Virus record (IMG/VR): IMGVR_UViG_3300027374_000001
Reading direction: 5' to 3' (one strand)
Source: a virus
Lineage: Duplodnaviria; Caudoviricetes
Length of the DNA: 64,000 nucleotides
Shown: in pieces, positions 1 through 64,000 of the stretch
Layout: the number at the start of each line of letters is the position of its first letter
Position numbering within the stretch: the first letter of the stretch is position 1
Made by a program: the position numbers and the translations under genes
Notes under the pieces: generated by a model
Seen by the model: only the letters and a program-made list of their open reading frames with translations
The model's database searches: none
Told to the model about the DNA's origin: nothing

Positions 1-103
1 CTTTATCTTCTTTTTGCTGCTCGTCCTGGGATTCATTGATGGGATATAAGCCTAACCCCAAATCCCCTTGTTCCTGAATAACCGTTCCGTACTGCTGTTC
101 CAT
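1..103 (-). CDS. hypothetical protein, 5' part (runs off window start)
   Basis: ATG at 103 after AAGGAGG SD; open frame MEQQYGTVIQEQGDLG... to the window edge; class I promoter motif at 118-134. Confidence 0.6.
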   Translation of the reverse strand, partial: MEQQYGTVIQEQGDLGLGLYPINESQDEQQKEDK

Positions 104-146
104 TTATACTCACCTCCTTCAAAAATATAATATATAAATGAAAATA

Positions 147-854
147 TTAAGATTTCGATCTTAATGTAGTCGGAGTATAATTACCCTCATTTACGATATT
201 CGTATTCAAATGGGCTCCAATCATATAAGCACTCATTAGGTTCTTAGATAGGAAATCATCTTTATCTACCTTTACATCATCTAAATGTAATACACCGGTA
301 GTCCCAATTATTGCATTAGCCATATTCTTAGACTTCATAGAGTCCGCCCTAAACGTAGAGAACTCGTCAACGGTATTATTCATAGACTGAACTTCCATAG
401 ATTCAAATTCTCTATCTGATGTTACAGCACCTTTATCTGCTCCAATTAAGCGCCCACCCTTCATATCTCTGTTAGATACAGAAATAGCCCATTTATTTTT
501 CTTTGTTATGAATTGCTGGACCTTTTTATGATGTAAATATACAACTGTACATTCTTTAGACTGCACTGGATTTCCATCCTTATCCTCATAAACCCAAGGC
601 ATATTAATCTTCTCGCTTAAGGGAACACCAATAAAGTTCAATGCTTCTTCTATGTCATCCATCGTAGGTTCAGTAACTGATGGGCGATAATAAAATTTAC
701 CAGGATATTTCTTTGCAATAAATGAATGAAATTGAGAATCACTCATTTTACTAAACAAATCTTTGTAATACTCTGAATTAGTACCAGATTTGTCCAAGAT
801 ATTAAAAGAACTTATTATAAGTTCTTCTATTTCTTCTCTTTGCTTTTTATTCAC
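147..854 (-). CDS. multisubunit RNA polymerase beta subunit, C-terminal fragment (probably virion RNAP)
   Basis: PVQSKECTVVYLHHKKVQQFITKK...GADKGAVTSDREFESM...DEFSTFRADS aligns by eye to the RpoB C-terminus (PVTVGYMYMLKLHHLVDDK...GGQRFGEME...QEILTVKSDD); split beta is typical of jumbo phages. Confidence 0.7.
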   Translation of the reverse strand: MNKKQREEIEELIISSFNILDKSGTNSEYYKDLFSKMSDSQFHSFIAKKYPGKFYYRPSVTEPTMDDIEEALNFIGVPLSEKINMPWVYEDKDGNPVQSKECTVVYLHHKKVQQFITKKNKWAISVSNRDMKGGRLIGADKGAVTSDREFESMEVQSMNNTVDEFSTFRADSMKSKNMANAIIGTTGVLHLDDVKVDKDDFLSKNLMSAYMIGAHLNTNIVNEGNYTPTTLRSKS

Positions 855-1269
855 CTATTACACCCCCTGGAGATATTGGCATCCCGACCACTCCAATCGT
901 ATCTTTATCTTTAGGCTTAACTATAAAGCTAGGATCTACTTTATCGCATTTATGACAATGCTTTGGAACTAATTTTCTAATGTCTATTATATCTCGTATA
1001 TCAACACTTTCAGTTTGTGAATTGCAATCACCAGACATATCTATTTCTAAGATGGCAGTTTCCTTCATTCCAAAACCGTTACATCTTGCTCTATGCTGCA
1101 CCTTTATTTCTGTAATCTTTCCTTCTCCCATAGCTATCCTTCCATTTTTTCTAAAACTGATAGCTACGTTATCTCCTTCATTAACTATTAGATTATTACT
1201 TTCCTTATCATCATATGTCAAATTAATTTCCACAAAATGCCTAACTCGACTTTCATTTCTTAAAAGCAT
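847..1269 (-). CDS. hypothetical protein
   Basis: 140-aa ORF, AAGGAGG SD, overlaps the start of the next gene. Confidence 0.75.
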   Translation of the reverse strand: MLLRNESRVRHFVEINLTYDDKESNNLIVNEGDNVAISFRKNGRIAMGEGKITEIKVQHRARCNGFGMKETAILEIDMSGDCNSQTESVDIRDIIDIRKLVPKHCHKCDKVDPSFIVKPKDKDTIGVVGMPISPGGVIGE

Positions 1270-1300
1270 ACTATAATTCCTCCTTATGTAATGCGTATAT

Positions 1301-1312
1301 TAATGTAATGTT
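1301..1312 (-). promoter_or_regulatory. class II (late-like) promoter AACA-N6-TA
   Basis: AACA-TTACAT-TA about 30 nt upstream of the 1269 start; matches the AR9 late promoter consensus; recurs at several gene starts. Confidence 0.55.
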
Positions 1313-1387
1313 TAAGGAGAAAAAATAATCCGGGTGCCGGATTACCGACACCCAGAAATAATAAGGAAACCAAAAACCCGATTTCGA

Positions 1388-1462
1388 TGGGCCATATAGG
1401 ACTCGAACCTATGACCGACCGGTTATGAGCCGGTTGCTCTAACCAAGCTGAGCTAATGGCCC
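1388..1462 (-). tRNA. tRNA-Ile2 (anticodon CAT, lysidine type; elongator Met less likely)
   Basis: GGGCCATTAGCTCAGCTTGGTTAGAGCAACCGGCTCATAACCGGTCGGTCATAGGTTCGAGTCCTATATGGCCCA forms a cloverleaf; body resembles Bacillota tRNA-Ile(CAU); no encoded CCA. Confidence 0.9.
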
Positions 1463-1824
1463 GGGTTAAGATCGCCAACGTATGCTAACTGCATCTGCTG
1501 TTGCCTCTCTCGGCGAGCTATATCTCAGACTCTTTTCTTTTGATTCAGTGCTGAGTCTTACACATTACCATTCAATTACCGCCACTTGCGGAGCAGGTGT
1601 TAACACTTACACTGCGATTCTCTTTCGGAGCGAGCTCTAACCCCAATCGCTACACGATTAACACTCATTACATTTTGGTATAGCACTGCTGTACTCTAAC
1701 CGCCATAGCCGCACCCTGCATTCTACGCAGATACTGCCGGCTTTTCTTAGCGGCCGTGCACCATAGGCCGGTATCGTTACTGCCCCCCAGCAATTACCGA
1801 CAACGATTCGGCAGAGATTAACCC
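1463..1824 (-). ncRNA. putative large structured non-coding RNA between two tRNAs
   Basis: GC-rich island; ends pair (GGGTTAA/TTAACCC); many internal stems; 3' end abuts the tRNA-Ile 5' end; no credible ORF. Confidence 0.65.
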
Positions 1825-1835
1825 ACTCAGCCGAA

Positions 1836-1907
1836 CTGGGCATATTGGATTCGAACCAACGAATTCAGGAGTCAAAGTCCCGTGCCTTACCTCTTGGCGA
1901 ATGCCCA
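1836..1907 (-). tRNA. tRNA-Gln (TTG)
   Basis: TGGGCATTCGCCAAGAGGTAAGGCACGGGACTTTGACTCCTGAATTCGTTGGTTCGAATCCAATATGCCCAG forms a cloverleaf with U1-A72, typical of tRNA-Gln. Confidence 0.93.
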
Positions 1908-1980
1908 TTATTAGCACTATGCTTTATTTTCTATCAATTATATGTATAACTATTTTTATTTTACTACAATTATAAATAAA

Positions 1981-2007
1981 AGAGGGACAGCATATTTCTG
2001 TCCCTCT
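1981..2007 (-). terminator. intrinsic terminator
   Basis: AGAGGGACAG/CTGTCCCTCT stem flanked by T-rich tracts. Confidence 0.7.
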
Positions 2008-2016
2008 TCCTTTTTG

Positions 2017-2463
2017 TTAACCTTCGATTATCAGATCTTCTAATTTTCCTGCACAATTTTTATTATTAAGCATTAACCGGAATAAGAATCCTTCGCTGTC
2101 TTTGACAGGTTTGCGGTCTTCAAAATCCAAAACCGTAATATCGTTTAGCCCAAGTAAATTAATTTTCTTACATGGATTTATGCGCAGAACTCCAAAAGGT
2201 TTTCCATAAAAAGTGTCTACAACGTTAATTGTAACCGACCCAAGGATGCTAATGCTGTCTCCTTTAGCCGAAGGATTGTTTTCACTAACCCGACTGCTGA
2301 TACTATCGATTGATCTCTTTGATGCCAATGAGTAGAAAATAATATCGGTCTTTAAGCCCGTAAGGATATGCCTACATTCGAGTTTCACCTTGATCTTTCC
2401 AAAAAATCTACCTCTCTTAATGCTAAGCTTAGTTCTTGTTGTGTTATACATACCATGAATCAT
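2017..2463 (-). CDS. hypothetical protein
   Basis: 148-aa ORF with AAGGAG SD. Confidence 0.7.
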   Translation of the reverse strand: MIHGMYNTTRTKLSIKRGRFFGKIKVKLECRHILTGLKTDIIFYSLASKRSIDSISSRVSENNPSAKGDSISILGSVTINVVDTFYGKPFGVLRINPCKKINLLGLNDITVLDFEDRKPVKDSEGFLFRLMLNNKNCAGKLEDLIIEG

Positions 2464-2485
2464 AATTGTTCTCCTTTTCTTTTTA

Positions 2486-2920
2486 TTATTTTAATATGGT
2501 TACTAATTCTCCGTTTTCCTCCTTTAAAGAAATACTAAGAGTTGGATCTATTATCTCTCCATAGAATTCACTATGCATAAGAATTTCATTAGTAGAAATC
2601 CTTATTTTTGTAGATGCATACATAAACTTAAAATCTTCCATGGAAACGGACTTTGGGACAGGCCCATCGTTTAGCCTTACTTCGATTTTATTTATACCCA
2701 TAGTAGCACAAATAGTCATACATTTATTTTCTCTCAATGCCAAAACACTCTTAATTGTACTTGGATTTCCAGAAACAGCTATAACAATATCAAAAAATCC
2801 GGTAGATATAAATAATAAATTTTTACCATCATATTTTATTTCTTTAATCTTGCTTGCTGGTACCTTTATCATCTGTAATCTTACACTCCTTCGCATTAGT
2901 ATTATTCTATCCATTCCCAA
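2486..2920 (-). CDS. hypothetical protein
   Basis: 144-aa ORF in an operon-like run. Confidence 0.7.
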   Translation of the reverse strand: MGMDRIILMRRSVRLQMIKVPASKIKEIKYDGKNLLFISTGFFDIVIAVSGNPSTIKSVLALRENKCMTICATMGINKIEVRLNDGPVPKSVSMEDFKFMYASTKIRISTNEILMHSEFYGEIIDPTLSISLKEENGELVTILK

Positions 2921-3315
2921 TCATATCTATGAATATGAAATACCCCTCTATAGTTCTTATGTTTTTCATACCCTAATGATTTTGTGATTTTGATTTTTCC
3001 AATACATTTTACACGTACTCGTTTCAATGACCAAACTTCTCCAGTTTCTTTACAATCTCTTACCTGATAAATTTTGGGTTTATATATTTGAAAATTTTTC
3101 AGGTCTTCTGGAACGTACACATAAAAGATAGTTCTAACCGCCGGAATCAATGCGGATATACATTGATCTATAGAAGGAGCAAAACTAACTCTTGGTATAC
3201 TCGTATCTTCGAATGATGGTACCGCCATAGACGATACCTTAGGAACAGCAATTTTAATCCTACCAGATTGTGATAAATGGTAGTAATTAGTACTTGTATC
3301 TCTTTGTTTTGTCAT
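2902..3315 (-). CDS. hypothetical phage protein, possible ADP-ribosyltransferase-like fold
   Basis: YYHLS...PRVSFAPSIDQCISAL...DCKETGEVW pattern (H/S/E spacing); fold call is tentative. Confidence 0.45.
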   Translation of the reverse strand: MTKQRDTSTNYYHLSQSGRIKIAVPKVSSMAVPSFEDTSIPRVSFAPSIDQCISALIPAVRTIFYVYVPEDLKNFQIYKPKIYQVRDCKETGEVWSLKRVRVKCIGKIKITKSLGYEKHKNYRGVFHIHRYDWEWIE

Positions 3316-3949
3316 ATATCCTGATATTTACACCTCTTTCTTCTAACAGGTTTAGTTCCCTCATATAATGATATTCTCTACTCATAAGAACATCAGATAC
3401 ATCTTTCAATGATAAGTTATCCACGTAATCAGTTACCCCAAATACTCCTTCCAGCTCATCAATTATATAAATCCATCTAGAAAATTCTTCGTTAGAGGAC
3501 ACAAGCCTTTTCTCTCCAGAATTGTACTGAATCAGCGCAAAATCGGTCAACTCGATTCCTCTACTCCTCAAATACTTAAGAAAATCTAAGAAGAATTTAT
3601 TTTCTGTGACTTTAAGATTTTGGTATCGAACCTTACGGTTTCTAATGATTTTCACATGACTGTTAAAATTAACCATTAAAAACTCATCATATGGGATATT
3701 GAATACTAGTCTATTTACATTTATTTGGTATTTAGACTGGTCGCTTAATGGGCTATTAGTATCTACAAACTTCTTATACATGTAAGAAGCAATCTGGTAT
3801 TCCTTTACTCTATTCTCTTTATCCTTCGTGGCTTCCATCACTGATATAATTTCGTCCTTTATCTCGGCTCCAGTGTAGAATATCTTATCATTGTTGAACA
3901 AAAATGTTTCAATCGGAATATAGGATTTAAAATTCTTCTTCGTGTTCAT
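3287..3949 (-). CDS. hypothetical protein
   Basis: 220-aa ORF overlapping its neighbours. Confidence 0.75.
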   Translation of the reverse strand: MNTKKNFKSYIPIETFLFNNDKIFYTGAEIKDEIISVMEATKDKENRVKEYQIASYMYKKFVDTNSPLSDQSKYQINVNRLVFNIPYDEFLMVNFNSHVKIIRNRKVRYQNLKVTENKFFLDFLKYLRSRGIELTDFALIQYNSGEKRLVSSNEEFSRWIYIIDELEGVFGVTDYVDNLSLKDVSDVLMSREYHYMRELNLLEERGVNIRIYDKTKRYKY

Positions 3950-4448
3950 CAGACAATTCCTCCTTTTTGATTTCCTTTAACTCTGCCTTTAAATCATGGA
4001 TAATTGCATTGAATAATCTGTTATCACAGCTCTTATCTATGAATTCATCGCAGGTTACTACAAGATATGGCAATTGAAGAAGGTCAAGATATTCCTCCGC
4101 TAAATCCATCCATTCTATTTCTGAAATCGATGTAACATGTGCTCTTTCTGGAAGAATGCAGCTAATAGGACTAATGTTGCTGTTGCTTGGAGTTTTATAT
4201 CCGTCTATTCCTATTTTTAACCATCCACGACAAGCATTGGCCGAATCGTAATATTCTGTATCATACTTGTTCCCCAGCATAGTATTCCAATTTACCATAA
4301 ATTGATATGCATCACGCGAAAGATTATTAGGATCTTCATTTTTTGTGTCTTCTACATGCACTACAGATTCACCCAATATGATAAAACAATCAATCCGATG
4401 CTTTGCCGCTATGTCTCCTAATTCTTTTAATAACATCATTTCTCTCAT
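3927..4448 (-). CDS. hypothetical protein
   Basis: 173-aa ORF, AGGAGG SD. Confidence 0.75.
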   Translation of the reverse strand: MREMMLLKELGDIAAKHRIDCFIILGESVVHVEDTKNEDPNNLSRDAYQFMVNWNTMLGNKYDTEYYDSANACRGWLKIGIDGYKTPSNSNISPISCILPERAHVTSISEIEWMDLAEEYLDLLQLPYLVVTCDEFIDKSCDNRLFNAIIHDLKAELKEIKKEELSDEHEEEF

Positions 4449-4539
4449 TTGTCTTTCCTCCTATGGAATTATAATATTTTTGTATTTCACTATAATATTA
4501 TATAATTACCTTCCAGCAATTTCACAAAAAATAAATATA

Positions 4540-4563
4540 GGCTACACTCGTGTGAGTGTAGCC
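4540..4563 (-). terminator. intrinsic terminator
   Basis: GGCTACACTC/GAGTGTAGCC stem followed by TATTTATTTTT on the minus strand. Confidence 0.7.
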
Positions 4564-4568
4564 CCTTT

Positions 4569-5756
4569 TTATCTATTAGCTTTGTTGATAACCAATACAT
4601 AATATTTTAGTATAGATTTGTAATAAGACGATTTCGTTTCTGGACGGCTTCTTCTCTTCCTATATTGTGGAGATTTTTCATCTAGCCACCCTTCGATTAT
4701 TTCCTTTTGTCTAAGGATATTTTTATTCTTGGTATTAGGTTTTGAAGTTATAGATTTAGAAACAAAATCTGTACTTGCAAGGTTTTTATTCGTAGAAACT
4801 TGAAAATACTCGGCGATTATAATGCGAAACAACTCCTTAATCTCTCCCAGACATACTTTATCATCTTGAATTCCTTCTATGATAGATTTGACTTCGTTCA
4901 CTTTCACATTAGTATCAGATGCATATGTACATAGTCTAAAGTCTACGTTATTATTATTTATGAAATTCATTGCATTTTCCACTGCTCTTTCGATTCGGAG
5001 AGAATCATTATCTGCAAGTCTAAACGAATCCTCATTATCCATATCAGAATCGTATGTCAGATAGTTTTTATTCTCATGAGCTTCATAGTATAATGATGCT
5101 ATATTAATTATGAATGATTTAATTCTACCGTGAAGCTGTTTAATAATTTCAGCATTCTCTTCATCGTCCATATCTCCCTTTATAGTAGGACCGTATTTTG
5201 TTAGCCAAGTTCTACATATAGATCGTATAGCTCCAAATAAACTTCCTTCCCTTTTGAGATCAAATTTCATAGTAAGCATATTGTTTACTACATATTCCAT
5301 TATATGTCTATACTCACTTGGTTGAGCTTTTGGAAACTGCCCGTAGTGAATCGACGGATAAAATCTACCACTAAATGCTAAATATATCGCAGATATCTCC
5401 GCATTAACTTTGTCTCCTTTTTTAAGAAAATATCTTATGATCATCATCATGGTCATAGTCAATTCATCTTTAGCTGCTGCCGGAGAAAAGTTCATTTTCC
5501 AATAATAGGTTTCAGTTAATAACTCACGAATCTGCTCCTTAGTAATATTAATTGATTTAAAAAAATCCTGGGTTTCATCTTCTCCAAACATCAATCTCGA
5601 ATAAGGAGCAGTATCGTAAATATCTTTCGACCGAGCATTAAAGAATTCTTGAAGATTCCTTTTATATTTAGCAGTATTAGATGATAATGACTTACTTACT
5701 AATGGATATATTTTCTTAACAGCCACGCTTGTTATTGGGACTCTTATAGTTGCCAT
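4569..5756 (-). CDS. hypothetical jumbo-phage protein (late-class promoter)
   Basis: 395-aa ORF, AGGAGG SD, AACA-N6-TA at 5779-5790. Confidence 0.8.
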   Translation of the reverse strand: MATIRVPITSVAVKKIYPLVSKSLSSNTAKYKRNLQEFFNARSKDIYDTAPYSRLMFGEDETQDFFKSINITKEQIRELLTETYYWKMNFSPAAAKDELTMTMMMIIRYFLKKGDKVNAEISAIYLAFSGRFYPSIHYGQFPKAQPSEYRHIMEYVVNNMLTMKFDLKREGSLFGAIRSICRTWLTKYGPTIKGDMDDEENAEIIKQLHGRIKSFIINIASLYYEAHENKNYLTYDSDMDNEDSFRLADNDSLRIERAVENAMNFINNNNVDFRLCTYASDTNVKVNEVKSIIEGIQDDKVCLGEIKELFRIIIAEYFQVSTNKNLASTDFVSKSITSKPNTKNKNILRQKEIIEGWLDEKSPQYRKRRSRPETKSSYYKSILKYYVLVINKANR

Positions 5757-5797
5757 ACCAAACCTCCTGATAATGTATTATCAGGATGTTTTTCCTC

Positions 5798-6787
5798 TTA
5801 CGTATTCGGAGCATTTATAATTTTAGTAAAGGTATCCACCGCATAATTACAATTCTCAAATATGCATTTATCTGTTTGGAATCCCGCAGCTTGCCTGTGC
5901 CCTCCTCCTCCAAATTTAACAGCTAACTCCTCTACATCTAAATTATCTCTATTAGTGAACAATGAATAATTCCATTGACCATTAAGACCATTATAATAAA
6001 ATGGGATAACTATGTCGTATTTATCCACTAAGTTTCCAAACATCAAGCTGTTTCCTTTACGATTTAACGCAAATGCATTATATCCGCAAAAGTTAACTTT
6101 AAACCCATACATATTTACATGATAATTATTATTTTCAAACTCTAAATATTTTTTCACACCAGCTCCAATAAGTTTATATTGTTCTATTAATTCTAATGCT
6201 TTTTCCTTATTACTACTCCATAATAAAATACGGAATACTGGATCTTGAGGATCTATAACGTTAAATCCGTAATGAATATCATTAGTCTCCGGAAACTGTT
6301 TTTTCCAGCAATCATAGTCATCAATATATTTCAAAAATACTGGAAATTCTGGAACTTTTGATAATTTCACACTATGTTCAATAACTTCTTGGAAATTTAC
6401 ATTACTAGTATTAAGAAATAGCCAAGTTAATACAGCACCACAATACCTATTACTTCTGTATCCGCTTATTTCTGGAATGTCTTTATCTATTGATGACTTA
6501 TGATGGTCAATCCAATATATATTTGATCCTTTACCTTCCATCTTAAATCTTTCATGCAATCTTATAAGATTCTCATAATTTTTTGCACCACTAAACGAAT
6601 AATCAAGAAAGAATACTTCTTGTACTTCATCAGCATCTATGTCTTCTAATTCGAGATCGCATGAGTAATCTACCATACGAAAATCCAGCGGTATAGATGA
6701 TTCAACTCTCTTATAATAATCTGCAAGTACTGCTGCTGCTACTATTCCATCGTGATCATTATGGTGATAACAAATTATTTTCTTCAT
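5798..6787 (-). CDS. DHH/DHHA1 family phosphoesterase (NrnA-like)
   Basis: HHNDHDG, FLDYS, WIDHHKS and C-terminal GGGGHRQAAGF motifs. Confidence 0.9.
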   Translation of the reverse strand: MKKIICYHHNDHDGIVAAAVLADYYKRVESSIPLDFRMVDYSCDLELEDIDADEVQEVFFLDYSFSGAKNYENLIRLHERFKMEGKGSNIYWIDHHKSSIDKDIPEISGYRSNRYCGAVLTWLFLNTSNVNFQEVIEHSVKLSKVPEFPVFLKYIDDYDCWKKQFPETNDIHYGFNVIDPQDPVFRILLWSSNKEKALELIEQYKLIGAGVKKYLEFENNNYHVNMYGFKVNFCGYNAFALNRKGNSLMFGNLVDKYDIVIPFYYNGLNGQWNYSLFTNRDNLDVEELAVKFGGGGHRQAAGFQTDKCIFENCNYAVDTFTKIINAPNT

Positions 6788-6790
6788 TTT

Positions 6791-8245
6791 TTAATCCTCC
6801 TGTAATTCTAATTCTTTTTCTCCTTGGAACTGCAAAATTTTATTTTGTAATTTTGCCGGATTTACTGTACCGTTAACGTTATTTTTATTCCATAATTCTT
6901 CTGCATCTGATTCATTCACATCAAACGATTTAATCATATTTAAAGCTGGTCCTTTGTTAATACTTCCTACGTTAAGCGCAAGATCAAACCTACCGTCACG
7001 TGTAATAGCAGGATCTAATCTATCTAAATGATTAGTAGTAGCTATAAATATTACATTAGTAGGAGAGGACGATGAATCCAAAAATTGAAGTAATTTGTTG
7101 ACAGCTTCATATTTATCAGTTTCAGCATTATCCATTACTCTATCAATGTCTTCTAATACTATCACATACATATTTCCATCAGCATTAATACTGTTGGTAA
7201 TATAATCAATATTCATTTTACAAAAATTACTCATATCAATAATAATCATATCTAAATCATATTCTGTACAAATCATTCTAGATATTGTAGATTTTCCAGT
7301 TCCTGGTTCTCCATATAACAGGATTCCGGTCTTATATAACAAATCTCTGGATTTATATTTATTCTTGTTTGAAAGGAACCTATCGATATGAGCAAACAAT
7401 CGGTTATTTATATCTTTATTCATAAATACGGTTTCTTTGCTTCTTGTACTTAATGATTTATAATATACTTCTACATTAGGATCACGATTAGAAGAATGAG
7501 ATACAGTATAACACCCAATACTTTTTCTAAAACTTGTTAAAGAATCAAATAACTTTATTAGGGCAAAGCATTGTTTACCATATATATCTACAAGAATGGT
7601 TTTATATGATATAAATGATCCTCCGTTAAGTATATCATAAGTATTCATTGCACTTTTTATAGCATCTCCGGTTCTTAACCTTACTATGGTATTACCATCT
7701 ATTATAATAAAATAATCGACAATTCTAAACTCATATTCGTATTTTGAAATTCTTTTAATACGAGTTTTCCACTTTTTATCATATTTAGATAACCACTTTA
7801 AGAATCTAATCATTGATTCTTGATTTAAATTTAATCTTGTACTAGTGTGAAATTTATTTAAGATTTGTAACTTTGCAAAATCATATATTTTATTTTTAAT
7901 ATTAGCATTCATATCGTATTTAGCCTCCTCCTTATCAATTCCTATTATTAGCATTTTATCAGTACGTATCGTTCTAAGATTACGACGGCGGGCACAGAAT
8001 CGTCTATCTGCCATCGAATTAAATAACATATATGCTCCATTTCTTTTGTTATCGCCCCATCTGATTGAAATAATATTATTTGCAAATATCATTCTTCTAT
8101 CAAGTTTAGTAGAAATGTCAAACAGTGTTTTAGCAGAAGAAGTAGAGCCCTTAATAATTTTTAATAAATTGTAATGGGCCGACTCTTCGTCTAACGAATA
8201 ATATTCATTAGCTTCAAACAAAGTATTCACCACTCTTTCTAACAA
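6791..8245 (-). CDS. AAA+ ATPase, BCS1-like
   Basis: GILLYGEPGTGKST Walker A, IVLEDID Walker B, TTNHLDRLDPAITRDGRFD SRH. Confidence 0.85.
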   Translation of the reverse strand: MLERVVNTLFEANEYYSLDEESAHYNLLKIIKGSTSSAKTLFDISTKLDRRMIFANNIISIRWGDNKRNGAYMLFNSMADRRFCARRRNLRTIRTDKMLIIGIDKEEAKYDMNANIKNKIYDFAKLQILNKFHTSTRLNLNQESMIRFLKWLSKYDKKWKTRIKRISKYEYEFRIVDYFIIIDGNTIVRLRTGDAIKSAMNTYDILNGGSFISYKTILVDIYGKQCFALIKLFDSLTSFRKSIGCYTVSHSSNRDPNVEVYYKSLSTRSKETVFMNKDINNRLFAHIDRFLSNKNKYKSRDLLYKTGILLYGEPGTGKSTISRMICTEYDLDMIIIDMSNFCKMNIDYITNSINADGNMYVIVLEDIDRVMDNAETDKYEAVNKLLQFLDSSSSPTNVIFIATTNHLDRLDPAITRDGRFDLALNVGSINKGPALNMIKSFDVNESDAEELWNKNNVNGTVNPAKLQNKILQFQGEKELELQED

Positions 8246-8263
8246 AATAAGCTCAGTAACCCA

Positions 8264-17151: not shown

Positions 17152-17922
17152 TTACAGAGTATACTGCTTATTGTCTACAACATCAGAAGCGGATGCATTA
17201 GGCGCTGCTGACCCTGCAATTGGTGACTCTGCGTCAAAGAAGTTTACATTGTTTGCATTCGGCTGTGCTGCCTGTCCTTGCGCTGCCTGGGCCTGAGCCT
17301 GCTGCGCTGGGTCCATTGTTTGACCCATATTCATGGCACCTGGCCATCCTCCATAACTAGCTGCACCGGGCTGTGTGTATCCTCCAAATCCACCGCCCAT
17401 AAGACCGGCCAATAATACTGCCGCATTTCCTCCTCCGAACTGGTTGCTATTGATAGCCGCACCATACTGTCCGAAGTGGTCATTCGCGATCTTATACATC
17501 TGCTTTGTTTTCTTAAGGAATGGTATCATCTGGAAGAATGCTTTACAAACTGCATCAGGAATGTCTCTATACATTACCTTTGTTGTCTCAAGAAGGTCGA
17601 CTACCCCATCGACAGTAGTATTGACAGCATCCTGGCTCAGATCAGCCATACGGAATGTAGCTCCGCAAATCATACAGGTATAAGACCCGTCCTGGTTCTG
17701 GCGGAGCCTATCTTCTCCACCAACCCGGTGTGTGCAGATTGCCTGCAAAGATTCTTCCCTCGAAACTGATAATGAAAATGAAGGCGCTTTCTGCGCCAAG
17801 AATTTTACATCCTCATCAGTCAAAGGGTTCGTACCTACTGGCTTCTTCATTGCGGGATTCGTGAATTGATACGCATACCCTGAGTTCGGAAAACCAGTTT
17901 GTCCAAAGAAATTGTTCATCAT
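17152..17922 (-). CDS. hypothetical protein with a Zn site and G/Q/A/N-rich low-complexity tail
   Basis: CTH...CMIC; C-terminal GGGFGGY...AQQAQAQAAQGQAAQP; own promoter and terminator. Confidence 0.8.
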   Translation of the reverse strand: MMNNFFGQTGFPNSGYAYQFTNPAMKKPVGTNPLTDEDVKFLAQKAPSFSLSVSREESLQAICTHRVGGEDRLRQNQDGSYTCMICGATFRMADLSQDAVNTTVDGVVDLLETTKVMYRDIPDAVCKAFFQMIPFLKKTKQMYKIANDHFGQYGAAINSNQFGGGNAAVLLAGLMGGGFGGYTQPGAASYGGWPGAMNMGQTMDPAQQAQAQAAQGQAAQPNANNVNFFDAESPIAGSAAPNASASDVVDNKQYTL

Positions 17923-18016
17923 GATGATTTTACCTCCTGTGTAGAAATATATTTCTTTAATGCATCACACTTATAATATGCAATTACTCGTGTGTTTGCT
18001 TTTTGATTTTTTATGA

Positions 18017-18493
18017 TTATTTTTTACTGTCGTCTTCCATAGAATCATATGAAAGATGATGTTCAGTTCTAATATTTCCTTTATTACCGATATTATTGGA
18101 CGGAATTGAACTTCTTTCTTTACCAAGCCATGCCGTAGAATATCCAGCTCTTTGCATGAACTCAGTTACTGCCTTTTTCTCTTTTTCATCAGTATATTTT
18201 TCTTGTATGAATTCCATAACTTCTGGTATAGGAACATACGCTTGCATATCCTGAATCTGATGAAAATCTACTAACGTGATACTAAACGGAGTGCTTACTT
18301 GACTACCCATAAGCTCCTGATTGTGTCTTAGTGCATAAAAGCATTCTTTATTCCAATCCCATACTATAGGGGCATTATGTTTGGGATCAGCATTGTCATA
18401 GAATATATGCTCATTATCGCATCTTATCTTAACCACATGTCCTTTACTCCTATGAGTTGTGATAAACTCCTTTATTAATGAAGTATCATCCAT
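18017..18493 (-). CDS. hypothetical protein
   Basis: 158-aa ORF, AAGGAG SD. Confidence 0.75.
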   Translation of the reverse strand: MDDTSLIKEFITTHRSKGHVVKIRCDNEHIFYDNADPKHNAPIVWDWNKECFYALRHNQELMGSQVSTPFSITLVDFHQIQDMQAYVPIPEVMEFIQEKYTDEKEKKAVTEFMQRAGYSTAWLGKERSSIPSNNIGNKGNIRTEHHLSYDSMEDDSKK

Positions 18494-18513
18494 ATAAATT
18501 TAGTCTCCTTTCT

Positions 18514-19020
18514 TTAGAGTGCATCTCTATACCCGTTAAGCATAGGCATGAGTGTTGGCAATATTGCCATATAGTCATGGTTTAACTGAATGTTTAACAA
18601 AGCCGTATACAGCATATTATATGCCTCTGTAGATCTTTTATGGTCAGAATGCACTTGATACATGTAATTATCGAGTTGAATATTATTAGCTTGCGCACTA
18701 CATATATAAGTTTCTAATCCTATACGCGTTGCATCGTGATAGATTAACTTCTTATACGCGATATTCACTAATACCCCAACAAATTCTGGATCTTCAAAAG
18801 CCTTTCCGTGCTTTTCTAAATCTATAAGACCTCCAGCTAAATCTCTGAATATTTTTCCTGACTCGTATTCTAAATCTCTAGAGGTCTTAAAGTTAGTAAA
18901 GTTTTCTCCGTATGCATTATATTGCTTTGTAAAATAGCTGTTTTTCATTCTGTTTTCAGCTTGTTTTTGATACTTATTTTTAGCAGGCTTGTGTTTCTTC
19001 CATTCGCTATTGTTTCCCAT
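18514..19020 (-). CDS. hypothetical protein
   Basis: ORF track start is 19065; ATG at 19020 (MGNNSE) has a better SD. Confidence 0.7.
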   Translation of the reverse strand: MGNNSEWKKHKPAKNKYQKQAENRMKNSYFTKQYNAYGENFTNFKTSRDLEYESGKIFRDLAGGLIDLEKHGKAFEDPEFVGVLVNIAYKKLIYHDATRIGLETYICSAQANNIQLDNYMYQVHSDHKRSTEAYNMLYTALLNIQLNHDYMAILPTLMPMLNGYRDAL

Positions 19021-19450
19021 CCTCGTTCTCCTCTTCATCCTCATAAGCGTACTCATGGATATCAAAAGAAGTATCGTCTTTTACAGCATCGTTTTCTTTC
19101 ATCGTTACCATAAATTTAAATATAGATATCTTCTTATCTATAGTAACAGTAGAAGAGTTAGAGATAATATACGACTTATGGACGTCTATAAAGACATATT
19201 CATTCTCTATAAAACTCTTAATATAGTCATACACTTCCTGTCTTCCAACTACGAAGTTCCAATCCTTAAATTCCGTAGAACCGTCGTCTCTGTTCTCTCC
19301 TACTAAAAGTACCAAATAAGTTTTCTCATCCTTATTCTCTTCTTCGTACACCATGCCGGGAGTATATAAATCTTTTTCAGAAATATCTTCCCCTTCTGGT
19401 ATATACTCCATCCCCTTTATTAATTTCTTTTCTGTTTCTTGATTACTCAT
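19007..19450 (-). CDS. hypothetical acidic protein
   Basis: 147 aa, AAGGAGG SD, class I promoter; N-terminus carries KGMEY and PGMVYE. Confidence 0.75.
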   Translation of the reverse strand: MSNQETEKKLIKGMEYIPEGEDISEKDLYTPGMVYEEENKDEKTYLVLLVGENRDDGSTEFKDWNFVVGRQEVYDYIKSFIENEYVFIDVHKSYIISNSSTVTIDKKISIFKFMVTMKENDAVKDDTSFDIHEYAYEDEEENEDGKQ

Positions 19451-19535
19451 AAAATAATCCTCCTTAGTAGTTTATCTTTCATTCATATAAATAATATATT
19501 CTTATTATGAAAGTTACGGTATATATAAAAGTATA

Positions 19536-20741
19536 TCAGAAAAAGAAACGATTAACCATATTAGGAATCACATATATGAGAAAATTTTTAAATCTAGAAG
19601 CCCCAACATAATTTAAATTATCTTGAATACTAGGATTTAAATACTCTTGTACATAAATCCCATTATTGTATTGAGCCCCTTGTGATAAATGCGTGGTTAT
19701 AGCATAAGCATATTCCATCTTTTCACCGGTAGAATATTTACTATTTTTTAACCATTGCCTTTCCTCATGATTAGCTATAAAATACTTATAATCGCATACA
19801 ATATTTAGAAATTTTATATCTAACAAATCTGTGGTAAAATCTATAGTAAAGGTTCTCCCATCATATCTGGTTATATCAGTAGGTGTAGATACCCTTCCAA
19901 TAAGTCCATTAGCTAGACTAATACCATTCTTTTCTATAGACCAGTTATTTTTTCGGCATATAAGCTTCTCATTAATCCCAGGAAGTCTAGTTTTAGCATG
20001 TAATATTTCTTCACGTATTTTATTATTATATAAGTCCCTGGTCTTATTTTTTCCACATATTAATATTTGAGAACCTTTAATCATATCCAGAGTAAGATCT
20101 TTTTCTTCAATAACAAGTACGTTTCCATAATATCCTGGGCTCAACGGGATTCCATTTCTAACTAAATAAGACACATAGGCTATTCCTCCATTAGCATCTT
20201 GTCTAACCAATTCATCTAAACAATCTATATTTCTATCGGTTAAATATGCCGGTGTAGATTTTACTGGAGGGAGCTGCCCCCAGTCCCCACATGCTATAAT
20301 AGGCTTTCCCAATCTCTCTATATATTGTTTCATCTCTATAGGAACAGTATATGCTTCATCTATTATGATATAGTCAATATCTCTAAAATACTCTATTGGA
20401 CGAGGTCTAAACACTAATTCTTTTTTAGGTTTATTATATACCTTATCTATAATAGGATTGCCATGCTCATCTACAACTATCTCATCTACCAACTCCATAG
20501 TCCAAGAATGAATAGTTCTAGCATTCCATAATCCATTAACTCTCATAACTATAGCGGCTTGCCCAATATATGCCATAGCAGCTATTCTTGATAATGGAAT
20601 TCCGACACCTTCTATTATTTTATGAAGAACATACGTTTTACCAGTTCCAGCATAACCAGTATATTCATATACTTGAACTTTGTTATGCCTTATATGATCA
20701 ATACCATTCTTTACTACCAATTCTTGTTTTTTGTTAAGCAT
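19536..20741 (-). CDS. SF1 DNA helicase, Dda/RecD-like
   Basis: GYAGTGKT, ARTIHSW, IIIDEAY, CGDWGQLPPV, YAYAITTHLSQGAQY, YVGASR. Confidence 0.9.
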   Translation of the reverse strand: MLNKKQELVVKNGIDHIRHNKVQVYEYTGYAGTGKTYVLHKIIEGVGIPLSRIAAMAYIGQAAIVMRVNGLWNARTIHSWTMELVDEIVVDEHGNPIIDKVYNKPKKELVFRPRPIEYFRDIDYIIIDEAYTVPIEMKQYIERLGKPIIACGDWGQLPPVKSTPAYLTDRNIDCLDELVRQDANGGIAYVSYLVRNGIPLSPGYYGNVLVIEEKDLTLDMIKGSQILICGKNKTRDLYNNKIREEILHAKTRLPGINEKLICRKNNWSIEKNGISLANGLIGRVSTPTDITRYDGRTFTIDFTTDLLDIKFLNIVCDYKYFIANHEERQWLKNSKYSTGEKMEYAYAITTHLSQGAQYNNGIYVQEYLNPSIQDNLNYVGASRFKNFLIYVIPNMVNRFFF

Positions 20742-20778
20742 AAAATTAAAATACTCCCTTTAATAAAAAATAAAACAT

Positions 20779-20801
20779 CGCCGCTCCGAATTGGAGCGGC
20801 G
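20779..20801 (-). terminator. intrinsic terminator
   Basis: CGCCGCTCC/GGAGCGGCG stem plus TTTTATTTTTT. Confidence 0.7.
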
Positions 20802-20811
20802 TTCCATATAA

Positions 20812-21327
20812 TTAATCTATCAATTTATGCATACTATCAATGACATCCATCAAATATTCTAATTTATCTCTTGGCACCGTATCTACGAATTCGGATATCT
20901 GCATCTTACATTCTTTTCTGAAGCTATTATTGTAACACATCATTTCCCCATTTTTGTTATCTCTGAGTCTATGATAATAATCACAACCAGATTTATAGTT
21001 ACATGTTTTACATATATTTTGTATGTCGTCAGGAGAAGAAGTATGAATCTCCTCATATTTATCATTTAAATAATGAGACTTTCTAAGATTAGACAATTGA
21101 TTTAATCTTTGCTCTATTATAATTTCTATAGCCTGTTTCTGTTCTTCACTTATTAATTTATATACTTGCATAAAAATTTTTTCCATTTGACTATCTCCTC
21201 CTATAACATCCATTCTAATCAAACTTCTATCTAATACACTTGATTTAAAAATATCAAAATCGATATCCAATAGTTTTTCAATATTTCCATAAATTGGTAT
21301 TATTTTTACTCGAATTTTATTATCCAT
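20812..21327 (-). CDS. hypothetical protein
   Basis: 171-aa ORF with a Cys cluster (CKTC...C...C). Confidence 0.7.
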   Translation of the reverse strand: MDNKIRVKIIPIYGNIEKLLDIDFDIFKSSVLDRSLIRMDVIGGDSQMEKIFMQVYKLISEEQKQAIEIIIEQRLNQLSNLRKSHYLNDKYEEIHTSSPDDIQNICKTCNYKSGCDYYHRLRDNKNGEMMCYNNSFRKECKMQISEFVDTVPRDKLEYLMDVIDSMHKLID

Positions 21328-21341
21328 TTAGTTTACGCCTC

Positions 21342-21845
21342 CTATAATAAATCTTTTAACGGAAATCTTGGTATTCTTTTCTTTTTAGGTTCTTCCCCTT
21401 CCGGCAATGGCTCGGTGTCAAATTGATCTAAGTTATCAATAAGCATACCAGAAAGAGTGAAAATTAAATCAATATAGCATAAATTTACATTATAAAAAGG
21501 TCTAGATTTAATAAGACCAGTATTTGTCTTCATCTCTACAAAAGAATGTAAATTATCTTCGCATTTTCTATCATAAAATATTTGCACATATAAACCGTCA
21601 TCTTCTGCCGCATGTTGTAAAGCGATAGAAAACAACTGATGAGCTTGCTTAAAATTAAGTAATGGTTTAAACTCCATTTCTCCTCTGTGGACTAGAGTAT
21701 GACCATCATTATTTATCTTTAATCTTTTATCGTTAAACTCTATAGGAAGGCTAGACTCTTGGTCACAAACTGTTATATTTATTATCTTCATATCGAGACA
21801 ATTTATTAATACATTATACATATGATTTACACTTTTAAGTTTCAT
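21342..21845 (-). CDS. hypothetical protein
   Basis: 167-aa ORF, AAGGAG SD. Confidence 0.75.
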   Translation of the reverse strand: MKLKSVNHMYNVLINCLDMKIINITVCDQESSLPIEFNDKRLKINNDGHTLVHRGEMEFKPLLNFKQAHQLFSIALQHAAEDDGLYVQIFYDRKCEDNLHSFVEMKTNTGLIKSRPFYNVNLCYIDLIFTLSGMLIDNLDQFDTEPLPEGEEPKKKRIPRFPLKDLL

Positions 21846-21905
21846 TTCATCACTCCTTTATTTCGGCAACATTCGGTTAATATAAAGTTGCCGGAGGTGT
21901 TATTA

Positions 21906-22259
21906 TTGAAAGATTTTGAATTCTATCAAAACCTAGAATTAAAGTTTCCAGAATTTGCTATTTGTTTAGAAGATTCTAAAGATGGAATAGCAAAATTTTT
22001 TATACCAGTACTTACACCGCTATTAGATTCGGATGAGCCTTATGACGTAACCGATTTAACTATAGATACTAAAAATATAATAAATGATACTTCGAGTATG
22101 AATATAGGTAAATGCACAGAATCGAACTACCTATCCCTTAAGCTACCACATTCAGATAATGAGTGTAAGAAGGGAGATATCTTTGTAATTACATTCATAA
22201 GCGGAGATCCCAACAAACCATATATATTGGGGAGGTATTACGATGCTATCGACTCATAA
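21906..22259 (+). CDS. putative baseplate hub/spike OB-fold protein (gp5 N-terminal-like)
   Basis: KFFIPVLTP...KKGDIFVITFISGDPNKPYILGRY resembles the gp5/VgrG OB fold; TTG start after GGAGGT; AACA-N6-TA at 21868-21879. Confidence 0.55.
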   Translation: MKDFEFYQNLELKFPEFAICLEDSKDGIAKFFIPVLTPLLDSDEPYDVTDLTIDTKNIINDTSSMNIGKCTESNYLSLKLPHSDNECKKGDIFVITFISGDPNKPYILGRYYDAIDS

Positions 22260-22707
22260 AGTAGAACACACTTATACTATATCTGATTTCATAGAATTAG
22301 GAAGATCCACTCAGGATATTGATTACAACCAATATACAATATTGGCTAATCCCATACCGTCCATAAACCCAGACTTTATAATCTATATTGCACAGAATAA
22401 TGTGCTGTATGAATACGAGGACGAATTAAAGACCCTATCATTCTCAGTAGAAATGTCATTATCTGAATGGCATAAGTACAAATACAAGCCTAAGTTATTA
22501 TCATTTGACTTATATGGCTCTACAGAATTATATTTTGTTTTGCTATTTTTAAATGGTACTTGCGATATAAAGGATTTTGATAAGCAGACTATCAAGATTT
22601 TGACTAAAGAAAAACTATTAGAATTTCTTGAAGCAGTATATAATGCAGAATCTAAATATATAAATCTTAATAGAACGAATGTAGGATACGTAGAAAATAA
22701 AGGGTAG
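22243..22707 (+). CDS. baseplate wedge protein, T4 gp53/LysM-like
   Basis: YKYKPKLLSFDLYGSTELYFVLLFLNG motif. Confidence 0.65.
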   Translation: MLSTHKVEHTYTISDFIELGRSTQDIDYNQYTILANPIPSINPDFIIYIAQNNVLYEYEDELKTLSFSVEMSLSEWHKYKYKPKLLSFDLYGSTELYFVLLFLNGTCDIKDFDKQTIKILTKEKLLEFLEAVYNAESKYINLNRTNVGYVENKG

Positions 22708-22726
22708 ACTCTCTTGAGTCTACCCT
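22701..22726. terminator. bidirectional terminator between convergent genes
   Basis: AGGGTAGACTC/GAGTCTACCCT stem. Confidence 0.65.
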
Positions 22727-22730
22727 AAAT

Positions 22731-23285
22731 TTAATTCTGTAAGTCTTCATATAGCTCCTCTAATGCAGTAGTGGTATATTTTTCAAGAACACTTTTTGCT
22801 ATCTTGTTTTCTGTGGTATTCTTCCATATATACTCACCTAATTCGTTTTCCATAAAGAGCCTCTTATATTTTAGATACCTATTAGTGCCCCGTGTAGCCT
22901 CTAACACATTGCATTTATTCACAAATTCTTTACTAATAGGTTGGCCAAGAATCATATTAATAAGAATATCATTGTGGCTGATACTATCGAGAATTTTGCT
23001 TGGCTTGATCAGCCTACGTCCTATAAATCCCGGTTTGATTAGCAGCATAATATGCATGCTATTATTATCATTATCTGATAACTCTAATATATAATTACCC
23101 GGACTTTCCTCAAGATTAATCCCCGATAAGTCTCTTATCATGATGCCCACACCATCGAGAATTTGTCTTTCGGTAGTAACATCTTCCGTTTCAAAATAAT
23201 TGTAATCAATTGTTCCTTTTGCCAATTCCGTATAGGACCCATTATGCGAAACATATTTGAGAATCCTATAATTATCTATTAGCAT
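22731..23285 (-). CDS. hypothetical protein
   Basis: 184-aa ORF, AAGGAGG SD. Confidence 0.75.
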   Translation of the reverse strand: MLIDNYRILKYVSHNGSYTELAKGTIDYNYFETEDVTTERQILDGVGIMIRDLSGINLEESPGNYILELSDNDNNSMHIMLLIKPGFIGRRLIKPSKILDSISHNDILINMILGQPISKEFVNKCNVLEATRGTNRYLKYKRLFMENELGEYIWKNTTENKIAKSVLEKYTTTALEELYEDLQN

Positions 23286-23462
23286 TTGTCATCCTCCTTT
23301 TCTCATTAGATTTTCTCAGATTTAATAATATTTTTATTCCCATTACCAAATCCATTGTTTTACTATCCAGCTCAATGATATTGGTTTTATTTAATGGAGC
23401 TGAATCTATTACAAAAGCTTTATTATCCATTTAGCACTCCTCCTCTAATATATAATATATAA

Positions 23463-23708
23463 TTAGGTATAAAATTCTCTTGTGAAATATAATTTATCAG
23501 CACCTCCAAAATGAGTTATAACTAAAATATCATTTTTCATTTTAATTCTAAAAATGCTCATATTACCATTTTCAGCGAAACAATACTTTAATTTTATATA
23601 TTCATCATCATTAAAAATTCCTTCAAGTATTTCATTAACAATTTTCATCTCATCGTCTGAATACCCAAAAGTCTCTTTTAATGATGATAATTCAATTGGC
23701 TTATTCAT
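23463..23708 (-). CDS. hypothetical protein
   Basis: 81 aa; start overlaps the DnaB stop. Confidence 0.65.
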   Translation of the reverse strand: MNKPIELSSLKETFGYSDDEMKIVNEILEGIFNDDEYIKLKYCFAENGNMSIFRIKMKNDILVITHFGGADKLYFTREFYT

Positions 23709-25542
23709 ATATCATACCTCTTATCAATTCGACCTCATCTAACTGCGGATTATACATAATCTGCATAGGTTGCAGCGGCATTTGGATATTTTGTTGCATG
23801 TAAGGATTGGTATAATCAATTAAGTTAGAACTTTGATTAGTTTCTGGTATTGTAAGTTGCTCTTGCATCTTCTTTACGTCTTCTGATGAATATACAGTGG
23901 AGAATTCAAATATATTATCCTCGCCGTCATCAATGGATTTAATATTCGTAGAATACCCATTTGTCTTGACTTTATCATTATGATAAGATGTATTTAATGT
24001 GGATTCTACAGTATATAAACTTTCCTTAAATACTGGAACTGGGCTATAGAAATCTTCTATTAATTTAATAGAATTATCTTTATGGAACGGTTGGCAGATA
24101 TAATCTCTATAAGTCCTTACTCTTTGCTTAATATTCTTAAATGCCATATACTCATTGCCTTCGGCATCAAATTCCTTATTGAGAATTATACCTAAATCTA
24201 CATTATCAAGCATCAATAAAGATTCTCCTACATTAGACTTTCCAAGCATTCTAGTCAAATCCATTGTAGCTCTTGTAGATTTTTCATCTATAATTTTGGC
24301 CCCTTCCCTGTTCAAATGTGAGTCAGTTATTACAGGAATATCCTTAAGAATAGCAAACGTTTTCATCTCATTCACTACATCACCGAGCTCAAGTCTTAAA
24401 TCGGTATTCCCTGCTACTGATCTAATTCTTTTTACATGATCTTGGAATAAGCATATAGTTTCATAACCCTCATCCTCTAAATCTTCTACTAATGTATAAA
24501 GATATCCGGTATCAACAGACCTATTTGGTTTATACTTAATTATCAAATCTATTGGTGAATCATCACTAAGGTAAAGTTCTCCTTGCGTTCTGAGAAGCAT
24601 TTCTACTTCTTCGAGAGTGTGATTTCTAATATCTTCTCCAGTTGCTATAGTAAATAATCTTTGGATTGTTTCGGTAACATCGTTTTCCATAGTAAGAAAC
24701 ACTATACATGGGCGTTTTGTTGGGTCCTTGGGTTTGAATCCTTTATTATACTTCTTCATCTGATATGCTATATTCAGCATAGATAAAGATTTACCAACTC
24801 CAGTAAGACCGAATAATAAATAGCATCTTGTATTTTCAAATCCTCCTCCGATAAGTTGATTAAATCCTTGCATACCAGTTACAAGATATCTAAACTTACT
24901 ATTCAATGTGTCATAAACATCAGCTAATACGCTCTTAAAACTCTCCTCTCCGAGGTTAAAGGTTTTCTCAGTTGAATTAACACTATCATTTTTCCTAAAT
25001 CTATTATTAATATCCCTAAAATATTCCTTCGCCTCTATGAATACGGAATTTATATTTGATGCTTCTGCTGCCAATAGCCTCGTTAAGATATCAATTCCCT
25101 CTTCTGCCCTCTCATATAAAAACGAGCAAGATAATGTGTTACTTACAGTTTCGTTTATCCATTCTATTTCTCCAGTAGACATTTCTATGAAATTATTAAT
25201 GTCTACAATATCACTCTCCATGAATCCACCATTAATATATTTAATGATAGCTACAGGGTCAGTAAGTTGTCTTTCTAATCTAGCCTCTATGCCCTTTTTG
25301 ATAAATAATATTCTCTTATATCTTTCTTGGTCGTGAATATATCTATCTAAATCAAGAAGCTCAATTAGATTTCTCATATTTATATATGCACCACGCTTAA
25401 TACTCCTATTATTAGTAAGAACGTAAGTACACATAAGATTTAAACTTTCTATATCAAAATTTATAGGAAGTTTTCTAATGGTTTTATTTTTTATAAAAGT
25501 TTTACCATGCCCAGGTTTTTTAACTCTATCTTTAATAACCAT
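23701..25542 (-). CDS. dnaB: DnaB-like replicative helicase
   Basis: TGMQGFNQLIGGGF, GLTGVGKS Walker A, FLTMEND, QDHVKRI, IPVITDSHLNRE, VGESLLMLDNVD. Confidence 0.88.
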   Translation of the reverse strand: MVIKDRVKKPGHGKTFIKNKTIRKLPINFDIESLNLMCTYVLTNNRSIKRGAYINMRNLIELLDLDRYIHDQERYKRILFIKKGIEARLERQLTDPVAIIKYINGGFMESDIVDINNFIEMSTGEIEWINETVSNTLSCSFLYERAEEGIDILTRLLAAEASNINSVFIEAKEYFRDINNRFRKNDSVNSTEKTFNLGEESFKSVLADVYDTLNSKFRYLVTGMQGFNQLIGGGFENTRCYLLFGLTGVGKSLSMLNIAYQMKKYNKGFKPKDPTKRPCIVFLTMENDVTETIQRLFTIATGEDIRNHTLEEVEMLLRTQGELYLSDDSPIDLIIKYKPNRSVDTGYLYTLVEDLEDEGYETICLFQDHVKRIRSVAGNTDLRLELGDVVNEMKTFAILKDIPVITDSHLNREGAKIIDEKSTRATMDLTRMLGKSNVGESLLMLDNVDLGIILNKEFDAEGNEYMAFKNIKQRVRTYRDYICQPFHKDNSIKLIEDFYSPVPVFKESLYTVESTLNTSYHNDKVKTNGYSTNIKSIDDGEDNIFEFSTVYSSEDVKKMQEQLTIPETNQSSNLIDYTNPYMQQNIQMPLQPMQIMYNPQLDEVELIRGMIYE

Positions 25543-25678
25543 ATATCTAGTCTCCTTAATAACTTATCTTTCATTTTTTATAAAAATGTTGTGGGCATAT
25601 TTACTATTCATATCTATATAGTTATCGTATACTTACCTATATAGGCACAATTGCGACAATAATAAAGAGCAAGGCCGG

Positions 25679-26485
25679 TTAGCCTTGCTCGACGTTTCCT
25701 ATGATAGCAGTTACTAAAATATTGAATGCATAAGAATGAACTGACATTAGTATATTTATAATACTTGTTAAAATCCTTTCGTCCTCTCCATCTTCGGTTT
25801 CAATAGACATAATAGCATCCATTTCTAAAGTTAGTAATATTCTTAATTGTTCAGCAAATACCGGTAGTGATATACTAGTATTATCATCTTCAAACAATTT
25901 TACATTACTTTCATTAATAATGATTTCGTTATGCTCCAGCATAGCAGTATACATATCTAACACACTACTCATAGTACTTATAACTGATTTATTCACTGAA
26001 AATTGAAGATCGGAATTCAGTAGTTTCTTGATGTTTCCAACTTGAGAAACTATAGCCCTATTATTAATAGCCGATGTATAATTCTTATCAATAATATCTA
26101 TTAAAATATTATAGCTTGCTGGGTCTTCAACCTTTATTTTAAATTGGGTTTTCAAATCCTCTAATACATATTCTTCAACTTTCCCATTAGCATCTGTTAT
26201 TATATGATGCTCGATGAATCTAGTGTAAGCTATCTGATAAAGTTCTTCCCACATCAAACCGGATAAATTAATCACACCATTTATGGTATCATCTCTATAA
26301 TCGTTTAATTCAGTACGTTTTAATACCTTTTGTTCTGGCAATTCGATATCTAATCTGAATCCGCTTGCGACTGTAAACGTTTTCAAATTATATACTAAAA
26401 TAAAATCAGAACTTTCTTCTTTATTAAACTCATACATGAGTATATATTTATCTTTTACATCTATTAAAATTTTTGGAATTTTCAT
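25679..26485 (-). CDS. hypothetical protein
   Basis: 268-aa ORF, AAGGAGG SD. Confidence 0.75.
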   Translation of the reverse strand: MKIPKILIDVKDKYILMYEFNKEESSDFILVYNLKTFTVASGFRLDIELPEQKVLKRTELNDYRDDTINGVINLSGLMWEELYQIAYTRFIEHHIITDANGKVEEYVLEDLKTQFKIKVEDPASYNILIDIIDKNYTSAINNRAIVSQVGNIKKLLNSDLQFSVNKSVISTMSSVLDMYTAMLEHNEIIINESNVKLFEDDNTSISLPVFAEQLRILLTLEMDAIMSIETEDGEDERILTSIINILMSVHSYAFNILVTAIIGNVEQG

Positions 26486-26498
26486 CTTTATTCCTCCT

Positions 26499-26978
26499 TT
26501 AATCTTCGAAAACTGTATTTAAAAGGGAAATAGCATTTTCACAATATTCGCATATTCTTTTCTTAGCCATTATCACATCATCGTATGATAATCCAAGAAA
26601 CTCGGCATTCACTAAATAAATTATTTTATTATCGCTTGTAAATGTAATAGGCTTATCGCCATTAATAATTACATCAATAATTTTAGAAAGTATTTGCTCA
26701 GCAGTATAACTTGTACAATTAGAATATACTCCCTTGTGTATTCCAGTTATCATTTCTTTTTTATTTATTTCTACTCTAGCACCAAAAAACAAACTTCTGG
26801 CATCTACGATATACTTTATGATATCAGAATTAGGAGTATCCTCATCCTGGTCTTTCATATAATCTATCAGTATTACTCCTATTAATTTATAATAATAACC
26901 ATCATCGTCTTTTGTTAACTGATATAAATATATCTCATCTAACTCTTTACTTACTATATTAAATTCTGGTGCTTTCAT
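26499..26978 (-). CDS. hypothetical protein
   Basis: 159-aa ORF, GAGGAGG SD. Confidence 0.75.
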   Translation of the reverse strand: MKAPEFNIVSKELDEIYLYQLTKDDDGYYYKLIGVILIDYMKDQDEDTPNSDIIKYIVDARSLFFGARVEINKKEMITGIHKGVYSNCTSYTAEQILSKIIDVIINGDKPITFTSDNKIIYLVNAEFLGLSYDDVIMAKKRICEYCENAISLLNTVFED

Positions 26979-27098
26979 TCATATACCTCCTCATAAGCAT
27001 TATAAATAATATCTTTAAATAGATTTATAATATCGACTTTGGTTAACTTATTGACATTTGCATCTTCTAATTCTGGAGTTATAAATACGGTATATTGG

Positions 27099-27353
27099 TT
27101 AAACATATTTTTTAGCTTCTATAAGACGAGTCCTATAGAATAACACATTCCCGTATTTAGATCCAACTGATTTATAAAAACATACAGCGCGTGAAATCAA
27201 CGGATTATCTTTCACGCTAGAGGTATTCCTACTAGCAATTGCTATTTTTATCATAACAGAATAGTTATTACTCTCTTCTGTTATTTTATATAGGTCTAAA
27301 CTACTATTATAGGTACCGCCATTATTTAATCTAATCATATATTTAACTTCCAC
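27099..27353 (-). CDS. hypothetical protein
   Basis: 84 aa; starts right after the SbcD stop. Confidence 0.55.
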   Translation of the reverse strand: MEVKYMIRLNNGGTYNSSLDLYKITEESNNYSVMIKIAIASRNTSSVKDNPLISRAVCFYKSVGSKYGNVLFYRTRLIEAKKYV

Positions 27354-27354
27354 A

Positions 27355-28506
27355 TCAGATATCCTCCAATATTATTTTCTTTAGTGTTTCTCCATCTATA
27401 AATTCATATCCCTCCTGATCATTTATATATCTAGCAAGAATTTCATATTCAGTCAGTGTTTTGTCGAATACATAATCATATTTATTTTGTATTTCTGATT
27501 CTTGTATTTTCATTGCCCTATCGTGAACTTTATCTCTTTCTACTTTGAGCTTTATATCCTGCTTATTTCTAAAATATTGGTTTAGAAGTTCCATTTTTTC
27601 AGAAGGATAATCACTACCTATACAAATACGAAGATAATCAATTCCATTATTTTTCTTAAGGTTATTGATATACTCTATAACCTCCTGAGGATCTGACAAT
27701 AGTATATCATCAATATTGATAGTGTCATATCTAAATGACTGTATAGTCTCAAGATGCATATAATACTTTCTGGTATCAAGATTATATAGAGTTATAAGAA
27801 ACCCCTTTGCATTTTCTTCCCCAAATGAAGTTCTAATAGGAGACCCAGTATAATAAAAATCACTATCAAAACATCCTCCCGTATGCACATGACCAGATAC
27901 AATCGGACCACAACAATATTGAAAATCATTTATAGTGAACAATCTTGACTCTTTTACATTGTCTCCATATACAGCGCCTTTTATAGTACCATGCATTATA
28001 GCCATGTCATAATAGTCTCGATACAAATAGGATTCATATATTTTTTCATCTACACCATATAATTCCGGTATGCATAATATAGACATTCCTTCTATATGAA
28101 GTATATTCAAAGTTTCTATTACATAGGCCTTATAAAACGGATTATTTTGATAATGATAAAACACATTTAACTGGTCTGCATCATGACTTTTTGTACCTGC
28201 CAATAATATTACTGACGCATTTTTTGTTCTAGAAATCTCCATAAGTCTTCCCACAAATAAAGTAGCATAAGTTATGGGATTACTATCTGCCATGAATTTC
28301 CTATCATATAAATCTCCAGCAACTACTATCAAATCTACTAACGGTAACTGTTCTATCCTTTGAAGAAATTGTTCTTCTAATATTTCATACTGAACCTTTG
28401 GGTCTATCTTTCCGAAATGTATATCAGCAATACTTATAATAACTTTATTGCCGCGTACTACTTTACGTGTAATATCATAATTCTCATATACCATTCCAGG
28501 TATCAT
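27355..28506 (-). CDS. sbcD: SbcD/Mre11-like metallophosphoesterase nuclease
   Basis: IADIHFG, AGDLYD, GTKSHD, MHG, SGHVH, YTGSPIRTSFGEE. Confidence 0.88.
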   Translation of the reverse strand: MIPGMVYENYDITRKVVRGNKVIISIADIHFGKIDPKVQYEILEEQFLQRIEQLPLVDLIVVAGDLYDRKFMADSNPITYATLFVGRLMEISRTKNASVILLAGTKSHDADQLNVFYHYQNNPFYKAYVIETLNILHIEGMSILCIPELYGVDEKIYESYLYRDYYDMAIMHGTIKGAVYGDNVKESRLFTINDFQYCCGPIVSGHVHTGGCFDSDFYYTGSPIRTSFGEENAKGFLITLYNLDTRKYYMHLETIQSFRYDTINIDDILLSDPQEVIEYINNLKKNNGIDYLRICIGSDYPSEKMELLNQYFRNKQDIKLKVERDKVHDRAMKIQESEIQNKYDYVFDKTLTEYEILARYINDQEGYEFIDGETLKKIILEDI

Positions 28507-29093
28507 AATATATATCCTGCCTCTCTAAATATATCTCTTATTTTAAGAAGATATATTTTATCTTTCATCAATAATTTATTGTATTTGTCCAAGCATTCTT
28601 CTCCATACACATAGACTACACAATAATTATATATAGACATTAAGATTATTGGTCTTAATGTATTATCTAAATTTAATCTTTTTAGCGTAGGATGCAATGA
28701 AATTGTTATATAATTTTCATCACTATCATGTGTACTAATGTGAATGTGCCAACGTTCTCCCTCTTTACCGGATGCACAGACTGTTAAATCATAATTATAA
28801 TACTTAAAGGCAAATTCAATTGACCCATAATAAGATATAAGCGGCAATACTCTCTTTACCATTGGTATTTCATTCATCATGCCAGATATATATTGTTTAT
28901 TATGATCAAAATCTGAATCAAGCACTAACAATTCTTGTATCATGCTATACATTATATGGATTCCCAGATGAAACTTATCAAAGAAATCCTTTTTAAGCCT
29001 ATGCTGAACATATTTCTTTGCCACATAATATCTTATCTTGTTATCTTTTAGATATTTTATTTCTTTCATAACCCCAACTAATTCAATCAACAT
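28503..29093 (-). CDS. hypothetical protein
   Basis: 196-aa ORF, coupled to sbcD. Confidence 0.7.
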   Translation of the reverse strand: MLIELVGVMKEIKYLKDNKIRYYVAKKYVQHRLKKDFFDKFHLGIHIMYSMIQELLVLDSDFDHNKQYISGMMNEIPMVKRVLPLISYYGSIEFAFKYYNYDLTVCASGKEGERWHIHISTHDSDENYITISLHPTLKRLNLDNTLRPIILMSIYNYCVVYVYGEECLDKYNKLLMKDKIYLLKIRDIFREAGYIL

Positions 29094-29110
29094 TCTTTCC
29101 TCCTGTGTAT

Positions 29111-29860
29111 TTAATAAAATATATTTCTATATTGATTTTCCACTTGTATTCTGTTAATGTATGAGTACGTTAACGATAAAAATGTTTCTTCACACAAACC
29201 GATAAATCCGGGATACTCAGGCATAGATTGATCTAGTATATATTCCTCAAAACTTATTTCTTTTTTACTAAGTTTTATGATTCCACAACCATATATATCT
29301 ATGCCATATAATTCTCTAAGCATATATTTATATGCTGATAGCTGCAAGAAATATTTAAAAGATGCATGATTACTTGTTTTGAAATCCAAAAGATATAATC
29401 TTCCAAATATTTCTATCAAAATGTCTAGTGTGCCCCCAAACCAAGGGCACACTAATGCTTGTTCTTGCATAACTATATTATAGTTTTTAAGAGATACTAT
29501 TTCCCACCATTTTTTAAATGAACCATAAGCATAAGAAACTTCATTACGATAACCAGTAGGTATAGAACTAATATCCAAATCACAGGAGTTTTGAAGAAAA
29601 TTTTCTATTCCGTTATGAACGTATGTTCCTTTGGTTGCTGCTTGCTCTAAAACATCTTCATATCTTTGATGCTTGACTCTTCCTATGAAGTTAGACCACT
29701 TCATTAAATGATCTTCATGAATCATAGCAGATAAAATCTCTGTCACTCTAGGAACCGGATATCTATTGTTATACATATAATGAGAATTATCTATTCCGGC
29801 TTCATCCATATTGATCTTTCTTAACAAACTTTCTATACTCAAAATATTCAATCCTTTCAA
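29111..29860 (-). CDS. PD-(D/E)XK exonuclease (Cas4-like/phage exonuclease)
   Basis: PRVTEILS, KGTYVHNGIE, QEQ...GGTLDIL...LLDFKTS...YFLQLSAY. Confidence 0.85.
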   Translation of the reverse strand: MKGLNILSIESLLRKINMDEAGIDNSHYMYNNRYPVPRVTEILSAMIHEDHLMKWSNFIGRVKHQRYEDVLEQAATKGTYVHNGIENFLQNSCDLDISSIPTGYRNEVSYAYGSFKKWWEIVSLKNYNIVMQEQALVCPWFGGTLDILIEIFGRLYLLDFKTSNHASFKYFLQLSAYKYMLRELYGIDIYGCGIIKLSKKEISFEEYILDQSMPEYPGFIGLCEETFLSLTYSYINRIQVENQYRNIFY

Positions 29861-30585
29861 ATTTTCAATTCTGAAATTCTAGCCTTTTCATATTCGCAAC
29901 AGTATTTGTCTGGAAGAATAATATCAAAAGTAATCAGCGACATACGAGAAAAGATATTCATCTTCTGACCAGGCAATTTATTTCTAATAATCGTATATCT
30001 AGCATTAGCAAATAATTCACCATCTCCTGCCGCTTTCATGACTAAATCGAAAAACTTATCATGTCTGCTTATTCTTATATAGACAAATTCGCTGTTATTT
30101 ATATTTGCGTTATCACGTATAACCGATACTATAGAACCGCAATTGTGCAAAATATCGGTTTGAACAAACGATAATTTGTTAAGAGTGCCATCGGAGTTGT
30201 ATAACCGTGAAATCAGCTCATCGACACTTCCAAATAATTGAGCATATGTAGATGACTTTTTAATAAGCATGTCATCTATAGCTCTATCATATGCTTCTCT
30301 TGTAACATAATTCCTATTACAGCTGTAATGATACGTTTCTGGAAGTCTTTTTGATAAACTCTTTGAGTCTATATTATTAATCACTACATAGGTTATCTGG
30401 TTAAGATGACCGGTAATGGGGGGTTTGCGATTTCCTTTTGAAATTAATTTATCTTTTTCTTCTTTGCTTAGATGGTATTTACAAAATGAATTCCTAGTAG
30501 GAATTTTTAAAACCACTGTATCGTCATATTTGCAGCAACGTCTATTCATTTTCTCTACCTCCATCTTACCGTACAAATACATCAA
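29857..30585 (-). CDS. hypothetical protein
   Basis: 242-aa ORF; true start may be 30549. Confidence 0.7.
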   Translation of the reverse strand: MMYLYGKMEVEKMNRRCCKYDDTVVLKIPTRNSFCKYHLSKEEKDKLISKGNRKPPITGHLNQITYVVINNIDSKSLSKRLPETYHYSCNRNYVTREAYDRAIDDMLIKKSSTYAQLFGSVDELISRLYNSDGTLNKLSFVQTDILHNCGSIVSVIRDNANINNSEFVYIRISRHDKFFDLVMKAAGDGELFANARYTIIRNKLPGQKMNIFSRMSLITFDIILPDKYCCEYEKARISELKI

Positions 30586-30985
30586 AAGTTATTATTTCAT
30601 CTACCGAATATGCATTGCCTTGTGTACAATTTCCCATATATCTCATACCTGCAGTTAATCTATTAAGTAAATTGTTTTCCTTAAGAAGTTGGTATATCCC
30701 ATTGTCTTCTTTTATTTCAAGAGTAATATATTCATCAGTGACTTCAGTAATTCTTCCTAACGAATTTTCCAATTTTATAGTTTGCATTCTTTCACTACTG
30801 GTAAATGACGTATAATTATCTGAAATATATTCTGAATAAATAGGTATACGTTGATTATTTATCTTTTGCATAAATTTATCAATAGCAATTTTATACGATT
30901 GCATATCATATGTTTTGCCATTTTTATTTTCTTCTCCAGGTTTACACACACGCGCAATTGTCATTTCTAAAATATTGTTTTCCAT
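30566..30985 (-). CDS. hypothetical protein
   Basis: 139-aa ORF, AAGGAG SD; ENKNGKTY echoes prohead-protease N-termini, but weakly. Confidence 0.7.
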   Translation of the reverse strand: MENNILEMTIARVCKPGEENKNGKTYDMQSYKIAIDKFMQKINNQRIPIYSEYISDNYTSFTSSERMQTIKLENSLGRITEVTDEYITLEIKEDNGIYQLLKENNLLNRLTAGMRYMGNCTQGNAYSVDEIITFDVFVR

Positions 30986-31106
30986 CTCTATTTCTCCTTT
31001 ATGCTATTCATATTTATTATATATTATTAATAAAAAGTTCTAGCGATATTTATTTTGAAGAGGAACATCAGGGTAAAATTATACGTCATAAGGAGGATTT
31101 TATCTC

Positions 31107-32066
31107 ATGGAACAACAAACGAAAAACTATAGCGCTTCTTATTTATATAATAAAGGAAACTTTGAAAAGTCAATTGTAAAGTTTATAATGTCTGCAGATA
31201 TTGTAGACAAAAATGACAAGTCATTTGAAGATATAAGGTATGATGTGAAGAGAAGACAAGTAACCTCGTCTCTTATGAAAGTTCTCAATAGTGATAATAT
31301 TATACTGCTTAAAGCAAAAACTAATGAGCAAGCATTATCCAGATCATTTAAAGTATTTGCTGCATCAGATATAAGGAGTGGAGATAGACGCACTAAAGTG
31401 TTCATTGACTGTACTGCTGTAATAACAGATAAAGATGGAGCATATAATATAGCAGATAAAAATATGGATATTTTCATATCTTATCTTTTAAATGCTATGG
31501 TTACTTTGATATATTGGGTACAACCGCAAAAATTGTTAAATAACACTGCTATCATAGAAAACGGGTCACAAGCATTCTCTGACCTTACATCACATGTAGT
31601 AGACTACATGAGAATAGGTTCTGTTGATAAGATAAGAGAGAGAACTAAATATCTGGCAGCTCTTTATTTCCAATGCGGAATCATGTGTAAAGAAATGACA
31701 GATAGTATTTATCAACGAGCAAGAAAAATATCTGGATTCAGCAATAGAGAAGCAGATGTTGTTAATTACCTTATGGGTGATGAAGAGAAGATATTTAAAG
31801 ATGTAAATACTTTTGTCGAGTCATTAGGAAGAGTTCTTAAAATAGAAGACAAGCTCAACTTAGATAACTTTATCGAGAGATGGGCTTGGCTATTCGGGTC
31901 TGGAACTGAGTATGGAACAGAGATATTTACTGCATTTTCTTCTCTATTGACAAATGCATACGTTGGAGCATATATCAATAATCAGAAGACTATAGAGAAG
32001 GTTTGCGGAAGGACTTTAGTAGACTATACTAATGCTATATTTAAAATAGGGAGTGAACTTGCATAA
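31107..32066 (+). CDS. probable virion protein
   Basis: 319 aa, AAGGAGG SD, AACA-N6-TA at 31064-31075, coupled to the next large ORF. Confidence 0.7.
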   Translation: MEQQTKNYSASYLYNKGNFEKSIVKFIMSADIVDKNDKSFEDIRYDVKRRQVTSSLMKVLNSDNIILLKAKTNEQALSRSFKVFAASDIRSGDRRTKVFIDCTAVITDKDGAYNIADKNMDIFISYLLNAMVTLIYWVQPQKLLNNTAIIENGSQAFSDLTSHVVDYMRIGSVDKIRERTKYLAALYFQCGIMCKEMTDSIYQRARKISGFSNREADVVNYLMGDEEKIFKDVNTFVESLGRVLKIEDKLNLDNFIERWAWLFGSGTEYGTEIFTAFSSLLTNAYVGAYINNQKTIEKVCGRTLVDYTNAIFKIGSELA

Positions 32067-35000
32067 TGGATACTAGATCTATAGATTTAAACGGTCTTAA
32101 TGCTTTGCAAGATAAAGTTGTCTATAAGACAAATAACGATAAACACGTTTTAGCTCAAGATGTGGAAAGAACCATTAGAGAGCCCGAGTTCATTTTACTC
32201 GGGTTTCTCAATGGTTATTCTTATTCTTCTGCTTCTGGATACCTTGCAAAGGAGACATTAAAAGGACAAAGAATAGCACAAATTTCTCTAGAAGTAGAAC
32301 ACGGCTATTTCTATGAAGGGTTAGAAGTAATGTATTTTACTGGGGGAAAATATATATACTGTGTAGATGAGTCTCTTCATATATTATGGGAGAAGGAATT
32401 AAATGACTATATTAGATCCATAAGCATGGACTTTTATGGAAATGCCTATATCATTTTTATGAATAGTAGACTCATCTTAAAATACAATAAAAAAGGAGAA
32501 CAATTACTTTATCTCTTAGACAGTGAAGATGTAAGTAAAGAACAAAGAATCTATAAAACATTTATAACCCCAGATTCTGTATTTATGTATCTTATAGGAT
32601 CTTCTTTTTATGACTATGAAAAGGTAGACACATTTATTGATGTTTACGATACAAGAAAAGCAGAAATTATAGAAAGACAATTTCTGTATAAAGAATTAAG
32701 ACATATAAAACAAGATGATCCGTATTATGAATTTTACGATATAAGAGTTATAGGAGACTATATCTATCTTTATGGTAAGCAATATATTATGAAGGTAAAT
32801 CTTAAACTCATAAAAATGTGGCAATATTCCCTTGGATATAATCCGATATCTAGATTACCAAACGATCTTGCATATATAGAATACGACAATTCTAATTATG
32901 AAGAAGGAATCTATTTTGCTGAAGATTTATACGACACAAAAGGCCACTCCATAGGGAAACTTACTAATACCGGACATCTCGTTTGGCAAATACAAAATAC
33001 AGAAAACTCTATGATTATAGATTTTCAATTATCCGTATATAATGGAATACTGTATACTTTAAATATACAAGATATCAATAATACCAAATCTTATATATTG
33101 TCTATCGATGATGGAGCATTTTTACTTCAAGTAGATAATGGAAATCTAGTAAAGATATCTGAATATAATGATGAATTAATAAATCCAGAAAACTATTTTG
33201 GAATGAGACTCATCGGAAGGCAAATCAAAGATGGTATAGAGAAGTTTCTAAAAGTTCCATTAATGCATGACACAGGTCCTCTATTGGTAGACGAACATAC
33301 TTTGTTATATGCCAAAATAAATAATGATCACTATACTGATCCAGAAAATTATATATATTTCTATTTACTGGCATCAGATAGATTAGATCAAAAGAATTCA
33401 GCAACGGTTTTGACTACTATACAAGGACAAATAATCACTACATACTTTGGTTCTGGTATTATGACTAAAGAACCATATACTGATACTATAGAGCATGAAT
33501 TTATTAATGATGATTCTTCTAATAGGATATCTACTAAAAATAATAAGAATTTGGTTAGAAAAGGAGAATACTATTCTAGAACTAGATATCTATTAGCCGA
33601 TAGATTCAAATTTAGAAAATATCTTGTAACTAAGAAAACTCATACTCCAATAATCACCAAAGCGATGCATAACTTTATTGGAATCAAATCAAGATACGTA
33701 TATAAATACGTTATGAAAAGGCTTACTGATATTGATGTGATAGTAGAATTTCTTGAGCAAAATGGAATATTAGATACTATGATTCCGTATTATGTAGATA
33801 AGCTCAGACACCATACGACTCACATGATTAAAGATATGCAGTTAGCCGGAGCTCCAAATCTTTATGACATAATGCCAGTGAAAAAGTTTGAGTATAAGTT
33901 TGATGGGTATGACTACCCAATACGAAAATCTAATACTCAAATATATATGCTCAAGAATATTCCGTATAATAAAAAGAGAGATTTTAAGTCCATATTTATA
34001 GATAGCATGGCTAATCTAGTAGAAAATAAAGAAATCAGACCGTTCATTCTGTTTGTTGGAGGTAGAGCTATCAAATGGTCTGACATGGTTATTGTAAGAG
34101 ACTGGCTCTATTCATATGCAGTAATAAGGAATATAAAGGAGAGAAATTACAATGTAGATGCTGTGATCTTTCCTTGTACTATAAGATACGGGGAGGACAA
34201 TCAAATTCTCCCTAGTGACCATGGTCATATGTATTTCGATAGCGATGGAATTCTCACTGAAGATGTCGATAAGATTGCTTTTCGTATGGAAGTATTAGAC
34301 CCAAATGTATCGGCTGATGATATTTACCTAAACAATGAAAAGTGTTTTACTTTGTCTAATATAAGATTAGATCAAATTTCGGATACTAATAATCTGATAG
34401 TGTTTGAAAACGGTAAACTCTATGATGATAGTAGATTTTACTTGAGACCCTTTGGTATGCACGCATATAGATGGTTAAAAGATACTACTCCATATATAAA
34501 ATCTTTTTATTATAATAAGGCAAATGATTCTAAGAATCTGCTTGTTACATTGCCGAATGATAAAGAAGTTCAAAACGATACTTCTTTAATTTCAGCCGGA
34601 AATTCTGGGGTTGACCAGCAATATACTGATAGCTTCCAGAGACAATTTGATTTTAAATTATCCAGTAAGAAAACTTATGCTAGAAATATTGCTGAAGCCA
34701 CCAGGTACATTTTGACTTATAATATGCAGCTTCTTATAGACTACTATAAAGACCAAGCAAATTTTAAGTCATATAATTATACTGGAGAACAGTTATACAA
34801 GTTAATGCCTCCTGAAGGTGCCTGGATACGCATTCCTAGACAAAGACGTAATGGTTTAGACGACTTTATAATCGTTTTCCATAACGATAGACTCTATCAT
34901 CATTATAAAGAGATAGAATATGAAAATAGATACTTTAAAATACCAGTGTTCAATCATATAAAGAGAGAGGATAAAGTAGAAATACTGCATTTCAAAAATG

Positions 35001-35845
35001 TAGACAATGCTTATTACGATATTATAGTAAGCAAAGATAAGGATGACTATATAACTAGAACTTTAAGACACGATAATTTCTTATTATTTGCTAATTCTCC
35101 AACTGGTAAGAAACCATATGATGAGTTTAACGTGGAAAATAATGAACAATATGAAGTTTCATTTGAATATCGTAATGTATGGGAAGGGAAGAAATACGTG
35201 AAAACACAAATATCTTTAGATGACCCGTATTATTATGATAAGGCTCTTAAGATCGTTTCAAAGCGTCAATTTGCATGGATGCATTATCATGTTCAGTCTA
35301 CTACTAATACTTTTAAATTGAATCCGCAGTTTAGATTTTGCAGAAATAAAAATCAATATATGGTATTTGTAGATGGATTAAAACTAAATAATGATGATTT
35401 TGCATTACAAGTTATGTCATCAGAGCATCAAATAGACTGTATGACTATAGAAACCAATAAAGAAATATCTTCTGGTTCCTATATATACTTTATCTATGTT
35501 CCTGATGCTTATGATGAACTGATAGTGCATAACTATTCATCACAAACGTCAAACGGGGACATAACTTTAGATTCTTCTGAATTGGAGTATCCATTCGATA
35601 AAGATCTATTTTTAGTTTCAATAGATGGTGAAAAAATATTAAATTCTAATATACAGAATATATCAAGCCATAGAGTTAGAATAACTCATAAGGAACAGCC
35701 ATTTAAAGAAATTTGTATAAATCGATTTATGCAACCGGATGCTTTATTAAAAGAAGTATTCAGCTATGGAGACTCTTGGAGCAGAGCAGTGGATACGTTA
35801 TCTCCAAAAGATTATATAAAATTATTCAAAGATGCCAAAAAATAA
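32066..35845 (+). CDS. large probable virion structural protein (N-terminal beta-propeller-like repeats)
   Basis: 1259 aa; repeated G-x-x-x-W strand motifs (LHILWEK, LIKMWQY, GHLVWQI); VFVDGLKL-type beta-sandwich repeats in the C-terminal half; late-class operon. Confidence 0.65.
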   Translation: MDTRSIDLNGLNALQDKVVYKTNNDKHVLAQDVERTIREPEFILLGFLNGYSYSSASGYLAKETLKGQRIAQISLEVEHGYFYEGLEVMYFTGGKYIYCVDESLHILWEKELNDYIRSISMDFYGNAYIIFMNSRLILKYNKKGEQLLYLLDSEDVSKEQRIYKTFITPDSVFMYLIGSSFYDYEKVDTFIDVYDTRKAEIIERQFLYKELRHIKQDDPYYEFYDIRVIGDYIYLYGKQYIMKVNLKLIKMWQYSLGYNPISRLPNDLAYIEYDNSNYEEGIYFAEDLYDTKGHSIGKLTNTGHLVWQIQNTENSMIIDFQLSVYNGILYTLNIQDINNTKSYILSIDDGAFLLQVDNGNLVKISEYNDELINPENYFGMRLIGRQIKDGIEKFLKVPLMHDTGPLLVDEHTLLYAKINNDHYTDPENYIYFYLLASDRLDQKNSATVLTTIQGQIITTYFGSGIMTKEPYTDTIEHEFINDDSSNRISTKNNKNLVRKGEYYSRTRYLLADRFKFRKYLVTKKTHTPIITKAMHNFIGIKSRYVYKYVMKRLTDIDVIVEFLEQNGILDTMIPYYVDKLRHHTTHMIKDMQLAGAPNLYDIMPVKKFEYKFDGYDYPIRKSNTQIYMLKNIPYNKKRDFKSIFIDSMANLVENKEIRPFILFVGGRAIKWSDMVIVRDWLYSYAVIRNIKERNYNVDAVIFPCTIRYGEDNQILPSDHGHMYFDSDGILTEDVDKIAFRMEVLDPNVSADDIYLNNEKCFTLSNIRLDQISDTNNLIVFENGKLYDDSRFYLRPFGMHAYRWLKDTTPYIKSFYYNKANDSKNLLVTLPNDKEVQNDTSLISAGNSGVDQQYTDSFQRQFDFKLSSKKTYARNIAEATRYILTYNMQLLIDYYKDQANFKSYNYTGEQLYKLMPPEGAWIRIPRQRRNGLDDFIIVFHNDRLYHHYKEIEYENRYFKIPVFNHIKREDKVEILHFKNVDNAYYDIIVSKDKDDYITRTLRHDNFLLFANSPTGKKPYDEFNVENNEQYEVSFEYRNVWEGKKYVKTQISLDDPYYYDKALKIVSKRQFAWMHYHVQSTTNTFKLNPQFRFCRNKNQYMVFVDGLKLNNDDFALQVMSSEHQIDCMTIETNKEISSGSYIYFIYVPDAYDELIVHNYSSQTSNGDITLDSSELEYPFDKDLFLVSIDGEKILNSNIQNISSHRVRITHKEQPFKEICINRFMQPDALLKEVFSYGDSWSRAVDTLSPKDYIKLFKDAKK

Positions 35846-35851
35846 AATATA

Positions 35852-35874
35852 GGGAGCCTCCAACAAAGGCTCCC
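35852..35874. terminator. bidirectional terminator
   Basis: GGGAGCCT/AGGCTCCC stem between convergent genes. Confidence 0.65.
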
Positions 35875-35885
35875 CGATTTTTGTC

Positions 35886-36653
35886 TCATATCAACTCCAC
35901 TTTCCATGAACCATTCATTATCAATGTAAAAAATTTATTATAGTTTACTTGAAATTGATCGGCATCTCTGTTAGTCATAATTATATTAACCATAGAATTG
36001 TCTCTGGTGTATGAAACTATAGCTCCTGGTAAATTGTTCAAACTGATTCTTAACTTATCACTATGAAGTATTCTGTAAACAAGGTCATAGTTATTCTGCA
36101 ACCAGTTATAGAGTTGATATATGTGCGCTAGAGTTGCTTTCTGAGTATTATGTGTAGCCATCTCATCAATAACTATATAGTCTTTTTCATCAACTCCAAA
36201 TATAAGGTCAATATGATATGTCAAAACATCACTTTTTACCATCATCAACGGAAGAGAAATGTTCTCCGGATTGGCCGGTAGTATATTCGGAAAGTGAACG
36301 AAGTTTATTTTTAATACCTCATACTTATCATCAAAAGATATATTATAAAATCCACACTTTTCACATTTACCACCAGGAAGAGAAAATCCTAAAGAATTAT
36401 CAAACCCATCCAATGAAATGAACTTATTCTCGGTATCAACGATAATTTCATATTCAAAGATATCTTCGCTAGATGAGAAAGTTGTCGTTCCATCGATGTA
36501 TAAGGAATGAACGTCCAAATGCTCCTGTTTCTTTAACAAAATAAATCTGCTGCTACCTTCATATGGAACAGCGGTTATTTTATCATCTTCTATTCTATAC
36601 CCTCTACTGTTCCAGTAAAAAATGTTTTTTATCAGTTCTTCTACTTGATCCAT
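35886..36653 (-). CDS. hypothetical protein
   Basis: 255 aa, AAGGAG SD, class I promoter at 36684-36700. Confidence 0.75.
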   Translation of the reverse strand: MDQVEELIKNIFYWNSRGYRIEDDKITAVPYEGSSRFILLKKQEHLDVHSLYIDGTTTFSSSEDIFEYEIIVDTENKFISLDGFDNSLGFSLPGGKCEKCGFYNISFDDKYEVLKINFVHFPNILPANPENISLPLMMVKSDVLTYHIDLIFGVDEKDYIVIDEMATHNTQKATLAHIYQLYNWLQNNYDLVYRILHSDKLRISLNNLPGAIVSYTRDNSMVNIIMTNRDADQFQVNYNKFFTLIMNGSWKVELI

Positions 36654-36762
36654 CTCTTGTCTCCTTTTTTTTAGTATTATCTATTCACTAATATAATATA
36701 TATTTAAATATATAGTATATTACATTTTATTAACAAAATTATCCAGGGAGGGAGAGTAACCT

Positions 36763-37359
36763 ATGAGTGCTAAATTATTTATTCACGTTTTAATGATTCT
36801 TTCAGATCTCGCAATTATCATATGCGGAGCTATAATAATATATAGCATATATTATTTTATCTCAAGAATTTCAACCAAAAGATTCTTATGTAGATACATA
36901 AGAAGGAAAACTAAGTTAAAGAAAATTATAGAATATATTGTATTCAATAGTGATGTAAATCATTTCTATTCTAGTGATGCATATGCAGAATATGTAATAG
37001 AATATGCATCCTATATTATAGAACATGTCATACAAACAGATTCTAAATTAAAATTTAGAAAATTTTATAATATATTAATTATCAACAGTGCGATAACTCG
37101 TTTACTATATAAAGTAAAGAAATACCAGCCATTGGTAGATTTCATTTATGAATACTATGAAATGTATTTTGACGAATTTCAGTTTGAGATCCTGCTAAGA
37201 GGGGTATACGGATACGGGAGAAACAACAAAAAATCTAAGTCAAAAAATACTACATTAGATGAAACGCCGACAGACATAGCATCACATCTAATAGATGAAG
37301 AAATAGAAGAATCTGGGACTACTGATATTTTCCAAGCATTAAATGATTTCTTAGACTAA
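36763..37359 (+). CDS. hypothetical membrane-anchored protein
   Basis: N-terminal hydrophobic segment LFIHVLMILSDLAIIICGAIIIYSIYYFI. Confidence 0.7.
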   Translation: MSAKLFIHVLMILSDLAIIICGAIIIYSIYYFISRISTKRFLCRYIRRKTKLKKIIEYIVFNSDVNHFYSSDAYAEYVIEYASYIIEHVIQTDSKLKFRKFYNILIINSAITRLLYKVKKYQPLVDFIYEYYEMYFDEFQFEILLRGVYGYGRNNKKSKSKNTTLDETPTDIASHLIDEEIEESGTTDIFQALNDFLD

Positions 37360-37378
37360 TAAAAATAAAACTCTAGGA

Positions 37379-38650
37379 TCAAACGATCCTAGAGTCATTC
37401 ATTTTGTTTATATAAATTAATTGCTCGTTCACATAACTAAGATTTATATAAATTCCTATACTAGACCTCTTTTGCTCTAATTTAGCTTTCACAGACATCA
37501 CGTAATTATCCCAGTCTATATCTATATAAACCTTTTTAAAATTATTATATAAATTAATCTCCATGAATATTTCTGGAGATAGACCACTATCTTTTGTTTT
37601 CTTTAATACTTGCTGTAAATCGTGATTGTTCATGAGTTCACTAAAATCTATAGTATCAAGATAATAATCATCATTATCCCAATCTGTAGTTAAATATATT
37701 GGCCATCCATTACTATTAGTCTTAGGAATATCATATATATTTCTAAGATTATATAATCCAACTGTTTCTCTTTTCTTTTTCTTCTCAAGAAGGAGAGTAT
37801 GATCAGTATAGTATATATAAAATTGTGGAACTGGTATTCTTAATTCTGCATTCATTTCTATATGAAAATTATTATCTAACTGGCCTTGTCTTTCTCCATC
37901 ATCCATAGACAATGAATCTAAACAAGACATGTGTAGATAAATTCCAGATGCTCTTATGAAAAACTCACTATTACCATTTATAGTTCTAAACTTATATAAA
38001 AATGGTAGTCCGGACCTTTCATTAAGATGATTTAAAAATCCATACACATCTTTAACATTCATATTTTCATCAGTTTCAAACCCGGCATCGTTTGCTACAT
38101 GATACATTATATCTTTAGGAACATGAAAATCCATATCAGCATAAGCCGAATCAGTTTGTCCAATTTTAAATGCTAACCTCATGAATTCTGCTATATCTAT
38201 TTGCTGTGCTCTTGTGCTTAATCTAACCCTAAATATAAAGTTAATCTTCATCAATTTCATATGCAAGCCAATAAAACTACAGGCGTCATAATCTCTATAA
38301 AAACTCTTATCATAATTATGAATCCTCATAGCAAATTGTTTTAATCCTCCTGGATGCACATCTACATAATCACGATTATACTCCCAATCCATCATAGATT
38401 GTATACTAAGAGCTGGTTTTTCTACTGTAAGCAACTCTTTTCTGGATAGTTTTCTATAATCGTCAAATACAGATTTTCCATTTATATAAATAGTCTTAAA
38501 AAATCCATCATCAAATTTTTCTAAGAACCATTTTTTCATATATTCTACTCCAAGAGAATATCCATGAATAGTAGACGGAACTGCTATATCACAGTTAAGA
38601 TCAAAAGCTCCAATAGTGTGTTCACTTATCCCATTATACCTTCTAAGCAT
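37379..38650 (-). CDS. hypothetical jumbo-phage protein, probably virion-associated
   Basis: ORF extends to 38665; ATG at 38650 follows GGAGGT; AACA-N6-TA at 38672-38683. Confidence 0.75.
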   Translation of the reverse strand: MLRRYNGISEHTIGAFDLNCDIAVPSTIHGYSLGVEYMKKWFLEKFDDGFFKTIYINGKSVFDDYRKLSRKELLTVEKPALSIQSMMDWEYNRDYVDVHPGGLKQFAMRIHNYDKSFYRDYDACSFIGLHMKLMKINFIFRVRLSTRAQQIDIAEFMRLAFKIGQTDSAYADMDFHVPKDIMYHVANDAGFETDENMNVKDVYGFLNHLNERSGLPFLYKFRTINGNSEFFIRASGIYLHMSCLDSLSMDDGERQGQLDNNFHIEMNAELRIPVPQFYIYYTDHTLLLEKKKKRETVGLYNLRNIYDIPKTNSNGWPIYLTTDWDNDDYYLDTIDFSELMNNHDLQQVLKKTKDSGLSPEIFMEINLYNNFKKVYIDIDWDNYVMSVKAKLEQKRSSIGIYINLSYVNEQLIYINKMNDSRIV

Positions 38651-38708
38651 ATTAAATACCTCCATAATAATTAAGTAGATGTTTCAAGATGACAAAAAAT
38701 AAAAGATT

Positions 38709-38738
38709 ATGACCAGTGGAGAAATCTCCACTGGTCAT
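38709..38738 (-). terminator. intrinsic terminator after array 3
   Basis: ATGACCAGTGGAGA/TCTCCACTGGTCAT 14-bp stem plus TTTTATTTTTT. Confidence 0.78.
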
Positions 38739-38742
38739 TACA

Positions 38743-38922
38743 TTTGCTACTACAGATTGTATTTAGCCATATAGATTCTTATAGAGCATGAGATTAAAAT
38801 TATTTCAATTAGATTCGCATAATAACCTAGATTAAAATATTTATACTTAAGTCGAGATAATATATAAAACTCAAGATTCATTTGAGTATTTAGATTATAA
38901 TCCATTTACTCAGATTAAATAC
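38743..38922 (-). repeat. TIGR-like array 3 (orphan)
   Basis: AGAT(T) at 38754, 38773, 38791, 38811, 38829, 38855, 38874, 38892, 38912; spacings 19,18,20,18,26,19,18,20 with mostly alternating AGATTC/AGATTA. Confidence 0.7.
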
Positions 38923-38927
38923 AATAA

Positions 38928-39626
38928 TTAAACTATCCACTGAATAATTTTCAGCCGCATACTACCAAATCTCAGCTTCTTCCATATACTAAATAGCAAA
39001 ACATTTATGTTATCCATGGGGTTTGGATGATATTTGTCAAAACAATGATCTTCTACTATACGTTGATATGATCCATGCATTTCATAATCATCGTTCATAT
39101 CATTTATTCTACTTTTTAATGTGTTAACAAAATCATTAGCTTCATTTTCTGTTGTGAAAATATATGGTTTAATACTTTCACAATCATGACCTATCAATGG
39201 GCATATTAATCCCTGTCGAGTAATAACACTCCCAAAAAAAGTAGAAGATGGGCTATATATTCTAATAGTATATGCAAACTTAGTATCTGAATATATTCGC
39301 AGTGTCCGTTCTCTAATATAATCTCCAATGTCCCTGTTAATATATCTTATTACCGATACCCCATATGGGAAAGTAACTCCTCTATTGATCTTATCCCCAT
39401 AGCCGTTCCTTATAGTTTCAATTGCATCTTTAACTTTTCCAAGAAATAATCCATATTCATCATGAGGATTGTGTGGGAAATAATAATCTACACCGTCCTG
39501 TGAAGGAATTATCTCTTGGCAATCAACTTGTTTTCCGTTATCGTCATACACTGCTATCTTATTAACAATACGTAAAAACTTTTCTTCAGTGGCATCATTT
39601 AATGCTTTAAATATTCTTGTTTTCAT
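38928..39626 (-). CDS. hypothetical protein
   Basis: 232-aa ORF, GGAGGT SD. Confidence 0.75.
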   Translation of the reverse strand: MKTRIFKALNDATEEKFLRIVNKIAVYDDNGKQVDCQEIIPSQDGVDYYFPHNPHDEYGLFLGKVKDAIETIRNGYGDKINRGVTFPYGVSVIRYINRDIGDYIRERTLRIYSDTKFAYTIRIYSPSSTFFGSVITRQGLICPLIGHDCESIKPYIFTTENEANDFVNTLKSRINDMNDDYEMHGSYQRIVEDHCFDKYHPNPMDNINVLLFSIWKKLRFGSMRLKIIQWIV

Positions 39627-39628
39627 AG

Positions 39629-40513
39629 TTATAGCACCTCCCCTTTCTTCCTCTTACTTAATAAAAATTTCTCACATTTGTTAAAATCACTTTCGCTTAT
39701 ATTTAATTTTTTGCATATGTCCTTTTTTGAAGATGAACCATTTTCATACTTCATGTAATATAAAGTGAACCCCGTAGGAATAGGATGAAAACTATATTCG
39801 CCAGTTTTAATACTTAAATTAACGTGTTTTAGCCCATTCTTATCTTCATAAACTCTTTTATACTGTGAAAATGTACACGGTCTGATACCAATTTCTGCGG
39901 CGGCATCCTTGGCTCTCATGACCCTATCTATGTATACCTTTTGATAGTAATCTCCGAAATTTTTAGGAAAGTATTGCTTAGATCCATTTGAAACATTACT
40001 TTTATTATCAGGAACCAGAGTATCAGATTCTCTAATACTATTGATTGACTCTCTCTCTCTAGAGGGTTTCTCTTTCAACACCAACGGTTTTATTCCATAT
40101 AATAAACACAAACCGTTTTGCAGTTTGTTAAGTAACGCTGGATCCTCAATAGTACCTTGATAATAATTTATATTTTTCATATATACAGGGCATTGTTTAG
40201 TTAAGTCTATCATCCTCCATTCATCGTTTTCATAAAACTTCATAGGAACATAAATATTTCCCTTATTTATTCTAATAAAGTCCACATACTCTTGTACATT
40301 TTGATCTGTAATTGCAACTTTTTCATGCGGGGTGCGTATTGGAGCAACCATAACGCTAACAGCCATATCCAATGGTTGTTGAATTATCACACACGGTCTC
40401 GTTTTAGTCATTCCATCACCCAGACTATCATTATCAAGATCGCATGTGTATACATCGAATTGCCGAAATTTACGCCTCAGATTATAATTCTTTTCTCTAG
40501 TTTTAAATTGCAT
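39629..40513 (-). CDS. PemK/MazF-like domain fused to two HTH-like repeats
   Basis: RQFDVYTCDL...MTKTRPCVIIQ...VMVAPIRT (MazF/PemK signature); two P-x-x-F-x-x-YY...HTH-like units at the C-terminus. Confidence 0.65.
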   Translation of the reverse strand: MQFKTREKNYNLRRKFRQFDVYTCDLDNDSLGDGMTKTRPCVIIQQPLDMAVSVMVAPIRTPHEKVAITDQNVQEYVDFIRINKGNIYVPMKFYENDEWRMIDLTKQCPVYMKNINYYQGTIEDPALLNKLQNGLCLLYGIKPLVLKEKPSRERESINSIRESDTLVPDNKSNVSNGSKQYFPKNFGDYYQKVYIDRVMRAKDAAAEIGIRPCTFSQYKRVYEDKNGLKHVNLSIKTGEYSFHPIPTGFTLYYMKYENGSSSKKDICKKLNISESDFNKCEKFLLSKRKKGEVL

Positions 40514-40621
40514 TTGGAATCCTCCTTGGTAATATTTTTTATTGCTTCATGGATATAATATGCAATTATCAAAAAATAAAATAACAGGACCCGCGTTTAC
40601 GCAGGCCCCGCAAAGTCATGC

Positions 40622-40945
40622 TTATTCTTTAAGAAGATTTTTACACAAAGATATCTTATGCATTTCTATCATAGATCCAGATATTTTTAGCTTTTTTTGC
40701 ATTATTTCTAAAGATAGCTCTGCTAATGCCAGATGTTTGACAATAGGTGCCGAATGTGTCTCTAAATCCTCTAAAAAGTCTGACGTTGAATCGTAATTCT
40801 TTCTCAATACAGTTGCATAATCGCATATAATACTATTCAAATGCGATTGAGAATTAATCAAAAACAATATAACGTCTTCTAAATTCATATCAGCATATGC
40901 CGAAATTGTCCTCTCCACAAGGTCTGTATTGCTCTGTTCACTCAT
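40622..40945 (-). CDS. hypothetical protein
   Basis: 107-aa ORF coupled to the upstream gene. Confidence 0.7.
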   Translation of the reverse strand: MSEQSNTDLVERTISAYADMNLEDVILFLINSQSHLNSIICDYATVLRKNYDSTSDFLEDLETHSAPIVKHLALAELSLEIMQKKLKISGSMIEMHKISLCKNLLKE

Positions 40946-41288
40946 TGTTAATACCCATCCTTTTCAATTGGCGATTTAGCTTCTCTAATCGTATCTCATT
41001 TACAACAGCGTCTTTTATACCAAACATGTGTTTCACATTAGCAATAGTATTTTCGACATCTGCAATCTCACTAATAATATTAGAAAGATTACTAGATGAA
41101 TTAGACGGACATTTATTTTGAGTCCTTATTGCATATTCCGTTTCGTAGATATTTCTTTGACGCTTAGATAACTCCTTTATCAGTTCAGACATTTCCTCTA
41201 TGCATACTTCTATCTCTATCTGAATAGTAGAGTTAGCACATAACTCTTTCATTTTACGATTTAATAATAAATCAACTTCTTTCATCAT
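40938..41288 (-). CDS. MazG-like nucleotide pyrophosphohydrolase
   Basis: CIEEMSELIKELSK...IISEIADV (EExxE...ExxD). Confidence 0.75.
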   Translation of the reverse strand: MMKEVDLLLNRKMKELCANSTIQIEIEVCIEEMSELIKELSKRQRNIYETEYAIRTQNKCPSNSSSNLSNIISEIADVENTIANVKHMFGIKDAVVNEIRLEKLNRQLKRMGINNE

Positions 41289-41298
41289 TAGTCCTCTC

Positions 41299-42825
41299 TT
41301 AGTTTCGATTTCTTGACACTATCTCTCGTATTTTGTTTAGATTATCTTGTGAGTAATTTCCTCTTGATAGTTTAAGCATCGTATAAGTATTAATGATTGT
41401 ATCTCTCTTATGATTTACTGAGTTATTGAACTCACCATCATTCTTAGAGATATATGCAGCATTCCTTGGATTAAATACATCAGATGCTCTTTCTAAGAAT
41501 GCCTGATTGATTATCAGTAATACATTCAATACATCACCATCAAAATCAGCAGCCATCGGCTCAAGAATCTGCAGTGGTACTCCCATCGTATACCCGTCTG
41601 TCATCTTCACACAATACATTTGGAATATTGACCCATAAGATATCGTAGGATTACGATTTATAAGTAAAGGCAGACCTCTTTTGCTCTTATCGTTATCTAT
41701 CAATGATTGTATAATATTGGCCACGGTTTCATTTCTAGTAATGCAAGCCCTATACCAAAAATTATATGCATCATTATAATTCATAGAATATGACTTGTGC
41801 AGAATATTTATAATCCTTTGCTGCAATAATTCACATAGCGCAGAATACGGAAGAGACACCTCATCTATTCTAAGCATTGGGTCTCCTACTATAACATCTC
41901 TAGACGTGAAATTATACCTTCCCCCTATAAGAGTTCTGATAGCTCCCTTTTTCCCTGAAAGTATGGCTTCTATAGAAGTATAAAGCTCGTTAAACTTCAT
42001 CTGCAAATTGTACAGACATTGAAGTTTTGGTTTTTTCATTCTAAATAATTTTAGAGACTCGTTATTAATTTGTGTCTTCAACTTGTTAATCATCATATAT
42101 AAAGCATTAGTATCTTCATAATATAATGATTTAGCATCAAATTCAAATGGTCTTAGTAAAGAAGTAAAAACAGGAATTGAACTCGTAAATACATCTCTAC
42201 GATGTTCCATTATATCGTCATAGTATGCCATTTTCTGTTTCTTTTTATTAATGTAATGAAACATGATTTCATCGAATCTCTCTATGAAATTCATCATACC
42301 TATGGCAAAATATGGCTCGTCATCCGGAGCTTTTATTTCCATATCATGTCCGTCTTCGTCTTTTGTAGTATGCTCAACGTCAAGAATATTTTGTAAAGTT
42401 TCTGTTCCTATGATGAATTCTATGGACTTATAAAATGATGGATGAATAATTTGATATGGTTCTTTAAGGACTATCCAACCAGTATAATCAAAATTATCAT
42501 CGACATATTTTACTTTTGTTCCACACACTTTACATTTAACTCCATCGTTAATCTTATGTGTGGTAGCACCGCATTCACAGCGATATTTATTAGCAAACTG
42601 ATTTATATCTTTGAGAGTTTGCCCATACTTTGGACTAAATATAGAATTTGGATCTTTGATATCCTTTTTAATACCTTTAGTATCTGATACTAAAAATCCA
42701 TTGTTAGAAAGAATATCAAGTATTCTCTCATCATCAAAGTTAATTCTTGTCAGCTTAGTCTCATATCTGTACTCGTCTGAATGCGGATAAGTCAATTTAA
42801 TATTCATTTTTGCTTGACTATCCAT
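41299..42825 (-). CDS. RNA polymerase beta' N-terminal/catalytic subunit (probably non-virion RNAP)
   Basis: Zn finger CECG...CKVC, IPVF...LRP, GKKGAIR...GGRYNFTSRDVI, NRNPTI, catalytic MAADFDGD. Confidence 0.92.
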   Translation of the reverse strand: MDSQAKMNIKLTYPHSDEYRYETKLTRINFDDERILDILSNNGFLVSDTKGIKKDIKDPNSIFSPKYGQTLKDINQFANKYRCECGATTHKINDGVKCKVCGTKVKYVDDNFDYTGWIVLKEPYQIIHPSFYKSIEFIIGTETLQNILDVEHTTKDEDGHDMEIKAPDDEPYFAIGMMNFIERFDEIMFHYINKKKQKMAYYDDIMEHRRDVFTSSIPVFTSLLRPFEFDAKSLYYEDTNALYMMINKLKTQINNESLKLFRMKKPKLQCLYNLQMKFNELYTSIEAILSGKKGAIRTLIGGRYNFTSRDVIVGDPMLRIDEVSLPYSALCELLQQRIINILHKSYSMNYNDAYNFWYRACITRNETVANIIQSLIDNDKSKRGLPLLINRNPTISYGSIFQMYCVKMTDGYTMGVPLQILEPMAADFDGDVLNVLLIINQAFLERASDVFNPRNAAYISKNDGEFNNSVNHKRDTIINTYTMLKLSRGNYSQDNLNKIREIVSRNRN

Positions 42826-42855
42826 TTTATCCTCCTGTGCTTCATTTTATTGTAT

Positions 42856-42872
42856 TTCATCGTTATAATATA
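42856..42872 (-). promoter_or_regulatory. class I (early-like) promoter TATATTAT-N5-TGAA
   Basis: same spaced motif recurs upstream of about ten minus-strand genes; resembles the phiKZ early TATATTAC. Confidence 0.6.
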
Positions 42873-42953
42873 CGATTATTGTTTAAGTTGCGATTTTTAT
42901 AAAAATAAAATAAGTGGAGCAGTCACAATCGACCGCTCCACGTTATTTAAGAC

Positions 42954-43586
42954 TTATCTAGAAATCAAATAGTCCTTGGGGATTTCAGCAAATTTACTAC
43001 CATTTTTTATATCATAAATGGTTTTTAAGCTAAATTCTCCTATAAAATTAGAATAAATCTGATTACAAGGCATTCCCTTTTCAAGCATAATACATACTGC
43101 TCTTACTGCCTCTTCTTTAGACATAAACCCACCATTACGTATGTCACAAAGAACTTTGATCTCAAATGAATTTTTCCATTCAAGATTCCACACATAATCA
43201 TTAGTTTCTACCCAATTTTTATGATGAACAAAAAATCTATTCAGATATTTGTCATAACCTGTTTTTGGAATAAATGCTCTAGCAACAAGACGAGCCACCA
43301 TTACTCTTTTAGAGCATCCATCAGTTGTTCTAAGCTGCACTGTATTATAACCAGTCGACTTCGTCTGATATGACATCTCTTGACCAGTCTTAAACGAAAG
43401 CACCCTTCCAAAAGAGGAAATCACATATGAATCGGGCTTTATATTTAGAAAATCGATTATATAAAATCTTTCTTTTACCCATTCTCCGTTTACCTTTTTC
43501 TTCTTAGTATCTCTTTTATTTATAGGGTTATAGTCATAAAAATTATTTGAATTTGGGGTTATATCTAAATGAAAATTCATATACAT
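42954..43586 (-). CDS. NUMOD4/HNH homing-endonuclease-like protein
   Basis: YVISSFGRVLS, GYNTVQL, VARLVARAFIP, VHHKNW...NDYVWNLEW; free-standing between RNAP genes. Confidence 0.75.
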   Translation of the reverse strand: MYMNFHLDITPNSNNFYDYNPINKRDTKKKKVNGEWVKERFYIIDFLNIKPDSYVISSFGRVLSFKTGQEMSYQTKSTGYNTVQLRTTDGCSKRVMVARLVARAFIPKTGYDKYLNRFFVHHKNWVETNDYVWNLEWKNSFEIKVLCDIRNGGFMSKEEAVRAVCIMLEKGMPCNQIYSNFIGEFSLKTIYDIKNGSKFAEIPKDYLISR

Positions 43587-43603
43587 AATTCTAAATCCTC
43601 CAA

Positions 43604-44839
43604 TTAAAATATTTTATCTAAATCTACTTCCATAAACTCTTTTACTGAATTATGGAATGATTTCATAGATATATTTTTTAATGTAGATGGAATTTTTGGC
43701 GTAGCCGCCCCCACATTTTCTTTATGTAACCTATAAAATGAAGTTCCTAAACATTTACTACACTTTTCTCCATTTTTAGACTGGCATAAAGAAGCAAATC
43801 TAAAGTGCACAGTTTTGCCTATGTACTTATCCATATTTTGAGATGTAAGTTCTACTAACTTGTTTCCTTCCTTCATGTAGAAATACATATAGGAAAGGAT
43901 ATTCTTTTTATCTAGTTTTACTGTTATCGTATATGGAGTACCACAATCAGAACCCTCGGGTCCTGCATGAATATGCTGTAATGCATTTACAAACAATTTC
44001 TCTAAATGACCACCATTAGCCGTTTTAATGGCGCGGTTATATGGGCCTTCAGTAAGAGAAGCTGCAAACAAAGCATATTCCTCAGCAGATATGCCATCTA
44101 TAAGATTAGATGTAGCCACCTTATATGGAACTTTAGCATTAGGATTGGGGTCTTTGATTATTCCTTTCATAACAAACATGTTTTTGAAGTTATTATTAAA
44201 GCTTCCTCTAGCTCCAGAAAGGAACATATCCATAGATGGGTCATCTTTCATATACTCTCTGGCATACTCCAATAATTCTTTTTCCATCTTGGCTCCAACC
44301 AAATAGTCTCCAGCATCTAAGTCTTTCTTGTATTTTTTAAGCAATTCTCTCTTTTTGATATTAATTGCTCTAGTACAAGTAAGCATCTTATCTGTAAAAT
44401 TTGGAGATAAAATGCACACATAGTCCATGAATAACTGATACTTTAAATTGTATCGTTTAAATGCTTCTAGTTCTATTCTGTCTTCAGCCAAAGCATATGA
44501 TAATACTTGGTTCATATAATCGTATTCATCACCATTGATAGATTTATTTATATAACCAAATATATCAAAAAAGTCTTGTTCTATAAAATATTTATTAAAA
44601 ATCCATATACCGACAGTAGTGGTAAATTTATTTTTATTTCTCTTACCTTCGGGTCCATAAGAACCAGCAGGAATTTCTATTATATCATATGGGTTAAACC
44701 TTGTTCTACCATTGAACTCTCCAAATGTTTCCATTATAGTAGTTCTAGTATATTCGTGGAGACTATCTCCAATATTTAGTAAAAATTCAACATCTGTTGG
44801 TTTTGTAATGGTAGATGATTTTCTTTTGTCACTGCTCAA
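43604..44839 (-). CDS. RNA polymerase beta' C-terminal-part subunit (probably virion RNAP)
   Basis: TTVGIWIFN, SGARGS, bridge-helix-like KTANGGHLEKLF, SDCGT, C-x6-CSKCLG zinc site; TTG start at 44839 after AAGGAGGT (ORF track 44863). Confidence 0.85.
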   Translation of the reverse strand: MSSDKRKSSTITKPTDVEFLLNIGDSLHEYTRTTIMETFGEFNGRTRFNPYDIIEIPAGSYGPEGKRNKNKFTTTVGIWIFNKYFIEQDFFDIFGYINKSINGDEYDYMNQVLSYALAEDRIELEAFKRYNLKYQLFMDYVCILSPNFTDKMLTCTRAINIKKRELLKKYKKDLDAGDYLVGAKMEKELLEYAREYMKDDPSMDMFLSGARGSFNNNFKNMFVMKGIIKDPNPNAKVPYKVATSNLIDGISAEEYALFAASLTEGPYNRAIKTANGGHLEKLFVNALQHIHAGPEGSDCGTPYTITVKLDKKNILSYMYFYMKEGNKLVELTSQNMDKYIGKTVHFRFASLCQSKNGEKCSKCLGTSFYRLHKENVGAATPKIPSTLKNISMKSFHNSVKEFMEVDLDKIF

Positions 44840-44926
44840 TTCCCTAAACCTCCTTTCGTGCATCCTTATTAATAAGTTGAAGACAAAAAATAAAACCTGT
44901 GCCGAATTGCTCCGGCACAGGACAGT

Positions 44927-45328
44927 TTATTTAATTTTCTGATTATTTATATACATTTCCATTCCTTGTTCTGGAAAAGCTCCTATAATCATGTCGACTA
45001 CATCGTCTTCAGATAGTATTATCTCATAATCTTCCGAGCAGAATTGACATTCGTAGTTGACTTCTGGGTCTGGATAAGCATTACCGTCATTATATGCAAA
45101 ATGGGTATTAGGAATCTTATTAATGTCCCCACACCTTTCGCATACGAATTCTAAGGTACCAGTATCATTTTCATCCATATCAGATACAGTATCTATGGCA
45201 TCGAATGTCTGAATAAACTCGGTGTCACTTTTTCTTAAGAGTATCATAGAGAATTGATTATCCGAATTGAGGTTGCAGATAACCGCACTCTCGATATCCT
45301 CTACATTTAAATTGATTTCTTTTTCCAT
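44927..45328 (-). CDS. hypothetical zinc-ribbon protein
   Basis: CERC...CQFC. Confidence 0.7.
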   Translation of the reverse strand: MEKEINLNVEDIESAVICNLNSDNQFSMILLRKSDTEFIQTFDAIDTVSDMDENDTGTLEFVCERCGDINKIPNTHFAYNDGNAYPDPEVNYECQFCSEDYEIILSEDDVVDMIIGAFPEQGMEMYINNQKIK

Positions 45329-45397
45329 TAGTATCTCCTCCTATACGTTTAGTATATCTTTCTTTTAATAAAGTTGTTTAGATAAACATTTTTTAAT

Positions 45398-45826
45398 TTA
45401 AACTCTGCAGCTGATATTAAAATACTCCTTAACTTTATCTATATTTAAGATCTTTCTTTTTACTTGAAGATCTAAGGTTTTTGTTAGTTTTTCGCTATCA
45501 TGCCAACCTTTAATTGCTCTCATGTATATTACGTCGCATTCATCCGTCTTTATATCAAATTTTACCAACATAATCATATTTATAGGAGTAATTGTATTAA
45601 ATTTTACTACAGCTTCAAACGTAACATAATCGTCTCCTAAATCATACACTGTATCTATTACTGAAATGGGTAATTTTCTTCCGTTTGTAAATTCTACATA
45701 ATGATCGCTTTTAAAATCAGCGGTTTCAAAATATTTAAAGTTTTCAGGTTTCAAATATTGATCTTTTTCCATAACATCTGGAAAGTGACCAATCATTAGA
45801 GCCAATTTCATTCCATTATAAATCAT
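45398..45826 (-). CDS. hypothetical protein, paralog of the N-terminus of the upstream gene
   Basis: MIYNGMKLALMIGHFPD vs MLYNGMKLGFLIGEMPD. Confidence 0.75.
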   Translation of the reverse strand: MIYNGMKLALMIGHFPDVMEKDQYLKPENFKYFETADFKSDHYVEFTNGRKLPISVIDTVYDLGDDYVTFEAVVKFNTITPINMIMLVKFDIKTDECDVIYMRAIKGWHDSEKLTKTLDLQVKRKILNIDKVKEYFNISCRV

Positions 45827-46742
45827 CTGTATTTGCTCCTTTTATTTTGATTTCTGAGGTTAATACTAAATCAATGCTTTTTGCATTATGCGCTAGTTGT
45901 TCAGTTGCAAAATATTTAATTTTTACAATTTCAAACTTATCAGAATTCTCTTTATTTTTAAAAATAATTACTCCATTGCACGTGTCTATCGAGTTATCAA
46001 AAATTTTATTATCAAATTTAGCATGATACGTTATTTCCTTATTGTGAGGATCAACATTACGTTCACAGTCAATAACAACAATGGATTTACCATTTTCCAT
46101 ATCTATTATTTTAGAACCACTACATAATACAGAATCGATATCATCAGTATATTCATAATATTGATCTGTATCCAGATCCGTTTCTGGTGATATTTTAGGA
46201 TTACGTATTAGTCCCATATAATAATTTTCATGGTCTGTAATAAGATTTTCATCCATCTTTACAGTTTCAGTTATATTCTCACTAATCTCCGATTCATTTT
46301 CTATATATTTTACCACTTTGGTATCATTATTAGAATAATCTTCAATAATAGAACGCATTTGTTCATAACTTGGAACAATAAATTCACTTCTCGGAATTTT
46401 CATGCCAAAGATGTATTCACCTTTACTGATATTCAGCTTTTCAACATTTTTAGTTACACCTAACACGGTTGGATCTCCATACAAATCAATTCCAATAAGT
46501 ACCAAAACATTCACAACACTATCTTCAGTAACAAGCACCATGGTTTCAGAAATTATATCATCTTCACCATTATCATATATACTAGTTACCGAAGAAATTG
46601 GTATTTCAACTTGGTCGTTATAAATAACTTCTTCATAAATAAAGTTTGCAGGTTTTAATTGTTTTACCAAAGGTTCCCCTTCATTTATATGATCCGGCAT
46701 CTCTCCAATTAAAAATCCTAATTTCATCCCATTATAAAGCAT
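45816..46742 (-). CDS. hypothetical protein
   Basis: 308 aa, AGGAGG SD, class I promoter at 46772-46788. Confidence 0.75.
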   Translation of the reverse strand: MLYNGMKLGFLIGEMPDHINEGEPLVKQLKPANFIYEEVIYNDQVEIPISSVTSIYDNGEDDIISETMVLVTEDSVVNVLVLIGIDLYGDPTVLGVTKNVEKLNISKGEYIFGMKIPRSEFIVPSYEQMRSIIEDYSNNDTKVVKYIENESEISENITETVKMDENLITDHENYYMGLIRNPKISPETDLDTDQYYEYTDDIDSVLCSGSKIIDMENGKSIVVIDCERNVDPHNKEITYHAKFDNKIFDNSIDTCNGVIIFKNKENSDKFEIVKIKYFATEQLAHNAKSIDLVLTSEIKIKGANTDDL

Positions 46743-46809
46743 ATTAATTTCCTCCTATTGTATAAAATTTATTCATTAATATAATATATAATCTAAAATA
46801 AAAAAGAAC

Positions 46810-46835
46810 CCGGTAGGAGAATTACCTCCTACCGG
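46810..46835 (-). terminator. intrinsic terminator
   Basis: CCGGTAGGAG/CTCCTACCGG stem plus T tract. Confidence 0.7.
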
Positions 46836-46842
46836 TATAGTT

Positions 46843-47658
46843 TTAATAATAAATATGATAAGTTATGTCAATTCCCTTTGTAAGATCAATAAGGGATTCA
46901 TTCGGAAAGTTCAATTTAGTAAGTGGGCGAACTCCTTGATAGTATGTATACCCATCAATAACCACAGGGACTCCAGTAAGAAGAGAAATAGTATTAATCT
47001 TAGCATCGTTAATTCCTGTAGTTTTATCAAAGAATTCTCTACAATCATCTTTAGTAATTGTAAGCTTTAACTCTACGAATGTCTCCGCTTCACTCATGCT
47101 CTTATGACTAAGATAAATATTTTCATCTATTGGCGTACCATCAATGTATTGCACATTAAGAGTGGGCTCGGTCTCAAAGGCCTTAAAGTAATATGCAATA
47201 ACATCAGTTCCAAGTAATTTCTTTCTACCAAAATATCTTTCTCTCATTGCTGGGGAGAGGTCATTATCATCGAAGACGTATCTAAATGGAACTAAAGACT
47301 CCGGGCGAATCCATTTAGTATAATCTACATCAAACACTTGTGAAGACTCTGGTCCACATCCATCCGTTCCAACACAAAACAGGACAACCTTAGCACTCAA
47401 TTCTTGGGCATCACTTAATGCCTGAATTCCATCTAATCCTAATGCAGTATTATATGTAGGCAGCTTAACAGGTGGAACAATTCCAAAATGCTTACTAGCG
47501 GTATATATAGAGCCAGGAATTATAACCTTATTAGAACCCCTGAATAATTCTACATCAGTTCCGTGCACTTTTATAACTATATCTGTCTTCCTTATGATTG
47601 CATTATCATACGCTCTTGCTTTCTCTCCTCTATCAAATAGATTCAACTGTTTATTCAT
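46843..47658 (-). CDS. probable baseplate/tail structural protein
   Basis: NKVIIPG...FCVGTDG...INTISLL...KLNFPNESL...IDITYHIYY resembles tail-fibre/baseplate attachment proteins; follows a large late gene. Confidence 0.6.
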   Translation of the reverse strand: MNKQLNLFDRGEKARAYDNAIIRKTDIVIKVHGTDVELFRGSNKVIIPGSIYTASKHFGIVPPVKLPTYNTALGLDGIQALSDAQELSAKVVLFCVGTDGCGPESSQVFDVDYTKWIRPESLVPFRYVFDDNDLSPAMRERYFGRKKLLGTDVIAYYFKAFETEPTLNVQYIDGTPIDENIYLSHKSMSEAETFVELKLTITKDDCREFFDKTTGINDAKINTISLLTGVPVVIDGYTYYQGVRPLTKLNFPNESLIDLTKGIDITYHIYY

Positions 47659-47704
47659 GTCTATTATTCCTCCTATTTAATCAATTACTTATAATGTTTC
47701 GGAT

Positions 47705-50251
47705 TTAAACTACTTCGCGATAGCACATATCCTCTAACCCCGCTCTTTCTTTAAACACTAAATGAACGTTGGTGTCTACAATATGATCGTCTACCTTAAC
47801 GACATCGTTCCAATCATACAAATGACTATATTCATAGATTCCATCCCATTTCAGATTAGCCCATTCTTTTAGAATCATGCTAACAATAGACTCTACTATT
47901 TCATCCCAATACTCCATATAGTCCTTGAAGATCTTTTGAACCCAATAGGTGATATCTGTATACATTTTCTCTCTAGGAATTATACGTTCTGTTGGATGAA
48001 GATATACATTAAGGGCATTAATAAAGTCATCCATATAAACCATATCTGTCTTCAAGAAATTATATCTAAACTTTATTTCATCTATAATCTTAATCCAGTT
48101 TCCAAGCCTATCGTCTAATTTATAAATGACATTAGTATTTAATACATCTACTTTATATGACTTAAAGAAGTTAATTACTTTATACATATAAACCCTAATG
48201 AAATCTAAGGATATTGTAGGTATATTTTGAAAGATGTAATTGAATTCTTCTCTGTCTAAGTATATATATACATTTTCAACAATGTCATTTATATATCTAG
48301 TAATTTTCAGCCTTTTATCAGTTTCTTTTAAAGTTCCACGTACATCTTCTATTACACTATAAAGAGTAGATCCTTTAAGTTCAAGGTAATCAGAATATCT
48401 TTTAGGAACTTTTCCGTTTAATTTTCTAAAATAGTCATAATTGCATTTTGTCACCATAAGAGAATTATAAATCTTATAGTATATATCGTATATCTTCTTA
48501 TTATCAGCTTTTCTTATCTGATGAACTAAATGATCATGCACATTTTTATTCTTAAGATAAACGGTTATGAGCTGATCCCATGTAAATATTCCATTCTTAG
48601 GTATCTGAAATTCATCAAACCCCATATCTTTAGCAGTAAACCCTTGCTCTTCTACATAAGAAGACAGCACACTCATATCAGTTTCAAAATTAAATCCCAT
48701 CACAGCCAAATACTGTATCGGGTCGTACATAATATCATCTTCATATCCATTATACAAATACATTAATGAATATAAGCATATCAATACGTCTATAAATGGA
48801 AACTTAGCTGTGGATGATATTTCTGGAATTTCCATTACTACTTTAGAATTATCTATCTTTCCATTAAATAATACCATATTTATAAAATAGCATAATTGAA
48901 AAGATAACTCTGTTAATGAATAAACTGTATCTATAGAAATATACTTGGTAATTACAATATTAAACTCTCGTTTTAAAATCTGCTGCTTAACCCATTCTGC
49001 AGTGTGAACGCCATTCCAATATTGATCCTGATATACTATATCATCATAATCATGATAGTTCATTCTATCTCTTATCATATCATCTGCACATTTATCAAAA
49101 GGAACCTTAAGAAACTTTAATTCGTAGTTATTATCGTAGTCCGGAATGTCCTCTCCAGTCTTCGGATCTTCTATAGTATCTTTACGATAAGAACCGTCCT
49201 CATTCATTATGGGTATTCTGAGAAGGTAATACTTAAATAGCTTTACATCATCAAATCCAAACAGAGATGCAATATCGACTAAATTCTTATCACACGATTT
49301 AAATTTGATAAGTCTATTTAAATTCTTTACTAATCTCTTTTGATACTTCAATGGTATTTCTGGAAAGAACTCACACCCTTGAGATTCAAATACATATTGA
49401 ATCGTGCGAAGGTCAAACAATTCTCTTCTAATTATATATTCCGGTGCAAGCGTTATCATATCAGCAAAAGATTGAAAGATTATCATAACCGCTATGAAAT
49501 TATCATAATACTGAGATGCATATTTATATGCCTCAGAATACACAGTTTTCAAAAAATAAACTCTATTTCGTTCTAGAGTTTCTAAAAACTTATTATGCAC
49601 TTCAGAAGACTCAGATGATGTTAGATATAGAACACTAAAATTATTCATCCTTCTAGCAACATACGGGTCTATTTTCTTATCACCTAAAAACTCAAGGTAC
49701 TTATCATTAGGATGCTCTTCTTTTATAATATCTAAAACTCCAAATACTTTTAATAGATTTATCTCTTCAGCATTCATTTCATGAATATATTTCCCTCCAT
49801 CAAAATCAATAACCTCTATCATGTTAAATTGAGAGTCTGTTAATTTAATACCTTCATTCCCGATATTTGGCATACCATTAAGCATTCTATAATAATTATT
49901 CAATTCTTCATACTCATGTAAGAATTTTTTCTTTACTAAGTCATGGAGTAGTTCATGGGCAGATTCTGGAATCAGCTTGTTATTTTTGGCCATTTGAACT
50001 TTTTGTCTTGTAGTTAAATACGGAACCTGGTTCAATAGATCTAATCCATATTCGTACCATTCAAACTTACTTTTCCCTTCAATGATATCCGCATATCTAT
50101 CGGCTTGTTTTATCGTTTCTACGGTTTCATATTTAAGAGCCTCAGACTCCATTTTTAGAATAACCCCTTCTTTAATCATAGTTTGGCATTCATAAACTAC
50201 TTGATCTATTAGAGGATTATCAGTAACTTGTTTTCTCACATCGTTACTCAT
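47705..50251 (-). CDS. large probable virion (baseplate) protein
   Basis: 848 aa; YEELNNYYRMLNG and LVKNLNRLIKFKS...DIASLFG wedge-like segment. Confidence 0.6.
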   Translation of the reverse strand: MSNDVRKQVTDNPLIDQVVYECQTMIKEGVILKMESEALKYETVETIKQADRYADIIEGKSKFEWYEYGLDLLNQVPYLTTRQKVQMAKNNKLIPESAHELLHDLVKKKFLHEYEELNNYYRMLNGMPNIGNEGIKLTDSQFNMIEVIDFDGGKYIHEMNAEEINLLKVFGVLDIIKEEHPNDKYLEFLGDKKIDPYVARRMNNFSVLYLTSSESSEVHNKFLETLERNRVYFLKTVYSEAYKYASQYYDNFIAVMIIFQSFADMITLAPEYIIRRELFDLRTIQYVFESQGCEFFPEIPLKYQKRLVKNLNRLIKFKSCDKNLVDIASLFGFDDVKLFKYYLLRIPIMNEDGSYRKDTIEDPKTGEDIPDYDNNYELKFLKVPFDKCADDMIRDRMNYHDYDDIVYQDQYWNGVHTAEWVKQQILKREFNIVITKYISIDTVYSLTELSFQLCYFINMVLFNGKIDNSKVVMEIPEISSTAKFPFIDVLICLYSLMYLYNGYEDDIMYDPIQYLAVMGFNFETDMSVLSSYVEEQGFTAKDMGFDEFQIPKNGIFTWDQLITVYLKNKNVHDHLVHQIRKADNKKIYDIYYKIYNSLMVTKCNYDYFRKLNGKVPKRYSDYLELKGSTLYSVIEDVRGTLKETDKRLKITRYINDIVENVYIYLDREEFNYIFQNIPTISLDFIRVYMYKVINFFKSYKVDVLNTNVIYKLDDRLGNWIKIIDEIKFRYNFLKTDMVYMDDFINALNVYLHPTERIIPREKMYTDITYWVQKIFKDYMEYWDEIVESIVSMILKEWANLKWDGIYEYSHLYDWNDVVKVDDHIVDTNVHLVFKERAGLEDMCYREVV

Positions 50252-50351
50252 ACGACTCGACCTCCTGTAACAATTTAATTAAATGTAATACTCATTAATA
50301 ACGCAATACGAGAACTTTAAATTAAAGTCTTTTTATGAAAGGAGAATTGCA

Positions 50352-51098
50352 ATGGTTGTGAACGGAACAATGCCCGGAATAGACATAGAATATAATATGG
50401 ACTCAAATCCATGCATCTATTCGCCAAATGCTCAATATGGAATATATTTTAGACAATTTCCAGATACGCTAATAGATGTAGAACTATATAAGGCATTCAT
50501 AGATAATGTCATAAGTAGATTTAGACATTCTAAAACATATAAAAATTACAAATCTTATTTAATGGAATTAGGTATGACGAGGTGTCAAATTTTAGGAAAT
50601 ATAGATAGTGCACAAGAAATGGCAGAAGTCGAAATGCATCATAACTTTCTAACTATATTTGATATTGCTATCCTTATAACTGAGCATCTCGTTAATACTG
50701 TAGGAACAGTAAACACCTTTCAGGTTGTCCATCTATTAAAAGAAGAGCACAAGGCGAATAGAATACCAATAGTAATGCTATCTAAAACAATACATCAGTT
50801 ATATCATTCAAATGACGATTTTGTTATACCTGCTCAGTATTGTTTTGGTTATTGGCAAGATCTACTTATAAGATATCAAAAAGGAATTACAAAGGATATA
50901 GCGTATAAGTGTCTGAATTTTATACAAAAAAGTTTAGAATATCAACAAATATCAGATAATATAATTCCATTTGGTATATTGCAATTAAGAGAAAAAATAA
51001 TGGATTGGAGTGGATTAAATGACGGATTTAAGCATACTTATCCTATCAGTGGGATTAGTACTAATATGTATAATATTAGCAATACTATGGTTAGTTAA
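50352..51098 (+). CDS. hypothetical protein with HNH-like His cluster; paralog of 60905..61720
   Basis: EMHHNFLTIFDI...MLSKTIHQLYH. Confidence 0.7.
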   Translation: MVVNGTMPGIDIEYNMDSNPCIYSPNAQYGIYFRQFPDTLIDVELYKAFIDNVISRFRHSKTYKNYKSYLMELGMTRCQILGNIDSAQEMAEVEMHHNFLTIFDIAILITEHLVNTVGTVNTFQVVHLLKEEHKANRIPIVMLSKTIHQLYHSNDDFVIPAQYCFGYWQDLLIRYQKGITKDIAYKCLNFIQKSLEYQQISDNIIPFGILQLREKIMDWSGLNDGFKHTYPISGISTNMYNISNTMVS

Positions 51099-51483
51099 TA
51101 AATATATAAAATACAAGTATTCTGAATTAAAACTTAAAGAACGAAAATTGCTATATAAGCATATTACTTCGGAAAAAGATTTTGGGGTTTTAAATGATCT
51201 CATAATAGAGGCGATACAAGAATATCAAATATTTAAACTTGAAACTGATAAGTACGCATATGTGACTCCAAAGGTTCAAAAAGATATGTTTAGTTATGTA
51301 GTGAGAAAAGTTTTATATAGAATATCTCCTACGTATAAAGAACAGTTAGAATTTATGTATAATAAAGAGAACTTTGACGAGATCATAACAAATAAAATTA
51401 ATATAGCAATTATAGACTTTAGTATAGAATTTAATTCAAATATTAATACTGAAGAGCAAAAAAATAAAAGGGATAACCTCTAA
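51019..51483 (+). CDS. hypothetical membrane protein
   Basis: N-terminal TM segment ILILSVGLVLICIILAILWLV. Confidence 0.7.
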   Translation: MTDLSILILSVGLVLICIILAILWLVNKYIKYKYSELKLKERKLLYKHITSEKDFGVLNDLIIEAIQEYQIFKLETDKYAYVTPKVQKDMFSYVVRKVLYRISPTYKEQLEFMYNKENFDEIITNKINIAIIDFSIEFNSNINTEEQKNKRDNL

Positions 51484-51485
51484 GG

Positions 51486-52265
51486 TTATCCCTCTATCTT
51501 TTTTCTTAAACATTCAACTGCATATCCATACATCTGACGCAATAATGCAAAATTATAATTAAAATCTACATTATAATCATTTGGTGTTGTCAGTATGGCA
51601 TACCCCATTGTTTTTGTAGGCATAGAATACCCAGAGTTAGACCTAAAACATCTATAACAATCGATACTAAGTTCCTTTCTGATATAGGCATCCATAATAG
51701 AATTTATAAAATCCAATGCTTCTTCTGGACCAAAGGTATTCATCGTCCTTATAAATTCTATTATTATTGAAAGGAATGGCATGTGATAGATTTCTAGATC
51801 TTCATCTTTTATTCCTTTTACGTCTATAACTTCTCGATCAAGATTTGAACCATAATACACTTGAATTTTGTCTAACTGCATAAAGGTATCATAAGTATTC
51901 TTCAGAACAAAATTTATATTTCCAAAAGAAGTTGCTTTTGCTATTTTATCCATTATAAATACTGCATCATTTTTAATAGATAAAATGTCGCTATCCAATA
52001 TGCCATTTGCTTCAAAAAACTTATTCTTGCTATCTGCGATTCCATTTTTTAATGCCTCACCAATAGAAGAGTTACTCCTTATAAGTTTACCTATATACAC
52101 TTGTCTATACATACGGTCTGCGTTGAATAACTCCTCGTATTTTTCCTTAGACAAAATTCCGAGCTCAAACAATATACTTATATTAGCCTTTCGGATATCG
52201 TATTCTCTTATATATCTTCCAAAAGAATATTTAATATCGGCTAAATAATTAACCTTCTGGATCAA
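51486..52265 (-). CDS. small family-B DNA polymerase-like palm protein
   Basis: IREYDIRKANISIL (motif A-like) and ILSIKNDAVF (motif C-like), DVKGI. Confidence 0.55.
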   Translation of the reverse strand: MIQKVNYLADIKYSFGRYIREYDIRKANISILFELGILSKEKYEELFNADRMYRQVYIGKLIRSNSSIGEALKNGIADSKNKFFEANGILDSDILSIKNDAVFIMDKIAKATSFGNINFVLKNTYDTFMQLDKIQVYYGSNLDREVIDVKGIKDEDLEIYHMPFLSIIIEFIRTMNTFGPEEALDFINSIMDAYIRKELSIDCYRCFRSNSGYSMPTKTMGYAILTTPNDYNVDFNYNFALLRQMYGYAVECLRKKIEG

Positions 52266-52731
52266 TGTGAATTAATCCCCTTTCCTGCATAATCTTTATA
52301 TATCTTTCCTTGTCTTGATCGAATATCTGTATCCCTGCTGCTGAAAACCCTGACTCGTCATATCTGTTTAAATCACACATATAATTTATAATCTGATAAT
52401 TATATCCATACCTTTGCTGTATTAGCTTACATAAAGATTCGGTTACAATATCATAAGTATCTTCCCCGCGAGATACTAGAAGATACACATCATTACCTTC
52501 GTATAAAGGATACATTATCTTCATTATCTCCATAAATGGATCATCATTAGAAAAAATATATTCAGCATATGCGATATCAAAATTTTTCTCATCATTTAAT
52601 TCGGGCTGCACAGAAGGTGCAAGATGCACCTTCTCAAACCCTTCAATCAACGATGATAAGTTTAATATAACGCCGTGTTGTTCCTGAATCTCGGTGACCG
52701 GTATTGCTTCGTAACTACCTATAATTAACAT
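52249..52731 (-). CDS. hypothetical protein, paralog of the upstream gene
   Basis: FDIAYAEYI...LYEGNDVYLL...LCKLIQQRYG similar to the upstream ORF. Confidence 0.7.
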   Translation of the reverse strand: MLIIGSYEAIPVTEIQEQHGVILNLSSLIEGFEKVHLAPSVQPELNDEKNFDIAYAEYIFSNDDPFMEIMKIMYPLYEGNDVYLLVSRGEDTYDIVTESLCKLIQQRYGYNYQIINYMCDLNRYDESGFSAAGIQIFDQDKERYIKIMQERGLIHIDPEG

Positions 52732-52735
52732 GTCT

Positions 52736-53374
52736 TTACACTCCTTCGTAAATCATTCCCCTTGTCATCGTTAACTGGTCTTTCAATGCGCTAAAGAATT
52801 TAACCAACTCTGGCGTATTGTTCATAATATCCTGCGGAATACCCGGAACTTCAGATTTAAGTTTCTCGATAGTAGTATCATCTAAGTTGCAAATATATCT
52901 AAGAAACTCAGTATAATCCACCAAGTTATTCAAATATAACAACGTGATATTTCTATCATTAAACTTAGGATTGTACATGAATGCCGTACTTTTGGTTGCG
53001 GTTTGAATTCCATAATTGTACTCTAAGAATTTAAACAAATAACCAATGTAGTCCAACCCATCCTCTGCTTCCGGCATATATATCACTATTCCATAACCAT
53101 TATGCAGACATGCAATAATAGCCGAAAACATTTCTGTAGCCGCTTTAGATGCCAACGACGCAAAATAGGCTTGTACAAATCCTCTTTCATTCCCATCGAC
53201 ATGCATTGCTAATGCATTATAATCTGGTACAAATGATGACGCCACTACAAACTTATCTAAAATTTCTTTAGGGACTGCAGACGAGTCCCCGACGAAGATA
53301 ACCTTAAACCCCTGTAGTAATGCATCATTTACAACATTGGGATCTTTAGTGCCCATAATCATGTTTTTAATCAT
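52736..53374 (-). CDS. hypothetical protein
   Basis: 212 aa; FVQAYFASL...LHNGYGIVIY...LFKFLEYNYG; ends in RGMIYEGV. Confidence 0.75.
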   Translation of the reverse strand: MIKNMIMGTKDPNVVNDALLQGFKVIFVGDSSAVPKEILDKFVVASSFVPDYNALAMHVDGNERGFVQAYFASLASKAATEMFSAIIACLHNGYGIVIYMPEAEDGLDYIGYLFKFLEYNYGIQTATKSTAFMYNPKFNDRNITLLYLNNLVDYTEFLRYICNLDDTTIEKLKSEVPGIPQDIMNNTPELVKFFSALKDQLTMTRGMIYEGV

Positions 53375-53385
53375 TTCTGTTCCTC

Positions 53386-55332
53386 CTAATAATTTTCTAC
53401 TATTTGCATCTTTTCTTCTTCTGTTATCTGGCTTTCATCTCTTCCATGAATAATCAATTTAGAAGTGATGCTTCCGCCCCCTTCCACTGGAGCAGAATAA
53501 TATGCCTCTCTAATCTTTTTACCCACTACGGTTTCCACATTAAAGCTGCTACTCATCCGGCTAACGTCTCTCTCTCCTTTAGCGCTTTCTTCAATGCTAC
53601 TCTGAGGGATATTTTTTCCAGTGGGTTTTTCTGAAACATCAACTTCAATAGCTGTAGATTCTATCGGATCTATAGAATCATCATACACAGTCCTTTCATG
53701 AAGATTTAAATCTCTTTCTTCTTCAGCAGGAAGAATCTCTTCAGCTTCTACTCTTTCTATTTCTTCTTCCTCCTGATCATGAAGTTCACTATCAGAATCA
53801 TCCATAGGCAATTCTTTTCTGGAAGAGTGGCTCAAACTTTCAGTCTCAGTCGTTTCTACAGCATTTTCATCCTTAGATACGCTGCCTTTATCTTCGCTGT
53901 TGTCATTTTTTTCATTTTTAACTTCATGGTTATTCTTTTTAGAATTAGAATCTGGTTTCGCTGTAGAGGTAGCCTTTCTAAATCTTTCCAACTGCGAAGG
54001 AATCAACGTAGCAATTACCGTACCATTTGTGCACTCAATGATTAATCCATTACTTAAATCTACTGCGGCCTCTAACTGAGCAGAATCGTCTACCTCTTCT
54101 GGATCTTCTAACTTCTCATTTTCTTCAAATGATGGAGTTAACGAAACACTGGTCTCAACAGTTTCTTCCTTAGGAGTTTCCTGCTCATCTTTTTGAACTT
54201 TTTCATGCAGCAAAGCTTCCAGTTCAGTTCCTCTAATCTGCTCCTTAATACTCTCTGGAATTGGGAGTTTAGCCTGTGTATACTGTGCAATGACATCGCC
54301 AAGGTTTGCTCTCACTGGAGGTTGCTCTGAATCCTTTTCTACCTTAACAAAATTTTGATGAAATCCCGCAAGATTTCTATCGCCAGTTTTAATAACAGGA
54401 AGATTTGTATTATCTTTATCAAGACAGTTCTCCGTAACTAGAGTGATGTTGTTGAGCCTTCCGCTCTTAATACCATTCTTGATAGTATCTACTGCTCTAC
54501 GAGTGTTTCCTAACCTGCTTACTACTTCATTACCTCTCATTAAAGAAATTTTCATTTTATCGTCCTTCCCTTCTACGATTATTTTTGCATCTTCATTTTT
54601 AACCGTTTTTAAGTCCGTAGCGATGTATCGCTTTCCACATTTCTTACATACTAAATCATTATATCCAATGTCATAATCTATTTCACCTAAACATGCAAGA
54701 TTTGTTATAGGGTCAACAGTATTGCATCTTAATTTAGCTCCATCTAGCTCATACACGTACGGATAATCTAATAGCACTGGGCCAAAGCAGTTTCGTATAC
54801 CATAATTCTGATAGTATTTCTCTCCTATATCATCTATGACATATTTGCCTATAAGATTATTAATAAGATTAAATACGTCATCAGCTATAGATAAAAATTC
54901 CTCTCTATACGTAATCGGAACTACCCTCTCAAACATTCCTACAGTACCGCATGGAGTAACATCAAAACACTTTGTTACAAAAGGTTTTAATAAATGCTGA
55001 TTAACCATTTCCATAGGATTGTCTCTGCATCCGACTTTATCTATAGCTATTTTTAATACAAAACTATAGTCATCCGCAAATCTATATACTACACGATTTG
55101 TCCCAGATGCCATTTTTACAAAACCTCTATTCATCATTATATTATTAATAAGACGATATTTCTCATTAGGTTTTGTAGATAATTTAATTGAAGTCGCTAT
55201 ATTGTTAAGATGTGCTATATCTTGCAAAGACAAATAACACAAAATTGGTGGATGAAATAAATTGTCAAAATTAAACTCACTAGCAGTTTTAGCTTTTGGG
55301 TAAAGTAACTGCAATGCATCTGACCTATTCAT
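53386..55332 (-). CDS. protein kinase-like protein with zinc ribbon and long acidic tail
   Basis: ASGTNRVVY (Gly loop), VLKIA...DNPME, DDIG...NYG, PVLLDYPY; C...C...CKKC; E/D/S-rich C-terminal half. Confidence 0.7.
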   Translation of the reverse strand: MNRSDALQLLYPKAKTASEFNFDNLFHPPILCYLSLQDIAHLNNIATSIKLSTKPNEKYRLINNIMMNRGFVKMASGTNRVVYRFADDYSFVLKIAIDKVGCRDNPMEMVNQHLLKPFVTKCFDVTPCGTVGMFERVVPITYREEFLSIADDVFNLINNLIGKYVIDDIGEKYYQNYGIRNCFGPVLLDYPYVYELDGAKLRCNTVDPITNLACLGEIDYDIGYNDLVCKKCGKRYIATDLKTVKNEDAKIIVEGKDDKMKISLMRGNEVVSRLGNTRRAVDTIKNGIKSGRLNNITLVTENCLDKDNTNLPVIKTGDRNLAGFHQNFVKVEKDSEQPPVRANLGDVIAQYTQAKLPIPESIKEQIRGTELEALLHEKVQKDEQETPKEETVETSVSLTPSFEENEKLEDPEEVDDSAQLEAAVDLSNGLIIECTNGTVIATLIPSQLERFRKATSTAKPDSNSKKNNHEVKNEKNDNSEDKGSVSKDENAVETTETESLSHSSRKELPMDDSDSELHDQEEEEIERVEAEEILPAEEERDLNLHERTVYDDSIDPIESTAIEVDVSEKPTGKNIPQSSIEESAKGERDVSRMSSSFNVETVVGKKIREAYYSAPVEGGGSITSKLIIHGRDESQITEEEKMQIVENY

Positions 55333-56117
55333 TATCCAGAATTTCGCGGGTCAGCCATTAAATGAGCTAAAAATGCCGCTTTCCTTTCTTGATAAGAATT
55401 CCTCAAATGAGGTGGCAGTTGTACAGTCATATCATCCACTGATACATTTTCTCTTAGACTTGCAAAAGAACTTCTATGCAGATTAGTTAGCTGGTTAAAG
55501 CTTTCGCTATCATATCGGTTTCTTATATTCTTCCGCATTTCTCTAACGACTTCATTTTGCATAATTTCCATAACTTCTTCTCCGGCAGTATCCATAAAAT
55601 GCTGGAATGACTCATCTACCGGATGCTTTGCAGTGTTCTTATTAAACACTTCTTCCATCTTGCTTTGCACATAAATATTACGAGTAGGGACATAATTCAT
55701 AGATATTGTTGCTAATCTCCCCATCTCACTATAATCATTAAACTCTTGTATTATGTGCGCATAAGTATTTGGATTGTAATATTTTTCCAAATATTCATCT
55801 GTAACTTGGTCTAAACCATTATATTTGCAATAAACCTTGTTCATCTGAACATTGGTTTTTATATAATTATCTATCGCCTCCTTCTCGGCTTTTTGACGCT
55901 CTTCCTCCATTCTTCTTATTTCTGATGGGTCATAATATTGATAATTTCCGGAATAATATCCGCCAAATCCAAGATTAGAATTATATCCTAAACCTCCTAT
56001 ATTACCTATATTTTGTGGAGGAATATAATAAGGATTAACTGGAGGGTTCATAAAGTTTTGCACTGTTGGAGACGAATAATTCAAACCGCCTCCATTGTTT
56101 CCTACATAACCCAGCAT
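55332..56117 (-). CDS. hypothetical protein with G/Y/N-rich N-terminus
   Basis: 261 aa; class I promoter at 56129-56145. Confidence 0.75.
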   Translation of the reverse strand: MLGYVGNNGGGLNYSSPTVQNFMNPPVNPYYIPPQNIGNIGGLGYNSNLGFGGYYSGNYQYYDPSEIRRMEEERQKAEKEAIDNYIKTNVQMNKVYCKYNGLDQVTDEYLEKYYNPNTYAHIIQEFNDYSEMGRLATISMNYVPTRNIYVQSKMEEVFNKNTAKHPVDESFQHFMDTAGEEVMEIMQNEVVREMRKNIRNRYDSESFNQLTNLHRSSFASLRENVSVDDMTVQLPPHLRNSYQERKAAFLAHLMADPRNSG

Positions 56118-56175
56118 AATATTCTCCTTTCATTAGTATAATATATCACTAGGTTATTTTTTCAAAGACAAAAAA

Positions 56176-56209
56176 TATAGCAATAAGCCGTGTTAGGCTT
56201 ATTGCTATA
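56176..56209 (-). terminator. intrinsic terminator
   Basis: TATAGCAATAAGCC/GGCTTATTGCTATA stem plus T tract. Confidence 0.72.
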
Positions 56210-56241
56210 GATATTCAATTTCAATTTCTAGACCGCACGAA

Positions 56242-56634
56242 CTATTTCAGTTCGTCAAGCATTCTCTGCAGCTCTTCGTCAGAAGCCTGTTCCAATGACT
56301 TATTGTTACGCTCAGCCATAATGGCCATGATCTTCTGCCGTTTTGCTCGATTTTCTGCTTCTTTTTCCTTATTTTCCTTTTCTTTTAATTTTACGGCAAC
56401 AATATGCTTTATAATAGCAATCTGAATATCAAGAGACTCGTCTTCTTTAGATTTATCTCCTAACAGGCTTTCTTCCGATGTTTTAGCCCTCTTTTTTGCA
56501 TTGATCTCTTTAAACATCTCGTCCAAATCAGTTACAGGAAGATCCCACAAATCTTCAACTGATATAAGCCCCCTAAACAGAAATCTCATTTTGTTTCTTG
56601 TTGCGTACTCAAATACATTAATTTCTGATGTCAT
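56242..56634 (-). CDS. phage coiled-coil protein
   Basis: FEYATRNKMRF...GLISVEDLWDLP; partner of the upstream large gene. Confidence 0.75.
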   Translation of the reverse strand: MTSEINVFEYATRNKMRFLFRGLISVEDLWDLPVTDLDEMFKEINAKKRAKTSEESLLGDKSKEDESLDIQIAIIKHIVAVKLKEKENKEKEAENRAKRQKIMAIMAERNNKSLEQASDEELQRMLDELK

Positions 56635-56653
56635 TTTAATATTCCTCCTTAAT

Positions 56654-58714
56654 TTAAAATTTTACTTTCATTATCTTTTCATCTTTGCCTTTAACCTTAA
56701 CGATAAGTTCTGCACGCTCCGTCATACTAAATCCAATCCCAGAGAGTTGATTTTCTGTATTCGCTACTTTGCACTTAGAGCCCAATGCTTCAAATACTCT
56801 TTTGTAACCATTAACCAACTCTGATTTTAAGAATTCATTATAAAATCCATTAGGATTTCCTTCGTTGACACATCCATTCAAGAAGAAGAACAAATGCTGA
56901 TGTCCTATACCATTCTGATCATCAAAATAATTTGGACTATAGCTGATACAGTTTACCGGAACAAATTTATTAGTGCGGATACCCCATACTTCTTTCGACA
57001 GCGGCCTAGATTTAAGATGCTCTGTTATCATGAACTCTCCACTTTTATCCAACACAACTTCTGCTACTAAAATATTCTGTCTAGTAGGGATTGGATAATT
57101 ATATTCAAATTCATAAATATTATTATCAAACTCAATCTCTGCTCTAAATCCTTCAGAATTTCTAGCCGCAAATTGATTAACAAAAAATACATACTTACCC
57201 GGCGTCATATGCGATTTATTTCTATATATAATATTCTCTACAGATGGTTCTCCGGGGCGCTGAATAAATGGGTCGGTTATGTCAATGTCAAGAGTCCCTC
57301 CATTAGGAGATAATCTTCTATTCTTACCACAAAAAGAACCAAAGTAAATTTCTGCTCCTCCTGGCTCTAAAGCATGAGCATCAAGGTCGCTATTATCTTT
57401 TGTGCTATCATTCCACTGGATAGAGAATCTAAGTGCTCCATTTACTTCTCCTCCTGCGTCTTTCACGTTTTGCCTTATACTGGATGTAACGTTACCGTTA
57501 TATGCCCAACTTAAAGGATTATTCCATTTAAATAAAGATTTTGCATCTCTATTTACTGGGGCAATCATAGAAACCAAATTCCTGACATGCCTATTTTCCA
57601 TAAAAACTTCGATTTCCTTTGAAGATGGAATGACTTTTTCTATAAAATCTTGTACCGCGATCTCCTCTACACGAGAAAACTGTTTAGGATCAATAGAAAC
57701 TTCAGATTCTAATTCTCCAAATACATCGTTTGCAACTGTAGTAATATTAGTTGCATTTCTATTCGCAAACAATACGTTGTTTATGGTGATATCATCAATG
57801 TTGGCATACCGTCGTGGTAAGGAATCTATATATCCGAGCTCGGTAACTGTGTTCCTGGCATCTTCAAGCATTTTCTTACTGAATATAGCCTTCGGCCGTT
57901 TATAATTAGCGGGAGCCATAATAGATTCATACTTTCTTACTGCCGTATCTAAATCCACCCCTTCGCTTATATCAGTAAGTAGAGTTCCGATACTATGGTT
58001 GCGTATTCTTGATAAAACGTCCCCTGATCTCACAGAATGATACCATGTAAATATGTCTTTCTCATTTTCCAACTGAGAAAGGGATGCAAATTTCTCCTTA
58101 AGCCGTTTAAATGTCATAAGAATATACCTATTCTCTGCACCTCTATAAAGTGTATTAGAATCTATAAGCTCTAACACGGTATCCACTGAGTCTGATGTGA
58201 TCTCCTCAAGAGATCTCTTAAATACATTTTTGCTATCTCTATATTTTGCTTTTACAGTTTCTACAGTAACCTTAGATTGCAGAATGAATTTGTCTGGAAG
58301 GTCGACATAAAAATGGTTATACTTGATGGGTTCATCTCCTACCATTCCGAAATTCTCCTTGACTCCTATTCGTTTAAGCTTGCTAAAGAATACATCAACG
58401 ATTTTATATCTTTTAACAAAATCAGATAATGCATCTACAACGGGCTGCCAACTTCCTGCATCAAAATCCCATAATGTAATGATTTTGTAATCTTTGATAG
58501 CAACGACATTTCCAAATTGTTTAATAAAATGCCTACAATGTGAACAGTCATGAACACGATTTGTTCTATAAATTTCATTATCCCCATCCGGAAAACTGTT
58601 AAGATATAAATCATACAATTCGTCACAGGGGGCATCAACCACAAATAAATGACCACAATTTGTCATATCATTAAAATGCTCGATTAAACGGTTTCTAAAA
58701 TCTTCAAATCTCAT
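56654..58714 (-). CDS. large phage protein with YfaP/DUF2135-like domain
   Basis: HDCSHCRHF; LRFSIQWN...DLDAH...LDIDI...VENIIY. Confidence 0.7.
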   Translation of the reverse strand: MRFEDFRNRLIEHFNDMTNCGHLFVVDAPCDELYDLYLNSFPDGDNEIYRTNRVHDCSHCRHFIKQFGNVVAIKDYKIITLWDFDAGSWQPVVDALSDFVKRYKIVDVFFSKLKRIGVKENFGMVGDEPIKYNHFYVDLPDKFILQSKVTVETVKAKYRDSKNVFKRSLEEITSDSVDTVLELIDSNTLYRGAENRYILMTFKRLKEKFASLSQLENEKDIFTWYHSVRSGDVLSRIRNHSIGTLLTDISEGVDLDTAVRKYESIMAPANYKRPKAIFSKKMLEDARNTVTELGYIDSLPRRYANIDDITINNVLFANRNATNITTVANDVFGELESEVSIDPKQFSRVEEIAVQDFIEKVIPSSKEIEVFMENRHVRNLVSMIAPVNRDAKSLFKWNNPLSWAYNGNVTSSIRQNVKDAGGEVNGALRFSIQWNDSTKDNSDLDAHALEPGGAEIYFGSFCGKNRRLSPNGGTLDIDITDPFIQRPGEPSVENIIYRNKSHMTPGKYVFFVNQFAARNSEGFRAEIEFDNNIYEFEYNYPIPTRQNILVAEVVLDKSGEFMITEHLKSRPLSKEVWGIRTNKFVPVNCISYSPNYFDDQNGIGHQHLFFFLNGCVNEGNPNGFYNEFLKSELVNGYKRVFEALGSKCKVANTENQLSGIGFSMTERAELIVKVKGKDEKIMKVKF

Positions 58715-58759
58715 CTTTCATTCTCCTTATCTTGTATTAATTATTAAAAAGTTTTAGAA

Positions 58760-59380
58760 TCAATAAAAAGGTAATCTCATTGATTCAAAAATTTCATATA
58801 TGGACTCATAATATCCAATCATATTTGACGGGCTCATATTTTTAATGATATTAATCTTAAGTAAATCATTATTAGTGATACTATTTATATTCCTACTAAA
58901 TGAAGTTGTAAATGCATTGTACAGTCCAGCAGCCAATTGGACCATTCCATCTTCATCATATATAAAGTAATCAAATGTAGTTTCACTGGAAATTGCATTA
59001 TTTAGGGTATCATTAATATCATTAAATACATTTAGGAATATATTTCTGCCCATAATTTCATTTTGAATAAGTTCACTATGGGTATAATACATTGATACCT
59101 TGTGTACACACTCATCGAATTCTTCTCTAAACAGAAATACTAATCCGCTTAATATTTGAGTATATGGAATTATCGTGCCTAAGTCAAATGCATATCTATT
59201 ATATATATACATATTAACTCTCAATTCCATTAAGTCTATGCCACAAGTAATTGCTTGTTCAAAATAATCCAATACTTCTCTTTGTGTCACGACAGCATTT
59301 AAAATTTCTAAATCTTTTAATTGTGGTGGGCCCTTTGGAAACATGAAATCCTCTCCTTTTTCATCCATATATATCATCAC
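58760..59380 (-). CDS. hypothetical protein
   Basis: 206-aa ORF. Confidence 0.7.
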   Translation of the reverse strand: MMIYMDEKGEDFMFPKGPPQLKDLEILNAVVTQREVLDYFEQAITCGIDLMELRVNMYIYNRYAFDLGTIIPYTQILSGLVFLFREEFDECVHKVSMYYTHSELIQNEIMGRNIFLNVFNDINDTLNNAISSETTFDYFIYDEDGMVQLAAGLYNAFTTSFSRNINSITNNDLLKINIIKNMSPSNMIGYYESIYEIFESMRLPFY

Positions 59381-59387
59381 TCCTTCT

Positions 59388-60068
59388 TTATATATTTAAC
59401 AGATATCTATATCTGTTAATATCAAATGTATTTGCTCCATATTCTAGAACAGAGAGCTTCTCTATATCTTTTATAGATAAATTCCTTATAAAATTCCTAG
59501 TATTATTATCTATCATATCATTATATTTCATTATATGAATAGCAATACTAGTAGAAATCTCATCTCTGAGCATATTAATCTCTTTAAATTTATCTATAAA
59601 TTCCTTTACCTCCGCTTTATTATTCGGATTGAAATGCCCTCTATTATGATAAAGACTAACTTCTAGATTGTTCTCCAATATAGTAAGTACAATACTCATT
59701 ATGATAGATTGATGAGTAACTTCTTTATTAGAAGAATTTATAAAGTTATAATCTTTAATATTATTTACCCATTTGAATATCCATTCCCTTAATGAGTAAA
59801 CACTGATCATAGAATCAGAGAATATATTTATCACTTTCACATTACTTCTGTATTGTAAAGCAAACTCTACTGCCATTTTAATAGCATAGATTTCAGCCTG
59901 GTTATTTGTGCTGTCTCTCAATGCTATAATCTTCTGATTAACTATTTTATCTCCAACCACTGCTACAAATCCCGGAAGACCTATAGTTTCTCCCCTAATA
60001 TTTTTTGTAGAAGCATCAGTGAAGATATTTAAAGTGTCAGAATTAAAAATTTCATGATATCTAATCAC
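59388..60068 (-). CDS. rnhA: ribonuclease HI
   Basis: IFTDAS, STNNQAEIYAI, IFSDSMISV, HNRGH, NDMID. Confidence 0.88.
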   Translation of the reverse strand: MIRYHEIFNSDTLNIFTDASTKNIRGETIGLPGFVAVVGDKIVNQKIIALRDSTNNQAEIYAIKMAVEFALQYRSNVKVINIFSDSMISVYSLREWIFKWVNNIKDYNFINSSNKEVTHQSIIMSIVLTILENNLEVSLYHNRGHFNPNNKAEVKEFIDKFKEINMLRDEISTSIAIHIMKYNDMIDNNTRNFIRNLSIKDIEKLSVLEYGANTFDINRYRYLLNI

Positions 60069-60079
60069 TTTTCCACTTC

Positions 60080-60289
60080 CTATTCTATTTCATATTCGAT
60101 TTTACGATCATCAAGATATGCTTTTATGATATCAATTTGGTCGTCCGTAGGTCTAATTACGTGAACTTTACCACGGTTAAACGAGTCCACTATAAACCAG
60201 GCATCAACTAATTTTCTTAAAAGATCAGAAAATTTTATAGCTGTTTTATGGTCTTCAAAAACAAAAACCACATTTTTTTGTACATCCAT
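60080..60289 (-). CDS. small hypothetical protein
   Basis: 69 aa, GGAGG SD, class I promoter at 60322-60338. Confidence 0.7.
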   Translation of the reverse strand: MDVQKNVVFVFEDHKTAIKFSDLLRKLVDAWFIVDSFNRGKVHVIRPTDDQIDIIKAYLDDRKIEYEIE

Positions 60290-60369
60290 ATTTTTTATCC
60301 TCCATTTTACACGATTATTTTTTCATTTATATAATATATAATTATTTTAAAATCAAAAAACAAAAAAGA

Positions 60370-60399
60370 TTTCCGGTGCGCGGGAAGACGCACCGGAAA
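60370..60399 (-). terminator. intrinsic terminator
   Basis: TTTCCGGTGCG/CGCACCGGAAA stem plus T tract. Confidence 0.7.
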
Positions 60400-60494
60400 G
60401 GCTTTTATAAAATACAATAAAATGAAAGATAAGATCAATGCATAATCATGAGAGGATTATTTCTTATGCATTTACCATAAGGTTAGGTATATTA

Positions 60495-60863
60495 TTATTT
60501 CTTACAAACGGTAATGTCATCACAATGCATTAAAGCATTCAGATCTAATTTATTAATACACGATTCATCAACGACCACGCATACATTTTCAAGCTGAATC
60601 TTATTGCACATAGCAATTTCAGACATAGCCTCGTTAAATGTAAGCTGCTGATCTTTCATCAGTCTTTCTATGTTCCCAGAGAATTCTACATAATATTTAT
60701 ATCCGTCCCCGTTTACAACAACCTTCTCCGGCGTAAACCCAGTAAGATGTCTTACAGACTCTGATACAGGTTTCATCTTTGAAAACACTTCAATGTTTGC
60801 ATCTTCCATAGATATAGGCATACCAAATTCTGATTCAAGCATAGCACGAACAGTTTCTTTCAT
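60495..60863 (-). CDS. hypothetical protein (late-class promoter)
   Basis: 122 aa, AGGAGG SD, AACA-N6-TA at 60893-60904. Confidence 0.75.
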   Translation of the reverse strand: MKETVRAMLESEFGMPISMEDANIEVFSKMKPVSESVRHLTGFTPEKVVVNGDGYKYYVEFSGNIERLMKDQQLTFNEAMSEIAMCNKIQLENVCVVVDESCINKLDLNALMHCDDITVCKK

Positions 60864-60904
60864 GATTTTAAATTCCTCCTAATTCTTAAAATTAACTATA
60901 TGTT

Positions 60905-61720
60905 TCAAGCTGTGCCATACACCATTCCTCTAATAAGGTTAGGTTTCGGCTCTTCTTCATATACCATTCCTCTAACAAAATTGATATTATTATCATAAGT
61001 ATTGTCAGTTAAAGCATGAGAATTACTATTTCTAATTTCTTTGAGTTTATCGCTCATAATATTATTCATATCCTCCAATGCAGGAATCATATATCTATTT
61101 TCATTGTCTATCATATTTATGGGAATCATAGTTTGCTGCAATAGATTCATATTCAGTTCATTATCAAATGTCTTAGATTTGTCTTCTATAGCCTCTATTT
61201 TTTCTATCAATTCTGGGTCCATCCAACTCTTATAAATATCCATAAACTCTTTATAATCACCAAACACATCTTGACAAGGAATAAAAATGTTTTGACTATG
61301 AACTAATTCATGTACGGTAGTAGATAACGGTATTAAACCTACCATTATAAAATAATGAATATATACTACTTCTTCAGCAACATCTTCTACATCTAGTGAT
61401 TCTCCATAAAATGATCTTTTATTATATACAGTAAGCACTATATCTTCAAGTGTAAATGGAGAATGGTGTAATTCTATTTTTATCTTACTTAATTCTGTAG
61501 CATTAATATTTTTAAAAAAACTACATTCGTTCATATCCATATTTTGTTTTAAATACTGTACTAGTCTTCTATACTCAAGAGAATTTCTAACATCTTTTTT
61601 TACATCTCCAAGATATTTCCTAAATTCTTTTGGATTAAACAAATCATAGTCCTCTTTATCATATTCTGGTATATCTTCCATGGTTATAACCGACGGAGCT
61701 CTTTCTAAACTAACTACCAT
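60905..61720 (-). CDS. hypothetical protein with HNH-like His cluster; paralog of 50352..51098
   Basis: ELHHSPFTLEDI...PLSTTVHELVH; ends with two RGMVY motifs. Confidence 0.72.
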   Translation of the reverse strand: MVVSLERAPSVITMEDIPEYDKEDYDLFNPKEFRKYLGDVKKDVRNSLEYRRLVQYLKQNMDMNECSFFKNINATELSKIKIELHHSPFTLEDIVLTVYNKRSFYGESLDVEDVAEEVVYIHYFIMVGLIPLSTTVHELVHSQNIFIPCQDVFGDYKEFMDIYKSWMDPELIEKIEAIEDKSKTFDNELNMNLLQQTMIPINMIDNENRYMIPALEDMNNIMSDKLKEIRNSNSHALTDNTYDNNINFVRGMVYEEEPKPNLIRGMVYGTA

Positions 61721-61797
61721 AACTTATTCTCCTTTATTAGATTTAATTTGATTGTTTCTACAATGAATTAAATAATTATAAAAAGGAGATTTTAAAA

Positions 61798-62544
61798 ATG
61801 AAGAAAAACAAAACACAAATCACAGATTGTAAACCCATTGGAGAAAGGTATTCAGAATCTTTAGATGTAAAATTCTTTGATGCGTCAAAAACACCTATCA
61901 TATTCAATTTCAATGTAGAAACAGATCTTAAACCGGGATTTGTCTCTTTTACCACAGGGTTTAATAATAATCCAGAGTATGATAGTACATTTATTCTATC
62001 TTCTAAAGCAGCATTAAAACTAGGAGAAATGCTAATTGAAGCGTCAAGAGGCGCGGATGAAAGAAGATTAACAGACCATAGTGCGATCATATGCGAAGGT
62101 AAGTTATCATATATGATATTAAAAGGATGGGTAGACCATATTAGAGTTATTAGAGATTTTACTCATTTAGATGATTACCCTTCACCAAAGTTTTATGCAT
62201 ACACATTTAAAGCTTATGAAAAAGATAATCGAGAACCTATATTCGCATATAAAGCTATTATGGATTTGCAATTCTCAAGAATTGAAGATTTTAAATACTG
62301 GTTAGATTGTTTTTCTAATGGTGGTAAAGTGAAAATATATTTTGATAATTATGATCCAGAAAAAGAAGCGGCAAAAGAAGAAGAAAAATTAAAAGATAGG
62401 GCATTGGATTCCATTGCTAAATTAAAAATAGAAAAGGATATGGCTCTTCCTCCATTATCAAAACAAATTGATTCAAATTGTAAAATTCCTAAACCGCTTG
62501 GAAGTTCAGATTCGACTTCAGATTTTACTAATTTTAAAAAATAA
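61798..62544 (+). CDS. hypothetical protein
   Basis: 248 aa, AAGGAG SD. Confidence 0.75.
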   Translation: MKKNKTQITDCKPIGERYSESLDVKFFDASKTPIIFNFNVETDLKPGFVSFTTGFNNNPEYDSTFILSSKAALKLGEMLIEASRGADERRLTDHSAIICEGKLSYMILKGWVDHIRVIRDFTHLDDYPSPKFYAYTFKAYEKDNREPIFAYKAIMDLQFSRIEDFKYWLDCFSNGGKVKIYFDNYDPEKEAAKEEEKLKDRALDSIAKLKIEKDMALPPLSKQIDSNCKIPKPLGSSDSTSDFTNFKK

Positions 62545-62565
62545 AAAATTAGTAACAAAAAACTA

Positions 62566-62606
62566 AGAGGGGGGAGGGGCCCCACAGAATGTGGGGAGGG
62601 GGGAGA
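62566..62606. repeat. perfect 14-bp homopurine mirror repeat / four G-tracts
   Basis: AGAGGGGGGAGGGG-CCCCACAGAATGT-GGGGAGGGGGGAGA. Confidence 0.75.
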
Positions 62607-62766
62607 TAGATATCCTCCATCAGTATAAGTTATAATAAATAGGGACGAGGATAAAACCGAGGACCGAAAATAATAAATTGGTAGTAAGTAAATGGAGGAG
62701 AATAGTTAAAGGTTACCAGGGACAAGGTATACCGTGTGTCAAACTGATTTTTTAAGGAGATAAATA

Positions 62767-63543
62767 ATGAAAAAATTATTAAAAAAAATATTTATCAGAT
62801 TATATAATAAACTTATAGAACCAGAAAATATTGAATGGGAAAATAAGAATTATGGAAATATCGAAATGGCTGATGTATTCAAAGTTATATACTCTAATAA
62901 TTATCAAAAAATATGTAAAGATACCAAATATCATCAACTATTATCATTAATCTCATTTGAAATTACAATAAATACAGAATCAGAAAGCTTAATAGATTTT
63001 TTAAAACTATCTGAATTAACTACAGAAACTATGATACGATCTCATATGATAAATTATCCTATTATGGAATTAGTATGGTCAACAGATAATAAATATATCA
63101 CAATAAAATTACGTGGTAATATAGCACTCTTCAAAGATTTATGCTTATCATTACGACATAATATAATTGCAAAATATATTAGAAATTATTTGTTTCCAAA
63201 GGATTATATATCTGAATTATCTACAATATCAGTAGAAGAAAGATTTGAAAATGAATATATCTATGGATTAGATCATCCAAATAAAGATATAGACATATTG
63301 TTTATTGAAAATGATAACTTCAAAAATCCACTAATAGGATTATCATTTAAAGACTTACCAACTCAATTACAACCATATCATTGTATAACTTATAATGATA
63401 GAAAAATAATTATAGTTCCAATAAAAAATATAAATCTGGATCTTATGAATTTAGATATACCTGAGAAGTATAATACAATAATTTCTAATATACATACAAT
63501 TATAGACCCCTATAAGGACATTGACGAAATTATAGAGGACTAA
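62767..63543 (+). CDS. hypothetical protein
   Basis: 258 aa, AAGGAG SD. Confidence 0.7.
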   Translation: MKKLLKKIFIRLYNKLIEPENIEWENKNYGNIEMADVFKVIYSNNYQKICKDTKYHQLLSLISFEITINTESESLIDFLKLSELTTETMIRSHMINYPIMELVWSTDNKYITIKLRGNIALFKDLCLSLRHNIIAKYIRNYLFPKDYISELSTISVEERFENEYIYGLDHPNKDIDILFIENDNFKNPLIGLSFKDLPTQLQPYHCITYNDRKIIIVPIKNINLDLMNLDIPEKYNTIISNIHTIIDPYKDIDEIIED

Positions 63544-63571
63544 AATAAAATTAATAAGGAGTGTATATCTC

Positions 63572-64000
63572 ATGAAACAGAAAAACACAAACCAAAAAGC
63601 ACAAAAACAACAGCCATCTCCAATCATTATTACAAACTATACAAAGGATTTTGATTCTTTTATAGAAGCTATTAATGAATTAAGAGAATTAGATCCGGAG
63701 ATTAAAAGAATACTGGCAACAGATAGTAATATTGATAACGAAGAATATCGCGAAGCAGATACTACATATGCTGCAGCCAGAGATGTATATACGTATTTTG
63801 CTGATATTTTCCCAGACATTGTAGAAAGAAAGAATCTTCATACTTCTGTTACAATTTCAGCAACAAGAGTAACACTTAAAACCAATTCTTTCTTTACCAT
63901 AGGATGGAATTTCAAATATGATAAGGAAAATAAAATAACCAATGTTAAAGTGAATATTACCACATTTACCCGAGAAAACAAGATGTTACTTATTAATGAA
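63572..64000 (+). CDS. hypothetical protein, 5' part (runs off window end)
   Basis: ATG at 63572 after AAGGAG; open frame MKQKNTNQKAQKQQPSPIII... to the edge. Confidence 0.65.
   Translation, partial: MKQKNTNQKAQKQQPSPIIITNYTKDFDSFIEAINELRELDPEIKRILATDSNIDNEEYREADTTYAAARDVYTYFADIFPDIVERKNLHTSVTISATRVTLKTNSFFTIGWNFKYDKENKITNVKVNITTFTRENKMLLINE

Follow-up and report, generated by a model that had tools for sequence, protein, structure and literature searches.

What is the G+C-rich DNA that separates two tRNA genes in an otherwise AT-rich phage genome, and does it specify an RNA of its own? The question was raised by an earlier note on the window (the whole 64,000-nt stretch of IMG/VR virus record IMGVR_UViG_3300027374_000001 analysed here), which had proposed, from the letters alone, a structured RNA of ~360 nt released by tRNA processing. 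The compositional island on which that proposal drew is clear, since G+C content is 0.45–0.55 over positions 1400–1900 versus 0.28–0.40 in the flanks and 0.33 in the genome. A tRNA-Gln(UUG) gene (1836–1907, minus strand; ARAGORN, and the Rfam tRNA model at 60.5 bits) and a tRNA(CAU) gene (1388–1462, minus strand; ARAGORN and Rfam), neither with an encoded CCA, enclose an element of 373 nt (1463–1835, minus strand) that is ~50% G+C, has no open reading frame on the RNA strand and exists in conserved copies. Its 3' terminal base adjoins position +1 of tRNA(CAU), as the earlier note had stated; the note had placed the other limit at 1824 and so left out the first 11 nt after tRNA-Gln, which are counted in the 373 nt. 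It had likewise recognised both flanking tRNAs, and had named the second one tRNA-Ile; ARAGORN calls this tRNA Met, and alternatively it could be an Ile2 tRNA that carries lysidine. Throughout, element position p (el p) corresponds to window position 1836 − p, so that the RNA strand reads from 1835 to 1463.

The setting of the element is that of a self-contained tRNA unit. An intrinsic terminator with a 12-bp stem and a U run (1329–1356, minus strand) closes it downstream. On the other side, the interval 1908–2010 (minus strand) holds the terminator of the upstream gene (2010–1978, 13 bp) together with an AT-rich gap of 70 nt, and no terminator-like site was found between tRNA-Gln and tRNA(CAU). 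Because terminators lie on both sides and none lies between the tRNAs, we consider tRNA-Gln, the element and tRNA(CAU) to be one unit, in which an RNase Z site and an RNase P site would define the ends of the element; the suggestion that RNase P would set its 3' end is therefore retained. The promoter of the unit should be located in the 70-nt gap upstream of tRNA-Gln. Upstream of the tRNA unit, no sigma-70-like promoter was found and the AR9 consensus promoter motifs (PMC5312081) were absent. An upstream 19-mer considered as a promoter candidate showed no recurrence. K-mer counts are uninformative in AT-rich DNA, and a promoter motif proposed for another phage DNA was absent from the 64-kb window.

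Next to the unit lies a gene for a 148-aa protein without a family (2017–2463, minus strand), which is present only in element-bearing phages. In a collection of 5.8 billion proteins, the 148-aa protein, which has a basic N-terminus, was represented by only two clusters, all in element-bearing phages. It had no match in Pfam, PHROG or Atlas, and its AlphaFold model (pLDDT 37) did not give a usable fold. Considered as an RNA partner of the element, it yielded nothing usable, and what it has in common with the element is its distribution. The gene directly upstream of it (window 2486–2920, minus strand) is swapped among near-identical phages, with the same slot in L012–L033 encoding products of 83, 126, 128, 136, 140, 142 or 144 aa, which marks a hypervariable accessory slot beside the tRNA unit.

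The relatives of the flanking proteins identify the phage as an uncultured AR9-like jumbo phage. The closest cultured relatives are AR9, PBS1, Goe21 and Staphylococcus jumbo phages (~33% identity), and many metagenomic relatives were found on contigs of 225–270 kb. By walking out from the flanking proteins, we recovered the element complete in 17 fetched loci in addition to the window, from at least 15 samples (ENA, JGI and Logan), always between the same two tRNAs and in every case in near-identical AR9-like phages of ~230 kb. These copies comprise eight distinct full-length sequences of 373–379 nt, plus one more L013-like variant, and fall into only three lineages (window-type, L014-type, which carries a 6-nt duplication, and L013-type); the locus L015 is an apparent recombinant. 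No homologue was found by blastn against 50,697 GenBank phages, by exact-pattern scans of IMG/VR with five patterns (the single match, L037, is a chance one within a coding region) or by scans of JGI metagenome contigs and of GTDB genomes with one pattern each. BLAST against 401 Lachnospiraceae and 399 scored Clostridia genomes returned only short chance matches inside genes. Three cultured AR9-like phages contained no DNA like the element, and each of them has one tRNA or none.

In other relatives the same tRNA junction is occupied differently. The sister clade represented by L003 (75% identity in the 235-aa neighbouring protein) carries a 161-nt GC-rich insert there (L003:5222–5382, plus strand), which folds as a closed multi-branch structure (z −2.56; 1 of 200 shuffles) and has no Rfam match. 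Kinship of this insert with the element was rejected, as the local alignment score was the same as the shuffle mean. From its sequence, the L003 insert is a possible second tRNA-embedded ncRNA. In the distant relatives L005 and L010 the junction holds AT-rich spacers of 112 and 57 nt, respectively, with a terminator-like hairpin. The unrelated insert in L003 and the short AT-rich spacers in L005 and L010 indicate that the element is dispensable for this type of phage, while the presence of a different structured insert in L003 suggests that the tRNA-Gln/tRNA(CAU) junction is a cargo slot.

Several further features of the related contigs were recorded. The start of L011 (1–967), a 252-kb contig from a related phage, is made up of bacterial 23S rRNA sequence (497 nt) and of tRNA-Asn, tRNA-Glu and tRNA-Thr genes. 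The 'Asn-Glu-Thr-Met' tRNA array that results was discarded as almost certainly an assembly chimera, joined at the CAU tRNA via shared tRNA sequence; breaks within tRNA(CAU) are also seen in Logan contigs from the same group of phages. The rRNA–tRNA spacer of L011 matches a Lachnospiraceae faecal MAG (JBGVOL010000026.1), which, as a sequence match, gives a weak hint of Lachnospiraceae as the host lineage. Upstream of the tRNA unit, L003 encodes a 284-aa metallo-beta-lactamase-fold protein (L003:2470–3324, plus strand) with a precomputed match to Anti-Pycsar Apyc1 (PF23023), a match that points to counter-defence cargo near the tRNA unit in at least one relative; window-type phages do not have this Apyc1-like protein. 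In the distant relative L036, gene calling splits the tubulin (PhuZ-like) gene, which encodes 387 aa in one piece in L034 and L035, into parts of 64 and 324 aa that lie ~450 nt apart (L036:11214–12830, plus strand), and the split may reflect an intron or other insertion. Finally, the ribonucleotide reductase large subunit of L005 (171–2918) shows a faint intein-splicing Pfam match and has 915 aa versus 909 aa in L010 (3704–6433).

To compare rates of change, the window was aligned with L015. The element differed at 22 of 371 aligned sites (6%), while in seven flanking genes third codon positions differed by 14–30% and first and second positions by 0–14%. Within the element, 8% of el 1–260 had changed, versus 1 of 113 sites (~1%) in el 261–373. 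L015 hardly differs from the window over the whole tract from el 261 through tRNA(CAU) and into the spacer beyond it, and recombination in L015 may have inflated the constraint seen in the 3' third, which carries ~5 changes in the non-recombinant L013/L055 type. Judged by these alignments, the element is constrained above the neutral rate. Insertions and deletions of 4, 2, 6 and 1 nt, which fall in a hairpin loop, at junctions and at the 3' end, rule out coding on the RNA strand, and no variant has an open reading frame of ≥25 aa on that strand, in agreement with the description of the element in the earlier note as non-coding. A 61-codon frame at 1658–1843 was rejected, as its start lies within tRNA-Gln and the 4-nt insertion in L013-type copies throws it out of frame.

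Folding of the whole element gave a minimum free energy (MFE) of −118 kcal/mol on the tRNA strand versus −97 kcal/mol for the complement, a gap of 21 kcal/mol. Relative to dinucleotide shuffles, the whole element had a z-score of −0.90 (18 of 100 shuffles were equally good) and its complement one of −2.0. When domains were scored separately, z was −2.70 for el 1–69, where the MFE and centroid structures coincide, −0.50 and −0.37 for two middle pieces, and −2.16 for el 271–373. The molecule as a whole is therefore unexceptional by this measure, and only its two terminal domains outdo their shuffled controls. The predicted 5' domain (el 1–69; 1767–1835, minus strand) consists of a UUCGGC...GCCGAA hairpin with GGGUUAA in its loop and a second, two-tier hairpin with a GGGGG loop, and the variants keep pairs 1:29, 36:68 and 41:63. 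It is followed (1700–1766, minus strand) by a variable hairpin (el 70–82) and a long irregular arm (el 83–136) whose tip has a 5-bp stem and a 7-nt loop; in the L013-type, a 4-nt insertion and two substitutions turn the imperfect variable hairpin into a perfect CUAUG/CAUAG one. A central multi-branch domain (el 156–270; 1566–1680, minus strand), closed by UACCA/UGGUA, would contain a GAAA/GGAA loop and an internal repeat. The 3' domain (el 271–373; 1463–1565, minus strand), which is the most conserved, comprises a hairpin with an A-rich loop, a 10-bp helix (AGCUCGCCGA/UUGGCGAGCU) and a UUAACCC tail.

This tail is complementary over 7 nt to the GGGUUAA loop of the 5' hairpin, so that the terminal complement described in the earlier note is indeed present. 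In our model the two ends may pair loop-to-tail or may alternatively extend into a 16-bp closing helix, and the variants do not discriminate between these arrangements. The internal stems that the note had picked out by eye fared unevenly. Three are compatible with the variants, namely GCGAUU/AAUCGC, in which a C to U change gives a G·U pair, the GUGUUAAC hairpin, which shows a double change from G-C to A-U, and AGACUC/GAGUCU, which is invariant. By contrast, AUCGUU/AACGAU and CGGCC/GGCCG are broken in the L013 lineage, the former also competing with a better-supported hairpin, and the GCC-GAGAGA-GGC stem is doubtful because it competes with the 10-bp helix.

Base pairing across the copies was assessed with a 113-pair model built from single-sequence folds, RNAalifold and the variants, part of which was drawn with the variants in view, and which was counted on eight sequences. 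In this model 94% of cells were paired, versus 27–48% when partners were slid by 1–3 columns. One-sided changes kept the pair in 15 pairs, including 36:68, 41:63, 95:128, 143:152 and 144:151 and, in the central domain, 169:260, 171:258, 173:256, 176:253 and 188:220. The central domain also has the sole double change, G230-C239 to A-U, the partner of which is ambiguous (230:239 or 194:239) since G194 changes as well. Two mismatches of the window-type are repaired in the L013-type, in which the 4-nt loop insertion accompanies the perfect CUAUG/CAUAG stem. Conversely, ~6 changes break pairs of the model, among them C255A, a singleton that is absent from the sister contig L055. The helix el 278–283/304–309 was scored one column off in the pair count; it is invariant, and change counts are unaffected. 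We estimate that ~76% of the substitutions at paired positions preserve pairing, versus ~56% expected for random transitions, figures that come from three lineages and a partly hand-drawn model, and the pairing score, which also reflects three lineages, was equalled in 18 of 500 runs of the shuffle control. As an internal yardstick, the T stem of tRNA-Gln has a clean compensatory change between the same lineages. With only three lineages and one double change, covariation is weak, and the pairing counts for the modelled structure are suggestive of a maintained fold rather than proof of one.

The predicted structure offers some leads to the architecture of such an RNA. In one predicted helix, GCUAAG (el 85–90) lies opposite CUAUGGC (el 128–134), and both are invariant in all copies. 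The two strands match the 11-nt GAAA-tetraloop receptor, which has the consensus CCUAAG/UAUGG (bioRxiv 10.1101/2024.03.11.584472), at 10 of 11 positions; in a post hoc test, this receptor-like arrangement occurred once in 64 kb versus 0.01 expected. The candidate tetraloop at el 210–213 is GAAA, but GGAA in the L013-type, and may belong to a pentaloop. Part of the element is also duplicated internally, in degenerate form and at a period of 59 nt: GUGYRGC..GGUUAGAG is found at el 122 and el 181, each time followed by AGUGUUAA. Both GGUUAGAG(C) motifs equal the D-loop of the neighbouring tRNA. Local alignments of the element with tRNA(CAU) and tRNA-Gln did not rise above shuffles (p 0.15 and 0.39, respectively), and the tRNA model had no match inside 1463–1835 at E ≤ 10. 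A tRNA or an array of tRNA pseudogenes was accordingly rejected, and a tRNA-derived origin of the element is noted in passing only. In addition, the element RNA contains the palindromes GAGCUC, GUGCAC and GUUAAC; self-complementary loops hold GOLLD and OLE oligomers together (PMC12286853), and the palindromes recall these by analogy, as a lead only.

These features have to be weighed against explanations in which no RNA product matters. The element could be a transcribed spacer without function, made of captured or duplicated sequence such as decayed tRNA-like pieces, that is discarded after processing. Such a spacer would fit the plasticity of the site, which measures 57, 112, 161 or 373 nt in relatives, as well as the narrow distribution, the whole-molecule z-score of −0.9, the degenerate 59-nt-period repeats with their tRNA D-loop motif, and the weak covariation. 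We nevertheless regard it as unlikely, since divergence in the element is 3–20 times slower than at third codon positions nearby, its indels avoid helices, and its similarity to tRNA is neither significant by alignment nor detected by the tRNA model at E ≤ 10. Conservation by itself cannot separate RNA from DNA, and a DNA-level element (origin iterons, or a packaging or recombination site) bound by protein as dsDNA would account for slow divergence together with the direct repeats (a 21-nt unit present twice at 59-nt spacing, AGTGTTAA twice and CGGTAATTG twice) and the palindromes GAGCTC, GTGCAC and GTTAAC. That a DNA site is all there is here seems very unlikely to us: the element is embedded in a transcription unit of tRNAs that has no terminator ahead of tRNA(CAU), there is no turn in GC skew at the element, the changes are biased to keep G·U-tolerant pairs on the tRNA strand, and the folding energy differs between strands by 21 kcal/mol. 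A MITE-like origin, for which the 7-bp terminal inverted repeat had been considered, was rejected, as target duplication is lacking and a further copy was found neither in the window nor in 800 genomes.

An RNA or protein of a more familiar kind also has to be considered. At gathering thresholds, Rfam 15 matched only the two tRNAs in the whole 64-kb window; with lax filters and a limit of E ≤ 10, the interval 1300–2000 (701 nt) gave the two tRNAs and chance matches on them; the families covered include RNase P A/B, tmRNA, 6S, SRP, group I/II introns, ROOL, GOLLD, OLE, HEARO and self-cleaving ribozymes. ARAGORN found no tmRNA in the window, and the element has neither a T-arm-like 3' end nor a tag ORF. 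The absence of RNase P and tmRNA signatures reported in the earlier note is thus borne out, and the covariance models give the element no known-family identity. The note's wider claim of a novel ncRNA class stands in so far as no curated family matches; the status of a class is not supported, as the element occurs in a single narrow clade of phages, all uncultured, and the sister clade has an unrelated insert in its place. The profiles might have missed a highly diverged representative of a known family (RNase P RNA, tmRNA, a group I intron or GOLLD/ROOL). The element is as large as bacterial RNase P RNA and has complementary ends, there are look-alikes by eye (AAGAAAAGCCGGC versus GAGGAAAGUCCGGGC, and GGGUGCGG..GGUUAGAG versus GGGUGCGGUAAGAG), a hairpin with its flanking receptor resembles group I P6, and the conserved 3' and variable 5' parts resemble GOLLD (PMC12286853). 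With no Rfam match even at E ≤ 10 under lax filters and no tmRNA by ARAGORN, we hold this to be highly improbable. RNase P RNA contains the near-invariant CR-I (GAGGAAAGUC) and CR-V (ACAGAA), which form the P4 pseudoknot. The best CR-I look-alike in the element, AAGAAAAGCC, becomes AAGAGGAGCC in L013/L015, a change from AAAA to AGGA between close relatives that a real motif would not tolerate, and the complementary P4 strand is absent near the 3' end of the element, so that identity with RNase P RNA was rejected. Resemblances by eye to a group I intron, a T-box and SRP were also rejected, and the element interrupts no gene, which leaves nothing to be spliced. This leaves a 52-aa protein encoded on the opposite strand (1482–1640, plus strand), the frame for which is open in 8 of 8 variants, with ~7 of 13 changes synonymous. 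We find such a protein scarcely credible: the frame has no Shine-Dalgarno sequence, unlike neighbouring genes, it runs antisense within a tRNA operon, and gene callers skipped it on every contig. An open frame of 52 codons is expected by chance at 50% G+C with few substitutions, and the synonymous excess is not significant given transition bias (our estimate, p ~0.1). The 52-codon frame probably arises from the combination of 50% G+C with low divergence.

The explanation that we favour, and consider probable while leaving real room for doubt, is that the element is a functional, tRNA-processed, folded ncRNA gene of ~373 nt, co-transcribed with the two phage tRNAs. It is probably restricted to this clade and a new sequence family of unmatched Rfam identity. 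Its position and strand, its non-coding nature, its slower-than-neutral divergence and its lack of a known family are observed; we infer its transcription, processing, fold, stability and any function from the DNA. The steps of its maturation would be those of established tRNA maturation. The unit would be transcribed as tRNA-Gln–element–tRNA(CAU). RNase Z would cut after the discriminator of the CCA-less tRNA-Gln, where the trailer starts with UU, to create the 5' end of the element, and RNase P would cut at +1 of tRNA(CAU) to create its 3' end, freeing a 373-nt RNA. The 5'-terminal hairpin, and the UUAACCC tail paired to the GGGUUAA loop, would shield both ends from exonucleases. During infection, the freed RNA might then bind a protein or itself and serve in trans as a structured scaffold or decoy. 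The repeated motifs, the module that resembles a receptor, and the examples of ROOL and GOLLD incline us to a scaffold or decoy acting in trans rather than to an antisense RNA; complementarity of the element to the rest of the window did not extend beyond 12 nt. Any particular role is far less probable than the existence of the ncRNA.

A more elaborate version of this ncRNA can be imagined, which we put forward tentatively as possible. The element would be an ornate RNA, so far undescribed and found only in one clade of AR9-like jumbo phages of the gut, cut by RNase Z and RNase P and folded via a tetraloop–receptor contact and an end-to-end pseudoknot, and it would either self-assemble like ROOL and GOLLD or serve as decoy to a host factor reading tRNA-like features. 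On this view the tRNA-Gln/tRNA(CAU) slot would generally take up interchangeable phage RNAs as cargo, a part of this version that draws on the unrelated 161-nt structured RNA of the sister clade in the same slot.

If the ncRNA is real, it would be a compact addition of ~370 nt to the few function-unknown phage RNAs in tRNA operons (T4 RNA C/D, ROOL and GOLLD), with a clean maturation logic in which tRNA-processing enzymes set both ends. In these jumbo phages of the gut, the tRNA-Gln/tRNA(CAU) junction would be a site at which structured RNAs are swapped, and thus a natural experiment on their role. Its small size would ease structure determination and deletion tests relative to larger ornate RNAs. 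Were the element only a spacer, the finding would be an ordinary one.

Among known RNAs, bacterial RNase P RNA and tmRNA are comparable to the element in their similar length, complementary 5' and 3' ends and association with tRNA biology. The element differs from both in that Rfam and ARAGORN give no match, the look-alike motifs vary, and a T-arm-like 3' end and tag ORF are lacking. Closer in position are T4 RNA C and RNA D (the stable 'species 1 and 2' RNAs), which are ~120–140 nt in length, are encoded among the clustered tRNA genes of T4 and arise by maturation of tRNA precursors. Like the element, they are phage-encoded non-tRNA RNAs, and they are its closest analogues by position and maturation. 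They are shorter than the 373-nt element and belong to another phage lineage and host phylum, and the two are likened by position, not by sequence. RNA C and RNA D are expressed late, and their function is still unknown (PMC9697503). ROOL and GOLLD are found near phage tRNA islands, are also of unknown function, and have self-complementary loops that mediate homo-oligomers; in GOLLD the 3' region is conserved and the 5' region variable, one member adjoins a Met-tRNA, and many members exceed 800 nt (PMC12286853). The element resembles ROOL and GOLLD as a tRNA-associated phage sequence that also has GAGCUC, GUGCAC and GUUAAC palindromes in its predicted RNA. It differs in having no Rfam match at E ≤ 10, in its occurrence in one narrow clade and in being shorter at 373 nt, ROOL as well being longer than this. 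By the tests available, the element is a new sequence family that lies outside T4 RNA C/D, ROOL and GOLLD.

Follow-up and report, generated by a model that had tools for sequence, protein, structure and literature searches.

The 64,000-nt stretch of virus DNA analysed here (the window; Duplodnaviria, Caudoviricetes, IMG/VR record IMGVR_UViG_3300027374_000001) is AT-rich (~31% GC) and carries its genes mostly on the minus strand. Between the stop codon of one of these genes and an intrinsic terminator, a short motif recurs nine times, far from the sole tas gene that was found. This arrangement raises the question of whether a repeat-spacer series lying in the 3′ region of unrelated genes is a genuine guide array and, if so, which protein would read it.

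When the minus strand is read, all nine recurrences of the (GA/TA)ATCT-N9 motif that had been noted between the stop of the ORF 38928..39626 and the terminator are found. The cores are located at 38916, 38896, 38878, 38859, 38833, 38815, 38795, 38777 and 38758; eight of the nine read AATCT, and the one at 38859 reads TATCT. Behind each core come 9 variable nucleotides, and the last of these segments leads into AATG and then into the hairpin. The nine segments agree exactly with those listed in the initial annotation, and none of them occurs in the tas-adjacent array, A1. The core-to-core spacings are 20, 18, 19, 26, 18, 20, 18 and 19 nt, with a period of 38 nt (20 + 18) and a single 37-nt unit; the spacing had been described as mostly 18–20 nt, which holds except for the 26-nt gap, the site of a strain-specific 12-nt deletion. 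The placement between stop codon and terminator was likewise correct, but the stem, given as 14 bp, measures 13 bp, and the distance from the Tas-like gene, remote as stated, is 25.9 kb from edge to edge instead of 27 kb. The positions of the features are collected in Table 1.

Table 1. Positions of array A3, its transcription unit, the tas gene, the sister arrays and the related phage genomes
Feature	Position	Strand	Remarks
Array A3, predicted remote dual-repeat TIGR array	38741..38927	minus	nine cores, nine 9-nt spacers
A3 sub-array a	38927-38842	minus	units 1-2
A3 sub-array b	38841-38741	minus	half unit and units 3-4
12-nt deletion junction in A3	38840..38845	minus	edge core and part of spacer lost
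A3 terminal truncated edge AATG	38744-38741	minus	
Intrinsic terminator after A3	38695..38738	minus	13-bp stem 38738-38709, 4-nt loop, T-run
232-aa ORF	38928..39626	minus	no family found; stop 11 nt before first A3 repeat
294-aa ORF	39629..40513	minus	partial PemK-like N-terminus, weak match; first gene of two-gene unit
Terminator of preceding RNAP-subunit operon	40584..40611	minus	
tas gene	11683..12798	minus	371-aa nuclease-less Tas, TasA type; sole tas found
Array A1	11485..11682	minus	immediately behind tas; 5 units, with a 76-nt duplication of two units
Array A2	13609..13706	minus	after topoisomerase II large-subunit gene 13729-16095; 2.5 units and terminator; 0.8 kb upstream of tas
Array before the window	L012:13090-13290		2.2 kb before window; after 287-aa gene that follows tubulin-like gene
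Array past the window	L015:16290-16850	minus	5 kb past window end; stand-alone, ~14 units, one damaged; own upstream region
G005, related phage	IMG/VR 3300045988_134186		247 kb, 99% complete; remote arrays present
G001, related phage	IMG/VR 3300045988_149830		

The periodicity was compared with a shuffled background, as had been proposed for this locus. Chains of AATCT at intervals of 18, 19 or 20 nt were counted in the window and in 200 dinucleotide-preserving shuffles of it. Chains of at least three cores appeared in 4 of the 200 shuffles, the longest having three, while the window contains chains of 10, 5, 5 and 3 cores, all of them on the minus strand and at the array loci; chance is thus excluded. 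In addition, a unit profile was built from the other four arrays, with A3 left out, and was searched against 83 kb. This held-out profile recovered units 1 (E = 1.1e-4) and 3 (E = 5.5e-3) of A3, and no match below E = 0.2 was found in the 83 kb beyond the five array loci. As for public collections, the sole match in Rfam was sub-threshold and at chance level, the exact one-unit pattern gave no match in IMG/VR and four in the JGI metagenome contigs, all within one unrelated coding region, and no match for the DNA or for the Tas protein was found in the GenBank phage collection.

The 30 units parsed from the five arrays all follow one common grammar. An edge repeat of 9 nt (N-ATG-AATCT) and a loop repeat of 11 nt (W-AT-NNT-AATCT) alternate, separated by 9-nt spacers; both start with N-A-T and end with AATCT, so that the box motifs are common to the two. 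The AATCT core is present in 56 of 60 cases, and the A-T following the spacer is nearly invariant (A in 29 and T in 28 of 30 edges; both in 28 of 28 loops). All five arrays close with a truncated edge and a terminator. TIGR-Tas systems, described in 2025 (Faure et al., Science, PMC12045711) with FpTIGR of Flavonifractor plautii as an example, are defined by alternating edge and loop repeats of 8–12 nt, 9-nt spacers A and B and shared box motifs, and their arrays end with a truncated terminal edge and a rho-independent terminator (PMC12045711). A3 resembles the dual-repeat TIGR-TasA systems in its alternating 9- and 11-nt repeats, its pairs of 9-nt spacers and its shared box motifs, and also in having truncated 5′ and 3′ edges followed by a rho-independent terminator. 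It differs from them in the unit length of 38 nt, whereas the published dual-repeat guides are uniformly 36 nt long, a length said to position the cut site (bioRxiv 10.64898/2026.09.09.750476); the longer unit is taken here to reflect a variant length of the loop repeat. The initial annotation had regarded the locus as a guide-like array with the grammar of the array beside tas, and the held-out profile and the 30-unit parse place A3 in the same repeat family as A1. On these comparisons of sequence, A3 is very probably a TIGR array belonging to the repeat family of this phage.

Short repeats at intervals of about two helical turns can, on the other hand, be protein-binding arrays, and the repeats might act as DNA, that is, as iterons or protein-binding sites (for example, in partition or replication), rather than as transcribed guides. 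This is very improbable, given that the five arrays all lie on the coding strand, each preceded by a stop codon or promoter region and closed by an intrinsic terminator positioned right after the truncated repeat, that one of them is located directly behind tas, and that repeats of 9 and 11 nt in strict alternation, with variable segments of 9 nt, conform to the TIGR grammar as published.

If A3 is read as a transcribed guide array, its transcription unit can be delimited by the minus-strand terminators, which are found at 42941, 40611, 38738 and 37396. The second of these closes the RNAP-subunit operon and thereby marks the start of the array-carrying unit; from the terminator positions, A3 closes a two-gene unit composed of the 294-aa and 232-aa ORFs. 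Since the first repeat begins merely 11 nt past the TAA stop codon of the 232-aa ORF, read-through from this unit is the simplest reading of how A3 would be transcribed, and a promoter within the last part of the 232-aa ORF is a conceivable alternative. The two genes had been taken for a PemK-HTH operon. The PemK part stands in the form of a weak, partial match in the 294-aa protein, but no HTH was found in either the 294-aa or the 232-aa protein.

Past the A3 terminator, the minus-strand gene at 37379-38665 is called as 423, 425 or 428 aa depending on the strain, and contigs from ENA and JGI break off within it at ~37,430, a hint that the region varies among strains. Two minus-strand tRNA genes, Met(CAT) and Gln(TTG), are also present in the window, at 1388-1462 and 1836-1907.

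A3 is not the only array of its kind: five arrays with the same repeats were found in the 83 kb read of this ~232-kb jumbo phage genome, and they occupy at least five loci across at least 72 kb. Four of the five begin within ~35 nt of a same-strand stop codon, and the fifth is stand-alone. It had been proposed that the guides are spread around the genome as passengers of other transcripts; the spread is borne out by the five arrays in 83 kb, but the passenger arrangement does not extend to all of them. The stand-alone array (L015) is the largest, and a small opposite-strand ORF with RGMIY is located just upstream of it.

The protein that would serve these loci was sought with a Tas profile (hmmsearch) in all frames of the 83 kb, and nothing besides 11683-12798 was matched; as had been noted from the window, no Tas-like gene adjoins A3. 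The encoded 371-aa protein matches the TasR of 9MTY, a complex reported by Faure et al., at E 1e-8 and TasH at E 1e-5 (phmmer). For an AlphaFold model (pLDDT 75), it was aligned with three relatives. In this model the N-terminus consists of long helices, and the relatives differ only by a central insertion. The best 11 PDB matches of the model in Foldseek are TasH/TasR-tigRNA complexes (probability 1.0), and the IS110-type recombinases IS621 and ISCro4 come next. No RuvC or HNH nuclease domain was found in the 371-aa protein, its sole Pfam match being a weak one to Transposase_20, and it is a TasA-type protein on account of this absence. The PADLOC defence-system models gave no match for Tas or its neighbours. 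Near the C-terminus, H356 and Y359 are invariant in the four-sequence alignment with the relatives and are aligned to the H-x-D-Y of 9MTY. In the published dual-repeat Tas, the precursor is cut by a C-terminal Tyr/His pair, to which H356 and Y359 may correspond. The effector is like that of the dual-repeat TIGR-TasA systems in being a nuclease-less protein of the Nop/IS110-CTD fold, and it possibly shares their conserved C-terminal His/Tyr as well.

Both proteins encoded next to A3 are without assigned function, and it may be supposed that A3 serves a second guide-binding protein next door (the 232-aa or the 294-aa protein) and not the distant Tas. We give this reading very little credence. 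The A3 repeats are identical to the repeats on the tas side, so that the same protein should read both, and neither neighbour is matched by the Tas profile. The other remote arrays are located behind different genes (topoisomerase II and the gene behind tubulin). Furthermore, the 232-aa gene is broken into ORFs of 71 and 89 aa in 16 sister-strain contigs (e.g. in L051–L053; L051:1501-2198), in which A3 is intact; the gene seems dispensable from this split, and its distant homologues in unrelated phages have no array downstream. It is likely that the one nuclease-less Tas found in the 83 kb is supplied with guides from at least five dispersed loci, of which A3, as a genuine TIGR array, would be one.

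The condition of A3 bears on whether it actually contributes to this supply. A3 is more degenerate than any of the other four arrays: its units score 19.1, 13.7, 8.4 and 5.1 bits, the lowest of the five, as compared with 20–36 in the other arrays. Two edges read TGCG and TAAG where the others have NATG, two loops have a length of 5 nt, TATCT stands in place of AATCT in one core, and 12 nt are deleted. Among the internal edges, one is the canonical AATG, one was lost to the deletion, and two are the TGCG and TAAG edges. Processing depends on complete edge repeats (PMC12045711), so that a working guide is to be expected first of all from unit 1, with the other units in doubt; probably only some of the four units would yield good guides.

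These features agree with the view that A3 is a relic, that is, a formerly working array or a duplicated piece without usable guides, kept in a tolerated 3′ region. The low scores of A3 are in line with it, as are the TGCG/TAAG edges and 5-nt loops, which are common to all strains, and the 12-nt deletion, which is fixed in the window strain and in L009–L011. The latter strains have the same A3 array with the same deletion, but they are 99.9–100% identical, and their conservation is uninformative. Nevertheless, unit 1 is fully canonical, as the E value of its recovery by the held-out profile indicates, neither the terminal AATG nor the terminator is damaged, and most strains have five complete units. 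In L023–L027 and L051–L053, 12 extra nucleotides are present at the 26-nt gap, and the sister strains read TATG-AATCT-TTTTGCTTA at the deletion junction, which makes the units five and complete; the window copy of A3 therefore carries a strain-specific deletion. Also against a relic is the array of the less closely related phage L022, which is kept at the same place as A3 despite 15% nucleotide divergence of the flanking gene (the upstream gene is 77% identical in amino acids and 85% in nucleotides). The spacers of its unit 1 match those of A3 at 18 of 18 positions, and its cores and edges are mostly canonical; in the counterpart of A3's unit 2, both loop and edge are canonical. We accordingly consider the relic unlikely, and it is fairly likely that A3 works as an in-trans guide supply to the single Tas.

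The L022 array also gives information on turnover, for which a comparison of orthologous UTRs had been suggested. The occurrence of the array at the same site indicates that the position predates the divergence of L022. Its order is unit 1, three in-phase units that are absent from A3, A3's unit 2, and further units. Whole units are thus gained or lost in phase at A3 while the position stays.

Differences between spacers and repeats were seen elsewhere as well. In L021 (Tas 98% identical), the changes in the topoisomerase array between the first and last core are in spacers, with none in cores. When strain differences in three arrays were pooled, 10 of 178 spacer positions and 4 of 205 repeat positions differed (p = 0.10), which is a trend only. 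In A1, a tandem duplication of 76 nt comprising two units is present at 11489-11640, where several assemblies break. The duplicate copies differ at 7 of 36 spacer positions and at 0 of 40 repeat positions (p = 0.004); the repeats having remained unchanged while the duplicated spacers diverged, this suggests that new spacer pairs may arise by duplication of units and subsequent point change.

For the targets, 30 spacer pairs were searched against the 83 kb in both geometries with gaps of 0–2. No self-target was found there at one mismatch or fewer, and matches with 2–3 mismatches were about as frequent as with shuffled spacers. In the related phage G005, 68 units searched against the whole 247-kb genome gave matches at the control level only, and no cross-targets were found between the present phage and G005 or in the other loci compared. 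From the lack of self- and cross-targets, the guides most likely address DNA outside the phage, belonging to the host or to rival elements. It should be added that 18-mer matches in large collections would be dominated by chance (bioRxiv 10.64898/2026.09.09.750476). Self-complementarity between spacers A and B was also considered: a 5-nt run exists in unit 1, but no enrichment over cross-pairs was seen when all units were taken.

These results suggest the following course of events. A3 would be transcribed as the 3′ tail of the unit encoding the 294-aa and 232-aa proteins, with the transcript ending at the terminator 38738-38709. Tas dimers would bind to the box motifs that flank each spacer (AAUCU on its 5′ side, N-A-U on its 3′ side), and the precursor would be cut within the edge repeats, probably by the C-terminal His/Tyr of Tas. 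The presumed products are tigRNAs of ~38 nt, each with two 9-nt spacers, which would guide the nuclease-less Tas to DNA sites of 9 + 9 bp for binding without cutting. The most likely outcome would be repression of host or rival-element DNA; nuclease-less TasA proteins have been proposed as RNA-guided repressors (bioRxiv 10.64898/2026.09.09.750476).

Remote arrays were also found among related phages that use other repeats. In IMG/VR, jumbo phages with syntenic replication genes encode a nuclease-less Tas of 38–42% identity and have arrays with a period of 35–36. Their repeats are GATTCA / AATCA, in contrast to AATCT with a period of 38 here, but like those of the present phage their arrays occur right after same-strand ORFs. 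G005 has one tas, at 201171-202556, and arrays of its own repeat at 158.4-158.8, 174.0-175.4, 186.3-186.4 and 204.0-205.9 kb. Three of them are remote, 15, 27 and 43 kb from tas, each located just past a same-strand ORF. In G001–G004, the arrays that match the pattern are all within ~3 kb of tas. Remote arrays thus appear to be a clade feature of these jumbo phages. A closer relative of 225 kb, L049, encodes a Tas that is 48% identical and likewise 371 aa long. No array was found there within 10 kb after tas, which is directly followed by a terminator (L049:11116-11207). Its sole array, of 2.5 units with the core AATCA, occurs after topoisomerase II, in the same place as A2. L049 is thus a natural case of a tas that looks array-less at close range. 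L049 also has, at 19446-20300, a match to Anti-Pycsar Apyc1 / metallo-beta-lactamase, which may be a counter-defence gene.

The layout can be compared with those of other guide systems. Orphan (cas-less) CRISPR arrays are located far from effector genes, have an effector-linked repeat and are presumably loaded in trans; whole units are gained or lost in them via recombination between repeats. A3 is similar to them in its remoteness, in a repeat that is the same as that of the effector-linked array and in whole-unit gain and loss, and in-trans loading is presumed here too. It differs in that TIGR belongs to another RNA and protein family, with dual 9-nt spacers reading both DNA strands, and is without known adaptation machinery, the spacers here seeming to come from duplication and point change. 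Box C/D sno/sRNA genes are hosted in the transcripts of other genes. The present arrays share with them C/D-like anchors, a Nop-domain protein and scattered genes that would ride on host transcripts. In contrast to box C/D snoRNAs, however, the guides here are in short tandem arrays without K-turns, they are located in 3′ tails rather than introns, and the target action would be DNA binding instead of RNA methylation. Faure et al. contrasted the clustered tigRNAs with the sparsely distributed snoRNAs (PMC12045711).

In the published systems, the arrays are found upstream of, downstream of or inside tas (Faure 2025, PMC12045711; Xu et al. 2026 preprint), and the largest published survey extracted at most 10 kb of flank around tas. 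In contrast to the published dual-repeat TIGR-TasA systems, A3 lies 26 kb from tas behind unrelated genes, and five or more loci share the guides between them. The literature search revealed no publication that deals with orphan or dispersed TIGR arrays. Relative to published TIGR-Tas, three features are new here, namely the remote location, the attachment to 3′ tails of other genes and the 38-nt unit.

A3, its four sister arrays and G005 provide cases of phage guides located tens of kb from the sole detected effector gene and attached to other genes. Because such a remote layout would escape the published surveys, whole genomes should be scanned with the locus-specific repeat; the number of guides per system has been put too low, and for some 'arrayless' Tas the arrays may just lie far away. 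The locus is also a natural system for the study of in-trans loading and of the 38-nt guide. A wider picture can be offered as a tentative possibility: in this clade of jumbo phages, the guide store of a single Tas might be split, in a snoRNA-like manner, among the 3′ tails of replication, cytoskeleton and accessory operons and one stand-alone array, with each set of guides released at the time of the transcript that carries it, and might serve a phage repressor acting against host or rival DNA. Such a split, if true, would account for tas genes of dense viral genomes that look 'arrayless'.

Finally, a sequence element was noticed at the ends of the arrays. CATCT-N1-2-GAAACAT occurs just past two array terminators, at 38679-38691 (minus strand) of the window and at L012:13311-13325; the window contains no further copy. 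The element could belong to a promoter of the gene that follows, or the two array ends could have a common origin of which it is a remnant.
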